Translations under genes and position numbers: made by a program
Notes under the pieces: generated by a model
What the model was told of the DNA's origin: nothing
The model's input: the letters and a program-made list of their open reading frames with translations, nothing else
The model's database searches: none
Assembly: GCA_964106645.2 (NCBI GenBank)
Contig: OZ067047.1
DNA from: Podarcis pityusensis
Lineage: Eukaryota
Reading direction: 5' to 3' (one strand)
DNA length: 64,000 bases
Shown: positions 1-64,000 of the stretch, piece after piece
Position numbering within the stretch: position 1 is the stretch's first letter
How the letters are laid out: every line of letters starts with the position of its first letter

Positions 1-673
1 TGAATTTCTTGATGCCAAGATCCAAGGGGAAAGTACTCTTTGGTGAGAGAACCCCAACAGAGATTTAAATCACACAATATAAGGTAAAGCATGGAAATAC
101 AGGCTAGGAGAATTTTAAAATATGTGTGGTTTTTTTCAAGTGACTTCCAAAGGTTCCATCTTCCCTCAGCATAGGGGGAAAAAACACACATTTGGTAAGT
201 TAAAAACTAGTTTACATATAAACTCTTCAGATGTCTGGTTCAGGTGCTTTTCCATACATTGGCACAGAAAGGTTGCACAAGCAGTAAAATTTAGTTTAGT
301 TCCAAAGTGGTGAAAGTTCCTAAATTATTGGCATCAGATCTCAAGCATGGCTTGTGAGAGCCATGCAGCTAAGCTGGAGCAACCAGCTTAGCCTCTTCAT
401 ACACTGAGCTTCTCAGGTAGACTGAGGGGAACAAAGGCTTGATTACCAAGTTCCTCCAAATGTGAGGGGAAGTGGACATAGCTAAACCTGGCAGGACAGC
501 TTACTCTATGGTATTAACTATGTCATGCGCTAATCACACTTCAGCATGTTGGCTGGTTATCCCACAGCAACCACAAGAGGCAGTGATGGCCACCAACTTG
601 GATGGCTATAAAAGAAGACAGGGCAAATTCATGGAGAATAAGGCTAGCAATAGCTACTAGCCATGATGGCTAT

Positions 674-836
674 CAGAGGCGGTTTTAGGGTGACATAACC
701 AATATGGTTGCACTGGGCGCCACACATTGCAGGGGGCACCAAAACAATGTTGTAGAATGGAGTGTGAGAGGTGGGGGTGCCGAATTTAGCATCACACAGG
801 GTCCACTGAAATTTGAGAGTCCAAAATCTGCTACTG
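674..836. mobile_element. hAT-like MITE inserted in a CR1 3' fragment (second copy at 59944-60118)
   Basis: CAGAGGCGG...CTGCTACTG termini, flanking duplication TGGCTAT; homology to 59944-60118. Confidence 0.65.
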
Positions 837-1432
837 TGGCTATGCTCTGTCCTCATGGTTGGAGGCAGTAATGCTTCTGAGTAACAGGGGCTAGAAATCA
901 CAGAGCGGAGTACTCTTGAGCTTAGGTCCCTTTTGCAGATTTCCCACAAGACTAAGTCCATCCCATCGTGCTTCTGTGTCGATTTTTAAGGGCAAATCCT
1001 TCAAAATTCACGTGGAAACACCAATATTTTTATTTAAAGGTACTTACAAGGAAGTTTCAGGGTTGCAGCACTGCCTGTGTTATTGTAAAGGCTATTTTTT
1101 AACTTTTTAAGAGTTCAGAAACAGGTCATCCAGCACAAGCTGAAAGTTGTGAGTACCTTCACATCATTTGTAATTTGAGTATGGTTAGAAGTGTGTTTCT
1201 TCCAGTGCTGAGATATTCATTCACAAAAAAAGATGTGTCCCCCCCAGACATGTACTGTCAGGAACAAACACATACCATTTTCCAATTAGATGTACATATA
1301 TGTAGTCTGCAATGCATCTTCAAATTCCTGGTTCTGTTCCTTGTGAATATATGTGAGTCCAATTCCACTGGCATTGTATCTGCAGATCACAAGTGTCATG
1401 CCTTTCCCCAGCAACACCTTAGCCAGTGTTTC

Positions 1433-1434
1433 GT

Positions 1435-1470
<36 letters not shown>
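1433..1470. repeat. (GT)n microsatellite
   Basis: Direct reading. Confidence 0.95.
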
Positions 1471-1473
<3 letters not shown>

Positions 1474-4400
1474 CTTCAGCTAAGGGTCTGGGGCTTGATC
1501 ACTTAGCAGGTTTGCTTTGCTATGAAATCTGGCTGCTCTCACTGGGTGAGCCTACAGAACTGGCTTTGTTCCTGCTATCTGGATATGGCTCTCTGGAACC
1601 TAATATCTGATGCATGTGGACTGGCACATGATGACTCCAGCCAACCACGATTCTCGAGCCTTCCCTGGTGCTCTGCTGGTAGTAAGCAGAGGACAATAAA
1701 AGGCTTGAGAGAAAAGAGGCCCTGAATCTCCTGTTCTCTGTCCTGTGTAAGTGACCAGGATCAAGGAGCAAACACACAACTGTCCTCAGCCATTGAAATA
1801 GGATGTTGCAACCAATATTGTTCTATGATGGAATGGCATTGTCCCATTCTTTGGATTGGACAGTCTGAGTTCAGCCAACCTTTCTGTATGTCAGCCGTTC
1901 TTTGAGAGTAGCCTATGTTTTATAAGGGGTCGCTGACAGCAGGCACATTGAAACTTGCACTTCACCATCTCCATACGTGCAGACAAGAGAACATTTCATC
2001 CAAAACAATTTGTATCTATTACACAATGTCTGACCTATGGAATTGCAAACATCTATGTAGGCAAGGATGGCGTCTTTTAGTTTGAATCTAAGACATACTC
2101 TGCTGTCACATAAGTGCATAATCAGTGCAGTGCAGTGCAGTGCAAAACCACGAGAGCATTATCAGAATGTGAGCACAAGAATTCAGGAACAAGGTGTTGA
2201 ATTCTCAGTACACACCTTATCAAACACTAGGGGCTGTGACCACTGCATGACCTTGCTTCAATTTCAGTGGGACAATAAAGTTGTTTAGCAGTAATTGGAT
2301 TCAAACTCAACTGAAGAGTTTATGATTCTCAGGTAGTTAAATTACTACTCTTATCAATACCACGAGTTCCATTTGGAGTACATATGTCATAAGCTATAAA
2401 TGGAACTAGTAGGATATTGGGATCTTGTGTAAATCTGGTTTGGATAAGAAATGACTAAGTTGGGAACTATATTGTTTTATAGATTATAAATGCTGTATTG
2501 ATTTGTTAATCATATGATTTGACTCTTGTTTTAATTGTGATGTTTAGCTTAATTTTTAGTTGTTGCTTTGTTAATAGTGTTTTATACATTGTGATTGTTT
2601 CACTGCTGATTATTCTATATGATTTATGCTGTATTTGTGATGTTCTGTTACGTTCTACCATGTTATTATCATTAATTGTTTGTAAGCCACTTTAGAATTC
2701 ATTTGAATGAAAGCGGCATCAGTAGGTATCACTTCTTCAAGAACTGGAATAACATGGCAGTTTCCTGCAAGACTGCTGATATCTCCTTCTTCTGAGTGGG
2801 TGGTACCACTATGGCCACATACGGATAGGTGCACAGATAATAGCTATTACTATGTATGGTTTCTTTGGTGCTTGGACATGTTATTCCTCCTATTAGAAGT
2901 TGCTACTACCACAAATGTATGACTCTGGCCAGAAAATGGTTATGTATAAGAAACTTATCCTAGCTTTTTATCTTTGTATTCTTTGGAATCTCTCTTTAAG
3001 GAGATTTCTTAGTTCAGTCGAGAGCCTCGGGACATGCTCTTGGTGAAGAGAAGGCTAGTCACCAGCCATGCAATTAGATTTTAGCCTTCAGCAAATTGTG
3101 CCTTTTCTTCATCTCTTGGGTAGTTTAGTGCTCCTGGACAATCTCCCCTTCACTATTTCTGAAGGTCACCCATGAAAGGACAACAGTTTCAGCAGCTGCA
3201 CCTCATATACCTTCTGTAGAAACTTCCAGGATGCAACATCGCTGGGCTCTGAAAGCTGCAAATGTCTTTGAAGCAAATTTAGAAAGGATCAAAGCACTCT
3301 TGGCAGCTCCTTTTATCCCCGATGTGCCCCTGCTATCGCTGCATAAAGCAGAGAATTAGCTCTTGGCAATGCTGGATCCATGTGGAATACAGCCTTTACA
3401 TCCTCTGCTGAACTTCTGCCTATCACCAGGCATATTGTTCAGAGGGTTTGGAAGGATTTTGCGTGTTGTGGGTTTTTCTTTACTTCTTACTTTGGCTGTG
3501 GCATACACAGTCCTGAAGGAATTTCCCCCTTACGATTTTTGCCTGAGGGGCATTGAAAGATGGGGCTCATCCACACTTACCTTTTGCTCTGTGCTTTTTG
3601 TGCACAGGTCTATGGGACTTTTCTTTTTCTGCCCCTGTTCTTTCCCATGAAAACCTGCTCTCTAACACTGAATTGGAACAAATGACAATTTGGTTTTTCC
3701 ACAGCTTGCAATTTGGCAGGAAAGAGTGGGTTTTCACAGGGCAAAAAAAGAGATGGGGTGAGCTCAGACATGGTGCTTTAAAGCACAGACCTGTGCCCAG
3801 AAACCTGGCACAAAAGGAAGTCTGGATGATCCCATAGCTGCATTTGGAAATGGGCTGCAGTGTGAAGGTCTTGTGTGTAAGAGCAAAGACCGCATAGAGA
3901 GGCTCAGTAGGGAGAACATGTCCAGGTCTAGTTGCTCACCATATTTGCAATTGGAAAACTATTTTCCTCCTTGGGTTGGCTTGAGAGGGGCTCATAGAAG
4001 CATAGAATTGTAGAACTGGAAGGAACCCTGTGGATCATTTATTCCAACCTCCTGAAGAATATGCAGCTGTCCCATATGGGGATCAAACCTTTGACGTTGG
4101 TGTTATCAGACCATGTTCTAACTAACTGAGCTATCTAGTTGCTCATGGTACTTCCATTCACCAACAGAGTTATAGAAATATTGAGTTAGAAGGGGCCTTG
4201 GATATCACCTAGTTCTACTTCATTGCAGGCTAGACTTTTGGGCAAAGTGAGCTGTAGTCCTACCAAGATTCTGAAACCCCCCCCAAAAAAAACCCAAAGG
4301 CATAGCCAATTTTTACTTCTGTCAATCACACTCATACCTTACCACCGACTGAGAGGCTTTGTAGATCCTTCTGCCTCTCTCTTCTCTGCTTAGCCAATCA

Positions 4401-4517
4401 GAAAAAAATCATTTCCAACTGGTTCCCACCGGGGGTGGGGTGTGATGGTTACATTTCCTCAAATGTTGTTTCCAGAAATGTAATTGCAGAGAAGCAAGTG
4501 TGACAGTGAGGACCCCT

Positions 4518-4834
4518 CAGGACCGGACTTAGGTTTGACGAGGCCCTAAGCTACTGAAGGTAATGGGGCCCTTTATATGTCCAGCTGTCCTTTGTCAACA
4601 ACAAATTGTCACAGTTTTTGTGTATTGAATATATGCTATATGGTACATAACAAATAGGAGCCTACACAACACAAAACACTGTTGCTGTATGTAGGTTTTA
4701 TTTTATTTGTTTTTTTATCTTATATTTTGGAAATGTACTTCCAGTGGGTTTTTTGCCTTTAATTTTTTGGGGGTCCCCACGAGAGTGGGGCCCTAAACTA
4801 TAGCTTGTTTAGCTTATATGTAAATCTGGCACTG
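4518..4834. mobile_element. Non-autonomous hAT element
   Basis: CAGGACCGGA...TCTGGCACTG termini; perfect 8-bp TSD GGACCCCT. Confidence 0.85.
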
Positions 4835-5294
4835 GGACCCCTTCTGAACCAAGGTTAGACCCTTTTAGGTGCTAAGCTTTGGTACAAACATAATCCTTAA
4901 ATGTCCACTATTTATTTGGAAGGGAAGAGGATGGGCACCTCTCAAAGAGTCACCTCCTAGCTGATCTTCTAGGCTCCACCCAGGTACAGGGGACACCAGC
5001 CCACCTGCCCCCCACCCCGCCCTCCAACTCCTTTCTCAATGTAGTATCTACAGTGCAGGATGCAACTACAATATCCCTGAACCTGAGATGGGCATCCATC
5101 CCTTGTTTTGCTACCTCCAGTGAAGCAGGGTATAGCACTATTTGCTTCCTTGAGTCATCTGGGTGTAGCTTTACTGAGCTATTTCTGAGTCTAATTAAAG
5201 AAAGCATTGTGACTTGCCTATCTTTGTTTGGTCATGGGCTTTATTTGTTATACAGGCATACTCCAGCCCCTCCTTCCCTTCTGCTGGTGATATA

Positions 5295-5519
5295 CAGTGG
5301 CACCTCGGGTTGCAGACACTTCAGGTTACAGACGCTTCAGGTTACAGACTCCGCTAACCCAGAAATAGTACCTGGGGTTAAGAACTTTACCTCAGGATGA
5401 GAACAGAAATTGGGCAGCGGGAGGCCCCATTAGCTAAAGTGGTACCTCAGGTTAAGAACAGTTTCAGGTAAAGAACAGATCTCCAAAACGAATTACGTTC
5501 TTAACCCGAGGTACCACTG
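5295..5519. mobile_element. Tc1/mariner (Tigger/pogo-like) MITE
   Basis: TIRs CAGTGGCACCTCGGGTT / AACCCGAGGTACCACTG with TA on both sides; inverted homolog of 11041-11282. Confidence 0.85.
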
Positions 5520-6754
5520 TATATCAGCTGGGTGATATGCAGAGGGTGTTCGAATGCAAGTATGTCAGACTGAATGGTATAAGGCCGCTTTCTGTATTCC
5601 AATTTAAAGCATGCTGGGCATCTCTTCTGAGGATGTACACAAACCATGGGCATGATCAGCAGGGAACATCTCCAGTGCAAGTGTCATACGAGTACAACAG
5701 CATGTTTTTGCTCTTATTTAAATTCCATCTAGAGAAACGAAGCCCATGCCGGAGAACTTCCCTGTATATTCCACACACACAAACATTTGTTAGAAATGGT
5801 TCAAACACGGATGATAATGGCAGGTGAGTGGTTCATTTACCAGTGAGCCTGGTATAACTGCCTTGTAGAAAGGTTCTCGATTGGAAGGTTCAAATACTCA
5901 GGAGGACACAAGAAGACGGCTGAATGAACTCTCCTTACGAGGCAATATCCACCCTATCATTGAAATAGCCATCCTTATACTCACGAACTGAGACTGTAAC
6001 TACCTTGCATTTTGCATCCTGTTTAAGGTGTCTATGGGTATTCTTAATATAATCCTAACAGATACTAACAGGATTTACCAAACCTCTTTTCCAAAAGATG
6101 CATTTTCATTAGTTTCTAAGACACAATTATATTTAAAAATCCATTAGCATTTATAGTCTCAATGGAATATAATATTCTTTCAAAGCAAGCCTAATAGAGC
6201 ATTAATAAGGATGTCGTAGTGTTTTCCAGATAGGAGGGTTTTTTATATATTTTTGCTTCATTAGGAGAGATGAGTGAATCTCTGGGATTATTGCAGCATC
6301 ATAGATATGTGGCATAGATATAGCCATCAGCATTACTGGCAATGAAGCCTCTTCTTATTGGTTCTAGCGGTCATTTCAAAGCATTTTCTCAAATGCTGCT
6401 GTCCCTGACATCTTCTGCTTTGAAGAAGGACAAATTTATTTTCTTTTTGCATGTTGTTTTTTGTCTTTCTTGCTGCAGTTTAATTAAAAGTTGCAAACCA
6501 ATGTAGTTTCAGAAAGGACTATTTATTATTCATGTGTTTGTGTTAGTAGGCTGCCCTGTTACACCTAAAAGCTAAAGGGACATAACAAGTCTATAAAAAC
6601 CAGTCACCACTTTAAAATGTGGTCTTTCAGGGGCATTCTGAGATTAGTGTGGACCAGTGATGTAAAACCTCAGGTCCCAGTTCCAAATGTGCCCCCAGGC
6701 CTCTATATTTGGCCCCTAGAGCTCTTCACAGGCCATGCCTCTCACTGGCCCTGC

Positions 6755-6757
<3 letters not shown>

Positions 6758-6800
<43 letters not shown>
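6758..6800. repeat. (CA)n microsatellite
   Basis: Direct reading. Confidence 0.95.
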
Positions 6801-6801
<1 letters not shown>

Positions 6802-8023
6802 TTCTATACAGCTGGAATGTGTTCTTGAACTCTGATAATGTCTCTTGCTTGTCTGGATGGAGAAAAGGCAAGGGTGCATGAAATTAAGACTCTTGCACAC
6901 ATCACAAGCAGAGCAAAATAAAATTCCAGCATAAAATAGAATAAAGGGAGACTAAAAAGCCTTTGAAAATTAAAATGTGGCACCAAAAAGAAGTTGAAGA
7001 TGGTGCCAGGGCACCACAACTGAGTGTCTTTCAGATGAGACTCAATGTCTGAGGGTAGACTCATGCAGAAGATGATGGCCCATATATCAGTAGACAGGGT
7101 AGTGCAATGCTCAGAACAGGAATGGGGGAATTTTTCCAATCTGAGGGCCACATTCCTCATGAGCAAGCTATGAGGGCTGCATGCTGTGGGGTGTGTGCCA
7201 AAAGTGGGTGTGGCCAAATCCCTGGGCCTGAGTGTTGAATTAGGACCAAAGATCTGGACCAGAATTATGACCAGTCATACAACTCATCCACCATCACAAG
7301 GTTCCTGGAGGCTATAGCTATTTGGTAAGTGTCTGTAGAGGCGCATGTTGCATATTCTGACTCCTTCCTTTGGGATCCCTCAGTCCCTGGGTGGGACCTG
7401 AAACCCTGTACCAAGAAGGCTGTATGTGCTGCCTATCAGCCTCCTGTCCAGGGAGCTATGTGGGTTTATTAAGGAGCCAGTCTCATTGAACATAGTAGAA
7501 TTTACTTTATTTCTAAGTATCCACTTATAGGAGTGCATTGCTAGAGGCAAAGCGTAAGCATCAGGTATTCTATAGAACAGAGAAGGGAATACAAGCTTTT
7601 TATTGTTTTGCATGACCAATACATCAAAGCATTCCATCAACCATAAAATGGATGAATCACTTCTTCTATTAATCGCTTGTGATGATTATCCATCAAAAGG
7701 CAACTGTTTTTAGCTGCTACACGTAGGTTTGTGAATTCTACAGCTGAGACTTTGTCCTGCTGCAATCTTGAATGGCATTTAGAAATCTGAATAATTGAAA
7801 TTGTCCTTTTTTTTTGTGAAAATCCCCTCATCCAGCAGTGGGGAAGCAGTCGACCTCCAGATGTTGCTGGACTTGAACTTCCGTCAGCCTCAGCTAGTCA
7901 TCAGGGATTATGAGAGCTGGAGTCCAGGAACATCTGGGGGGGCACAGATTTCTGATGTCTGGCCAAACCCAGACCACAAAATTCCTAGGAACAGCATTTC
8001 CTAAGTCTTACTAGGAAATCTTG

Positions 8024-8372
8024 GCCTCGGTCCTGTATACCTGTATACCTGAAGGAGCATCTCCACCCCCATCGTTCAGCCCGGACACTGAGATCCAGCA
8101 CTGAGGGCCTTCTGGCGGTTCCCTCATTGCGAGAAGTGAGGTTACAGGGAACCAGACAGAGGGCCTTCTCGGTAGTGGTACCCGCCCTGTGGAACGCCCT
8201 CCCTTCAGATGTCAAAGAAATAAGCAGCTATCTTCTCTTTAAAAGACATCTGAAGGCAGCCCTGTTTAGGGAAGTTTTTAATATTTAATGCTGTATTGTT
8301 TTTAACACTTGATTAGAAGCCGCCCAGAGTGGCTGGGGAAACTCAGCCAGATGGGCAGGGTATAAATAATAA

Positions 8373-8416
<44 letters not shown>
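8024..8416 (+). mobile_element. L2-clade LINE 3' end with (TTA)n tail
   Basis: AGGGCCTTCTCGGTAGTGG...CTGTGGAACGCCCTCCC (RAFSV..P.LWNALP), then a 3' UTR and an (ATT)n microsatellite tail. Confidence 0.85.
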
Positions 8417-8418
<2 letters not shown>

Positions 8419-8520
8419 TATAAAATTCCTGTGACTTACATACAATATCTAAATTGGTTGTGGAATACAATTTTTATCTGAGTCTTATTTGGAACTTTAT
8501 CTAATGGCTTTTGCCCAAGA

Positions 8521-9019
8521 CAGGGGTTTTCATCCAGTGTGCTGTGGCACCCTGGGGTGACTTGAATGGTGGTCAGGGCTGCCATGGGCAACAAAGGTCT
8601 CTGTCCCTCGTTCCTTCCCTCCCTCCTCTAATGCCCTCTCACATCTCTGCCTCCCCAAGGCTTGCACAGCTGTTTGTTGCAGTAGGCCTGGTTAACAAGC
8701 TCTGCAGGCAAATGGTGCCTCGGGGGCTGCCCAAGGGGTGCTTCCCAGCCCCTGTGGAGCAGTGTGAGGAAGCACCTCTCTTTGCGGCAGGGGACAGCTC
8801 AGAGACTGGGGGGGGGGCAACAGTGGATGCCCAGAGGACTCCCAAGGAGAGGGGAGAAGAGAGGAGGCTTAGGGAACCCCCCACAAGGGAGGGTGTTCAA
8901 AAAAGGGTAAGGGGTTGCCAGCTCTGCAGGCAAGGGGTGCCCTGAGCCCCACAGGATTGCCACAGAAAACATGTAGTTGGTCAAGGGAGCCGTGGACTCA
9001 AAAAGGTTGAAAACCTCTG
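8521..9019. mobile_element. Non-autonomous hAT (Charlie-like) element
   Basis: TIRs CAGGGGTTTTCA / TGAAAACCTCTG; degenerate 8-bp TSD GCCCAAGA/GCCTAGGA. Confidence 0.75.
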
Positions 9020-9051
9020 GCCTAGGAGCATAATTCCTAGGGTTGCTATAG

Positions 9052-9560
9052 TGTTGTGAGTTTGTGGGTGCCCTATATCCCTAGTAAGTGTTAATAACTA
9101 CTCAAGCCAGGCTAGCTTCCTGATGAGGTAAGTGTCTGGGTGATGGACCATTGAGAGAAGAAAGGAAAAGGGGCTCTGGGACAGATGACAAATGGGTGGA
9201 CCCCCTCCTCCAGCTCTCAGATAGTTAGAACGATAAAGTCTGGGTCTGAGGGCTGAGTTTGCAGTGGTGTGACCTAGAAGAGAAAAACCAGTGGGCTGAA
9301 AAGGCAAAGAGAGAGCATGACTGATTTCTGTTTAATCAAAGTCTATGGGAAAAACCTTTGGGGTGTTAATACTGAAAGCCCCGCCATTGCAGGCTCGGGG
9401 TCTGGGTAGGTGTGGGTGTGCAAATAAACCATATATCATAAAAACACCACAGTCTCCAGTGTGCCTCATTTCCAAAAAGAAACAGAACCCTGGGTAAGCG
9501 CCTAGAACCCCAGGAAGCTCGGCAATTAGGGTGTCGTACCACTCTAGGATGTTCTTCACA
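9052..9560 (+). mobile_element. Possible solo LTR
   Basis: TG...CA candidate ends and AATAAA at ~9423; no convincing TSD. Confidence 0.3.
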
Positions 9561-11040
9561 CCTTTATCATTTCTTCATTACTGGCGAGGGGGTGGAACTT
9601 TGCCCTTTACTCAGTTGAATTATTATCTTTCTTCATAAATGCATAATCTCATGATTAATAATACAACCCTGGGGCAAAAGTTCAGTTTGAATAGCAAAAC
9701 GAGAATCGGGATTCACAGTGACTCTCCTGGCCAAACCAGACTGTACTTATTACTACATATCTGCACTTATAACCACAGACTTGTTTTTCTCAATGTAAAT
9801 TGAAAACCATGTTCACACTGAGATGAATGTGAACGATTTCCCCCCCAACATTAATTGCAGACATGGGTGGAGGGTGGGCTGTCAATCCATATTGGAAGTC
9901 CACACTTCCAATTTGTGTAAAACAAACCCTGCACTTAAGGTTATAGGTACATACCTAATGTACTGTCTAGAAAATAAGAAGGTGGCAAACTGGAGTCTAC
10001 TTTAGAGACTGAGGGCTTGTCCCATGCCTATAAAGCAAAAGTCAGAGTGGTTTTCCGCTTGACCAGTGCTTTCTAGGCATAGGTCTGAGTGATTTTGCCT
10101 TTGTCCCACCACTTCTCCCGGAAAGCCTGCTCTTTAGTGCTAAATTGGACAAATGGCAAACAACAGAAAACCTGATTGCTGTTTGTTCCAATTCAGCACT
10201 AAAGATTGGGTTTCAGAGGCAAATGGAGGGGTGGATAAACTGGGACTACATTAATCTACACTGCAGACTGAGTCTGGTTTTATGCCAGTGTAACTGTAAT
10301 GGCTTCCTTCAAAGCAGCCTGGGACCTGTAGTTTTGAGGGAGAGCTGAGATTTCTCTTGTTTGAGATCCTAGCTTCACCCCCACATAGCACTACAATTCC
10401 CAGAGTTCCCTGGGACAAAGGAATGACTAATATACATCCTAAGACTGCTTTCACAATGATGTTTTAAAGCACATTTGTTGCTGTCGCTTGCCTGGCATAT
10501 GCCTGAAGTTTAAAGCTAAGCTAGGTAAAAACAGTAACAACAAGAACCCACCACCCAATTTAAAATCAGCTCCCTTTCGACACACACATACCCCTAACAA
10601 ATCATGTTCACTACAATTGATGTACCTTAATTTAAATGGGTTTTCAGCATCACCTGTGACAATTTGGCTTTCAGGTCAAATGTACTGCAATCCGAGATGC
10701 ACAGATACACACAAACTGAAAGCTCAGGATAAAATGTTGTTAATTACTTCTTTGTGGTTTCCCTAGCAGAGGAAGTAAAGGATCACAAGAACGGTATTAT
10801 AGCTGCTAGGACTGCTAAGGTTGCTTGAGGAATCAATGGTGGGACATTGGGAGTGGGGTATGGAAGCACTGGCACCTTGAGCATCTTGAGCTCAGGATAG
10901 GGATGGAATGGAAGGGTGTGAGGTCAGGAGAGGTCTGGCTTGGTCATGGCAGCCCAGCAGGCATGTGAGTGGAAATTCATCCTTCCTTTTGTTTGTCCTT
11001 CCAACATTCAGCTTCATTTCGGTTGTCCCAAATTCTAGTA

Positions 11041-11282
11041 CAGTGGTACCTCAGGTTAAGTACTTAATTCGTTCCAGAGGTACGTTCTTAACCTGAAACT
11101 GTTTTTAACCTGAAGCAGCACTTTAGCTAATGGGGCCTCCTGCTGCTGCCGCGCCACCGGAGCACAATTTCTGTTCTCATCCTGAAGCAAAGTTCTTAAC
11201 CTGAAGCACTGTTTCTGGGTTAGCGGAGTCTGTAACCTGAAGCGAATGTAACCTGAAGCGTATGTAACCTGAGGTACCACTG
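11041..11282. mobile_element. Tc1/mariner (Tigger/pogo-like) MITE
   Basis: TIRs CAGTGGTACCTCAGGTTA / TAACCTGAGGTACCACTG; TA TSD; internal TAACCTGAAGC repeats. Confidence 0.88.
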
Positions 11283-12199
11283 TATTATGAGAGGGAGAAA
11301 AAAAAGGCCTCCTAAAGAAAGCTACTGAGTGGATTTTAGGTATAAGATGACAACAACTTTCTCTACCCTGCCGTTAGTTCTCACTAGTAGCAAAGGTGGC
11401 CTAGCAAAGCAAGTTTTGCATGAAAGCAGCAGGTGATTATAGACTGAGCAAGAATATTACACACATGTTTTGCATCAGATTTTGAAAGTGTCAGACTTCC
11501 TGAATATGTTGACCTGCAATCAAGAGAAGAAGAAGAACCTAGCAAATTAAGAACAAGACATAATTATCTAAGAAGACTAGGGTGGCCAGCATTATTTCAA
11601 AGCAACATGGAACCTGCAACTCATAAGGGGTGAGCTTTAGGAAAATGAAGTCTGATGCTGAACTTGTGAACTTCTCCTTTCACCTTCATCTGAACCCTGC
11701 TAAATGATTTTACAATGGTTATTGCTTTATAACCCCAACTGTAAATTCTTCCATTACATTTTATTACTTGAGGATAAAAATGTGTGCCCAACACTTGTTA
11801 TTTAAAAATAAAGTATCGCATGCACTTAAACACAGGATGATTGGTAGTTTAGATAAAGGAAATGCAAACTGTTCCCAGTTAGAGGTTTCGAGACACACTG
11901 TGAATATGTGGGTGGAACTGCAACAATGTATGATGGAAAGCAGTCAGCCTTATAATGTCAATCAAGAACATCAGAGCATTCAGACTTCTTGGACAAATAA
12001 TGGTAACTAATGATACAAAACCTCAAGCATCAGGACAGGGTGTGTGTGCCCTTATATCAGTATCAAAATTCTGCAACTACCAGAAATTCACCCAACCAGA
12101 ATGAAATCCTGATTTCATTCAGTGATAGATCCACCTGAAAACAAAAGCTTCTTTTCTAATTGAAATGGGCAGCCAGTGGCCCCTAATTATAAAATTAAG

Positions 12200-12445
12200 C
12201 ATGACATGGGGAAAGTGGATGGAGAAAGGTTTCTCTCTCTCTCTCTTGAAACACCAGAACTCATGGGCATCCAGTGAAGGTGGAGGTTGGAAGATTTAGG
12301 ACAGATAAAAGAACGCACTTCTTCATGCAGCACAGAGTTAAACTGTGGAACTCACTTCCACAGGAGGCAGTCGTGGGCACCAGCTTGGATGGCTTTAAAA
12401 TAATAGCAGTCAAATTCATGGAGGAGAGGGCTATCAGTGGCTATG
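12200..12445 (+). mobile_element. CR1 LINE 3' fragment
   Basis: GRFRTDKRTHFFMQHRVKLWNSLPQEAV; a related fragment lies at ~570-960. Confidence 0.85.
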
Positions 12446-12587
12446 GTTCAGTGTGTCTGCCTGTTAACCAGAAGATGGGTGGTTCAAGCCCACCCAGGAA
12501 TGGCTGTGGGCAGGATTCCTGCATTGCGGGGGTTGGACTAGATGACCCCCGGAATCCCTTCCAACTCTACAGTTCTAAGATTCTATT
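12446..12587 (+). mobile_element. tRNA-derived SINE with a CR1-type tail (similar inverted copy at ~3995-4145)
   Basis: B-box-like GGTTCAAGCCC and CR1 tail GGTTGGACTAGATGACC...CCCTTCCAACTCTAC..TTCTAAGATTCTA. Confidence 0.65.
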
Positions 12588-14196
12588 ATTCATGTATCAT
12601 GCATACTGTTAAAATGCTGCAAAGTTAAGGTTCCACTGATTTAATTGAAAATCTTCCTTTACTGACGTCCTGACAGCCAACCTATGCATCACAGTAAACA
12701 TGATTTTGTAAAATAAAATAAGCATGCCTAGAAACAGGCTACTTTTTTAACTTTGAAGGAAAAGCTACTTCAAAAACCAGGAGCAAGCTCTTGATCCAGG
12801 CTGAGGACCCTGTTCAGAACAGCTCTCCCACCCACCCACCCCAAAAATGTTTGCCCCTGAAGACCCAGTGACTGCAAACAGCCTCTTCAGGAGCAAAGAG
12901 CAGCCAGTGGAGGAAGGGGATCTTCAGCAGAAAACTAGCAGAGGATCAGGAGCATATTCTCCCCCTTCCAAATAAAAATGGCCAGCTGAAGCACAATTGT
13001 TACAAAGTGCATTATCGAAACTTGGAAGTTTGGCCCTGGGTGACAGAGGGGGTCACTGGTAGCATTTACTGATGTGCTTATGGACTTAAAAGGCCTTTAT
13101 ATGGTCATTGTGCTGCCAGTCACACTTTTCAAAGGCAAGGGATGCCATTTCCTCTACTCTTCGGCGCCAGTTCAAGGGACACCTCTTTGCTCAGGCTCTC
13201 CCAGGAGGAAACTGATGCAATGAACTCCAGGCTATAAACCTTTGGCTTGCCTGCCTGATGCACTATTGACTCTTGATTATTTTACATGTTTATTTGATGC
13301 TTCATATCTTTTATATTTGTATCTGCTTGGTTTGATTGGATTGTTGCTTACCTTTAATGTCCTAACCTACCCTGGGACTGTGAATCACTGTAGGCTGAGC
13401 TAGAAATTGAAATAATAACTATAAAAATAAATTGCAGGTATTAGTGGCTGGAGGAAAATCATGGCGGGGGACTTTTACAGTGAGGTTCAGAGACCCAGTC
13501 TTGGATATTGTCCTTATTAAATCTCAGACAAGCAAACAAAGAACATTAGTGGCGTCTTCAGGGTTCTTGTTCTTTCATACCTCGTAACAGCAAGGCAAGT
13601 TGCGCTATTTTTTCAGCACCTCGTAACAACTACAGCAGTGTTCTCAGCACAAGCTAAACGATTGTCCTTTTTGTGTTGACGCTTTGTTTTTCAACCCTTT
13701 TGTGTCTTCGGTGTGCATAGCAACTGCACAGGTCCATTTGGTTGTTTATAGTAACAGCTTCACCAAGTGTCGGATTGGTACGCTTGAGAACTGTGCACCA
13801 GCTCTGAATGAATCCTGGATCCCAAACTGCACTGGGTTGATGGAGGTCTGACCTGAGATTTGGTCAAAGCAGACTGATCTCCTCAGGCAAAACTGTGTCT
13901 ACCCCGAGCTTCTCAAAATAGGGGGCACTGGGTAGCAAGGAGAGGAGGAGGAAGAAGGCAATGCAACTGAGTAACTTGCATATTGTTACAAAATTTGGGT
14001 GCTGCCCCCACTCTCTGCTGAGCTGTGGCAAGATTCCAAAGGGTCCCAGGCACTCACCCAGGGTTTGTGTTCCAGTGAGAATCAAGACACGGCAGAGGCT
14101 GTCGTAGCTTTAAAAAATATGATTTAGTCATATTTCTATGGAGGGAGTCCAGATCTTACAGCATGGTCATCTCATGAGGGGCTTGGTCCTCTAGAG

Positions 14197-14435
14197 CATG
14201 GGTAGCCTGGGGGCTGAATCTGGCCCAATCGCCTTCTCAATCCGGCCCGCGGACGGTCTGGGAATCAGCGTGTTTTTACATGAGTAGAATGTGTCCTTTA
14301 TTTAAAATGCATCCCTGGGTTATTTGTGGGGCATAGGTATTCGTTCATCTTTTTTTTTCAAAATATAGTCTAGCCCCCCACAAGGTCTGAGGGGCAGTGG
14401 ACGGGCCCCCTGCTGAAAACATTTGCTGACCCCTG
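14197..14435. mobile_element. Non-autonomous hAT (Charlie-like) MITE
   Basis: Perfect 8-bp TSD CTCTAGAG; right TIR TGCTGACCCCTG. Confidence 0.85.
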
Positions 14436-14912
14436 CTCTAGAGCACTGGAGACCAATGCATTTCCCCCAACCTGACCAAGATGGATCTCTCTATTTTTAC
14501 TCCCTTCTTCCCAGCACGCCTTGCTAAAAGCACTCTTTTCCTGTCACCTCACAAACACATCATCATCATCATTATCACCTTGGCATCCTCTGTCTGCCCA
14601 AGCCCAATATTACTCTCAAATGAACCATCACCCCATTTTATCATGTTAACGCCTCTATCCCAGGTGAGCCACTAGCTTGGAAAGGAAGCTTAGCCTATAT
14701 TTTTCCACTGGCCTGCAGACTTCCCTTCAGTACCCAAAATTTAAAAAAAAAAAAATACCATTTACTAATTTCTAGAGCTTAGGGGGACTTATAACACCAT
14801 TTCTCCTTCTCCCCACACCCCAACTGTATGTTTAATGTTTATCCCTATGTACACTCACTGGGGAAAACATTGCACATCCAAAATCTCAGGACATTTGGAT
14901 TATAAAACATTA

Positions 14913-15240
14913 AAGGTAAAGGTAAAGGTACCCCTGCCCGTACGGGCCAGTCATGTCCGACTCTAGGGTTGTGCGCCCATCTCACTTAAGAGGCCGGGGG
15001 CCAGCGCTGTCCGGAGACACTTCCGGGTCACGTGGCCAGCGTGACGAAGCCGTTTACCTTCCCGCTATAAAGCGGTACCTATTTATCTACTTGCACTTAA
15101 GGGTGCTTTCGAACTGCTAGGTGGGCAGGAGCTGGGACTGAACAACGGGAGCTCACCCCGCCGCGGGGATTCGAACCGCCGACCATACGATCGGCAAGTC
15201 CTAGGCACTGAGGTTTTACCCACAGCGCCACCCGTGTCCC
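14913..15240 (-). mobile_element. Sauria SINE, full length
   Basis: (AAAGGT)n tail on plus, tRNA-like head with B-box GGTTCGAATCC on minus, core GTACCTATTTATCTACTTGCAC; 13-bp TSD TTATAAAACATTA (14900-14912, 15241-15253). Confidence 0.92.
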
Positions 15241-16767
15241 TTATAAAACATTAGATAACGATGATTTTCCATGGCACACATGCAATGATTTAAATTACCA
15301 TAGACTTTGTTCAGATGGCTGCAATGTATCAGGAAAGATACAAATTGATACGTGTCATGTTTAAAAATAAGTGTCATTATCATTCCAGTAAAATATCTTT
15401 TCAGACTATTAACAACATAATTTCTCCTCTGCTTGACTGCTGGCATACACCAGTCTTAAGGTCTTTAGGAAGCTGATGTCTCAGTTAGTCTGCCATGGGG
15501 GAAATGTCATTGTCATTAAAGCACTGTTAATTAATTAATCCCCATTATTTGATTGGAATAGCCATTCTGCCCTCATTTTGCACCGTCATTACTTCCTCCA
15601 TTTAATTTTCACAGAACTAAAATTTTGCAGGGCTGACTGTGAGGCAAATGTGATATTTCATGCAGGTAGAATTAAGGTGAGTAAGGAATTTCTGTTTCAA
15701 AAAGAGCAATTCATGAAAAATGATACATGATACGACCACATTACAAAAGACAGGAATCATACTGCCTATCGTTTCCCAAAAATATTTAGTGTGCTTGGAT
15801 CCTCCCAAAACTGGGGAAAGTACAAACAACATGCCATATGGAAATTTCTGTCTCGACATTCGGGTGAAAAATTGTCAACCCAGCTCTGCCACTTAAGGAA
15901 GCACCAACTTCTGGCTCCCTGCAGACTGTGACACCAGCTGTCAATCAGTACTTCACTGACAACATCAGAGACTTCCCTACTGAATTGAAAGCTGCACAGA
16001 ATTCTTTCCAGAGGTAGAAGACACTCCTTATCTTGGCAGGAGGTCCGTGCATTTCGCCAGACTGGAGCAATGCGTATGTCTGTAACCATTTCTCCTGTTT
16101 GCCTTGATGGAATGGGAAACCCTGCGATTAAATGCTGCTTGAATTTAGACTCAGCTAGGGGCCAGAGAGATTAGATATAGGAGATCACATAGGAGGGCTT
16201 CCCTGTTAACATGCAAAAAGCTTCTAGAAGGGAAGGAAACACAATATAAAGTAACAGATCAGATATTTCAGGGGCGGGGGACATTTTTTTCTGCCCAAGG
16301 GCCATTTTCCCTTCTAGGCAAACCTTTCAGTGGTGGGTGGAGCAACAAATGCTCATTTACTCACAGCTTGTGGTCTGTGATGGGAGCTTAAAACTATGTC
16401 TCCACCGCACAAATTGCCTTCTCATTTTTAGCTGCTGCAAGGCATGTTTGGTGATCGTCCTCTAATGTGTGTTTGGCTGCTTGCTCTCCTCATCACCTGC
16501 ACCACATTGCTCCGATTGTGATAGCGCTTCATGCTTGCTGGGAAGTTATCTGAAGTGCCCAGACACAGGTCTTCTGCCAAGTGTTTGGGAGCACGCATAT
16601 TGATTCTGAATGTGTGCCATCGTGCCTCTTTCGTTGCTGTTGTTGGTCCTTTCTTACACTAGGGGAGGATTTAAACTCTGTTTTTTGCGGGTGCTTTTCT
16701 CCCCCAACAACTGTCAGATTCCTCTCCCCTAGTCTGCTTGATCCTAAATGCATAGCGGTGCAGATGG

Positions 16768-16855
16768 AGCAGTCTTATAGAAAAGGCCATTAGAGCTGTT
16801 GTCTTATGCAGAGGCATAAGACAACAGCACTAATGGTCTTTTCTATAAGACTGCT
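16768..16855. repeat. Near-perfect inverted repeat (42-bp arms, 4-nt loop)
   Basis: Arms 16768-16809 and 16814-16855 are complementary at 40/42 positions; loop AGAG. Confidence 0.95.
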
Positions 16856-17190
16856 TTTTCACCCGCGACCTACCAGAGCAGGCATCCAGCAGGCAAATAG
16901 AAACACCGTGTAAAAATTTCAGCCTTCAACAGATACACAGATGGTGCTTAGAGGTAGTGCACTCCCGGCGGTCATCTTCCGGCCATTTTACAGGTTGTTT
17001 TAGAGGAAAGCTGGAATGTATGTAACTACCAGGCAGTGTTGTTAAAATTCCTATCTCCTGCAAGTCCTGCAGTGAAAGAGAGAGAGGGATTTTACTTTAG
17101 TTTAGTTTAGTTTTTAGTTTAGTTTTCTCCATATGCCAATACATTTCAAAGTTGTACTTTAATTATTTCCTGGAAAGAAGGTTTTGCAAT

Positions 17191-17192
<2 letters not shown>

Positions 17193-17242
<50 letters not shown>
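17193..17242. repeat. (CT)n microsatellite
   Basis: Direct reading. Confidence 0.95.
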
Positions 17243-17248
<6 letters not shown>

Positions 17249-20200
17249 CTTGTTATCACCATGACATTCAGGTAAGTAACAAAAAATGTGTGTTAAAACA
17301 GACAGGTACAGTTATTAAAGGTGAACTATGTATGTGATTTGATTTGTAGAACAATGTACTAATATTATTACGCATGTCCACTGGGACCCCAAAAGCAGTT
17401 TTCAAGGGCAACAGAAAAAGCAATTTGAGGGCTGCTGTCCTAGTGCAAGGGAAGAGAGAGAGAAGGCAGTCAGGATGCTGAAATGCATTTCTTTTTTCAC
17501 TGTAGAGTAGAGCTCAATATACCCCACTGCAGAGGTAGCTAGCTAGCTACAGAGGACAGATGGACAGGCTGACCAACACCAACTACACACCTTCTTAAAT
17601 CACCCAGCAATCAGAACAGCAGCCACTAAATTTGTGTGTCAATTACCCAGTTTGTGGGGCGGCACAAAACAGGGGTTTGCAGCACAAAATGGCACAAAGC
17701 TAGCACCAAGCATTGGCACTTGTTTGCAGTCAGTCGGACAAGGCTGGATTTTTTTCCAGTATTAACTTGTGATCCTGAATTGCTGTCCCCCCCCCCATGA
17801 AATGTGGGGTTCACAGCACTAAACTAGCACTAAACTTTGGGAGGATCTGGAATTTTGGGGTCTCATGTTAATGGAGCTTATATTCCACCTATATCATGAT
17901 ACTTGTTTTATGTAGGCTATTGATATGTATATTTCTATGCATCTGGTAGCATGGCCATAGAGCACCTGTCATATAATAAGGAAACACCTGCCACATATAA
18001 AGAGATATAAATAAAAGTGCAAGTTTTAAAGAAGCCTGGCAGATAGGCTCTCACTTTTCACAGAGGCACCCTCAAATCCTTCTGTGTACTATCAAACCCT
18101 AGTGGTGTGTGCCAACAGGACTGAAACCAAAATGAGACTGCAAGTGGAAGAAATCAACTTAACTGAAGGATCCTGAGACTGACAGGGAAAGGGAACAATC
18201 CAAGGAAGCGAAATAAACCAACAGCCAGCTCAGAGAGGATTGAGCATGATCAGTGGTCACAGGACTGTCAGCTGGAAAAGAAAGGGGAGGGATAGAATGG
18301 AGTATATTGGATGGCAAGTGCCCCAAACTCCTGTTAGGTGATGAGAATACACTGCAACCATTTTTCAGAGGTCCCACTTATAATTACGTTCCCATTTGCA
18401 CTGTTCTTTACTCTGGCATACTCAGTTTAACAGCAAAATGCCAATCTAGCCTTTTAATAACCCAATATCGATCCACACTTTACACAAATGTAACCTCCAA
18501 TGATATTACGTTTTTGGAAAGGTGATGTGTGTGTGGAGTTTCTTTCCCTTTCCCCCCCAGTTAACAAAACTTTCTTCGGTAACTTATCTTTGCCACATCT
18601 CTTGAAGGGCAACTGATTACTTACTCTCTCTTTACCTTTTCACCTCTGCCTGCTCTGGTTATAATGTGGAGTTTATGATGTAATTATATCAGACACAGCT
18701 GAAATAGCCCCCCTTATCACTGAGCTGATTACACTTAACAAGGCATAAACTCCCTTTCTCCCTCTCTGCTAGGAGTCCAATTTTAAGCTCTAATTGTTTT
18801 ATGGCCCTTTTGCACTCAGAGGGAGGGGGCGGGGGGAGAAAGAGTAGAAAAATTGTTGCCATTTACATATGTTGTGCAAGGCACATTTGTCAACTGCCTT
18901 GCTAAGAAAAAAAAGAAAGAAAAAGAGGTCCCTAAACAGCCACTTAAATGGCTGGGAAATAATACAAAATGGAGACTGTGGATCGTTAACTTATGAGAGG
19001 ATCAACAGTGAGACCTAAAATTACCCTGGTTCCTTTACAGAGCTGTTGCCAATTATTGGGGGGGGGTTCTTTATTTTGCATTCTTGTGGAGGGCCAGCCC
19101 AACTGTTAGACAGATGAGGCAGTCAACTTAGGCAGAAAGCATACCCTGCAACTGTCCCATTTTGAGCGGGACATCCCAGTATCACAAAAGCCAATCCCAG
19201 CTTTTGTTTGCATCCTGGAATGTCCCATTTTTTGGTCCATCACTCACACCAGAGCGCTGGACCGAAAGATGCTCACTCCGCCACGAGTCAGCAGGGTCGC
19301 AACAAAGCTCTGCCATGACCCTGCTGTTGAGCACCAGAACACCACCCAATCTGATGCACTGGTGCTCATCACAGGGTTGCATTGAAAGTCCAGCACTCTG
19401 GGCACGACCCTGCTGATGAGCACCAGAGCACTGGATCAGAAGGAGCGCCCCTCCTGCTGGCCTGATTTGGGGGATGAAAATGTCAAAGGATATGGCAGAA
19501 AGTGATGGGGATGTGGGAACAGCCATGAGGAGTTGGGAGGGCAGTGTCCTATGTGTCATGCATGGTCTGCCCTTAACGGTGACTGGTTATGCATTGTCAA
19601 AAAAGAGCATGCGCAACAAAAGAGGGCACCAGCTGCCGTTAGATTTGCACATCTAACCATGGAAGTCCTTGCATTGCAGCACCTGCCATGTGAAACGTAT
19701 CGCCCACTGAACTTAAATTTTTTTGATCCTAACCATTTAAATCTTGCATACAATATCCCCTTTTCACTCATTCTCCCCACAGCACATATATTGAGCACAT
19801 AGAAGGGGACATGGAGTTGAGATCCTGTGACCATCAGTAGAAACGTGAAAGGGTCTTCTGTGTGCATACAGTTCCAACCTTCGATATATGTGGTGGGGAG
19901 GCAGGCAAAGCGAACTGAGACAGAGCATCTGGTAGATCTTAAGCTTGGGAAAGAGAGAAGATGATTGGCTGAAAGAAAGTAAAAAAAGGGGGATTGCAAT
20001 GCAGTAAATGACAAACCATTTATTTACAGTACAGCACTGAGCAGTTTTCAGAGAATTGCCATGTATATCATGTTGCTGAGAAATTGTAATCTATGTTTAT
20101 GTGGTTTTTGCAACCCCACCTGTAATACCATGTTCCTTTCTTGACATATTAGGGGTCAAAAGAGGAGAACCATGTTTAATAATATAAACTGATAAATTTA

Positions 20201-20818
20201 AGCTGATTTACAGATGAAGGTGAAACGGCTAACTATACGGAAGCTGAGAAAGCAATGGTGAATATTGGATAGGGTAAGCAAAGATGAATGTGGATGAGGG
20301 ATGTATTTAAAGAGGAAATTGAGTATTTACCTAGGGAAATAGAAGATTAAGATTAAAAGAAATTAAACAGCTAAATTTAGGGCAGGCAGCATGCAACCTT
20401 TTTTTGTTAGTTCTTGCCACAACTTACCTGGAAAAGCAATAGGTCTCTGACATCGGTCCATTAAACATACCTGTGTGTGACTACATTTACTGTAGGGAAT
20501 TGACTTTCAATTGCCTGGAAGGATGGGTTCTTGAAGCGTCATATAAGTCTCAACCATTCTCTACATTTGTGGAGTGCTAGAATTTTAATAGCTGTGAGTG
20601 TTGCATGGCAAAGATTAAGAAGGGTATTAGCCAACTGGCACCCAAGAACAGGAGGAAGAACTGAATTGCATTGGAAGAATCTAAGCCTGGAGGGTTTGAG
20701 TGTGAGGGAAGAGAAAGCTTGCACAACACCTTCTAGCACAGCTGTGGGGAAACTGGCCCTCCAGATGTCATCGGACTCCAACTCCCATCAGTCTCAGCTG
20801 ACATGGCCAATCATAGGG

Positions 20819-20977
20819 TGTTGGGTTGAAATCACGACAGACGAGTGGTGAGTGTCAAAGGAGAGGCGTCTGCCGGGGCAAGCCCCGGGAACTCTCTTTT
20901 ATTGAATATTACAAACATTGCCACAGGTGTGCTTGTGGCTGATTGGTTGATACAAACACAAAGAAAACTTCCCTTCA
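20819..20977 (-). mobile_element. Miniature solo LTR (159 bp)
   Basis: TG...CA termini; 6-bp TSD ATAGGG (20813-20818, 20978-20983); CCAAT and AATAAA on minus; splits an older short repeat. Confidence 0.7.
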
Positions 20978-21043
20978 ATAGGGGATGGTGAGAGTTGTGG
21001 GTGTTTTTCTTGGCTTTTGCAATACAATGTGCAAGCTTTACGC

Positions 21044-21549
21044 CAGGGCCGGCTTACCCATAGGTGCTAGGGGTGCGGGGCTGAGAGTCCGGGGCTGAGA
21101 TTTGGAGTCTAGGGATTGAAGAGCCAGGCCAGCTGACAGCTGCTGCAGAGTGGAGCAGAGCCCGTCGGAGCGCCACAGGCTTTTCTGCTGCGGGCACAGA
21201 GGCAACCAGCCAGCTCTGCCCTCCTGCACGCCTGGGATTGGTGGGCCATTGAGAGGGCCATTAAAAGAAATTAAACAGCTAAATTTAGGGCAGGCAGCAT
21301 GCAACCTTTAGGGCAGGAAGCATGCACACTGCTCACACAAGGCATGCAGCTTCCCTCCCAAGCCTTTGCGGGGATTGCTCTCCTCCCTCCACCCGCAGTG
21401 GCATGGGAGAGAGTTGCATGCCCCCCCAAAAAAGCTCAACAACTCTGAGCTGTCCCCCTAAAAAATGCTGAACAACTTTGGCCTGCCAAAATTGGGGGCA
21501 CTGGGCAGTTTTTTGAACCCCAGTGCTGCATATGCTAAAGACGGCCCTG
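21044..21549. mobile_element. Non-autonomous hAT element
   Basis: TIRs CAGGGCCG / CGGCCCTG; TSD CTTTACGC/CTTTACAC. Confidence 0.85.
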
Positions 21550-24500
21550 CTTTACACATACAACTAATGAAACTGCAGGCAATCATCTTTCCCGATGGCA
21601 CCGTTAGTAGGAGTCTGTTGTGCTTCTGAAATGTTTGCCTCCAGCCAGAGTACAGGCTGCTCTACCTTTCCCCTTTTAAATTCTCGTCCTAAACAAGATT
21701 GGGTGGAAGAAGGTTTCATTCTGTATCAGGTGAATTAACTTCCACACAATCTGCTTACGGTCAGGGAGGATTTGTTGGAATGACATTAACACCCCACACA
21801 CACACACACACTTTTTTGGGGAGTTTATCTGCAGTAAATTCAGGAATGACTGTTGCTGTGATCTGTACTGTAACTGGGCAGACTGTAGCCCTCCTGAAGC
21901 AGATCAATGAGTCCATTCAGCCCTCATATCTTATTTTGCACAATAGTCATTTCTGGATGTTGGAAGTAGTACAAAACAATGTAGGTGTGAACATGGCATG
22001 GCTACTACTCAAGCAAATCTGCAGTGAGATGGGAAGGGCTCACCCATCACTATATTAAAACTTCCACTCATGCAGTGAGACTTCCCCTTTCTCTCGCCCT
22101 CAGCTCTCTCAGTATCACAGCCCGCTATTCATACAAAACATGGTGGTATTGGCAGACTTCAGGGAATCCAAAGGTTTACAGAAGCACAAAGAAGCTTTAG
22201 GTAAGAACCCCCTCCCAAACAGCCTACTGAGCATGCTCAGTGGCTGTGGAATGCCTGGGCAGTGAATGGAAAGCCTGGTGTGAAGGGGAATGGAACAGAA
22301 TTGAATATCCTGAACAGGAGCACTCTGCCCGCATGCTCCAGTTTTGCATTTTGCTTTCTTAATATGACTGTCACCTGGAGATGCAGACTGTAGAAATTGC
22401 CTTCCCTGCATTGTTACCCTTTCCTTCTTTTCCTTCCTGCACCTACCATAGACTGAAGCCAAACTATATTCAGACAATGTTTTATTTGTACAGTTTGCCA
22501 AGAGACCTTGGGACCAGGAGTTGCTGTAATGTTGTTTATATTTACATTAGAAGAAGTGCAGCTGGCAGCTGAGATTTGCAGCTTAGGTAGCCTCATAGGA
22601 AAGAACATCACATTTTGGGGCTGGAGAATAAATAGCTTTAAAATTGTATGAGGAAAGAATTTAAATGGAACCAAACTGACCCTCTCCCCCACCTGTTCTT
22701 TGAGCTTCTTTTTTTTTTTTTTTTTTAAAGTCATTAGCAAGCACAAGCAATAGGGAATATTTCCAAGAGATCTCTCCATATGCAAAGCTCTTTGGATTAG
22801 GAAGCCACATGTTCAGAGATGCCAAAATGTCTGCACAATTTCTGGCAGCCAGGAAACAGGCCCACAAACTTTTTTTTGATGCTTCCAGCCACAGAAGCTA
22901 AGCCTGGGTCTTAAAGAGGAAAGAGCTCATTGATCCCCAAGTGTTAAAATCAAGATCCCAAAGATGATAGAGGCCGGGAAATAATTAGTTACTTTGCTCT
23001 CTGTCTGATCCATGCCAACTTTGCAGGTGATTCATAAGTCAATTCCATCCCCATTCCCATATGCAGTATGCACTAACATGCATATTTTATCACAAAATAG
23101 CATTCAAACATGTATTTTTGCTGTGTGCACATTTCAGGGATGTGTTTTATATTAAAATATACATTTTACTCATTTTGGTTTCTGTTCATTTTAGGAGAGA
23201 ACTATATTGCAAAATTCAGAGAAGTGAAAAATCTGAAAAAGAATTGTGTTCCAATCTGTGTGTTGGTCTAAAAGGTGCAAATTGGATTCATTTACTTTTT
23301 AAACAATAAAGCAAATTAAATTCTCCTCCATCCCTAACTAGGGCATGTTGAGAGGAGGCTTCCTCTGTTCCTTGTTAAGATTCTGTTTTCAGGAAATGAG
23401 GGGTCCTTATACCAAGTCAGAACTGATTGGTTATATACTCAGGGTGGCTGCAGCTTGCCAGGGCCTCAGGGTCTTATCCAAAACAGCTGCCTGAGATATT
23501 TTATTAAGAGATGCCAGGGATTGTAAATGGGATTATATACTAGTGGTACAGTTAGGTAATTTTAGACCGGACTTAATAGTCTTCTGAGAGCCATTTTCTT
23601 TAGATGCTAATGCAAATAATTTCACTTCAGAATGGGGTAAATCAGGCCTGCCCTCAACCATTCTGCTGATTTTGCTCATTATGCCCCCATACCCCACCCT
23701 GATGGCATCACTCTCTTACATATGCAAAACCTGTTTTCCTAGCCAGTGAGATGAAGTCAAACACAGGCTTTTTCCTCACAACCCACCAAAGTCTTGCCTC
23801 CTTACTGGGATCAGCAGATGCCTCACCTAGATGATCCCTGACATGCCTCCAGTCACACTGCTGTATCCAGTGCCAAGGTGGGGAACCTTTTTCAGCCCGG
23901 GGGCCACATTTCCTCATGGGAAACCTTCCAGGGGCCACATATCAGTGGATAGAGAAGCAGGTGGACATGACTCTTCCCTCTGTGTGGTAGGCTTCCAGCA
24001 ACCCATGCGCAGTTCAGGGGTTTCTACATCTGAATCTCTCCACCCAGGCAGGCAAGCGTATTATTACAGATGGACATGCTGCAGCCAGGAATGGGGTTCA
24101 AGGATGGGATGGATCAGGGCTAGTAAGGGGTGTGAATGAAGTGCAGCCTGGGAAGAGTTTCAACGTGGACAGAGAGGCCGCATTTGCCCCTCAGGCCTGA
24201 GGTCCCCCACCCCAGAAAAAGCCAGTGTTTTACAGATGTCTCAGCTATGCCAGACTTCAATGTACAGGCTGCAAGCCCTCGGCAGATGATATCTCTTTTA
24301 CAAAGCCAAGCATTTCTAAACAGCATTGTGCTATAGCTACACCTGGGAAACCCTTAAAACAACAAGCTTCACATGAATTGTTTCCACAGATGGCAGGGAA
24401 GCAATAGGCATTGCAAACACCGGTAAAGATAGAGATGTAACACTCAAAAGGGGACAGTGAGAAAATAATGAAGTGAAATTCATCTGAGAAGCGATTTAGA

Positions 24501-25294
24501 AGCAGAGAAAGTCGATGCAGGAAAGGAACCCAGGCTGCAATTATTGCTGGAAGTGGCTTTGGATGGTGGCAAAGGAGAGCAAATTAACTAGAACTACACA
24601 AGGCGATACGGATAAGGGTAATGTGCAGTGGACTTTAGTCCAAGTCATAGCTACACAAGGAAGATGAGCCGCTACTGACAACTGTCAGCCAAATTTCCCT
24701 CGACAGACTGTTGGTGGGTGCTGGAAGCATTCCACACCGACTTCATGGTAATGGAAGCCTGGTGCTGCCTACCGTATTGAAAGATCTGTGTGCTAATTGA
24801 CACACTGATATTTCACGCATGGTGGGGTGAAGAGGAACTAAGCTTGGCGCTGCTGAGCTGTACCATTGCCCAACCATATGGAGCCCAAACCTAGTTTCTA
24901 CAGCAGAGATGATAGAGAAGGATAGGCAGGCAGGCAGCTGGGCCACAACAGCTGAGGAGCAAGGAAAATTGGACCTACCCAGTTATCCTACTATGCAGTC
25001 CTATTTGAAGGACTGTTTGGTCCAAGTCCAGTTTAAAAAGAAGAATAGCCATAGGAAGGGGGACAAGGGTTTTGAAGTTGCCCATCAACAGTTAACACCT
25101 AGACAGCAGACAGAGTTCTTAGAAGAATTCTGTATCTAAGAACTAGTGCCTGAGATCAATGTTTTTCCCCCATCTGCCTCCCAATTCATTTTCCTTTTGT
25201 GTCGTGTCTTGTAGATTGTAAGTTTAAGAGCAGGGACTGTCTTACTATTGATAAGAGAATACACAAAGTATTCTTGACACTGTGGATATATGGA

Positions 25295-25510
25295 AGTAGG
25301 TGTGAAACAGGGTTGTGTTCTCACTCCAAATGTCTTTCCCTGGTGCTCTTCTATGCATTCAGCTCAACTGGAGACAGTATGGACTTCCATTCAAAGTGTG
25401 ATGAGGGTCTGTTCAACCTGACAGGTCTCCACGCCAAAACAAAAGTATGGCAGGTTCTTATCTGCGAGATGTTGTTTGTGGATGATGTGGTCTTGACAGT
25501 GCACTCCAAG
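25295..25510 (+). mobile_element. Short internal RTE RT fragment (a second RTE family)
   Basis: GTGTGAAACAGGGTTGTGTTCTC (VKQGCVL) and GLFNLTGLHAKTKVWQVLICEMLFVDD. Confidence 0.75.
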
Positions 25511-25849
25511 GAGAAAGTTGCCCATGAGGGAATAGGCCCTTAGACTGGAGAAAGAAATGTTCCCTGTTTCTGCACTATAGAATGAGGGTGTTTTGTAGTG
25601 GGGGGACAACAGGCATCTCCTTGACACTTTGAAATCAAACTGTTCTGGATCACTAGGTTAAATGGTTTTTCACTGCTCTAGCAAGTGAGGACAAGAACAG
25701 AATCTACACAGGGTTTTTATTTTTAATAGGATATTGTTTTGCTATTGACTTTTGAAGCATCTCACCTACGCGAGCAGGAAGGTGATATCTCATCTTGATG
25801 TCAGCAACGAGACCAGAACTCAAGCCTGTGTTTCATGCAAGGCCCCTCG

Positions 25850-26290
25850 CTACTTGAAGAGAAGTTGATGAGCAGGAGAGAGTCCAGAGAAGAGCTGTAA
25901 AAATGATGAAGAGGACAGGAAGTCTTGATTGATGAGGGGGGAAATTAAGAGTATGCTTAGGTCGGCTGAACAGCAACTACCTGGAGATTAGCAGATCACC
26001 TTCCGAAAGGGCTTGAAGGGTAAAGATAAAGGTGGGGGTGAAGACGCAAATAGTGGGGGCTGGACCAAGTCACAGAAATGAAGACTAATGAGATTAAACT
26101 GAGCAGAAGGGGAAAATTTAGGCTGGATATCCGGGAGGGTTGACTGGCTTTTGACGGCAAGATGGATTAGATGGTGGAGCAATCTCCCAAAAACAAGGAG
26201 GTGGAAGTGCTTTGGATGAGTTATTAAGATAAGCAGTATGAACAGGACAATGCAGGATCATAATCCAACCAGCTCTTAAGGATTTAACAT
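25850..26290 (+). mobile_element. Ancient CR1/L3 3' fragment
   Basis: GAGAGAGTCCAGAGAAGAGC..AAAAATGAT and AAATTTAGGCTGGATAT, both degraded CR1 signatures. Confidence 0.6.
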
Positions 26291-28847
26291 GTGCCCTAAC
26301 AGAAGACTTTTCAACCATTGTGAGTGGGTAGGCAATCCACTGGAAAAGGGGCACTCCACTGCAGACCTTCATTCCAATAGGAGAACATTTCTGGTTCATG
26401 GTGGCTTGTGTCATCAGTACACATGTGCATGGCATGGATCTGGAAGTGGGGGTGTCAAATGCATTGTTTCAGGACATCTGAGCCCCACAATCAGCATGTA
26501 TCAAGAGTTTTAGCCCACACTGCTTTGCCCTCCCATCTGCTCCTCAACCCCAAATGCCATGAGGCTAGTGGAGATAATAGCATGGCTTTCATGTGCTGCG
26601 AGGTCTTCATGACTAGATGTTGGTTGCTGGTCCAATGAAGTGTCTGCCTTTTTGAATGACAACCCTTACTATGAGTATGGGCAGCTATCATGGGCTTCCT
26701 ATCATGAGCTTCCCATGCTACAAAATCCTACTCTTTGAGTCTCCTCATTGCAACTAAGCACAGAGTGAGGTGTGTAACTGTCATGCCAAATTTGCTGTAA
26801 TAGGACATGTGAGTGCGCATGTTCATGACATTATGTGGCACTGGAGATACCACATCACCCAAGAACACAATGAATATGTGGTTGCAGGACAAGGATTCCC
26901 ACCCAGTTTTCTGTGATCATTTATATACAGGTAGAAGACACTATTTTGTCTGCAAGTCAGAGGGATGCAAGTTTGCAAAATATGCATCTGCTTATGGACT
27001 TTTTATCATTCAATCAAGAATTCTGTGAAAGAGTAGTGAACTCTGTCAATTTACTTGAAAGCACAGTTGCATGGATAGTACCTAAGATATAATTATCAAC
27101 ATGTCCAAAACTACAGGTACAGGATCTGGTTCAGAATGAATCACGCTGAAAAATCCAGCTGTCCTTTCTAAAACCCAAGTTTCTACCTCTGAGGACAGCA
27201 GCAGCAAGCTTGAAAATACCATCCACAACTCTGTCTCTCCCATGCAATTAACAGAAACAGCATAAATTAGGCAAAATAAGTAAGCAGCATGCAAATGTGC
27301 ACAATTTGCATAATCTAGACTGCAGGATCTGTGCGGTGTTTGTGGAGTGCCGAATTCAGCTACCTACATGTACGTTTTCACATTTTCTTTTATGCAGACA
27401 ACACTGGATGTGAGAAGCTATGTTGGAAATGTGAGAATATAGCTAAGCATTCCTCCGGAACCCCCCACTGCTTCTGCTTTGCTCAGTTTCGGGTTGTACA
27501 GTATAAGGATACTCTTGTTATTTCAATTTACTGCCTTCCAGGAGAAACAGAACAGGTGGACAATGTGAGAGCCAGCACTCCTTGCAGTGAGAGTCCCTCC
27601 TGTGATCAGAAACCCAGCTGGGAGTATCCAACGGCATTTGGGGCACCTGCTGTGCTTAACAGTGTCCCTGCATTTCAACACAGACAAAGGGAAGACAATA
27701 GACAAAAGGATACAGGGTTGAGATACTCACATCCTCCTCCTACAGAATTTTGATCATTGTCCTTTAATGAAGCAGGCAAATTCTTGCTCTTTGCAATGAC
27801 GCTTAATGCTGTGATCCCTCCTCTTTCAAACAAGCAGTCAAGGAACACAGAGAACTGGGAAAGACACTTGCTTTCGTGATTAGATGGCATGGTCTAAGGC
27901 TCTCAGATGGTACAGTGATGTATGCCAAAAGAAATACCTGATAAGAACCAGATAATCAACGGAACTCTTCTAAGTGTGTTTTTGGCTCTGTGTAGAGCTT
28001 CCCAGGGAGACCATTTTATCGTTCAACTCCTGTTTCCATTTTCACTACAAAGGGAGATGGCAGAAACTGGCTGGCAGGGAAGGACATTGCCTCCTAACAA
28101 AGGCATCCCTGCCACTTACTGAAAGGGACAAGCCGTTGGCGAGGCTGGAACTGTAAAGGCACCCCTCTCCACTGGCCACTCCAGGGGGGTGGCACACCAT
28201 GACTTCATAGGGTTTTGTGGGGAAAATGACGGCCATATGTCCTGCTCTATTTGAAGGTTTCCTGTATATGAAGGAATGTCCAGCAGGAGTCCAGTTGAAG
28301 GATGAAACCCTAAGAAAGGAGAGCAGGGTCCCCAAAGATGCTCATCAACGTCACCTGGAAGTTAGCATCAAGAAAGCAGACACACAGGTCCCTTGTAACA
28401 GTCTTCCACACAATGGTGAAAGGCATGGTATTCCTATTGCTCCACAACTCGGTTTACCCTGTAATAAAGCAGCATATTAGCCCGACGTAGATTAAGAGGC
28501 CATGAAAGAGCTGAGGTGTGAGGACTGCATGTAGCTCCAGCATAGTCTACAGGGTTTTTTATCCCCAAATAAGAAGCATCACACACTCTCTATAATACAT
28601 GACTTGATTGAAAAAGATATTAAATGATTTATTTCTTAGTTTGAGGTGCACTGTAGTCACGAGCTCCTCATTAACTCAATGAGACCACTTATTACAAACC
28701 TCTGCTCCCTTGTTAGAGCCCACATGAAGATCTTGATGCTTGTTTGGGAAGGAAATGGTGTAAATCTGTAAACGTTATTAGAATTCCTGCTTAGATCTTG
28801 ATGGCCTTAAGGCATCTAAGACTCTTGCTATCCTGCAGCAGGAATGG

Positions 28848-29630
28848 CCTTTGTTGGCATCCATCTGTCTCAAGAGACAATGGAGGAGTGAGCCTTTGGA
28901 GCTGAAGTCAAACTGTTGGAAGGTTACAGTGCCTGGTGTGACTGTAGATATACAGGAGAGACATGTTTTGTTGCAGCTGGGGCAGATGAAGGCATCCGGT
29001 TGTGCTGATGCAGATGCACCATGGTGTTTTTTCTCTCTGTGCTCCTCCCAGTGGTCGTTCCTCCTCTGGTCATGGCTATGGATGCACAGCCTGACTGTCA
29101 TGAACACATCTGCCCCAAGTAGAGAAACACAGCATGAGTTAGGAAGCAGTCAGACAGCTGGGAGCAGTCCCCCTCCCCCTGACATGGAATGGGATGTAGA
29201 TAAGGTGTTAGCAGAGAGTGGCAGGGAGAAAAATCAGCTCACTCAAGAAGCACAGGCAGCTTCAGAAAGTAGGAGGGATAGCATTTCCTCACCGGAAGAG
29301 GAGGCAATTAATCCCCTGAGCCGAAAGAGTAGGCGTATGGGAAAGGTATTAGACAGGAAACAAACCCAAGAACATAAGGGTCATAGGTTCAGGATATTCT
29401 GCAGAACCAGGAAGCACTCCTCAGAAGGGTCAACTGACTCGTAAGGCACGGACGTTTGGTTAGACGTCCGAGACCAATTGTTTGTATTGCAATAAATCTT
29501 CAAGCTAATTACGACTTGGCAGCCTGGGCTCCTAACACTGACTGCCTGTCTCCAGTGTCAGTGTCTCCAGCCACCACAGTCATCTGCAAGGGATTCCCAC
29601 ACAGCACCAATATTTTGATAGTAGCACCCT
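28848..29630 (-). mobile_element. RTE 3'-end fragment interrupted by a solo LTR
   Basis: Minus-strand WEEHREKKHHGASASAQPDAFICPSCNKTCLSCI (RTE C-terminal Zn-finger region); a related tail occurs at ~48010-48100. Confidence 0.65.
29096..29537 (+). mobile_element. Solo LTR (442 bp) with an internal ORF
   Basis: TGTCA...TAACA termini; perfect 5-bp TSD CTGAC (29091-29095, 29538-29542); AATAAA at 29491. Confidence 0.8.
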
Positions 29631-29811
29631 TCTCCCGGAAGTATACAATGTGCTTTTTCTGAAAGAGTAAATCAGCAGACATGTATCCTTGGTGCTTGTC
29701 TTGAGGAACATTCCCAAGGTCAGTAACAATTCTAAAAGTTTTGCATTTCTACCATCTGGGTAGAAACCAGCCATTGAAATACCATACAATTTAAGCACAA
29801 ATTCTGTCTGA

Positions 29812-29892
29812 TGTTTGTTTGTTTGTTTGTTTGTTTGTTTGTTTGTTTGTTTGTTTGTTCGGTTGGTTGGTTGGTTGGTTGGTTGGTTGGTT
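29812..29892. repeat. Compound (GTTT)n-(GGTT)n microsatellite
   Basis: Direct reading. Confidence 0.95.
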
Positions 29893-30811
29893 GATTATGT
29901 AAAGTTCCCTTAATGTTCCTGTTTTAATTAAATCTCCTTACAGGGTCCTTTGTTTCATTTTGGACACTTGTCTTCCCTGTGAAAGCTCCTACCATAGGAA
30001 TTTCAAGAAGTCCCTTCCATCTTCATTTGTGGATTGAAGAAAAATGTCAATACATATGCTGCTATATCCCCTGATGTCTTCATAGCCATCAGAGAAGAAG
30101 TGTGGCTTTAGGCGACTCAAAATTGATTTCACATTTTGCATCTTCCCCTTTTCGCTTTCCTATCACCTCTCCTCATAGCACACACATTTGGATTTGCTCT
30201 TTAAAGGCTTGTAGTCTCCGTATTGAGGCTAGAGTTCAAATGTGACTGTGGGAAAAGCAGAGATAAAGTACTTGCAAGCGGATAATCCATGCAAGGGAAA
30301 GTTCAATGTAATATAACCTTAAACCAGGCAATTGGTTCTGCTGAGTAATAATGGGATGATGCTAAAATATTTTTAAATATTGCTGGTACTACTTAACATT
30401 TATTTAGAGGTAGCATTATGCGGAACTCAGCACTATGCAGAGCCCAGAAAGGGGAACAGGAAAAGAAAGGAAATTATTCTCCCTCTTTCTGTCCAAGCAT
30501 TAGAGAGGAGCAGCTAGTGCAGTGCCCTCCAGGTGTTGGACTGATGCTCCCATCATTCCTGATGCTTACTGGGGCTGATAGGAGTTGGATTCCCACAGCA
30601 TCTGGAGGGCAACACATTGGGATTATCCAACAGAACTGACTGGCAGTAGTTTCTGTGCAAACAAAAGAATGCATTTCTTCCCCACACACATACTAAATTC
30701 ACTGAATGTTAGTTCCAGTGCATGTATATTTAGCTCACAGTATCGCTGCATCATTGGTTTTGTAGTCTTTAGGCTGTTTAAAGGTTTAATAGTTCCTATC
30801 CTTGAAGTCAG

Positions 30812-31179
30812 GGGCATGGGTGGCACTGTGGTCTAAATCACAGAGCCTAGGGCTTGCCAATCAGAAGAGCGGCGATTCGAATCCCTGTGATGGGGTGAAC
30901 TCCTGTTGCTTGGTCCCTGCTCCTGCCAACCTAGCAGTTCAAAAGCACGTCAAAGTGCAAGTAGATAAATAGGTACCACTCCGGTAGGAAGGTAAATGGC
31001 GTTTCCATGCACTGCTCTGGTTCACCAGAAGTGGCTTGGTCATGCTGGCCACATGACCCAAAAGCTGTCTGCGGACAAATGCTGGTTTCCTCGGCCTATA
31101 GAGCGAGATGAGTGCGCAACCCAGAGTCATCCACGACTGGACCTAACTGTTAGGGGTAGCTTTACCTTTAGCTTTATGA
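30812..31179 (+). mobile_element. Sauria SINE, full length, older
   Basis: GTGCAAGTAGATAAATAGGTAC core and TTTACCTTTA tail; TSD TTGAAGTCAG (30802-30811, 31180-31189). Confidence 0.9.
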
Positions 31180-31186
31180 TTGAAGT

Positions 31187-31312
31187 CAGTGTTATTTTTC
31201 TAGAAAAAAAGGTGCCGCAACTCACCATGAATGCCTCCTTTGTTCTCTTATAATGGCAATGGCACCCACCTGAGAGGTGCCAAAACTGAGTTCCAGCTGA
31301 CAAAAAGCCCTG
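31187..31312. mobile_element. Short hAT MITE (related copies at 40922-41035 and 44520-44656)
   Basis: CAGTG...GCCCTG termini; TSD CTTGAAGT; internal TAATGGCAATGGCACCCACCTGAGAGGTGCC shared with 44520. Confidence 0.8.
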
Positions 31313-31689
31313 CTTGAAGTCATGAGGTAGACCCTACTTCCTGGGTGGGAGTGTGTTGGATCTTACAAAAGTAAAGCTATTGAAACATTGACACACAACT
31401 TTCTAATGAACCTGGTCTTTTTATCTAAAATTCATTTTAGGCAGAACTTCAGACCAGCCATAGCGAAAGGGCAACACGCAAGCTGGGGAAATGTCTCTGT
31501 GATTTCACCCACAGTCAGGGCTTGAGAGATGGTTTGATGATTGTAAAGACGAGCTTGAAGCTTATGAGGGAGAAGACAGCAGATATGATCATAGCAATTG
31601 GGGAGAAAGTTATTCAGTTCCACATTTGTAGCTTCAGCGACTGAAGCGACAGCAGCAATAATAGGATAGACTCAATTCCAGAGCAGAGA

Positions 31690-31960
31690 TGAAAGTTTCA
31701 GGAACAGGTGCCAAGAGGAAAGGGCAGGTTGTGGAGCTACAGAGGTGGAAGAACTTGCTTGTCATAGGGAAGTAAGGAGGGCAATGGAAGGAAAGTGTCA
31801 AAGATATCTCTAAAACTGAATGCTTTGGAGAGGTGAAATGGTATCTGTGACAAAGAAATATGTCAGGGAGGGAGGGAGGTTTGGGAGAAGAAATGTACTG
31901 GATTTGTTATTTTCAGTTTGAAATGCTGTTGGCACATCCAGAAAAGAAAAAAGTCCTTCA
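31690..31960 (-). mobile_element. Ancient L2 RT fragment
   Basis: Minus strand CTGGATGTGCCAACAGCATTTCAAACTGAA resembles the L2 WM....LKLN motif. Confidence 0.5.
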
Positions 31961-32117
31961 ATATCTTTTGATGCAGTATGCTCATTAGCCAACTATTATT
32001 TAATATTAAAGACCTGGTGTTCACTACTTTATATCCAAATTCACACCTGTGTTTTTCAACAAATTTTGGGGATGATTCGTATTATTTTATATTTAATAAG
32101 AAAACATATAGGATATA

Positions 32118-32576
32118 TGTCAGGTCTGTAGGTGGTTGCTTGCCAGTAAACAGCCAGGACTCCAACCTGTCTTTTCCAGGTTTTATTTAGTGCAACTATT
32201 TACAGTTCAGAGATCCAAAGTTCATGTCTGTCTCAGTCACTTGCAGATTCCGGGAGTGGCTTCATCCTGTTCCCCACCCCACCCCCAGCATAAGAACTTA
32301 GACACCCCAAATCTCTGCCTCCTTTCCTTATGTTTAACCCCCTTGCGAAAACTGGGTGATGGAAGTGGCATGTTTATTTCCCGACCAGCCTGGCTGAGAG
32401 AGGTGCTAAGGCTCAAAGTAACGTCTGTGAGCCTTTGCCTCGCTTTGCCCCTCCTTTCCACCTCTGCTTCTTCGGAGGCTTCACTCTCTCCACTCCCGAC
32501 GAAGCGCTACTGCAGTGTTGGAGGCTCCCTGTACTCTTCTGCCCCCCTCCTCCCTTTCGATGGCAGTACCCTGACA
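32118..32576 (-). mobile_element. Solo LTR (459 bp, Gypsy-like) with an internal reading frame
   Basis: TGTCAGG...CCTGACA inverted termini; minus-strand AATAAA at 32182-32187; imperfect TSD TATA/GATA. Confidence 0.75.
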
Positions 32577-33739
32577 GATATCATAAGCCAGAGTTGGGGG
32601 ACATTTGCCCCTCTAGATTTTGTTGAACTGCAACTACCACCACCGATGAACCAGGCCTGAGGGGAATTGCCCACCTCTCTCCTAAACATTCACTAAGTCA
32701 CTATTTGATCATTGATGCACAGAGACTACAGGGAGAAGGCCAAGTTGTCACTTGAAAAGAAACCCCTCATAGATAAGTAAAATAACTGGTTACATTCCTT
32801 TTATTTTCTCCTGCAGAAGCTGATGGATGCTGGGTCCTTTGTTGGTAAAGTTAATATAAAGGCAAGAGTACCTCTGAACACATGCAATGTGCCTGTCAAG
32901 TACATCTACTACTCATCTCGTACTTGGAAGAAGGGCTTCCAAGTTGTTCAGCAGAGGACTAAAAGGATAATTTAAGGCCTGGGAGTGGGGGTTTGTGATT
33001 TTTTAAAAACTCTGGTTGGAGGAGTTATAAAGGAGCTTGGCAGTCTTCTGGCAGCTAGCCATGCCTTTCTAGGAAAACGTATCTCACACTCTGAGAGCGG
33101 CTGCACCAAATAAACACCAATTTGTAGTACTTTAAATACTAGGAAACCTTCACACCTATGGTTTTTCTAAATGCACTTTAAATCCATTAAAAATCTTTTA
33201 CTCTGCATATAAACAGCCCCGGCACATACACAAAACTCCCACGTGCTCTTACGCATAAATATTTTACACCTCCTTTCAGGATAGTGAAAAGTGTTTAATT
33301 TGCATCTACCACCAGGTCTGTTACCACACTTTCTTTTCTTTTCCCACTGCATAAAACTTTCCCTTCTCCCTCCCACGCCCCTGACTGGCTCCACATCACC
33401 ACAGGTGCATTTCAGGGCTCTTTCATACATGTGCTCTCAAGCACTGATAGTTTACTATGGCAGAACCTTGGGAATAAGTCGCTCACTCCTGTTTCCTTCC
33501 CATCGGAGTGCCTGCTCTGCTGTATCAGCAGTGCGGACAGTACTTCACTGCAGATTTTACTGCTAGAGCAAGGATGGGGAACCTGCAGCCTTCCAGATAC
33601 TTGTTGGGCTCCAGCTCCCATCAGCCCCAGCCAACATAGCCGACTGTCCAGGATAATGAAAGTTGTAGTTCAGCAACATCTGGAAAGTCCACTAGTGCCT
33701 TCATCCCTATGCCTAATTAAACTACCACTGTTCTGAAAA

Positions 33740-34160
33740 GGTATTGGTTGTGTTTAGAGTAGATTAATGAAAGATTTAGAAAACGTATTGATTAGAATAT
33801 GTGTGTGAGATTGTATGGGAAAAATACGGAGTAACAGATACAATCTTGCTTAAAATGTATATAGGAGTGTAAGCTATGGAAGTCAAACAATGGATTATTA
33901 TTATTATTATTATTATTATTTTCATATTGAGATATTTGTAGAATAAATTTGGAAGAAATTCTTCCAACTTTTCTTCTTCTTTTCTCCTTATTTTTTCTCC
34001 TTATTTTTTCTTTTCTTTTTCTGTTTTGTTCCTTTTTTCATATATATGTGCTTATTTGAGATATATACCGGTATGTATGTACGTATTTGCAAAATTTTGC
34101 TTATATTTTGTTACAATTATGTTAAATGAATTAAAAATTTAAAAAATATTTTTTTAAAAA
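33740..34160 (+). mobile_element. Probable L1 3' UTR remnant with an internal (ATT)n
   Basis: AT-rich composition, GGAAGTC motif, T-rich block and A-rich end. Confidence 0.35.
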
Positions 34161-36065
34161 GGAGAGGGAAAGGTACCTGCACATGCTACAGCGGAGCTGA
34201 AAACGCCACCCTCCACTCTATTTGCAGGCAGAAAAGAGAGGATGCACTTCTGTCCTTATTTTCAGGGAGATACTTGTTACATTTGGGGAAAACCTAAAAA
34301 GCAAGGGCTCAGGCTTAGCTGTCATTGTCCCCAACTCTTTTGGCTTCTTTTTAAACTTAATTCTGACACTCCTCCTACTGCAAACCCCAGCAGCTATTTT
34401 GCGTCCCTCCAGGTGTCCTTTTTATTTGTGATGCTTTGTACTCATGATGGTATTGGGGCAGTTAGATGTAATCCCACTTTCTATATTGTTTGCACTTGCA
34501 GAAGTTTTAGTCTTGATGGGACAACCGCTCCACACTCTTATCTCCTCTCCCCCTGTTTTGCTTGACACTCTGTCTGGTGAAGAGTTCTGAGGAGCTCAAA
34601 ACCTTGCTTGTTTCCTTGCAACATTTTTAGTGGGTCCTAAAGGTATTGCCTAGCCGTGGATTTGAGATTAAAGCGAACATATATCTCAAAACAAACAGAG
34701 GGAAGTGATGTAGCTTTGCACTTCTTCTCCAAATTGAAACCGTTCCAGCTGAATCGAGAAAGCAGCATATTCTGTCTTGGGGCAACGCAGCTCACTAATC
34801 CTGGACGTCTTGCCAAATATGCGAGATATGAGAAAACAAAACAATTAAGAGCACAACAACAAGAAGAAAATAAGAAGAGACCAAAAAAAAAAAAGGAGGT
34901 GGGAGGAAGGCGGTGTGCAGCTCTCAGAGGATGGTGTGATTCTCTAAGTCTCCACAACACTAATCAAGCCCCGTAGATTCTAATCTTCGCTGTAATTAAC
35001 TTTATCCAAACGAGCAGCAGGCTGAGTGGCTTTGTCTGGGAGTTCTTCTGGCAATTTAATGTGTCTTGAAAATGACTTGGCACTTCCTGGATGGAGAAGG
35101 AGGAAGGAGAGGAAGATTAATGGGATGCCAAATGTTTATTCCTTCTAATGAAAAGGAACTGCAAAGGAAGTCTTATTGCACTCACACCTGGAATAAAGAG
35201 GCAAGAAGCACTTGCACTAGGGTAGATCAGGGCCACAGATTTATTTAAATGGGGAACCTGAAACTAGACTACTGTGCAAAGGTAAAATTAACATTTGTTG
35301 CTCCGCCCACTTTTCCTGCTGCACCCACCTCCCTGTCACTAGCATGTGGCCCCTGGAAGGTTGCCCAAGAAGGGAATATGGCCCTCAGACTGAAAAGTGA
35401 TCCCTACCACTGCTCTAACCATTTCCCCTCCCCAGATCCCACCCCTGAAAAATCAACCACCAAATATGCAGCAATTTATGGGGGTTTGATCACCACACTT
35501 TTTGCAGTTTCAAGCTCTAATCTATGACCAGCGTGCTAAAAATTTCATTTGCTGGAGTGGGAATCAAGAGAGAAAGAAGTTTAAGTTCCAGTGTTCCAGG
35601 GCCTGCCTGCAGAACTTTCCCTGCTAAAATGACATCTCCTTCCATTTTCTTCAGCTTATGGTTAACTGTGTCTATTATTTCATATCTTGCAGAACTATAA
35701 GTTGAAGGAAACGGAAGGAGCTGACATTTTGGCAGGGAATGTTCTGCAGGCTTTTTGTGTGAATGCGATGACATTCCTTTTTTATTATCTTGATTAATAA
35801 CACAAAGGTGTTGGGGATATTACCATAAACTCCTCCAACATTCTGCTGATCAAAATCAGGACACTGGTTTTTTAGTCCCGAGCTCTCATACGCGAGGCCA
35901 AAAAAAAAATGAGCATCTTTTTTAGTTTGGCACTCTGGCGCGAGCCAGCTGATTCACGCCAGAGCGCCAGACCAAAAATTGGACATTTCATGATCCAGTT
36001 GGAAGCTGAGATAGCTTCTGTAATTCTGGGTTGTCCCACTCAAATTGGGATGGTTTTAGGTTATG

Positions 36066-37335
36066 TATTACATGGTAATATGACAGCAACAATCACAGAT
36101 AACAATGGCTCTCAAAGTGAACCATTCACAGTGGGATCAGGTGTTAAACAGGGTTGTGTTATAGCCCCAACTCTATTTATTATTTTCATTCCCATTATCC
36201 TACACATTGTCAAAGGGAAATGCCCCACCAGGGTAGAAATCTGTATCAAACGGATGAAAAGCTCTTTAACTTGAGTAGGCTGAAAGCAAAGAGTAAGTTT
36301 ACCATAACTTCCATCATAGAGCTTCAATATGCTGATGACAACATAGTGTATGCACGCTCAGCAGATGACCTCCAAACCATCCTAAATATCTTTGCAGAAG
36401 CTTACGAAAAGCTTGGCCTATCGTTCAATACCCAAAAAACCAACGTGCTGCACCAACAAGCACAAAACAACCCCTCTGCAGCACTACAAATCCAGATTAA
36501 CGGTGTAATGTTGGGAAATGTCGATCACTTCTTTCTTCTAGCTGGGCAGCTATCTTTCCACAAGGGCCAACACTGATGCCAAAATCAGCATCGCCTGAGC
36601 TTCACAAGTGCAGCTTTCTCCGGATTGAAGTGCAGAGTGTTTGAGGACATTTGCAGGGAAACCAAAATGCTTGTTTACAAAGCTATTGTACTACCATCCT
36701 TACTGTATGCTTGTGCACCATGGACCACTTATAAACACCATCTCCAACTCCTCGAAAGATTCCATCAACAGTGTCTTCAAAAAATTTTACATATCAGCTG
36801 GGAAGACAGATGAACTAATGCCAGTGTACTGGAAGAAGCAAAGATCACCAGTGTTGAAGCAATGATTCTTCAACATCAACTTCATTGGCTTGGTCATGTT
36901 GTTCGGATGCCTGCTTATCATCTTCCAAAGCAACTACTCTGTTCTGAACTTAAAAATGGAAAGCGTAATGCTGGTGGTCAACAAAAGAGGTTTAAAGACT
37001 CTCTCAAGGCAAATCTTTAAAAATGTAGTATGAACACAGACAATGGGGAAACACTGGCCTGCAAGTGCTCCAGTTGGAGAACAGCCTTTACCAAAGGTGT
37101 CATGGACTTTGAAGACACTCGAACTCAGGACACAAGGGAGAAACATGCTAAGAGGAAGGCACATTTGGCAAACCCTCACCTTGATCAACTCCCACCCAGA
37201 AACCTATGTCCCCACTGTGGAAGGACATGTGAATCCAGAATTGGCCTCCACAGTCACTTACGGACTCACTGTTTAAACCGTGTTCATGGATGACAATCTT
37301 ACTCGGCTACGAGTGATCACCAAATGAGAGGAAGA
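36066..37335 (+). mobile_element. 5'-truncated RTE-clade LINE (RT C-terminal half, degraded)
   Basis: GVKQGCVIAPTLF, LFNLSRLKAKSK, ELQYADD, TKMLVYKAIVLPSLLY, LERFHQQCL and C-terminal CPHCGRTCESRIGLHSHLRTH; several frameshifts and stops. Confidence 0.9.
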
Positions 37336-37524
37336 ACTCTGTTGCCATGTGCGTGATACACATTATCAGAACAAAATGTGCCTATCTATTTTTTGTCATG
37401 TGCATAGGGTAGGTGAATCATGCAAGTGAAAGACATCACCCCAAGCTCCTTGGAAGAAGAATCAAATAAAAGCGGTTAACACTAACATTATGAGATTTTT
37501 ATAGTGCAAAATGAGAGCACTTAC

Positions 37525-37972
37525 ACTTGATCTCTAGGGATAAACTAATCTGTCCATTGCATTTTCTTCCTTATTTTTTTCCAATCTCAAGCCCAGTTCA
37601 TTACATTTTCACATCAGTTTTATTTTTATTTTTTAAAGAAGCCCTCATGAAAATTCATCAACAGTTTAGTGCACATTTCTCCTAATATTTTGGTATGCAA
37701 TTTGGCTTAATGCACACTTTTTTAACAAAGCAATTTTGCCTAATATAATGCATTTTTGTTGTGTTCACTAATATTTTTATACACACTTCCCGTTAATATA
37801 CACATTATGGTTTTTTGGGGGGGTTATTGGAGAACTGCATTGCAAAATTCATAGAGCTATGAATTGCAAAGTATACTGTAGCTCTGTTTTTGTTCATATA
37901 TTGTTTTGGAGAGGTGCAAATTATCTAGACTTGTGTTAAAATGTGAACTGAACTAAATTTCTCCCCAGCCCT
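37525..37972. repeat. AT-rich dispersed repeat, probably a non-autonomous DNA transposon (related copies ~23040-23340, ~47570-47957, ~56620-56760)
   Basis: Shared AAGCCCTCATGAAAATT, GGAGAACTGCATTGCAAAATTCA and TAGGG/CCCT-type ends among copies. Confidence 0.55.
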
Positions 37973-39039
37973 GGTGTTGGCTACTGGGCAGTTGGGGAAA
38001 TTATTTATATGATGATCCTCCTGCTAAAGAACAGATTTCAACATAAAGATCTGGACTGTTCAGAAGTCAAAGGATTGTTCTTCCACAAGAAACTGAGACA
38101 ACGATTGCAACAAATAGTCAGTCTTTTTGTTTCTTGCCTTACATATACTGAAGTGAGCTGACACCTCCCTTTGAAGCAGTGATATCATATTAGTTTGCAG
38201 CCACTACACCTGAGTGTTGCCTCAGGCAGGCCAAATACAAATATAAGATTTGAACGGATTTAAAAATAATCAGGTGAAATAATGCAAAAGCTATTTCAAA
38301 ATGTCAAACCTAAGATTTTTCAATTAGGTGTGTTGCAGGGTAAAATGACGGGAGAAAACAGAAATGATTTTCTAGGTGGCTAGTCTAATTCTTGGAACAA
38401 GTTGATGCAAATCATTCCCTCCCTCTCTTTCCCTATTCCCCACTTGTCATTGCTTCTGGGAATGACTGATCAGCATCTGCCACATGTCCACAACTGCATC
38501 TGGAATGCTTGTATAATATGGTTACATATTCTGTGCGGGCCAAATTCTACATAAGCTTCTGAGTCCAAGCTTAATGCTGCTGATGAAAAAGGAGTGTTTT
38601 GGCTTTTGTTACTGCATCGAAGGCCATTGCCCTTCATATGTTTGACATCCTGCCCATCTGGATCACGGTAGATGCCGGAGGTCTGCAAATGTCCAAATAA
38701 GAAACATGAAGACATCACAATAATGACCTGGTGTCAGTTACATTGCATTTCTTGTTCTGCTAGAAATAGTCAATGGCACAGACAAAGATTGACCATGTAT
38801 CCAACTATTTTTGCTTTCAGATTATTGGTGGCATGCATTTGATGTTTGTTCTCAGCACAGGGTGGCTAGCACCACTCTAGGCCATTGTGGGAAATTTTAA
38901 TGGCAGTGTGGGGTCCTTGCAGCTGCCCAGGGCTGGGGGTATTCTGTGTCTTATCACTGGGCCTGATTCTATGCATTCTCGGGATTTCACAATTATTAAC
39001 AATAATCAACAAAACTGCTCCAGAAAAATGTCGGCAAAT

Positions 39040-39250
39040 GCTGGCTGTAAATTACTAGTAACGAAGATAGTGCTAGAGAGCCAGGAAATGTTATTGCTCA
39101 ATGTGTATATCCCTCCCACTCCCACTGTCACAGCCAAGAACCTACAATGGGATCTTATTACACATGTGCTTGAGAACCTGGACTCCATCTGCCCTGACTT
39201 ACCTGTCATCTTGACTGGAGACTTTAATGCCCGCCTAGGCCAAGGGTGGG
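39040..39250 (+). pseudogene. Isolated APE-endonuclease fragment of a non-LTR retrotransposon
   Basis: MLLLNVYIPP...PDLPVILTGDFNARLG. Confidence 0.75.
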
Positions 39251-40921
39251 AAGTGTAGAAAAAAATTACTTAAGATCATAATATTCTGCAGGAAAATATG
39301 ACAACATAGAATTAGAACATTTCATCTAGGAAAACTCAAAAACCTGCTTGAATTTGCTTTCACAGGAGGTAGTCATTTTCTTTACAATACTGTATAAGGA
39401 GCAACCAGTTTTTTCCATAATTTACTTCTAGATTCATTTGCAGTTCTCTCTCTTAGACACATTATTTTGGCCATTATATCCAAATCTCCAACTTTATTAA
39501 GCCATTCTGTCCAAGAAGGGAGAAATGTAACTTTCTGGTTTTGAGCCATTAATATTCCTTTCCCAGGCAGATGTTTTTATCTGCCCCCTGCTTTGAGCAC
39601 ATATAACTCTGATAGACATCTTGAAATCTCCACCACCTCTCCCATTCAGAAGCAACCCTTTGGTTTCTAGGATGAATTCTACAGCACAAACGTCTGAACT
39701 CTATTTGTATACTGAACATAATTCATTTTGCTGCTGCCGGCCATGAATTATACATGGCAAACATCTGCAAAACTATGCAGGAGCTGAAGGCAGGGGGATC
39801 TGAAATCCGCCCCAGCCCTTGGGGCTTGGAACCTTGCCCAGGGATGGCTCTGCAGGCACTCACAGGATGGTTAAAGTTTCGGACTAGGACTGGGGAAAAC
39901 CAGGTTTAATTCCCTATTCAGCCAAGTTCTCTAAGTCCACAGCCACACCATACATTTAAAACACTCTTTGGGCTTCCCTCAAAGAGCTGTAGTTTGTTAA
40001 GGGTGCTGAGAGTTGTTAGGAGACCCCAACTCATCTCACAGAGCTACAAATCCCAGAGTTTCCTGTGGAGAGAGATCACCACTCTGTGAATGTGACCAAG
40101 ATGGGCTAGTCACTTCATGCTCTCCAACATTTCTCCATTGAAAATAGGGACTTCCTATTGCATACCTTCCAACATTTCTCAGCTTAAAATAGGGATGTTC
40201 TAAGGAAAAGCTATAAGGCTAGAATGGGAGAACACCTGACACCTTGGAGAAAAGGTGGTACATAAATGTGAGAAGTAAATAGAATACACTTTGTATTCTG
40301 AAGTGCCAGGGGAAGAGATTTCCAGTGATATTTTGCAGAGCTGACCCAGTATACGGCAAGTTCCTATATTCTTATGATTCCCTAAAAGCACAGACTAGCC
40401 AGTGCAGAATTAATATGAAGACATCAAGGACTTTACAACCAATGCCCTTCTCTAGACAACCTGGCACAGGATGGCACGTCCTACTTAAGAGCAATCAGGT
40501 TTTTACATGTGTTGTGATTTAGCTTGATTTTTGGAAGAAGAAGAAAATAAAAGCGCACAAGCCAGTGATTAAAGGAGACATTTTTGGCTGTGCACTTTCA
40601 GAGATGGAAGCTATTTACTTTGATGAGATTGCATCGGTGCTAAATCCCTTCCTTGTCGATTAGTAGGCTGGAATGCACAAGGCTGCTTTTGCTGAAAGCT
40701 CAGCCTGAAAAGAAAGAGAGAGTATTCAAATGCTAGGACTGGGCAGTTAACAGCACATGCAAAAGTAAGTCCTGCTGAATTCTACACCCAGCTGAAGAGA
40801 CAGTGACTGACCCAAGTCAGCTTCCTGGCTGAGTGGAGATTTGAAGTTCCCAGGTCCTATTCCAACATTTTAACCACTACACCATGCAGGCTCTCTTCTC
40901 AGAATGATGCCGACATAGCGC

Positions 40922-41035
40922 CAGGGCCTTTTTCCAGCCAGAATTCACCCAAACTCAGTTCCAGTACCTCTCAGGAGAATGAGGGAGGAGTTCATGGAGA
41001 GTTCTGGCACCTTTTTTCCGAGAAACATAGCACTG
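40922..41035. mobile_element. Short hAT MITE, inverted copy
   Basis: CAGGGC...GCACTG termini; degenerate TSD CATAGCGC/CTTAGTGC; homology to 31187. Confidence 0.7.
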
Positions 41036-41727
41036 CTTAGTGCCACTCTGAGGCATTATGGGAAATTAAACCAGGTGGTGGTAGAAGATCGCTTTAGAAC
41101 ATGCAGATGTATTAGTGTTCTACCAGAAAACAGATCAGTACCAGAACCTCATTTCCATCGTATAAGGGAATTGGGACGATTTGACAGCATTTGGCCCTGT
41201 TTCATCCTGATCTCAGCCCTGGCATTGCAGGACTCTGTGGTCATAGGTCAGTTGTTGATGACAAAGAGGCCATCTCCTCATGCAGAACTAATGTGGCTTT
41301 TGCAAACACTAAGACCTTTTTGTTGCCAGGAGCACAAATATATGAACAAGCCTTCCCACCACACCCCTCTTGCATTCATGGCAACTAGCATTCATTACAG
41401 CTAAGTATATCTCTACGCCTTATTGTCCCAATTACATTATCTTTCCATGTTATGAGTTTATTGCCACAATTACACCAAAGACCAAACAATCCTCAAAGGG
41501 GAACCTCAACAGGAAGGTACATCTTATTGACCCTGGAGACAGACATAGGGAGGAAAGGTAATTCACCAAAGTGCAGAAACACCCAGGCCTAGGAGAGGAA
41601 ACATTTGTTTTCTCCAACTAGCACAAAGGAGGAGCAAAACAGCTGAAATTTCCTTCATATAGGAACATGGGAAGCTGACTTATACTGAATTAGACACTTG
41701 GTCCATTTAGTTCAGTGTTAGCTGCAC

Positions 41728-42182
41728 CAGGGCTGGTTCAAGATGTTCTGCCGCTTGAGGTGAAACTGAAAATGGCACTGTCTCCCCAATACCACCTGAT
41801 GTGGCTGCAGGACACCTGGGGAAGCCCTGGTGCTCTGAAGGTATCAGGGGAGAAAAAAGGAAGATCAGGAGGAGGAGCCACATTCCTCAGGAGCCCTGAT
41901 CTTCTGTCCCCTCCCAGCTGTCCCCAGCCTGCCACCTGAGGTAACTGCCTCATCGAGGCTAATGGGTGGGCCAGCCCTGGTCTCAGGGCCTGCCCAAGAC
42001 ATTTTGGCATCTGAGGCAAACCACAAAATGGTGTCCAGCTCCCTGCCACAGAAGAAGGGGTCAGTGAAGATCTACATCAGGAACAAGGGAGGAGTAAAGA
42101 TCTTCATCAAGATCTGCTACCCCTGTGGATCCTGCCACCTGAGGCAGTTGCCTCCCCTTGCCTCATGAGAGGACCGGCACTG
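41728..42182. mobile_element. hAT-like non-autonomous element nested in a degraded SINE (~41660-42330)
   Basis: CAGGGCTGGT...ACCGGCACTG termini; repeated CTGCCACCTGAGG. Confidence 0.6.
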
Positions 42183-43913
42183 CCTAGTCTACACAAAGAG
42201 GCAGTGGCTTTCTAGGGTTTCAGATTGGATACATTCCCAGTTCCACCTGGAGATGCTATTGAGGACTGGACCCAGGGCATTCTGTACGCAAAGCAGATGG
42301 TCTACCACTGGTCATGGTTCTTTCCCAGCGCTTGCATGTTTGCTCTTTCAAGCTATGTCATGGTTTGGCTTTGAATTATGTGCAAACTTGACCATTGTGC
42401 AATCATCTTGATTGAGATTTTTTTGATTAAAAATGTTAATTTAAATTATTAGACAGTTTTGCTTTGTTTCATTTTTACTGAAAATGCAACAGGACGAGAG
42501 AATGGTTTGCATAATTCATGCTTTGTCCATACTGCCCACCTTCAGACAATAGCAACACCTAGTGGTCACTTTCTGACACTGGTCTTCAGGCATCCTTGTC
42601 CAAAGAGCAGCCAGATTGAACCACTCAGGCCCTGCCTGATCTAAAGCACTTAATTGGCATAAAGGATTTTTGATTTTCCTTTGCATATATTTTTTAAGGA
42701 ATAATCAGATTAGCTTTGGAGGCTGTTTCCTTAAGCGATGCACCCTTCCTGTCCAGGGTGCAGTCTGTGGAGGCCACATGATGCTTGCAGGTGAAACAGA
42801 ATGCTATTGTGGGGCCTGGGAAAGCAAACAGTATTAAATTATGTTTGAGATAGTATTTAGTGACATGGAACTGATTTCCTTGGGGATATAGTGAAGGAGC
42901 CCGTTGAACTATTGTCATTATGTAGCAATATTTAGTCAAAAACCTGCTGGAATTTGAGGGTATATAATGTATCAACACAGCTGCCTGAATTTTTGGACTC
43001 CTTAGGGGCAGCACAACTAAGGACTTTTTTTGTAGGGGTTTTGTAGGGGTTAGGGGGAGAATGCTCTTGTCTTCATGTCTTGCTTGTGGGTTTCCCATGA
43101 GCATCTGGTTGGCCACTGTGAGAACAGGATACTAGGCTAGATGAGCTACTGGTATAATCCAGCAGGCTCCTCTTATGATTGCTGGAATTAATTTAGAGCT
43201 CATTTGTTGTCACTCTTTAAACAATGCAATCAACAAACAAAATGCAAAAGGCTACACATTAGCACATAGATGTTGAGAAACTGCCGTTTCCCCAGTGCTT
43301 CGTTAATTAAATGTGGCTCGAGGCTGAGAGGATGACACACACTCTGCTCAGAAAGTCTATTCCTTAAATCAGGCCAGGCTCTTCTGCCTAAGGGCTGCAC
43401 GGCAGTCAGCGATTCAGCTGGTGAAGAGTGTTCTTCTGTTAGTGCAGGCTGATGTTGAGAGAACGCACTGTTAGGATATAGTTCCATTCCACTTTTAGAA
43501 CAGATGTGTGGATTGTTGTATGTCACATGTCTGTTTACTTCCAGCACAGTCTGCTGGGAACTTCCGCTGTATATTGCTTTTGGCTATACTGCTGTTTGCT
43601 TGGACATGAAGGGAAGCAGACATGTTTTTCTTTTGTCCTGCTGCTGTAAATATGCTTACACATGTCTCTGTCTGACACTTCCGTTGTGAAAAGTTATTCA
43701 CTCTGCTGATTAGAGCGTGCTCAGTCTCTGAAGGCTTCTGAGGCTCGAGTCACTGATTGCTGCTGTTCTGAGAACCGGAGTTCACCCAGCTGCTGGCCAG
43801 TGGCTGGAGCCAGCTGGGGGCCTGCCAAATCTCCCTGGACACATCCCAACACGCACATCCCTTCCAGACATGCAATTGTTAAAAGCATATCAGTCCTGCC
43901 AAGAGTGAGGAAG

Positions 43914-43914
<1 letters not shown>

Positions 43915-43961
<47 letters not shown>
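43915..43961. repeat. (GA)n microsatellite
   Basis: Direct reading. Confidence 0.95.
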
Positions 43962-43966
<5 letters not shown>

Positions 43967-44519
43967 TATAGATCAAGCCCTGATGGGCTATTGGTTTTAC
44001 ATTTAGTCACCACCTAACATGGAAAGTGGTGTAGAGCAGGGATGGGGAATCATTGTTCTACCAGACAATTATTCCCAACTAGGGAGCAATCTCACAAGTA
44101 TTTGGTTCTGGAATTGCTAAGGGCTTTGTATACGAACATCAGAATGTTAAACTTGCCCCTGTAGCACATTGGCAGCCAATGCAGATCATTCAGTGAGGGT
44201 GCTACTGGGCAACAGTAATTGGACTCTAGTTAGCAGCCTAGCTGACACATTCTGCACCAGCTGCAGCTTCCAGAGCAGCCTTGCTCCTAGCTCCCATCAG
44301 CTCCAATCAGCATGGCCAAGCATCAGAGCTGATGGGAGTTGTAGTCCAGCACCATTTCTTGGAGCACAGTCCATCGGTATTTTGGCTTGGTGGATCACAG
44401 TTGTGCAGGCTTACTCCAAGTCATGATGCCGCTACTTAGCCACAACCAATACTTCTTTTTCTTGAGAAATGGCAAGATCAGTCTACAGACACTGTATCTC
44501 ATCTGCGCTGGGCCCCTCC

Positions 44520-44656
44520 CAGTGCTATTTTTCTGGAAAAAGAGGTGCCAGAACTCACCAGGGATGCCTCCCTTGTTCTCTTATAATGGCAATGGCACCC
44601 ACCTGAGAGGTGCCAGAATGCAGTTTTGATGAATTCCGCCTGGAAAAAAAGCTCTG
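44520..44656. mobile_element. Short hAT MITE
   Basis: Homologous to 31187-31312; degenerate 8-bp TSD. Confidence 0.72.
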
Positions 44657-47600
44657 GTCCCTACAAAGTTTGTTTGCGTTCCTGGAAAAAGGCCACATGG
44701 CTTAATATATATTTGAAAGTCTATGTTCATCTAAGAATGTTATCAATAATTAAAAGATGAAAACAATATGATTATGGAAATCAAAGTACCTCTGGGTCTG
44801 CGGGAACATGCAATTGCCTAATGAGCTGCTGGCATCCCGCAATGCGCACTGATCAAGAGCATTCCTTTCTGAGCTATGGCGTTGCACGCTTGAAATGAGC
44901 CATCCCTTCTCCCTCCTAGACAGCGTTGCAGCACTGACATTTTATAATTAAAGAGACAGCATCAAGGTAGTTCTCATAATTTTTTCAAAGTAAAAAATCC
45001 CCCCTCTCACTGTTTATATTAGCTACATGACAAATCCATTTTCTTTACAGTCACCAGAATACCAAACAGGAACTATCTGAACAGCAAGAATAATTCATGT
45101 TCCTTGAGTCTCCCTAATCCATGGTGTAAAGAAACAGCACATTTTGGCAGAGGGAAGCATGCAAACATCAATAAACAGAGACGACGCAGGGTGGGAAACA
45201 GTGGAAGTGATGATGATGATAAAACTGAGCACTTATACGGCACTTTAAATCTTTAACGCAATTGGCAATTGTAGAGCAGTGCTCCCTGTGCATGTCACAG
45301 TGTCCTTGATTCACTGGAACCAGCTTCAGAACAAGAATGCCAGCTGATGGGAGGAAGTAACTGCCCTGGCATCTCAGAATTTGTACACAGGCCACGCTAA
45401 ACTACACAGAGAAATTCTCCTGTCTAGTGCACCCTTTGAATATCAGAAATCTAAGATTAATGCAGGGTTTATTTCCTCAGAGATAAAGTCTGTATACATA
45501 CTCCCATTTACTCAGTATCCAGTGCTGTTTTGGGATGTTAGCTGCAATTCATATCTATCCCAATGTTTTCCATGATGTGTTCCCCTCCCCCCTCCAAACA
45601 GCTTCAATCTGAATTGAGAAAAAGAACGATCTAGCTGTGCTTTGATCCAGTCATGAGTGTAGAGCCTATATCTCCATACCGCTCAACTGTCCCGATTAAG
45701 TCAGGACATCCCATTTTTGGTGTGCTCTTACGTGAGAGCACAGTACCCCAAAACATACATTTTGAGGTGCCGTGCTCTCTTGCAGGTCATATAACTTGCG
45801 AAGGAGCAAAGCCCCAAAAGACGAGTGTCCCAGTTTTCTGCTGGGACATGTTGGCCGGTAAGTATCTCACATGTATTAGTGATAGAAGGCTGAATAACCC
45901 TTTTATCATCCCAAGGGCTGCGTTCCCTTCTGGACAACCTTGTGAGGGGCCACATGCTGCCTGCTGGTGGTGGGTAGAGCGAGAGGCAAAAGTGAGCAGA
46001 GAAACAATGAATGGTTTCCTGCAGTTGGATTATTTCTACAAACACACTTTTCTATCCTTCATCCGGCAGGATTTATGTTGGGGGGTGGGGCGGGGCGGGC
46101 TTCATGTTAGTGAGGGCAGAACCTCAGTTAGTTCTTTTTATTGATTTACTTGATTTAGGGGAGCAGCTGCCTCCCCGCATGCTTGAGGAGGACTCAAAGA
46201 GCCATAGAGAGAGGTCTGGAGGGTACTCTAAGGTACTCCAACCCAGTAGTAATGGGGAAATAAACACTTTGAGGATGACTAAGTAGGGATTAGGGCTACT
46301 CCAGCCACAGTACCACAAGAACCACTTTCCTCCACTGCTGGAGTCAGATTTCAAAATGGGCTTCCTTGACATCCTTTGTAGTCCCACAATAAAGTGCCTT
46401 TAAAATGAAGATATACGGGATGTCTTGGCATTTTGCTCTGCTTTAAATGCAAAGGAATGCATTTATATTAATTGAGCTAAACTCCATTAATTCTTCTAGA
46501 AATGATGAAGCGGCTGCAGCTAATGGTGAAATGAACTTGTTTCAACATCCCCTTCCTATTAGATTTGCCCTGCACCATTCCTCAGGTATCTACTTGACCA
46601 TTTCCACATAGGTAATCTGAGAAACAATTAAAACCTGTGAGTCAAATGGTTCTGTCGTGCTCCAGGTTTACAGATCATGCCACTGGCAAGATTGTTTTGC
46701 TTTTTGCCTCTCTCCCGCCCCCCCTTCTTTATATGGAATATAACTCTAAACTTTAGCTACCTGAAAGCTAAAATAGATGCTGGAGATTATTAACTCCATA
46801 TCCTAATACCGTGAGAGATATGCAGAACAATCCTATTGTGTTTATTCAAATCCCACTGCACTCAGTTATGTTTATTCCCAGATGAGTATGCCCAGGATTG
46901 CAATCTAATTTTTCTTTCTAGCCATCTGCTTTGGGATTAAGCAAGCAGAGATTACCTGCGCTGAGGAATTGGAGGGGGGGGGATGGGGAACCTCTGGCCC
47001 TGCAGAAGTTGCTGGACTCCAACTTTCAATGGCTAAAATAAGCGGTGATGGGATTTGGAGTCCAGCAACATCATCATCCTTTCCTAAGGTCCATTATGCC
47101 ATTAGTCCCAGTGCAGATTTCACAAGCTAGTGTAGATGCACTGATGCTTATGCAATCACCATGATGCTTCTCTTTGTATCATCCATTTTGCCACTAGAGA
47201 GGAAGCATAATAAATCGCAAGCAACTGCCTTTCTGTCCTTTCGAGTTCCTCCTGAAGAAAGGAAATCAATGCCTTGATCTTTTCTTTTGCCTTTTTGAAA
47301 TGCCTGCATTAAAACAGGCAGTGTGAGTGCTGACATTTTGCGTGTGCCCTGAAATTACCCTCCATTCTATATTGCCATTTAAGCAGTTACATGGAGCCCA
47401 CTTCCCAGAGGAAGGCAATCCCCTCCACTGAGACTCAAAGGCATCAGCGTGTGGAAGTATCTCCAGTGCTGCAGACACAGAGGGGTTTGCCTTAATAAAT
47501 TGAGCCCAGTTACTGATGCCCCTTCCCTTAGTGCAATTCTGTGCAATCTAATCTGCACTTTCCAAAGCAATGTGCAAACTAAAACACAGCAGTCCTTTGG

Positions 47601-48602
47601 AAATTGCACTTCTCTGAATTTTGCAATGAAGTTCTCCAGATGAGTAATGAGTAGGAAGAGGTATGTACTAAAGCAAAGTGTGCATAAAAATGCATGTATT
47701 AGTGTGAATATCGCACAAAATGCTTTGTATTAGGGAAAATATAAATATTAGGGAAAATACGCTTTGCAAGAATGTGTGTATCTGGCAAAATTGGATACAA
47801 CAATGTGTGTATTGGGAGAAATTCAAGCGAAAAGGCTTGTGAATCTTCATGAGGACTATTTAAAAATAGAAATTTGCAAAATGATGTGGAAATTGGAAAG
47901 TTGGAAACTTAAAATTGGAAAAATGAGAAACTGAAATTGACAGAGTCATCCATCCCTTTGCACTTGTATGATAAAAATTGTCATGGTGGAGCATCATATC
48001 CAAAGGTAAGCTTTGTTGGCATCCATCTGTCTTCAGAGGCAATGGAGTGCGCCTCTGGGGGTGAAGTCAAACTGCTGCATATGCAGCACCCTAGTGACCT
48101 CCCCAGGGTCTGCAATCTTTGATACTCTAATATCCATCCTTTAATTTCACATTTCAGTAATATCTCTGTGATCAGGGACTGGTTTTTGAGTTCCCTGTTT
48201 TGCTTATGAGGATGCATTTATTTATATTTTAAGTTTCAGCCTACTTGCTTGTGAAGGCTCTGGATGGATACAGTATGTGAAGACACTGATACTGCCCAGT
48301 GACATAACTATTCTCATGGCCATTGCATCACGTTGTGGCCATGGGATAAAACTAGCCTCTTGGCTCTCGCCTGCATCAATATGTAGTGTGCCAGTTGTGT
48401 GCATCTGCCAGGCATAGCCTCCAGCTTTCACCATGCCACTGCAAAGACATTCGTTCAGCATTCATGGTAGGGTGCCTGAAGCTAAATCTAGGCTAAATCC
48501 CATGTAGAACTGCCACCTTGGTGCTTGTAAAATTCTGCTATTATTTGGCATATTTCAGCTCTCAGTCTTCATAATGCTTTTCTTCCTACAACAGCAGAAC
48601 TG

Positions 48603-48603
<1 letters not shown>

Positions 48604-48649
<46 letters not shown>
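48604..48649. repeat. (CT)n microsatellite
   Basis: Direct reading. Confidence 0.95.
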
Positions 48650-48652
<3 letters not shown>

Positions 48653-49003
48653 TCATTTCAGTGAGGCACAGATGGTGTGAAGGTAGTTTGAAATGCCCTA
48701 GTAAAGTCCCACAGCTAGGAGTATTAATCACTATACATTGCTTAATTGGGTAACCTTTATTGTGGTTTAAATAGCAATACCAAGTTGCACCAGCACAGAT
48801 GGTAATCTGTTATTAATTGATTGCTAATAGTAATGAATGGCCCTGCAATATGGGTTTATAATGTTATAAATAAAGCATCTGACAACTATATTAATGGCAG
48901 GCAGCACGCGGAAATGTTCTGGTGGGAGCATTGCTCCCTGACCACATGACCTGCAAGCTGGCACCCAGGACCATGAAAGGGGCTATCATTTAGCCCACAG
49001 TTT

Positions 49004-49005
<2 letters not shown>

Positions 49006-49039
<34 letters not shown>

Positions 49040-49046
49040 ATACACA
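49006..49046. repeat. (CA)n microsatellite
   Basis: Direct reading. Confidence 0.9.
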
Positions 49047-50237
49047 GCATTTGCCCCTTTTGGAGTGAGAAGGGATGATCTTCCACTTGCATGCCTCCTT
49101 TCATTCTTCACAGCCGTGGTGGCTTTGGTGTCCAATGCAAGAGAGAATTGAAGAAGCACAAGGTTGTCTCAAGTAGTCAAAGCTGAGTCCGTGCATCTCC
49201 TACCACCACCACCCTCACTAGGAATATGTGTGTGCTGTGCCATCCCTGCATCTATATAGAATAGGCTCATCATAGGGAGAGGCAGGGGCAGGAGGGGCAG
49301 GCCCACCTTCTAACCTTGGGAAGGGCCATGCACAAGGTCTCAGGTTCAACCTCCCTTAACTCCAGGTGGGACTGGGAGAGAACCCAGCCTGAAATCCTGG
49401 AGAGCTACTGCCAGCAATACTGAGCTAGATGGACCAATAGTCTGAGTGAGTATAAGGCAGGCATCCTATATTCCTAAACCAGGAATGGAAGAGGAAGCAG
49501 AACTCACACATCATCTTTGGCTAGGCTTATCTAGCTGATCAGCAAGGAGCCCTGGCCCAGTACTAAGAACATCAGAGCATAAGACCACTACTGATGTGGA
49601 TGCACCTCCTGGCTCCAGTCTGTCTACATAACCTGTAACCAACAAGTCTGCTGGATAGAGAGTGCATATATTTTGTACACAGATTGGGTCTACTGACATG
49701 ACATAGGGTTGCATCCAACTAAGTTCTGCTTAGAGTAAAAGGTAATCTCACCTACTCTAAGTATGACTATCATTGAATATAACCCACAATAAAAACATGG
49801 AAATTATAAGCATGGCCAGCAGAGGTGATTCTGCTCCATTCTCCATGAGTGTATTGCATTCCCATTTGTACACACCTTTCTAAGAATGGCATGAGCTCAT
49901 TCAGCAAATCTAGCCACAGGAGGTTGGTTCATTAGGACAAAGAAGGCACTGCCCCCACCAGCCTTAGCCTGCCTCTCAGCCTGCCTCTCAGCCAGCCCCC
50001 ACCTGCCCAACTTCCTGTCTTCCTACTTACAAACAATCCAAGGGATGGCACTTTGTCAGCTTCCCCCTTAGTTTCAGAGTTGCCCTTGTAGAACTCAACA
50101 AGGAGGAAGATGGGGACCAAAACCAGGAGAAGTTGGCTCTGCTTATCAGTTGCTTTGCCTGCTCTGTGCAATTGAGGTTCTACATCATCTGGGGAAATTC
50201 TTCCCTCTTCACTGCAGACCTTTGCCCTCCAACACAT

Positions 50238-50607
50238 TGAAATATACTCAGAGTCGCAAAGTGATTTCATGCTCTTTATTCAGCTCATAGTGGTGAGGAG
50301 GAATGAATAAATGTCCCCTCACAGTATCTGCTTTATATACATTATTTACACAATGGGCTGCACATGATTGGCTAATTCTGGAATTCTACTGTAAGCCAAT
50401 CAGGTTGTGGATTCACTTCTATCTGGAGCAGGATTGGGTGGTTCCTGCCAACCAATCATACTGCTGCATTGTTCTAGGACCAATCAGACTGCTGCATTCT
50501 GAATCCTATTGTTCTAGGACCAATCAGACTGCTGCCTTTTGGATCCTATTGTTCTAGGACCAATCAGACTGCTACAGTTTGGATCCTATTCAACTCAGTA
50601 CATAACA
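50238..50607 (-). repeat. 3' LTR of the Gypsy element
   Basis: Follows the PPT; minus-strand TATATAAAG (~50331-50339) and AATAAA (50275-50280). Confidence 0.95.
50468..50590. promoter_or_regulatory. Three 40-bp tandem repeats, each with a CCAAT box, in LTR U3 (also at 55050-55172)
   Basis: Unit ATTGTTCTAGGACCAATCAGACTGCTGCATTCTGAATCCT (with variants) starting at 50468, 50508 and 50548. Confidence 0.8.
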
Positions 50608-50620
50608 CCCCTCCCCTCTA
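50608..50620 (-). other. Polypurine tract
   Basis: TAGAGGGGAGGGG directly before the 3' LTR; overlaps the pol TAG stop. Confidence 0.9.
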
Positions 50621-53600
50621 AGTTCCAGTCCTGCCCGGGAGGTCGCATTCATAGTCCTCAAGGTATGCCGGCGGCCTACGTGTGCGTTGTGGCCTGGGGT
50701 GTTCCCTGGTCCGGGCTCCGGGTTCTGGCTCGTGTTCCAAGGATGCTGGCTGTGATGCGGCTGTTTGGTCTGGTGCAACCGGCTCGCTCAGTCGTGGTTC
50801 TGGTTCCGGTGTCCTTTCGGCCTCACGGGTCCTCTCTGTATTTACTGATTCTGCCTCTCCTGCTGGCCCCTCCTGCTCTATGGGCCTCACTGCCCCGCTG
50901 TTCCCTTGGGACTCCTCTGACCTGTCCTCCTCCTGGTTTTCTCCCGGGAATCGTCGCCGTATCTGGTCGCAGTGGCGGCGCCAGCATTGCCCCCCATCCG
51001 TTAGCACCTCGTACGACACGGGGCCAGTGACCCTGGTGATTGTGGCGGGTACCCATGCTGGGCCTGCCCCAAAATTCTTTGCGTACACTGGGTCCTGGGC
51101 CTCGAAGGTCCGGGGGTTCCTGCCTTCCCCCACCACTACCTCATCCTGAGCTCTATCGGGGTGAAGGCGGTCCAATCTGATTGCAAGGCGCCGACCCATT
51201 AGTAGTTCAGCGGGGCTCCGGCCAGTCGTTGAGCTGGGGGTGCTGTGCTGTGCTAGAAGGAATGTGGCAAGGCGGTACTCCCAGTCCCCTTGCGTCATGC
51301 GGCGAAGGGTGTCCTTGGTGGTCCGCACCATGCGTTCTGCTTGGCCATTGGTGGCAGGGTGGAACGGCGCCGAACGGATGTGGCGGATGGCGTTCTGCGC
51401 TGTGAAGGTTTGGAATTCTCCTGACGTAAATGCAGTCCCGTTGTCTGAGACGAGAGTGTCAGGGAGCCCGTGGGTTGCAAACAGCCTGCGTAGTACCCGG
51501 ATGGCTGCGGACGTGGAAGTGGACGGTACCAGTGCGACTTCCAGCCATTTGGTGTAGGAGTCCACCACTATGAAGAATGTTTTCCCCTGAAAGGGGCCAG
51601 CAAAATCCACATGCAGGCGTGACCATGGTGCTCGGGCGGACTCCCAGGACTGGACTGGGGCCCTTGGGGGGTCTGGGCGGGATTCTTGGCAGGCCTGGCA
51701 GTGTTTGACCCAGGCCTCTATCTCTCCATCGATCCCCGGCCACCACACATAACTCCTGGCAAGGGCCTTCATTCTTACTACCCCTGGATGTGTCTCGTGT
51801 AGGGCTGTGAGGACCCTTTTGCAGAGGGGCTGGGGAACAACGACTCTGCTTCCCCATAACAGGCACCCCTTGTGGGCCGACAGTTCATGTTTGCGGGTTG
51901 TGTAGCCGGCGAATTCTGGCCCGGGGCTGCTGCTGGGCCATCCCCTCCACACCCAGTCCAGGACCCGGGAGATGACCCTATCTTTCTTGGAATGGTGTGC
52001 AACTTCTTGTGCCTGAATGGGGCGGTCGGGAAGCAGCTCCAGGCTCATAACCTCTTGTGCAGGTGCTGGGTCAGGGCCTGTTTCCGGTAGTGGTAGCCTG
52101 CTGAGGGCGTCCGCATGGCCCATCGCCTTCCCAGGTCGGTGAATCAGTGCATACTGGTAGCTGGCAAGGAAAATTGACCACCTGAGGACGCGAGGAGACA
52201 GCACTTGGGGGGTCTGCTTTTCGGGGGCAAACAAGCCAAGCAACGGCTTGTGGTCAGTCACCACGGTGAAGGGCCGCCCGTACAAGAAATCATGGAATTT
52301 TTTTACTCCCTTTACGATTGCCAGACCCTCCTTGTCGATTTGCGAGTAGTTCCGCTCGGTTGTGTTGAGTGTCTGGGAAAAGTACGCCACCGGTACCTCT
52401 CTTCCATCCGGGAGTTGGTGCCCCAGGACAGCTCCAATGCCATAGGGTGAGGCGTCGCATGCTAGCACCACCGGCAGCCTCTCGTCGAAGTGTGCCAAGA
52501 CCGAGTTTGAGACAAGCAAGTCCTTGACTGCCTGGAATGCGGCCTCCTGGCGCTGGCCCCACACCCAAGGGGCCCGCTTGTCCAGGAGTCTATGTAGGGG
52601 CTCCGCTACCGCCGCCTTGTGGGGAAGGAAGGAATGGTAAAAGTTCAATAGTCCCAAGAAGGCCTGAAGTTCAGTCTTGCTCTTGGGCGCTGGGGCATCA
52701 CAAATGGCCCGTACCTTGTCCCCAGTCGGGTGGACCCCTTCTGCGTCCACCATAAATCCCAGAAAGTCCACCTGAGGCACTCCTAGTAGACATTTTTCCC
52801 GCTTCACCTTGAGACCCGCCGTCTGGAAACGGTGCAGAACGGTGCGGAGGCGGTCCTCAAACTCCTCTGGTGTGGGGCCGGCAATCAACACATCATCGAA
52901 GAAGGGGGTGACGCCAGGAATCCCTTTAAGGAGAGAGTCCATTATATTCTGGAATATGCCTGGTGCCACGCTGACACCGAATTGCAGCCGCTTTACCCTG
53001 AACGCTCCTCTGTGCGTCACAATCGTCTGTGCCTCTGCTGTGGCCTCATCTACTGGCAGCTGTTGATATGCTTGGGCCAAGTCCAGCTTGCCAAAAATTT
53101 TCGACCCAGCCAGGGTGGCAAGGACATGGCTGACCACTGGCACTGGGTATGCGTGGGCCGTGAGGGCCTTGTTTATGGTACATTTGTAGTCTGCGCAGAT
53201 GCGGACCGAACCATTAGGCTTGACGGGTGTGACGATTGGGGTTTCCCAGGGAGCATTAGGCACCGGCTCCAGCACTCCTTGCTCTACGAGTCGGTCCAAT
53301 TCCTCGTCTATACGGGGTTTCAAGGCGAACGGGACCCGGCGGGCCTTGAGCCTGACCGGTCGTACTGCGGGGTCAAGCTGTAGCGCAATGGGGGGGCCCG
53401 TATACTGTCCCAATTTCCCATCGAAAACCCCTGGAAATTCCTTGCATATGGCGTCCACGTCCACTTGTAAGCTAGTGTGGTTCACCCCGGTGACAGCTAG
53501 CCCCAGTGGTCCAAACCATGCCAATCCCAGTAAGCTAATGTAGGGGCCCTTGACCACAAGCAAGTCCAGTTGCCGCGTCCGCCCTCGGTATTGCACCCTG

Positions 53601-54694
53601 AAGGTCCCCACCCCCATTGTGGGGACCTTACGTTTCTGGAAGTCCCGGAGGGTGAATGGGGCCGGCCTGAGTTTGGGACCCCCAGTGGGACACAGTTTCC
53701 TTAAGGTCCTTGCCGAGATTATGGATAGAGTTGAACCCGTGTCAAGCTCCATGCGGCATGGGGCCCCCTCTATCTGTACCTCTACATAAATTTTCTCTAC
53801 GTTGGGGTGGGGCAACTGGTATACCTGGAAGTCCGTGAGCTCCGTCGAGTTGCCTTGGTGCGTTGGGCCCCGGGACCTGGGGCTCTTGGATTGGTCATCT
53901 GATGCCTGGTGTCGGGTGGGCCGAGCCCGACACACCCGGGCGATGTGTCCCGATTTTCTGCACTGCCTGCACTCTGCGTTGCGGAAACGGCAGGTCCTCC
54001 TCTCGTGACTCTCCCCGCAGCTTGCGCAGTTCCCTCCTTCTCGTCGAGGCAGCTGTGGTCTGTGCGCTGCTTGAGTGCGCTGCTGTACTCGGTGCACCTC
54101 CTCCCTGTCGGATCCTGAGTCGTCGGTGAGGTCTTCATGGTGGACCCTCGGTTGGGATGGCAGGCTCGGCCGTGCCTCTTGGGTCGACCTCTCGGCAGCT
54201 TCTGTTGCCAGGGCCTCCTCCAGAGCGACCTGGAACGTTAGGTCCTTCTTAGCGTAGAGGCGTCGTTGCAGCTTCTCATCCTTCAGGCCACCGACGAGGC
54301 GGTCACGAAGCATGTTCTCCAGCTCTGAGAAGTTGCAGAACCGGGCGGCTTGGCGGAGAGAGGTCACAAACCCAGTTATGGTTTCCCCAGGGGCTTGCCG
54401 CTTTGCGTAGAAGGCATTTCGACGAGCCACCACTGAGGGCTGCGGCGAAAAGTGCCCCTTCAGCTGTTCCATTATTGTTTTGTATGGAACAGTAGCGACG
54501 TCTTCAGGCGCAAGGAGAGCCCGGGCGATTTCAAACGTCTCCTCTCTGCAGACGCTGAAGAATATCGCCCTCTTCTTGGCGTCTTCTTCGTCGGTGACCC
54601 CTTTGGCTTCTAGGAGGAAGGTGAAACGGGAGGCGTACGCTTCCCAGTCTCCAGATGCTGGGTTGAATGGCGAGAAGCTGCTGTTGGCTGCCAT
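50618..54694 (-). CDS. Gag-Pol polyprotein, single ORF of 1358 aa (gag with two Zn knuckles, aspartic protease, RT, RNase H, integrase)
   Basis: Knuckles CASCGESHERRTC and CRQCRKSGHIARVC; protease LDTGS; RT RICADY, KLDLAQAYQQL, RLQFGV, FFDD; RNase H DASPYGIGA, TDHKPL; integrase HETH..CQAC, VDF, SDNG, GQAER; C-terminal RTRRPPAYLEDY. The PR-RT-RH-IN order is Gypsy-type. Confidence 0.97.
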   Translation of the reverse strand: MAANSSFSPFNPASGDWEAYASRFTFLLEAKGVTDEEDAKKRAIFFSVCREETFEIARALLAPEDVATVPYKTIMEQLKGHFSPQPSVVARRNAFYAKRQAPGETITGFVTSLRQAARFCNFSELENMLRDRLVGGLKDEKLQRRLYAKKDLTFQVALEEALATEAAERSTQEARPSLPSQPRVHHEDLTDDSGSDREEVHRVQQRTQAAHRPQLPRREGGNCASCGESHERRTCRFRNAECRQCRKSGHIARVCRARPTRHQASDDQSKSPRSRGPTHQGNSTELTDFQVYQLPHPNVEKIYVEVQIEGAPCRMELDTGSTLSIISARTLRKLCPTGGPKLRPAPFTLRDFQKRKVPTMGVGTFRVQYRGRTRQLDLLVVKGPYISLLGLAWFGPLGLAVTGVNHTSLQVDVDAICKEFPGVFDGKLGQYTGPPIALQLDPAVRPVRLKARRVPFALKPRIDEELDRLVEQGVLEPVPNAPWETPIVTPVKPNGSVRICADYKCTINKALTAHAYPVPVVSHVLATLAGSKIFGKLDLAQAYQQLPVDEATAEAQTIVTHRGAFRVKRLQFGVSVAPGIFQNIMDSLLKGIPGVTPFFDDVLIAGPTPEEFEDRLRTVLHRFQTAGLKVKREKCLLGVPQVDFLGFMVDAEGVHPTGDKVRAICDAPAPKSKTELQAFLGLLNFYHSFLPHKAAVAEPLHRLLDKRAPWVWGQRQEAAFQAVKDLLVSNSVLAHFDERLPVVLACDASPYGIGAVLGHQLPDGREVPVAYFSQTLNTTERNYSQIDKEGLAIVKGVKKFHDFLYGRPFTVVTDHKPLLGLFAPEKQTPQVLSPRVLRWSIFLASYQYALIHRPGKAMGHADALSRLPLPETGPDPAPAQEVMSLELLPDRPIQAQEVAHHSKKDRVISRVLDWVWRGWPSSSPGPEFAGYTTRKHELSAHKGCLLWGSRVVVPQPLCKRVLTALHETHPGVVRMKALARSYVWWPGIDGEIEAWVKHCQACQESRPDPPRAPVQSWESARAPWSRLHVDFAGPFQGKTFFIVVDSYTKWLEVALVPSTSTSAAIRVLRRLFATHGLPDTLVSDNGTAFTSGEFQTFTAQNAIRHIRSAPFHPATNGQAERMVRTTKDTLRRMTQGDWEYRLATFLLAQHSTPSSTTGRSPAELLMGRRLAIRLDRLHPDRAQDEVVVGEGRNPRTFEAQDPVYAKNFGAGPAWVPATITRVTGPVSYEVLTDGGQCWRRHCDQIRRRFPGENQEEDRSEESQGNSGAVRPIEQEGPAGEAESVNTERTREAERTPEPEPRLSEPVAPDQTAASQPASLEHEPEPGARTREHPRPQRTRRPPAYLEDYECDLPGRTGT

Positions 54695-54800
54695 TCTGAG
54701 TTCCTTGTGCCCCGGAGCTGAAGCCTGGATACACGGTGCGAGGCAGCGGTGCGGCAGTTGGCGGTGCTGCGGTGCTGTGTGTGGCAGTCAGCTCAGCGGG

Positions 54801-54818
54801 ATCCCACCTTCGTCGCCA
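54801..54818 (-). other. Primer binding site complementary to the 3' end of tRNA-Ser(GCT)
   Basis: Minus strand TGGCGACGAAGGTGGGAT, 1 nt after the LTR CA; the plus strand ATCCCACCTTCGTCGCCA matches my recollection of the vertebrate tRNA-Ser(GCT) 3' end plus CCA. Confidence 0.85.
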
Positions 54819-54819
54819 G

Positions 54820-55189
54820 TGAAATATACTCAGAGTCGCAAAGTGATTTCATGCTCTTTATTCAGCTCATAGTGGTGAGGAGGAATGAATAAATGTCCCC
54901 TCACAGTATCTGCTTTATATACATTATTTACACAATGGGCTGCACATGATTGGCTAATTCTGGAATTCTACTGTAAGCCAATCAGGTTGTGGATTCACTT
55001 CTATCTGGAGCAGGATTGGGTGGTTCCTGCCAACCAATCATACTGCTGCATTGTTCTAGGACCAATCAGACTGCTGCATTCTGAATCCTATTGTTCTAGG
55101 ACCAATCAGACTGCTGCCTTTTGGATCCTATTGTTCTAGGACCAATCAGACTGCTACAGTTTGGATCCTATTCAACTCAGTACATAACA
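54820..55189 (-). repeat. 5' LTR of the Gypsy element
   Basis: Reads TGTTATGTAC...ATATTTCA on minus; adjacent to the PBS; matches 50238-50607. Confidence 0.95.
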
Positions 55190-55561
55190 CACATAGAGGT
55201 CAGTGGGTGGCCGTGGAGAGTGGTCCTTTGCACTCACATTATTTTCCTTGTACAAGGGTTAGAAGGCCCAAACAGAGTTCAAGAGGTTCAGAACTGCAGG
55301 GGAGATGAGAGCATCTGACCAAAGGCATCTGTCTGAACATTTCTGATAGAGAAGTCTTCAGTTCCGGAAGTGAGCTGTCTCCACCTTTCTGCGGCACTGA
55401 ATTAAATCTGTCATTTGTTATTTTGCCTCACTGATGTGCATTAAAAAAAAAAAAAAACAGCTCTGGGCTGTAATCGTCACTCTTCTAAGGCTGCAGAGTA
55501 ATTGCTGGCAGCCATGGAAACCAACTTTCCATAGTCATTTATAAACTTGACCCTCTATAAT

Positions 55562-55987
55562 GGTATGGGGTTGCTCATGCGTAAGTTGCCGCCTCTCCTG
55601 GCTATGTTGCCTTGTTAAACCTTTCTGTCTAGACAGCCCTTCAATTCGTGGCTGCCTCAGTCGCTAGCAGAATCCGTCAGTGGGCGTTTCTTAAACCTTT
55701 TCCAACATAAAAGTTGTTTGACACCCAGTCTCCTCCTACTTTCTCTGCGCGGAAGTCTTCTGCGCAGGGAGGGCGTGGGTAGCGGAGGACCAGTGCTCTC
55801 CCCGCTGGTGTCCGGTGAAGAGTCTGGGAGCCCTCTCGCCGATTCCCCCATCTGCCCCTCCTTATTCCTGGTGTTGCACTGAATTGCTTCCCCATCTGCT
55901 GAGCTGCGTCTCTCCCTGCTGGGCCCTTCTCCAGCATCATTAGAGAGCCTTCCCTCCACCTCTAGCTCCGATGTCAGTTCCCTGACA
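55562..55987 (-). mobile_element. LTR related to 32118-32576, apparently truncated at its 3' end
   Basis: Begins TGTCAGGGAACTGACATCG (compare TGTCAGGGTACTGCCATCG); shares the translated motif; left boundary uncertain. Confidence 0.65.
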
Positions 55988-57939
55988 CCCTCCTTGCCGC
56001 TTTACTACTGCGTTAAGGTCAGCTGCGGTAGGGGTGGGGGAGAGAGAGAAAGAGAGAGAGAGAGATAAATCTGGAACTGTGTTTGCAAACTGGTGGTAGG
56101 CTTGTCAGCCTAAGTAACAAAAGGCATGACCCTTCCTATCAGCCATATGGGAGACAGACAGCACAGCTATTTACATGAGTGATACAGCAGTTTTACGGCA
56201 GGAACCTTACAATGATGAGTTATCCAAAGAGTCTGATTTCTCTTCTCTCCCTGTCAGCCTGTCAATCTCCTGTAGATGTGCGGAGGGTGGCCCTTGATGA
56301 GACAGGGCCTTTACACCAGTGGTCCTTCTCAGCCTGTGGAAACTCTCCCTAAAGAGGTTTACCTGGTGTTGACATCCTCCTTTTAGCCCCAGGCCAATAC
56401 TTCTCCCAGTCATTTGACTGCCATTCTGTTTTCCTGCTGCTTGGTAGTTTGTTGTGATTGTGCTGGTGTCATGGGGAGGTTGGGGTTTTATTGTACCATC
56501 ACTTTTAATTTCTTTTTAAGATGTTTAATTTGTGTGTGATTTTATATTTGGATTGTATTTCTTGATGCAAGTCACATGAGAATATGGAATGTGTGCTGTC
56601 ATTTTTGAGGTACATGCTTCTAGGGAGAGACAAATCTGTCCCATTCAGTTTCTCTTGCTTTCTCATTTTCCCAATCTTAAATTCAGTTTACCACATTCCT
56701 GCTTCAGAGTCTGATTTAAAACAAAAAAGCAAAGCCCTCATGAAAATTTTTCAGCATTTAAGGTTGGTTCAGAAAAGGGCTTAAGGGAGCAAGGTATAGA
56801 TGGAATACACTGTAGAGCAATGAGCCCCATCTGTCTATTTTATGGCTGGGGCTTCACTTAGTAGAACAATACACAGAAGTGTGAGACCATGTCGTGCATT
56901 CTTGTCATAACTGCAGGCCCGATTGTGGAATTGACTCCATAAGAGGCCAACCAGACAATCTGCAGTGCTGATGCCATCTCCTGGGAGTGACAATCCGACT
57001 TGTGAACCTTGTCACCTAGTTTAGTTGGTCAAAAGAAGCTTCTGGGAACCCGAGGAGAGCCCTTGACTGAATAGCAGGAAGTGTCAGTGACAAGAGACTG
57101 ACAGAAGCAATTCAGTTTAATTTAATTCAATCATCCTTCTGTTGCCCTGACAAAAAAAGTCTCGGAAAAGGACATCCCCTTAGGTCTCTGTCAAGGGTGT
57201 GCAAAGCCTATCCAGGATGTGGGGGGGTCACATGCACTCATTTTGGGGTTTGATCTCCCGAGCCCATTTGTCATCCATTTCAATTCTGGGTCCGATGGCA
57301 GGTTGTTACATAGCCCGGTGGCCTCTCTGCCGTCTCGCTCCACAAAGGCCAAATGCAATTTTCTCCATTTCCTTTTGACATGACGTCTTATTAGGGTGCT
57401 TGATAAATTGAGGATGCCATCTTCCTTGCCGTTGCTCATACTCAGGGCAGCGGCAGAGAAGCCCTTCCACACAGGCAGTAGTAGCTCCCTGTTGCCGATC
57501 TGGGCACTTGCTTAGTACATAGTGGCGATAACACCCCTTGGGGTTTTTTTTGTAAATAATTACAAGCATGGGGAACCCAACTCTTACTGTGAAGGCAGCA
57601 CATGGGAGGTATATCTCTTCAGTTCCCCATCATGATTAGCACCAAGATCCTGCTCCCTGGCATAGCTAGCTGTCTGAGAGGTGGTATCTCTATTGGTGCC
57701 AGGGCAGACATTTTTTTGTAGTCGCAAACTCTCCATTCTGATCATGAGTTGGGAAAGGGTGTGTGTGAAGAGATAAGCCTCCTCTCCCCATGCACTGACT
57801 TCACAGTAGGAATCAGGCTCCCCTGCACACTTCTCGCTTGGTGCTATTGGGTGTTTAAAGTGCAGCTATATTGGGGAAAGTTCATTCTGCCCATTTGATC
57901 CCTAAATGATTTTTTCCTTCAATTATTATTATATTTTTA

Positions 57940-59731
57940 TTTTTATTTTTTTAAAATAATATTTATTGAATTTTAAAGTGTTACAAAAAGAAAAAAATTA
58001 AAAAACAGCAAATTAAAGAAATACAAAACATCACATCACAATAATAAAAAAAATAAAAAAAAATAATACAATGAATCTTCCCATAACTTATCTTTCATTT
58101 GCTTATTTCCTTGACCTCCTCACACCTCCCTTTTTTGTATTCTAGTTCAGTTAGCTATTTCAGCAAATCCTTTCCATCTTTTCCAGTTTTTGTCCTCTAT
58201 TTTATCTTAATATAATGTAACTTTACTTTCCCTCCTTCACCATTTAGCAATCTATTTTTTCTTAATCCTTTATAGCATTTCTGCTAAAACCACATTATTT
58301 CATTCCAACATCCTTCTAACATTCCTTAATTTTGCAATGTTTCTGTAAATAAACTCTAAATTTCTTCCAATCTTCTTCCACCAACTCTTCTCCCTGGTTT
58401 CGGATTCTGCCAGTCATTTCCGCCAGTTCCATGTAGTCCATCACATTCATCTGCCATTCTTCCCGGGTGGGTAGATCTTGTGTCTTCCAATACTTCGCGA
58501 TGAGTATTCTTGCTGCTGTTGTGGCATACATAAAAAAAGTTCTATCCTTTTTTGGCACCAATAGGCCAACCATGCCCAGGAGAAAGGCCTCTGGTTTCTT
58601 CAGAAAGGTATATTTAAATACCTTTTTCATTTCATTGTAAATCATCCCCCAGAATGTCTTAATCCTTGGGCACGTCCACCAAAGGTGAAAAAACGTGCCT
58701 TCAGTCTCTTTACATTTCCAACATTTCTTATCGGGCAAGTGGTATATTTTTGCAAGCTTGACTGGGGTCATGTACCACCTGTAGATCATTTTCATTATAT
58801 TCTCTCTTAGGGCATTACAAGCCGTAAACTTCATACCTGTGGTCCATAACTGTTCCCAGTCAGCCATCATAATATTATGTCCTACATCTTGTGCCCATTT
58901 AATCATAGTTGATTTCACCGTTTCATCCTGAGTATTTCATTTCAACAGCAAGTTGTACATTCTTGACAAGTTCTTAGTTTTGGGATCTAGCAGTTCTGTT
59001 TCCAATTTTGATTTTTCCACCTGGAAGCCAATTTTTTTATCCAAATTGTACGCCTCCATTATTTGGTAATAATGGAGCCAATCTCGCACTCTATTTTTTA
59101 GTTTTTCAAAACTCTGCAATTTTAATCTGTCTCCCTCTTGTTCCAAAATTTCCCAATATTTCGGCCAATTGGCCTCCATATTGAGCTTTTTCTGAGCCTT
59201 CGCTTCCATTGGTGACAGCCACCTTGGGGTTTTATTTTCAAGCAAGTCCTTATATCTTATCCAGACATTAAGCAGTGCTTTTCTGACAATATGGTTTTTA
59301 AACGCTTTGTGCTTTAATCTTATCATACAACAAATATGCATGCCACCCAAATACGTTGTTAAAACCTTCTAGGTCCAACACGTCAGTGTTTTCAGGAAGC
59401 AGCCATTCTCTCAGCCAGCAAAACGCGGCCGATTCATAATAAAGTTTAAGGTCTGGCAGGGCAAATCCACCTCTTTCTTTAGCATCGGTTAATATCTTAA
59501 ATTTTATTCTAGGCTTCTTGCCCTGCCAGACAAATCTAGAAATATCTCTCTGCCACTTCTTGAAACAATCCATTTTATCCAAAATTTGCAATGTTTGGAA
59601 CAGAAACAGCATCCTTGGCAATACATTCATTTTTATCGCAGCAATTCGGCCTAGCAATGATAACTTCAGATTTGACCATATTTCTAAATCCTTTTTCACT
59701 TCCAACCAGCATTTTTCATAGTTATCCGTAA
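57940..59731 (-). mobile_element. 5'-truncated L1-clade LINE (ORF2 C-terminus, 3' UTR, A-rich tail)
   Basis: LSLLGRIAAIKMNVLPRMLFLFQ, GGFALPDLKLYY and the CCHC motif CWKC..FFHLWWTC; AATAAA and A-rich tail near 57940-57970; 20-bp TSD CAATTATTATTATATTTTTA (57920-57939, 59732-59751). Confidence 0.93.
58316..59731 (-). pseudogene. Disrupted L1 ORF2 fragment
   Basis: Three consecutive ORF pieces separated by a frameshift near 59340 and an in-frame TGA (probably from TGG) at ~58937. Confidence 0.88.
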
Positions 59732-60419
59732 CAATTATTATTATATTTTTAGCCTGTCCTTCCTCCAAGGAGCTGAGGGTGGAAGACACAGATCTCTCAC
59801 ACCCCCCAACGTAATCCTCCCAGTCATAACAACCCTGTTAGGTATAAGGCTACCTTCCACCAAGGAGGATCACAACATGTAGCTCAATATGGCATACATC
59901 AGGGGTGGGAGCCCCAGGCCTGGCGGCCTGATATTGCCCCTTCCAGAGGCAGATTTAGGGATGTGCGACTGATTTGCCTACACTGGGCACTGAGCCAAGA
60001 GGGAGCCACAGGAGGCACTGCAACAACAATGTAGAATGGAAGGCAAGAGGTGGGGGGCACGGAATTTTGGTGTCTCACAGGGCGCTGCTGAAATTTGAAA
60101 GCCCCAAGTTTGCCACTGCCTGCTCCCAGGTCTTTCTTTCTGGCCCAATACTAGTCCCAGACTTCAGCCTGTCTTAAAGAAGCACATCCTTGGGAGTCAC
60201 TTACAAATAATATCTCTTCAGGGCTTTTTTATCCACATAGCCTTCAACTGAGTTTTGTTCCTTGCTTTATGCCAGGTTGTTACACCAGAGCAACTATAGG
60301 CAAACTTTTACTGTTGAGGGACACATTTCCTTGGGTAAAATCTGTCAGGAATTTCACACTGGCAGTAGGTGTGTCCAGAGCCAAAAATAGGTGTGGTAAC
60401 CTTTTCTTTGTCTTGCTGT

Positions 60420-60600
60420 CTCTTTCTGCCACTCCTTATTCTCTCTCTCTCTCTGACTGCCCTTTCCACCCCCTCTCACCCTTCCTTTCCTCTCTCTCTC
60501 TGACACCCCTTTCTCTCTCTCTTAGACAGCCCCCTTTCCTTTCTTTTCCTTTCCTTTCCCTTCCCTCTCTATCTCCCTTCCTCCCTGCTCTTCCCTTCTC
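60420..60600. repeat. Polypyrimidine/polypurine low-complexity tract
   Basis: About 180 bp almost entirely C/T on plus. Confidence 0.85.
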
Positions 60601-63600
60601 TGGACCAGGATATGATAGAAAGCCAAGAAATAGCTTTTTACATAGGAATATTTTGGGGTTAGTGCCGAGCTCCATGCTGTACCGTAATATGTTCAAGTAC
60701 ACTGAAAGGGAAATGTGTGGGTTTTTTTAGAGGACTAACAGAGAGAAAAGTCAGTTTCCATCCTAAAGATGAGAAACCTTGTTGGTGTGAAAAGTGTGCC
60801 AAGACATTTCAGGAAGACAGATCGGAGGTGGGCTAACAAGACTCCAACCTGCTCTGCTCCCATCTGCCACCAAACATTACAATTCATTAACCGGGTTGCC
60901 TCATCCCGGAAGGATGGCTGGCTTTGCCCTGCAAAGCTGCTTAAGGGTTATTACATTTTGTCAGGTTGTGTTCAGCAATGTCTGTTATAGTTTAGAATGT
61001 GGCCCTCTGGAATGCATATAATGTTGGCAGGTCAGGAACTCAGAGACAACTATTTCTGGTCAGATAATTTCAGGATAAGCAAAGTAACCCCCACATACAA
61101 TTCTCTCTTCCTCCAGTCCATGAAGGCCAATTAAGATATGCAAGAATTGGTTCACTTCTCAGGACAGTGGTTATGGTTGTGTGTGGTTTTTTCCTCTGGA
61201 CTCTGTTACAGCACGCACGAGCTGCTGGGTTCTGTAATTATCAACATGAATTTTCTCTAATTATTCCCCATTTTCAGCAGGTGTTCTCTAAATGCTGGCC
61301 TGAGCTACGAAGTGTGAGATCAAGGGCTGTACTTTCCCTTTGACATTTCATTTTGAAGTTTCACTTCTGCTTAATGCGGGGTATTTTCCATAGAAATTGG
61401 AGTTAGCTGGGGCTGTAAGATCACTCTCCCTGATATCTTCCCACTGCGCTGGAGCATCTGCCTGTGATGAGACTAATGAGTCCAGGCAGGGGATGCAAAA
61501 CCTGTAGCTTGATTTCAGGTAGGCAAGGGCAGCCCAGAGGAGGAGAGTGGCAAGAGGGCAAACCAAAATGGATGGAAGGAGGAGGGGAAAGCCTTCTGAA
61601 AGCAATCCGTGAGAGTGTGTGAAGAGAGTGGAAAGGATGTGGCATGCCCGCTTTTGAGCGCTGCCCCTGTCTGCCCCCCCTCCCATCACTAGCTTTGGTC
61701 CCACACTCCAGCCCTGTCCACATGTGACCCCCAACACATTATCCCCCAAGACAATGTGGCTCTGAACAGAGAGACAAATATATGTTCCCTGCGCTTCCCA
61801 CCTCTACTCTAGTAACAGCATTTCCCAGCTGCCTCCATCTCTTCACTGCAAACTAGGGAGGAAAAAACCAGTTGCTTTTCCTATGGAAGAGGGTGGAAGG
61901 AGCAAAGCTGGCATCTGTCAGGGCTGGTTCAGCTGCAGGTCAGCACAGAGACTCAGAGACAGGCAATAAAGTTGATTCTTTATTCGAGGAAACAGACTAC
62001 AAACAGAGAAACCTACGGGCAAGACTGGCCTCAGTAAAGCAGTTGCCAGAATTAATCTGTGCCTCCCACTTCCCAATGTCTCCCCCAGCTATTTTCTCTG
62101 CAGTCTTTAACTCCTTCTGGGAGGGGCTCCCTGTGTTCTCGGTGCTATTTGCTCTGCTACATGCAAACCCCTTCTTGCTCTTGGAGACAAGGGAGGAGGA
62201 GAACTGAATACAGTAGGACTGGCAGGGTCCTGTGAATCTGGTGCTTAACTCAGCCCCCTCCACCCCCTCAGCTGCCTGCCCTACATCTGCAGTGCTTTCT
62301 GCCTCTTCTTCTTCTTTCTCGCTCAAGCCTGTTGCTTGTTCCGCATCCAACCATTCTTTCCCCACCCCCTTCATCCTCTTCAGTGCTCCACCAGCACTCC
62401 TCCCCTGGCTCTGAGCCTTCCTCTTCTGGGGCTTCTCACCACTCCTCATTTTCCAGCTAGTCCCTGACAGCATAGTTCAGGGAGATAGTGGGATGCAGGC
62501 AAAGACAGGGAAATGCAGGCCTGCCTCCTGTCGTGGATGAGCAGTTAAGGAGCTACTCTGTAATATTTTTAGCATCCTGGGAACTCCCTCTTTTTCACCC
62601 CTGACATGCCATAATATTTTGCCAGGAATGCAAGCTGGGAGTGGAGGCCAGGGTTGTAAAAATGCACCATTTCCTGCTCCACTCTGTATCCATCGCATGC
62701 AGCGCTGCTTCCGTCCTGCTGCAGTTCGGCATCCGCCAAAAACACCTTTCTTTGTCTCACTGTCCCCTGTGCTGAAATGACATAACTTACCTAATTTATG
62801 TAATTAATTACGTGAATTACCTTGCCATTACCTTATTCCGCCCTGTTCTTCTCAGCACAGAGGAAACAGTGCAAGTTGAGGGAGGGGCATAATAAATTCC
62901 TTATTGTTGGTGAACTGACAGGAACAGTGAATACTGATTGTATTTGCTGGATTGATTTTTGTTCCGGACATGAGACAAACATACAAGTCCAGCCACAGCC
63001 CTTCTTAAATACCATGTGCTTTGGCATGGGGGTGGCACACTGTTGTGGCCGACCATGGGACAGCAGCCGTGCAGAACAATTTTAAGTGTTTTTCCTACAT
63101 TAGTTCAGATTTGCGTCTAACAGGCTAGGAAGCAGCTCTGACACCAGACTACTGACTCATGCTAATGCGACTGACAAGGGAACAAACTTTTCCCGGTTCT
63201 GAGCACTTGAGCCAAATCGATAAGCCAAATCACCCTTAGATGGGCAGAGGTTTCTCATAGATGGCCTTGATTCAGAAAAAGGAGCCCACAAATTACTTTA
63301 GTGCCTGAGTAGTACTTGTGAAAAGCTGAGCCAAGACCTTAATTCCCATAACCATGATTAATAAAAGACTCTGTATGCCAAGGGTGTATATTAAAGAAAG
63401 GCGGGCTTTCTAAAGCCATTAACTTGCTAACGTGCTCGTACGTGGACCTGAAAGAAAGGTGCTGGGTTGATGGATGTACTTGTCATATTTACGGTTTGTA
63501 GCAGGGTGATTAATGTGCTTTGTGGTTTATAAAGCAGTGCTCATTTAACGTTCCTTTTAAAGATTGCAGTGATTTATTGGATCCAGCACCATGGTAGCAT

Positions 63601-64000
63601 TCCAGTGGGACGTCAGCAGCAGTATTATTATATCACGCTGGATTATCAATTAGGCTTGTGCAACTGAGTGAGTGCCCAAATGAAGACTTCTTCCATCAAT
63701 TGGAGAGTTGGTGACCCTGATTAAAGTGGAATTTGTACAGACAAATGCAAACACAAATCATGATGCTATTGCCTACCCTATGGTCTTTCTGTTCTGTAGT
63801 AGTGGATTTCAAGCTTTGTTCCGGAAAGTTATAGGTTTCCTTTAGATCGAAGCTTGTCACAGCAGATGAGACAGTTTGCCTGTCACTGCTGATCTGCCCT
63901 CTGATTCACAGATGCAAAGGATTGTTGCGGGTGTACTCAGAGGAAACGCATGCCCTCCAACATTTATCCAATGAAAATAGAGATGTCCTATTCAATTGTT

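Follow-up and report, generated by a model that had tools for sequence, protein, structure and literature searches.

An LTR-encoded extension of pol in chromodomain Gypsy elements of the lizard Podarcis pityusensis

The stretch of DNA analyzed here (the window) comprises 64,000 nucleotides of contig OZ067047.1 of the Podarcis pityusensis assembly GCA_964106645.2, and harbors two solo LTRs on the minus strand. LTR A (32118-32576) is a solo LTR of 459 bp with the termini TGTCA...TGACA and an imperfect 5-bp target duplication. It belongs to an older family, termed A, the other copies of which are 74-87% identical, many of them with 5-bp duplications. LTR B (55556-55987) is a solo LTR of 432 bp that belongs to the young family B and is flanked by the duplication GAGGG on both sides (55988-55992 and 55551-55555). 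Family B is very young: the first look yielded 2,069 candidates, and the best 40 scored matches are all 99-100% identical. Its LTRs end in TA instead of CA (55556-55560 in the window; L031-L060), whereas those of an older B subfamily end in CA; despite its TA ends, the family is present in great numbers. A BLASTN self-comparison of the window left LTR A and LTR B unpaired. Both derive from Gypsy elements that possess a chromodomain and follow the self-priming layout of Tf1/sushi; as solo LTRs, they are presumably leftovers of recombination that decay neutrally. The window also contains a young full-length Gypsy element of another kind (50235-55190, minus strand), with 374-bp LTRs of 99.7% identity and a single frame of 1,389 codons (50621-54787) that stops 13 bases before the 3′ LTR.

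LTR A carries a decayed pol-tail frame (32237-32575, minus strand), which is interrupted by a TAG at 32507-32509, as noted before, and is lost between 32284 and 32260. Sequence comparison assigned a basic motif of 28 codons ending in Cys-Trp to 32285-32368 (minus strand). The frame is lost after the Trp codon, where the last residues of the family lie in another frame, so that the reading of LTR A ends unlike its own family. The transcript start and 11-nt self-primer of family A are predicted at 32247-32257 (minus strand) by position from families B, C and D, and an AATAAA at 32182-32187 (minus strand), 3′ of the stop of the frame, is likely the poly(A) signal. LTR B possesses an unbroken pol-tail frame of 109 codons plus a stop (55657-55986, minus strand), which consists of an acidic, Ser/Gly-containing spacer followed by the basic motif. 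The conserved terminal motif has 42 codons (55660-55785, minus strand) and a net charge of about +10. Its Leu-Leu-Cys codons contain an AT-rich stretch (55706-55712, minus strand), a possible TATA element at -31 to -25 of the predicted transcript start; this start and the 11-nt self-primer, which is complementary to the sequence following the 5′ LTR in full-length elements, are placed at 55671-55681 (minus strand). In addition, a second short conserved block is located near the LTR start, namely YREPP at codons 15-19 of LTR A. Blocks of this type occur in families A, E and F (L140, L170), with a variant in L172, and are absent from families B, C and D.

The preliminary description of this DNA had drawn attention to an Arg-rich peptide motif shared by the two LTRs, and its positions, LTR starts and readings from base 2 were all reproduced as written. 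A recount of the 28-codon blocks (32285-32368 against 55702-55785) gave 14/28 identical residues, seven of which use different codons, exactly those it had listed. Base identity at codon positions 1, 2 and 3 of the blocks is 17, 21 and 9 of 28, respectively, with a pS of 0.90 and a pN of 0.30. When the same 37 mismatches were randomly placed, at least 14 identities were reached in 0.08% of 100,000 trials. The other sense frames gave 6 and 5 identities of 27, and the mirrored antisense frame gave 15/27, owing to the middle codon position that the two readings have in common. The shared motif extends beyond the 28 residues up to the stop, over ~42 codons. Its Trp is invariant in 16/16 aligned copies of divergent families and its Cys nearly so; the charge ranges from -18 to -23 in the linker and from +9 to +10 in the terminal motif. 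Moreover, the frame lies inside the true LTR and not outside it, the LTRs being bounded by target-site duplications.

One explanation offered earlier, a C-terminal tail of Pol/integrase read through the PPT, was borne out in full-length relatives of families B, C and D, where pol stays open through the PPT, as it does in some older sisters. After the chromodomain comes an acidic linker of about 89-100 residues, followed by the PPT and then by the LTR in the same frame. In family B, the chromodomain and the start of the LTR share one frame at 26/30 loci, and at 13 of the 30 no break occurs between the SH3 end and the stop. Of 30 family B loci, three run on into gag: a family B element complete with its two LTRs is present at two of them, and the third contains a nested element that belongs to a different family, C. 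A search with a PPT-plus-LTR pattern returned 1,583 matches, and 26 of the 30 loci fetched belong to a new family, D, with 24/26 loci unbroken and an element whose unbroken pol of 1,374 codons ends in the LTR. Family C, with 1,411 junction matches, has an unbroken pol of 1,556 codons including ~210 LTR codons, and frames of at least 1,544 codons were counted by hand in ~104 of its best 150 matches. Among the older copies, the frames of which were read by eye, L139, L140, L143, L145, L146, L149, L167-L170 and L172 are in frame. The LTR frame is thus an integrase tail fused to pol, and not a peptide made by solo LTRs. The earlier wording that solo LTRs encode the peptide was overstated: the predicted transcript start falls in the last seven codons of the frame, so that a solo LTR cannot express the peptide from its own promoter.

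The pol of these elements shows the order PR-RT-RH-IN, with Pfam matches to protease, RT, RNase H, integrase, SH3_Tf2-1 and Chromo. From the integrase core onwards, it is arranged as SH3 (GPY/F), chromodomain, acidic linker, PPT, acidic spacer and basic motif. The chromodomain (PF00385) scored above the cut-off in family D and is also listed for Podarcis relatives; the pol of family C gave no Pfam chromodomain match, with a similar stretch visible by eye. As judged by eye, the chromodomains of families B and D lack the first and third cage aromatics, which are kept by a different Podarcis family. Chromodomains lacking those aromatics are assigned to group II in the available text of PMC3605345. 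Several family D elements are arranged in tandem and share LTRs (L094-L096 and L128; C1:1.79-1.81 Mb). In addition, a large share of the old full-length copies resides on C19 (38 Mb), which might conceivably be a non-recombining sex chromosome.

Similarity searches found the nearest named proteins among Podarcis muralis models and the nearest named non-lizard matches among fish chromodomain Gypsy proteins. Independent models from P. muralis have the same tail at their end. Pfam found no family in the tail, a PDB profile search gave one chance match (E 0.24), and an Atlas search gave no usable match. A tail profile compared with 1.84 billion representatives found three matches, all unnamed and of the same lineage; a further tail search found six, the named ones all from Podarcis, which does not bound the range of the tail outside lacertids. 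One P. muralis model of a phospholipid-transporting ATPase (A0A670JKR6, P0001) also ends in the family B tail, a fusion that reflects either a gene-model error or exonisation. Another Podarcis chromovirus family (P0011, P0068, P0070) has a different post-chromodomain tail of ~95 residues, likewise acidic then basic, with an RRSARL stretch that presumably resembles the HMGN core.

The suggestion that the frame is under selection was upheld at the protein level by both omega and the counts of shared and private variants. Omega was estimated from nine natural unbroken copies, picked from 39, of families B, older B, D and E. The last 42 codons, i.e. the motif, gave an omega of 0.20 (p 2e-10 against omega 1) and are as constrained as the chromodomain, given the value of 0.165 (p 2e-19) for the SH3 end and chromodomain; the acidic linker and the LTR spacer gave 0.36 (p 4e-8) and 0.53 (p 3e-3), respectively. 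For eight copies of five families, the pooled pN/pS, calculated over non-independent pairs, was 0.35 in the frame, compared to 1.0 and 1.7 for the remaining two sense frames. Variants were counted at loci passing the filters (A, 41/42; B, 62/66; D, 26/30; E, 9/10), a few of which carry the same LTR twice, affecting the two-copy class. In the motif of family B and its older subfamily, variants found in at least three copies comprise 4 non-synonymous and 15 synonymous changes, against 19 and 4 among singletons (p 1e-4). No comparable synonymous excess among shared variants was seen in the other frames or in the region after the stop. The same test had too few variants in family D and gave p 0.15 in family E. 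Family B and its older subfamily differ by nine synonymous changes and one non-synonymous change, and the invariant columns of the 42 codons number 14, 23 and 5 at codon positions 1, 2 and 3, respectively.

Family A, to which LTR A belongs, is the weakest case, its fusion with pol being only presumptive. Two junction copies were obtained by the first pattern and more by a DNA search; the PPT-bearing copies of family A and close sisters are mostly decayed, old and broken at several places. As read by eye, linker and tail lie in different frames in L129, L133, L134 and L136, and the linker is shifted in L132, whereas L130 is in frame but stopped and L135 is in frame. The sisters L137, L148, L150, L153, L154, L141 and L142 are also out of frame by eye, L137, L148 and L150 being otherwise open from chromodomain to LTR; these sister families have in-frame members or close relatives as well. 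A tree left the A-like copies without resolution. The breaks are most simply attributed to slippage in homopolymer stretches within the PPT, and a splice or a lineage-wide loss may be the alternative; a programmed -1 frameshift at the T-run was considered and rejected, as the -1 frame meets a stop at once. In family A, shared variants have an omega of 0.44-0.51, with no stop among 100 non-synonymous variants, whereas singletons have an omega of 1.07-1.40 (shared against private, p 0.044 and 0.003). With shared variants constrained and private ones neutral, the active ancestors of family A evidently kept the frame under selection as well.

The elements of families B, C and D have no tRNA primer binding site and contain a self-complementary site instead. 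Beginning two bases past the 5′ LTR, an 11-base stretch is complementary to LTR positions 307-317 in family B and 280-290 in family D. The primers of B and D differ by two changes, each matched on both sides, and family C shows the same arrangement by eye. The available text of PMC6317226 describes a self-priming layout of Tf1/Sushi elements that the 11-nt complement matches. For family A, an exact-pattern search for the primer site found no match, and one old A-like element has a 9/11 match after its 5′ LTR by eye. Families B, C and D all have their predicted transcript start 23 bases downstream of the Trp codon's first base, which puts the Leu-Leu-Cys codons at the predicted TATA position and makes the last seven codons the predicted primer. 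The motif is thus predicted to be doubly coding, for protein and for TATA position and self-primer, and part of its conservation may be at the DNA level. Most copies use TTA for the Leu preceding Cys, a preference accounted for by the predicted TATA position of these codons; the same Leu/Ile position is also coded by TTG, CTA, CTC and ATC. Overlap with a TATA element leaves these other codons, as well as the synonymous excess upstream, unexplained. Altogether, ~45 bases would be in triple use as predicted core promoter, reverse-transcription primer and protein.

The families differ in their chromosomal spread. Family D is evenly distributed along C1 0-100 Mb (100 matches), which makes a centromere-targeting role of its tail unlikely. 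Of the 85 C1 matches of family C, 24 fall within the last 1.5 Mb, and another 15 matches lie in the first 206 kb of C2; some of these are tandem copies. Among 20 first-3-kb stretches, family C is present in 6, family D in one and family B in none, several of the C copies lying beside telomere repeats; the 10-kb stretches from the same survey were selected at clusters and are thus biased. Young and for the most part intact, family C elements are nested in dense clusters located at the ends of contigs and adjacent to telomere repeats (C1:138.2-139.7 Mb; C2:0-1.45 Mb; ends of C4, C5, C7, C10, C12 and C16). Lacertid chromosomes are acrocentric.

We propose that the LTR frames probably constitute the C-terminus of pol, which runs through the PPT, takes in ~100-210 LTR codons with a selected basic Cys-Trp tip, and likely acts as an integrase tail for nuclear entry and chromatin binding. 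The tail would be translated only from the 3′ LTR copy, on full-length RNA and as part of pol, and would be retained on the mature integrase. The acidic linker may serve as a flexible leash, whereas the basic/aromatic tip might bind nucleosomes or import receptors, perhaps compensating for a chromodomain without two of its three cage aromatics. The same bases in the 5′ LTR copy are predicted to serve as core promoter and self-primer. A complex prediction for the LTR B tail and host H2A-H2B, run without alignment and without controls, scored 0.00, which carries no weight either way. It is unlikely, yet well in keeping with the strongly basic cluster and the even spread of family D, that the tail is only an NLS or a non-specific DNA-binding patch with no chromatin partner, and C-terminal NLSs of integrases are known in Ty1; however, an invariant Trp (16/16), a nearly invariant Cys and hydrophobic residues at fixed spacing would be needless for an NLS. 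That conservation belongs to promoter and self-primer DNA, the protein reading being a by-product of a frame merely kept open, appears very improbable. The motif does span the predicted -31 to +11, with TTA prevailing at the TATA position and the 11-nt primer constrained by pairing. By contrast, third positions vary the most, the synonymous changes between family B and its older subfamily prevail nine to one, four further codons serve at the Leu/Ile position, and the constraint reaches ~80 bases upstream of the TATA position, by which this explanation is largely refuted.

A spliced accessory protein of Rev/Tat type, for which the frame would be the last exon, had also been put forward and was not supported; we hold it to be very improbable. 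The motif is Arg-rich, and A-like elements have a T-run and then AG just before the LTR with a linker often out of frame, which a splice could bridge. Nevertheless, pol runs directly into the frame in B, C, D and several sisters, and this in-frame fusion explains the frame without a splice; a T-run before the PPT is ordinary, and the same old copies are broken at other places by slippage in homopolymers. Contigs of four presumed-RNA runs covered a family B element patchily, with two short-sided joints without GT-AG ends, a result that speaks neither for nor against splicing. Mimicry of the nucleosome-binding motif of CENP-C (an Arg anchor with an aromatic residue at +9), with variants steering the families to different chromatin, seems improbable. 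An Arg precedes the Trp by nine residues in LTR A, in LTR B and in the majority of A, B, C, D, E and L172 copies, as do R717/W726 in rat and R521-522/W530-531 in human CENP-C according to the available text of 10.1101/705699, and family C is concentrated in the last 1.5 Mb of C1. However, this spacing is cheap in an Arg-rich run and missing from F-type copies, the tail profile does not match CENP-C in PDB at E 10, and family C adjoins telomere repeats at both ends of individual contigs, some of the clustered copies being tandem duplicates. The nine-residue spacing as in CENP-C, read from sequence, is a lead only. A broader version would be that lacertid chromoviruses independently evolved the CRM design, in which an LTR-encoded, CENP-C-like nucleosome hook replaces a degenerate chromodomain and family versions steer integration, that of family C to centromeric or telomere-proximal chromatin. 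We consider this rather unlikely; if true, it would represent a vertebrate retrotransposon that is centrophilic and whose targeting peptide can be defined.

In the U3 of HIV and MMTV, the coding sequences nef and sag are separate genes expressed on spliced RNA, unlike the lizard U3 frame, which is fused to pol. It had been stated that Gypsy LTRs are normally non-coding; this has known exceptions among plant chromoviruses, CRM and Bingo, in the published text available. Plant CRM group A is defined by a pol that runs into the 3′ LTR and a conserved motif (available text of PMC3059260), the LTR-encoded part of the tail being variable except for a conserved motif at its terminus (as far as the text of PMC3059260 and PMC3605345 extends). 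This CR motif, LTR-encoded and a putative targeting domain, is a precedent for the layout of families B, C and D, where pol likewise extends into the 3′ LTR. According to the available texts, CRM group A lost its chromodomain along with the gain of CHDCR and primes with tRNA-Met, whereas the lizard elements have retained their chromodomain, located upstream of the PPT, and are predicted to be self-priming. Moreover, the host is a vertebrate and family D is dispersed; the lizard elements share the CRM layout but do not belong to the CRM clade. Beet Bingo1-4 and 7 resemble them in a chromodomain upstream of the PPT and an ORF reaching into the LTR, but are plant elements for which the available text of PMC3605345 describes no conserved LTR-encoded motif.

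The lizard elements resemble Tf1/Sushi V-clade vertebrate chromoviruses in domain order, SH3_Tf2-1 and chromodomain, and 5-bp target duplication, as well as in the 11-nt self-priming layout without a tRNA PBS (PMC6317226, available text). Compared to catfish (Hemibagrus) relatives, which end ~15-20 residues after a glycine run that likely marks the PPT, the lizard families add an acidic linker of 90-100 residues and 100-210 LTR-encoded residues with a conserved tip. P. muralis UniRef models named ‘Gypsy retrotransposon integrase-like protein 1’ (for instance A0A670HKZ8 and A0A670K6E2) already contain the tail, without domain annotation and under names that do not mark its LTR origin. In the literature searched, no vertebrate LTR-encoded integrase tail was found, and the available text of PMC3601003 mentions no ORF; entries in Repbase, Dfam or GyDB, or paper supplements, could hold one. 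The LTR-encoded integrase tail thus has a plant precedent, and the vertebrate case is apparently unreported.

This convergent vertebrate case comprises thousands of young copies in families that differ in tail and chromosomal spread, which makes them a natural comparison for how integrases choose chromatin. Furthermore, every solo LTR carries a ready basic C-terminus for gene models, or real exonisation, to pick up.

Follow-up and report, generated by a model that had tools for sequence, protein, structure and literature searches.

Solo LTR and open reading frame in the window

The DNA analyzed here, in the following called the window, is a stretch of 64,000 nucleotides from contig OZ067047.1 of the lizard Podarcis pityusensis. 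On its minus strand, positions 55556 to 55987 are occupied by a 432-bp LTR of a chromoviral Gypsy family, which was designated family A. It is a solo LTR, because it has TG...TA ends and is flanked by a 5-bp target-site duplication (upstream copy at 55988-55992, downstream copy at 55551-55555, both minus strand). There is no pol gene upstream, and the window copy is a leftover of recombination that is probably never translated itself. The TG...TA configuration, with its non-canonical end at 55556-55557, is typical for the subfamily of the window copy; other subfamilies of family A have a CA end (loci L122, L131, and L135).

From base 2 of the LTR onwards, 109 codons without interruption cover positions 55986 to 55657 on the minus strand as one frame; in full-length elements it encodes the C-terminal tail of Pol and its integrase. 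Translation yielded exactly the 109 amino acids given in a preliminary description of this DNA, followed by a stop codon, and from stop to stop the frame extends to position 56001. The composition described there was also recovered, with a net charge of -6 over the first 65 amino acids and of +11 over the last 44. As had been stated, there is no ATG at the start of the frame; an internal methionine, Met46, is encoded at 55851-55849 and is missing in the tail of the related family C. Alignment and pN/pS values define a conserved terminal motif at residues P67 to D109 (55660-55788, minus strand), which is proline-rich and contains an arginine run with R86 and the sequence LLCW with W95. Two further reading frames of the LTR, i.e., the base-3 frame with two ATGs and an antisense shadow frame, were both rejected as coding.

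The length of the frame alone is not beyond chance. Frames of at least 109 codons occurred somewhere in the LTR in 18% of 2000 dinucleotide shuffles (1% in the exact frame), and the window contains 52 stop-to-stop frames as long as this one. Two other features do exceed chance expectation, namely that the frame is joined in register to pol and that selection is seen when families are compared; both are described below.

A DNA search of the species' own genome resulted in 2362 candidate matches, the best 40 of which were scored. Thirty loci, including that of the window, align across the same 432 bp. Among the 29 best-matching copies outside the window, which are about 99% identical, 28 have an open frame, and the same is true for 80 of the 90 distinct LTRs of family A. 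Therefore, the window copy is typical for the family and not its best-preserved copy, as had been proposed. The window contains also an older related solo LTR of a second family, family B (32118-32576, minus strand), which shares the base-2 frame and the terminal motif but whose frame is now interrupted by a stop codon. A Pfam search with 11 other open reading frames of the window gave no match, and a self-comparison of the window revealed palindromic stretches at 16768-16855 (88 bp, 91%) and 35605-35751 (147 bp, 77%).

An unrelated single-ORF Gypsy element with 374-bp LTRs is located 365 bp from the solo LTR (50235-55190, minus strand). It has one frame of 1389 codons, and its LTRs are 99.7% identical and contain 40-bp tandem repeats in each. 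It was rejected as the source of the LTR with the 109-codon frame, because it has its own LTRs and no similarity to the frame. No chromodomain was found in this neighbor, and the identity in the integrase region is 31% over 125 amino acids. The suggested parallel between its C-terminal end and the LTR-encoded peptide is thus no more than an analogy (best BLASTP E value 0.35).

In full-length elements the frame is the C-terminal end of Pol

Five full-length copies of family A were retrieved, which have sizes of about 5.6-6.2 kb and LTR pairs that are 95-99% identical. They carry gag (Retrotrans_gag and a zinc knuckle), followed by pol with reverse transcriptase, RNaseH, integrase, a Tf2-type SH3 domain, and a chromodomain. 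The domain order RT-RNaseH-integrase, the upstream gag gene, the paired LTRs, the target-site duplication, and the polypurine tract are those of Ty3/Gypsy elements. The chromodomain match (PF00385, E value 1.6e-10) is above the curated cut-off and is accompanied by SH3_Tf2-1, as in chromoviruses; in one copy (L145) it is below the cut-off. Type I chromodomains are characterized by three aromatic cage residues (in the excerpt available from PMC3059260), the first and third of which are missing in families A and C, as judged by eye. The same two residues are missing in family E and retained in family F and Anolis, also as judged by eye. In the chromodomain of family E (e.g., L286, L278:1836-3204, and L283) not even the central tryptophan is present. 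Family A is a young, high-copy chromoviral Gypsy family of the Tf1/sushi type.

Behind the chromodomain of family A an acidic linker crosses the polypurine tract and enters the LTR at base 2. The junction is in register in 27 of the 30 best family-A loci, i.e., in 23 of the 26 loci with all anchors and in four with truncated LTRs, and the distance of 408 nt is the same (p = 2e-10 against an expectation of one third, for copies that are related to each other). The region from the chromodomain to the stop codon in the LTR is free of stops in 18 of 26 loci. A natural ORF of 1011 amino acids matches RT, RNaseH, integrase, SH3, and chromodomain, and its C-terminal end is the peptide of the 109-codon frame. 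The preliminary description had postulated a protein segment encoded by the LTR and entered from upstream or by splicing, and had proposed translation across the integrase-PPT-LTR junction as a check. This translation runs from pol into the LTR frame, so that entry from upstream was verified. Entry via splicing is unnecessary, and no joint into the LTR frame was detected in four RNA runs of a related species at low depth.

The contig with the handle C19 (38 Mb) contains 19 of 40 matches to the internal junction of family A and 26 of 34 of the B type, but only one of 40 LTR-only matches. It looks like a non-recombining (W-like) chromosome that preserves full-length elements.

The tail overlaps a putative promoter site and the predicted self-primer

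No tRNA-type primer binding site follows the 5' LTR. Instead, 14 loci of family A, some of them representing one and the same element, have a perfect 11-nt complement of LTR positions 307-317 right behind their 5' LTR. This corresponds to the self-priming of Tf1/sushi elements with an R/PBS duplex, as outlined in the available parts of two reports (10.1101/2022.12.06.519325, PMC2774666), with a predicted transcript start. A scan of 210 LTR sites uncovered 18 perfect primer complements and 4 with one mismatch, all of them at a 5' LTR junction. Family C has 11 of 11 self-primer pairs with a different sequence in 4 loci, a family-B element has compensatory changes in the pairing with one mismatch, and 10-nt primer matches are present in families E and F. 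A pattern search for 5' junctions of family B gave five matches, none of which was linked to an LTR. The pairing probability of the primer duplex was mostly higher than 0.9 in folds; in a single fold that started 4 nt before the primer (z = -1.07), the duplex was present in the centroid only.

In the window copy the predicted self-primer, which marks the start of R, is located at 55671-55681 (minus strand) and overlaps codons P102 to S106. A T/A-rich TATA-like site at 55706-55712 (minus strand), which precedes the predicted start of the transcript by about 31 nt, overlaps the LLCW codons and is a putative promoter element; it is found at the same spacing in families E and F. In family F the LTR-coded tail stops just before this site. 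Because of these two overlaps, pol is predicted to cover all of U3 and to end about 20 nt into R. For the same reason, the conservation of LLCW and of PLTDS is partly at the DNA level. An AATAAA signal is absent from the LTRs of families A and C.

The tail is under selection at the protein level

Family C is very young and has identical LTRs. In two of four fetched elements a pol of 1374 amino acids ends inside the 3' LTR; the other two have internal deletions, and their last ORF ends in the 3' LTR as well. All 30 of 30 near-identical junctions of this family are open. One young family-C element (L149, C5:6090700-6100699) adjoins an old family-B element.

Families A and C were compared over the last 56 codons. 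They differ at 18, 11, and 33 first, second, and third codon positions, respectively, resulting in a pS of 0.78 and a pN of 0.23. These values resemble those of the chromodomain, which served as a control (pS 0.87, pN 0.19), and the tail is therefore under selection at the protein level. The other two sense frames have pN/pS ratios of 1.9 and 2.7. The 35 codons upstream of the promoter/primer region alone gave a pS of 0.77 and a pN of 0.30, and thus constraint at the DNA level fails to explain the selection signal. For 12 clusters, in an analysis that included 25 of the 90 family-A copies, the last 45 codons had pN/pS ratios of 0.25-0.69 between clusters and of 0.43-1.12 within clusters, with 0.16 for one cluster of two copies. 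The distance from base 2 to the stop codon in the commonest copies of several lineages is 303, 330, 342, and 378 nt, all of which are multiples of three.

In old B-type copies, read by eye at 30 loci with some duplicates, the register is kept in 9 of 26 junctions, and 12 and 5 are in the two other registers. The LTR frame of the B type nevertheless shows selection between subfamilies. The length of a G-run at the junction differs among near-identical copies, and in family E, which is related and live, a similar junction keeps the register; therefore, slippage after insertion is plausible for family B, but unproven. B-type elements with internal deletions were also observed (L147 and L166-L172).

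Taken together, the in-frame junction, the continuous natural ORFs, the selection, and the R/PBS complementarity were all directly observed, and the architecture and the selection can jointly be regarded as very well established.

Related families and terminal motifs

The continuous pol-into-LTR layout is also present in a fourth family, family D. Families E and F likewise enter the LTR at base 2, and the coding part comprises 634 nt of about 756 in family E and 355 nt of about 680 or 620 in family F. In a tree of 26 integrase sequences, families A, C, D, and E group together in a single clade (support 1.0), which is placed beside family F, Anolis, and Rhineura (0.87); the surrounding sequences were chromodomain-bearing proteins of amphibians and fungi, and the tree contained no named Sushi/Amn reference element. 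The extension behind the chromodomain has a median length of 25 amino acids in 111 relatives with a locatable chromodomain, and of about 190-370 amino acids in the A/C/E clade.

The tails of families A, B, C, and E share an arginine run and, after it, the sequence (L/I)L(C/S)W; nine residues before the tryptophan there is an arginine. Among 18 A-type tails R86 was found in 17 and W95 in all 18, nine residues apart. When the last 44 residues were shuffled, the spacing R-x8-W arose in 18% of cases, which is its chance rate. The NLS-like stretch KRFKKRP, which had been highlighted in the preliminary description, turned out not to be the conserved core: B-type families have replaced it and retained the arginine run and LCW, and L, C, W, and a proline are invariant. 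A resemblance to the LDSSPP motif of Ty5 was considered and discarded, since it is not conserved.

RRSARLKA and RRSARIAA are the terminal sequences of the family-F tail and of two proteins from Anolis; the Anolis tail would lie in an LTR as well, judged from the protein alone. A core of the RRSARL type is present in family F and Anolis and absent from family A. Tail ends of this HMGN-like kind (RRSARL, RRSARI, or RRSPRL) were observed at L285:5523-5877 and in the proteins P0046, P0047, P0049, and P0150. The core of HMGN proteins, RRSARLSA, and the Dot5 sequence RRSARIAT bind the acidic patch (available parts of PMC12871379 and PMC12480509), and the family F and Anolis tails match them nearly exactly. 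In CENP-C and KNL2 an arginine anchor and a tryptophan are spaced nine residues apart (available parts of PMC10015371 and PMC6776904), which is the spacing found in families A, B, C, and E. For family A the match is in spacing only, and the residue before the tryptophan is a cysteine, in contrast to the aromatic residue in CENP-C motifs. According to the same excerpts, all four host proteins use short nucleosome-binding motifs with an arginine anchor in disordered regions, as the lizard tails may do, but binding has been demonstrated for the host proteins, while that of the lizard tails is deduced from their sequences.

Insertion pattern

Family A is dispersed. None of 40 insertions is within 0.5 Mb of a contig end, and none of 90 loci is in satellite DNA. 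For family E, 31 of 102 placed elements are within 0.5 Mb of contig ends, compared to an expectation of 1.3% (137 rows on contigs 1-20 were merged into elements, and 13 rows on unplaced contigs were left out), and it occurs at both ends of several contigs. Two of 20 family-E loci are in a 176/186-bp satellite, versus none of 170 loci of the other sets. The respective number for family F is 2 of 113 near contig ends (114 of 150 rows, after exclusion of two unplaced rows and a subfamily of 34 rows). Family E is thus a candidate for a centromeric or subtelomeric retrotransposon, and its insertion counts are equally compatible with targeting and with retention.

Structure, database searches, and transcripts

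An AlphaFold model based on an alignment of six sequences contains a folded chromodomain and a tail that is coil (pLDDT below 50, mean 43.7). The Pfam search with the 109-codon ORF, the PDB profile search with the tail (up to an E value of 10), and the ESM Atlas gave no usable match. A profile search against 1.84 billion proteins resulted in nine matches, four of which represent the motif of the tail and five of which resemble repeat noise; no match outside retroelements pointed to a function of the tail. A search of sequencing runs for RNA carrying the sequence listed none. In RNA reads of a related species, the family-C element was covered in four of four runs at modest depth, while coverage of the A junction was thin and in both directions, and no transcript start or end was defined by these reads.

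A tail of the integrase that may tether it to nucleosomes

The best explanation for these results, to which we assign a probability of roughly 55%, is that the frame encodes a selected, U3-coded Pol tail of a self-priming chromovirus, which is likely to act as a nucleosome tether and probably also aids import. The genomic RNA would start at the 11-nt self-primer and end downstream of the stop codon, and therefore only the U3 copy in the 3' LTR would be translated. Translation through the polypurine tract and this U3 would yield an integrase in which the chromodomain is followed by a long acidic spacer, probably disordered, and by a terminal motif of basic and hydrophobic character. The tail, which is presumably expressed as protein, would not be removed from the mature integrase by the protease, and it could complement a chromodomain that has lost aromatic cage residues. 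The terminal motif is likely to tether the integration complex to nucleosomes via its arginines and probably supports nuclear import. Given the architecture and the selection, a function in nucleosome tethering appears somewhat more likely than not.

A more far-reaching version is tentative and rather doubtful at present. The squamate U3 could double as an exchangeable chromatin-targeting gene, i.e., with the decay of the chromodomain a tail with an arginine anchor, which is encoded by the LTR and resembles HMGN in one lineage and CENP-C in another, might pick the chromatin for insertion, and family E might be steered to centromeric or subtelomeric nucleosomes. If this were true, animals would have acquired a counterpart of the plant CR motif independently.

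Several other explanations have to be weighed. The C-terminus of the Ty1 integrase carries an NLS, and the lizard tail might, with the same architecture, be only such a signal on an acidic spacer without chromatin binding. This is unlikely, but it is the alternative to be taken most seriously, as the terminal segment has a net charge of +11 and KR-x-K/R is present in the tails of families A and C. However, a classical NLS does not need an invariant hydrophobic core, and thus the core of the tail, which outlasted the loss of KRFKKRP in the B lineages, would be unexpected, as would be the HMGN-like motif at the same place in the sister families.

It is improbable that the tail serves to target centromeres, with a CENP-C-like motif for the recognition of CENP-A nucleosomes, as an animal counterpart of the plant CR motif. 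The R-x8-W spacing in four families, the accumulation of family E near contig ends and in satellite, and the layout shared with the plant elements of CRM group A are in line with such a role. In contrast, family A is dispersed, family E occurs at both ends of several contigs, the spacing has a chance rate of 18%, and a cysteine replaces the aromatic residue.

Even less probable is a mere run-on of pol into the LTR, with a functionless extension and a motif that results from DNA constraints of promoter, self-primer, or LTR. The overlap of the motif codons with the TATA-like site and the self-primer fits to this idea, as do some frog relatives that appear to continue past the chromodomain without a shared motif, and the B-type junctions that are often out of register. 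It is already largely refuted by the comparison of families A and C, in which the amino acids are preserved although synonymous sites are near saturation, in the promoter region as well as upstream of it, and also by the multiples of three between base 2 and the stop codon.

It is very unlikely that U3 harbors an accessory gene of its own, comparable to MMTV sag or nef, which is reached by splicing or via Met46 and is possibly expressed from solo LTRs. Met46 is missing in family C, the frame is continuous with pol, and no splice joints were found in the related-species RNA at low depth, which outweighs the mere presence of this methionine in family A and a Podarcis muralis gene model that is discussed below. 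A frame that is open by chance in a young repeat rich in purines, suggested by the shuffles, by the 52 such frames in the window, and by copies too young for decay, is refuted by the junction register, the 1011-aa ORF, the selection between A and C and among clusters, and the LTR entry of families E and F.

Comparison with known chromoviruses

Plant chromoviruses are known to have a pol that reaches into the 3' LTR, and the lizard families represent a vertebrate case, for which no report was found. [quoted passage not shown] According to the same parts, the CR motif replaces the chromodomain, priming is by tRNA-Met, and the elements are centromeric, whereas family A retains a degenerate chromodomain upstream, the lizard elements use a self-primer, and family A is dispersed and family E enriched at contig ends. 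In Bingo1-4 and Bingo7 of Beta vulgaris the chromodomain lies upstream of the polypurine tract and the ORF extends into the flanking LTR; they belong to a plant clade, and a conserved, selected LTR-coded motif is not described for them in the accessible parts of PMC3605345. The vertebrate chromoviruses of the Tf1/sushi V-clade (Amn/Sushi), which are present in reptiles, likewise have a chromodomain at the integrase's C-terminal end and a self-priming R/PBS duplex. However, the excerpts of the respective papers (10.1101/2022.12.06.519325, PMC6317226, PMC2774666, PMC4131045) do not describe an extension that covers U3, in contrast to the about 190-370 amino acids behind the chromodomain in the lizard A/C/E clade. 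Literature searches did not reveal any description of an integrase tail that is encoded by U3 and under selection for the self-priming chromoviruses of vertebrates; an earlier mention in older papers or in repeat databases is possible.

With these results, thousands of "non-coding" solo LTRs in this genome become copies of a selected integrase domain, and one stretch of DNA is used three times, as putative promoter, as predicted self-primer, and as coding sequence. The tail also offers a short, testable peptide for the access of vertebrate Tf1/sushi elements to nucleus and chromatin, a step that is undescribed in the available parts of the papers cited above. The sister families with HMGN-like motifs, together with family E at chromosome ends, make integration targeting amenable to comparison.

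The LTR-coded tail also explains gene models that end in the tail peptide. Three UniRef entries of Podarcis muralis with the name "Gypsy retrotransposon integrase-like protein 1" (A0A670HKZ8, A0A670K6E2, and A0A670IL45) are automatic predictions of C-type Pol proteins that already include the LTR-coded tail; their name is silent on the tail and on its location in an LTR. A P4-ATPase model of the same species (A0A670JKR6, phospholipid-transporting ATPase, P0004) ends in the last 44 residues of the peptide, which is either an annotation artefact or an exonisation, and because of this model individual loci may undergo splicing into the frame.
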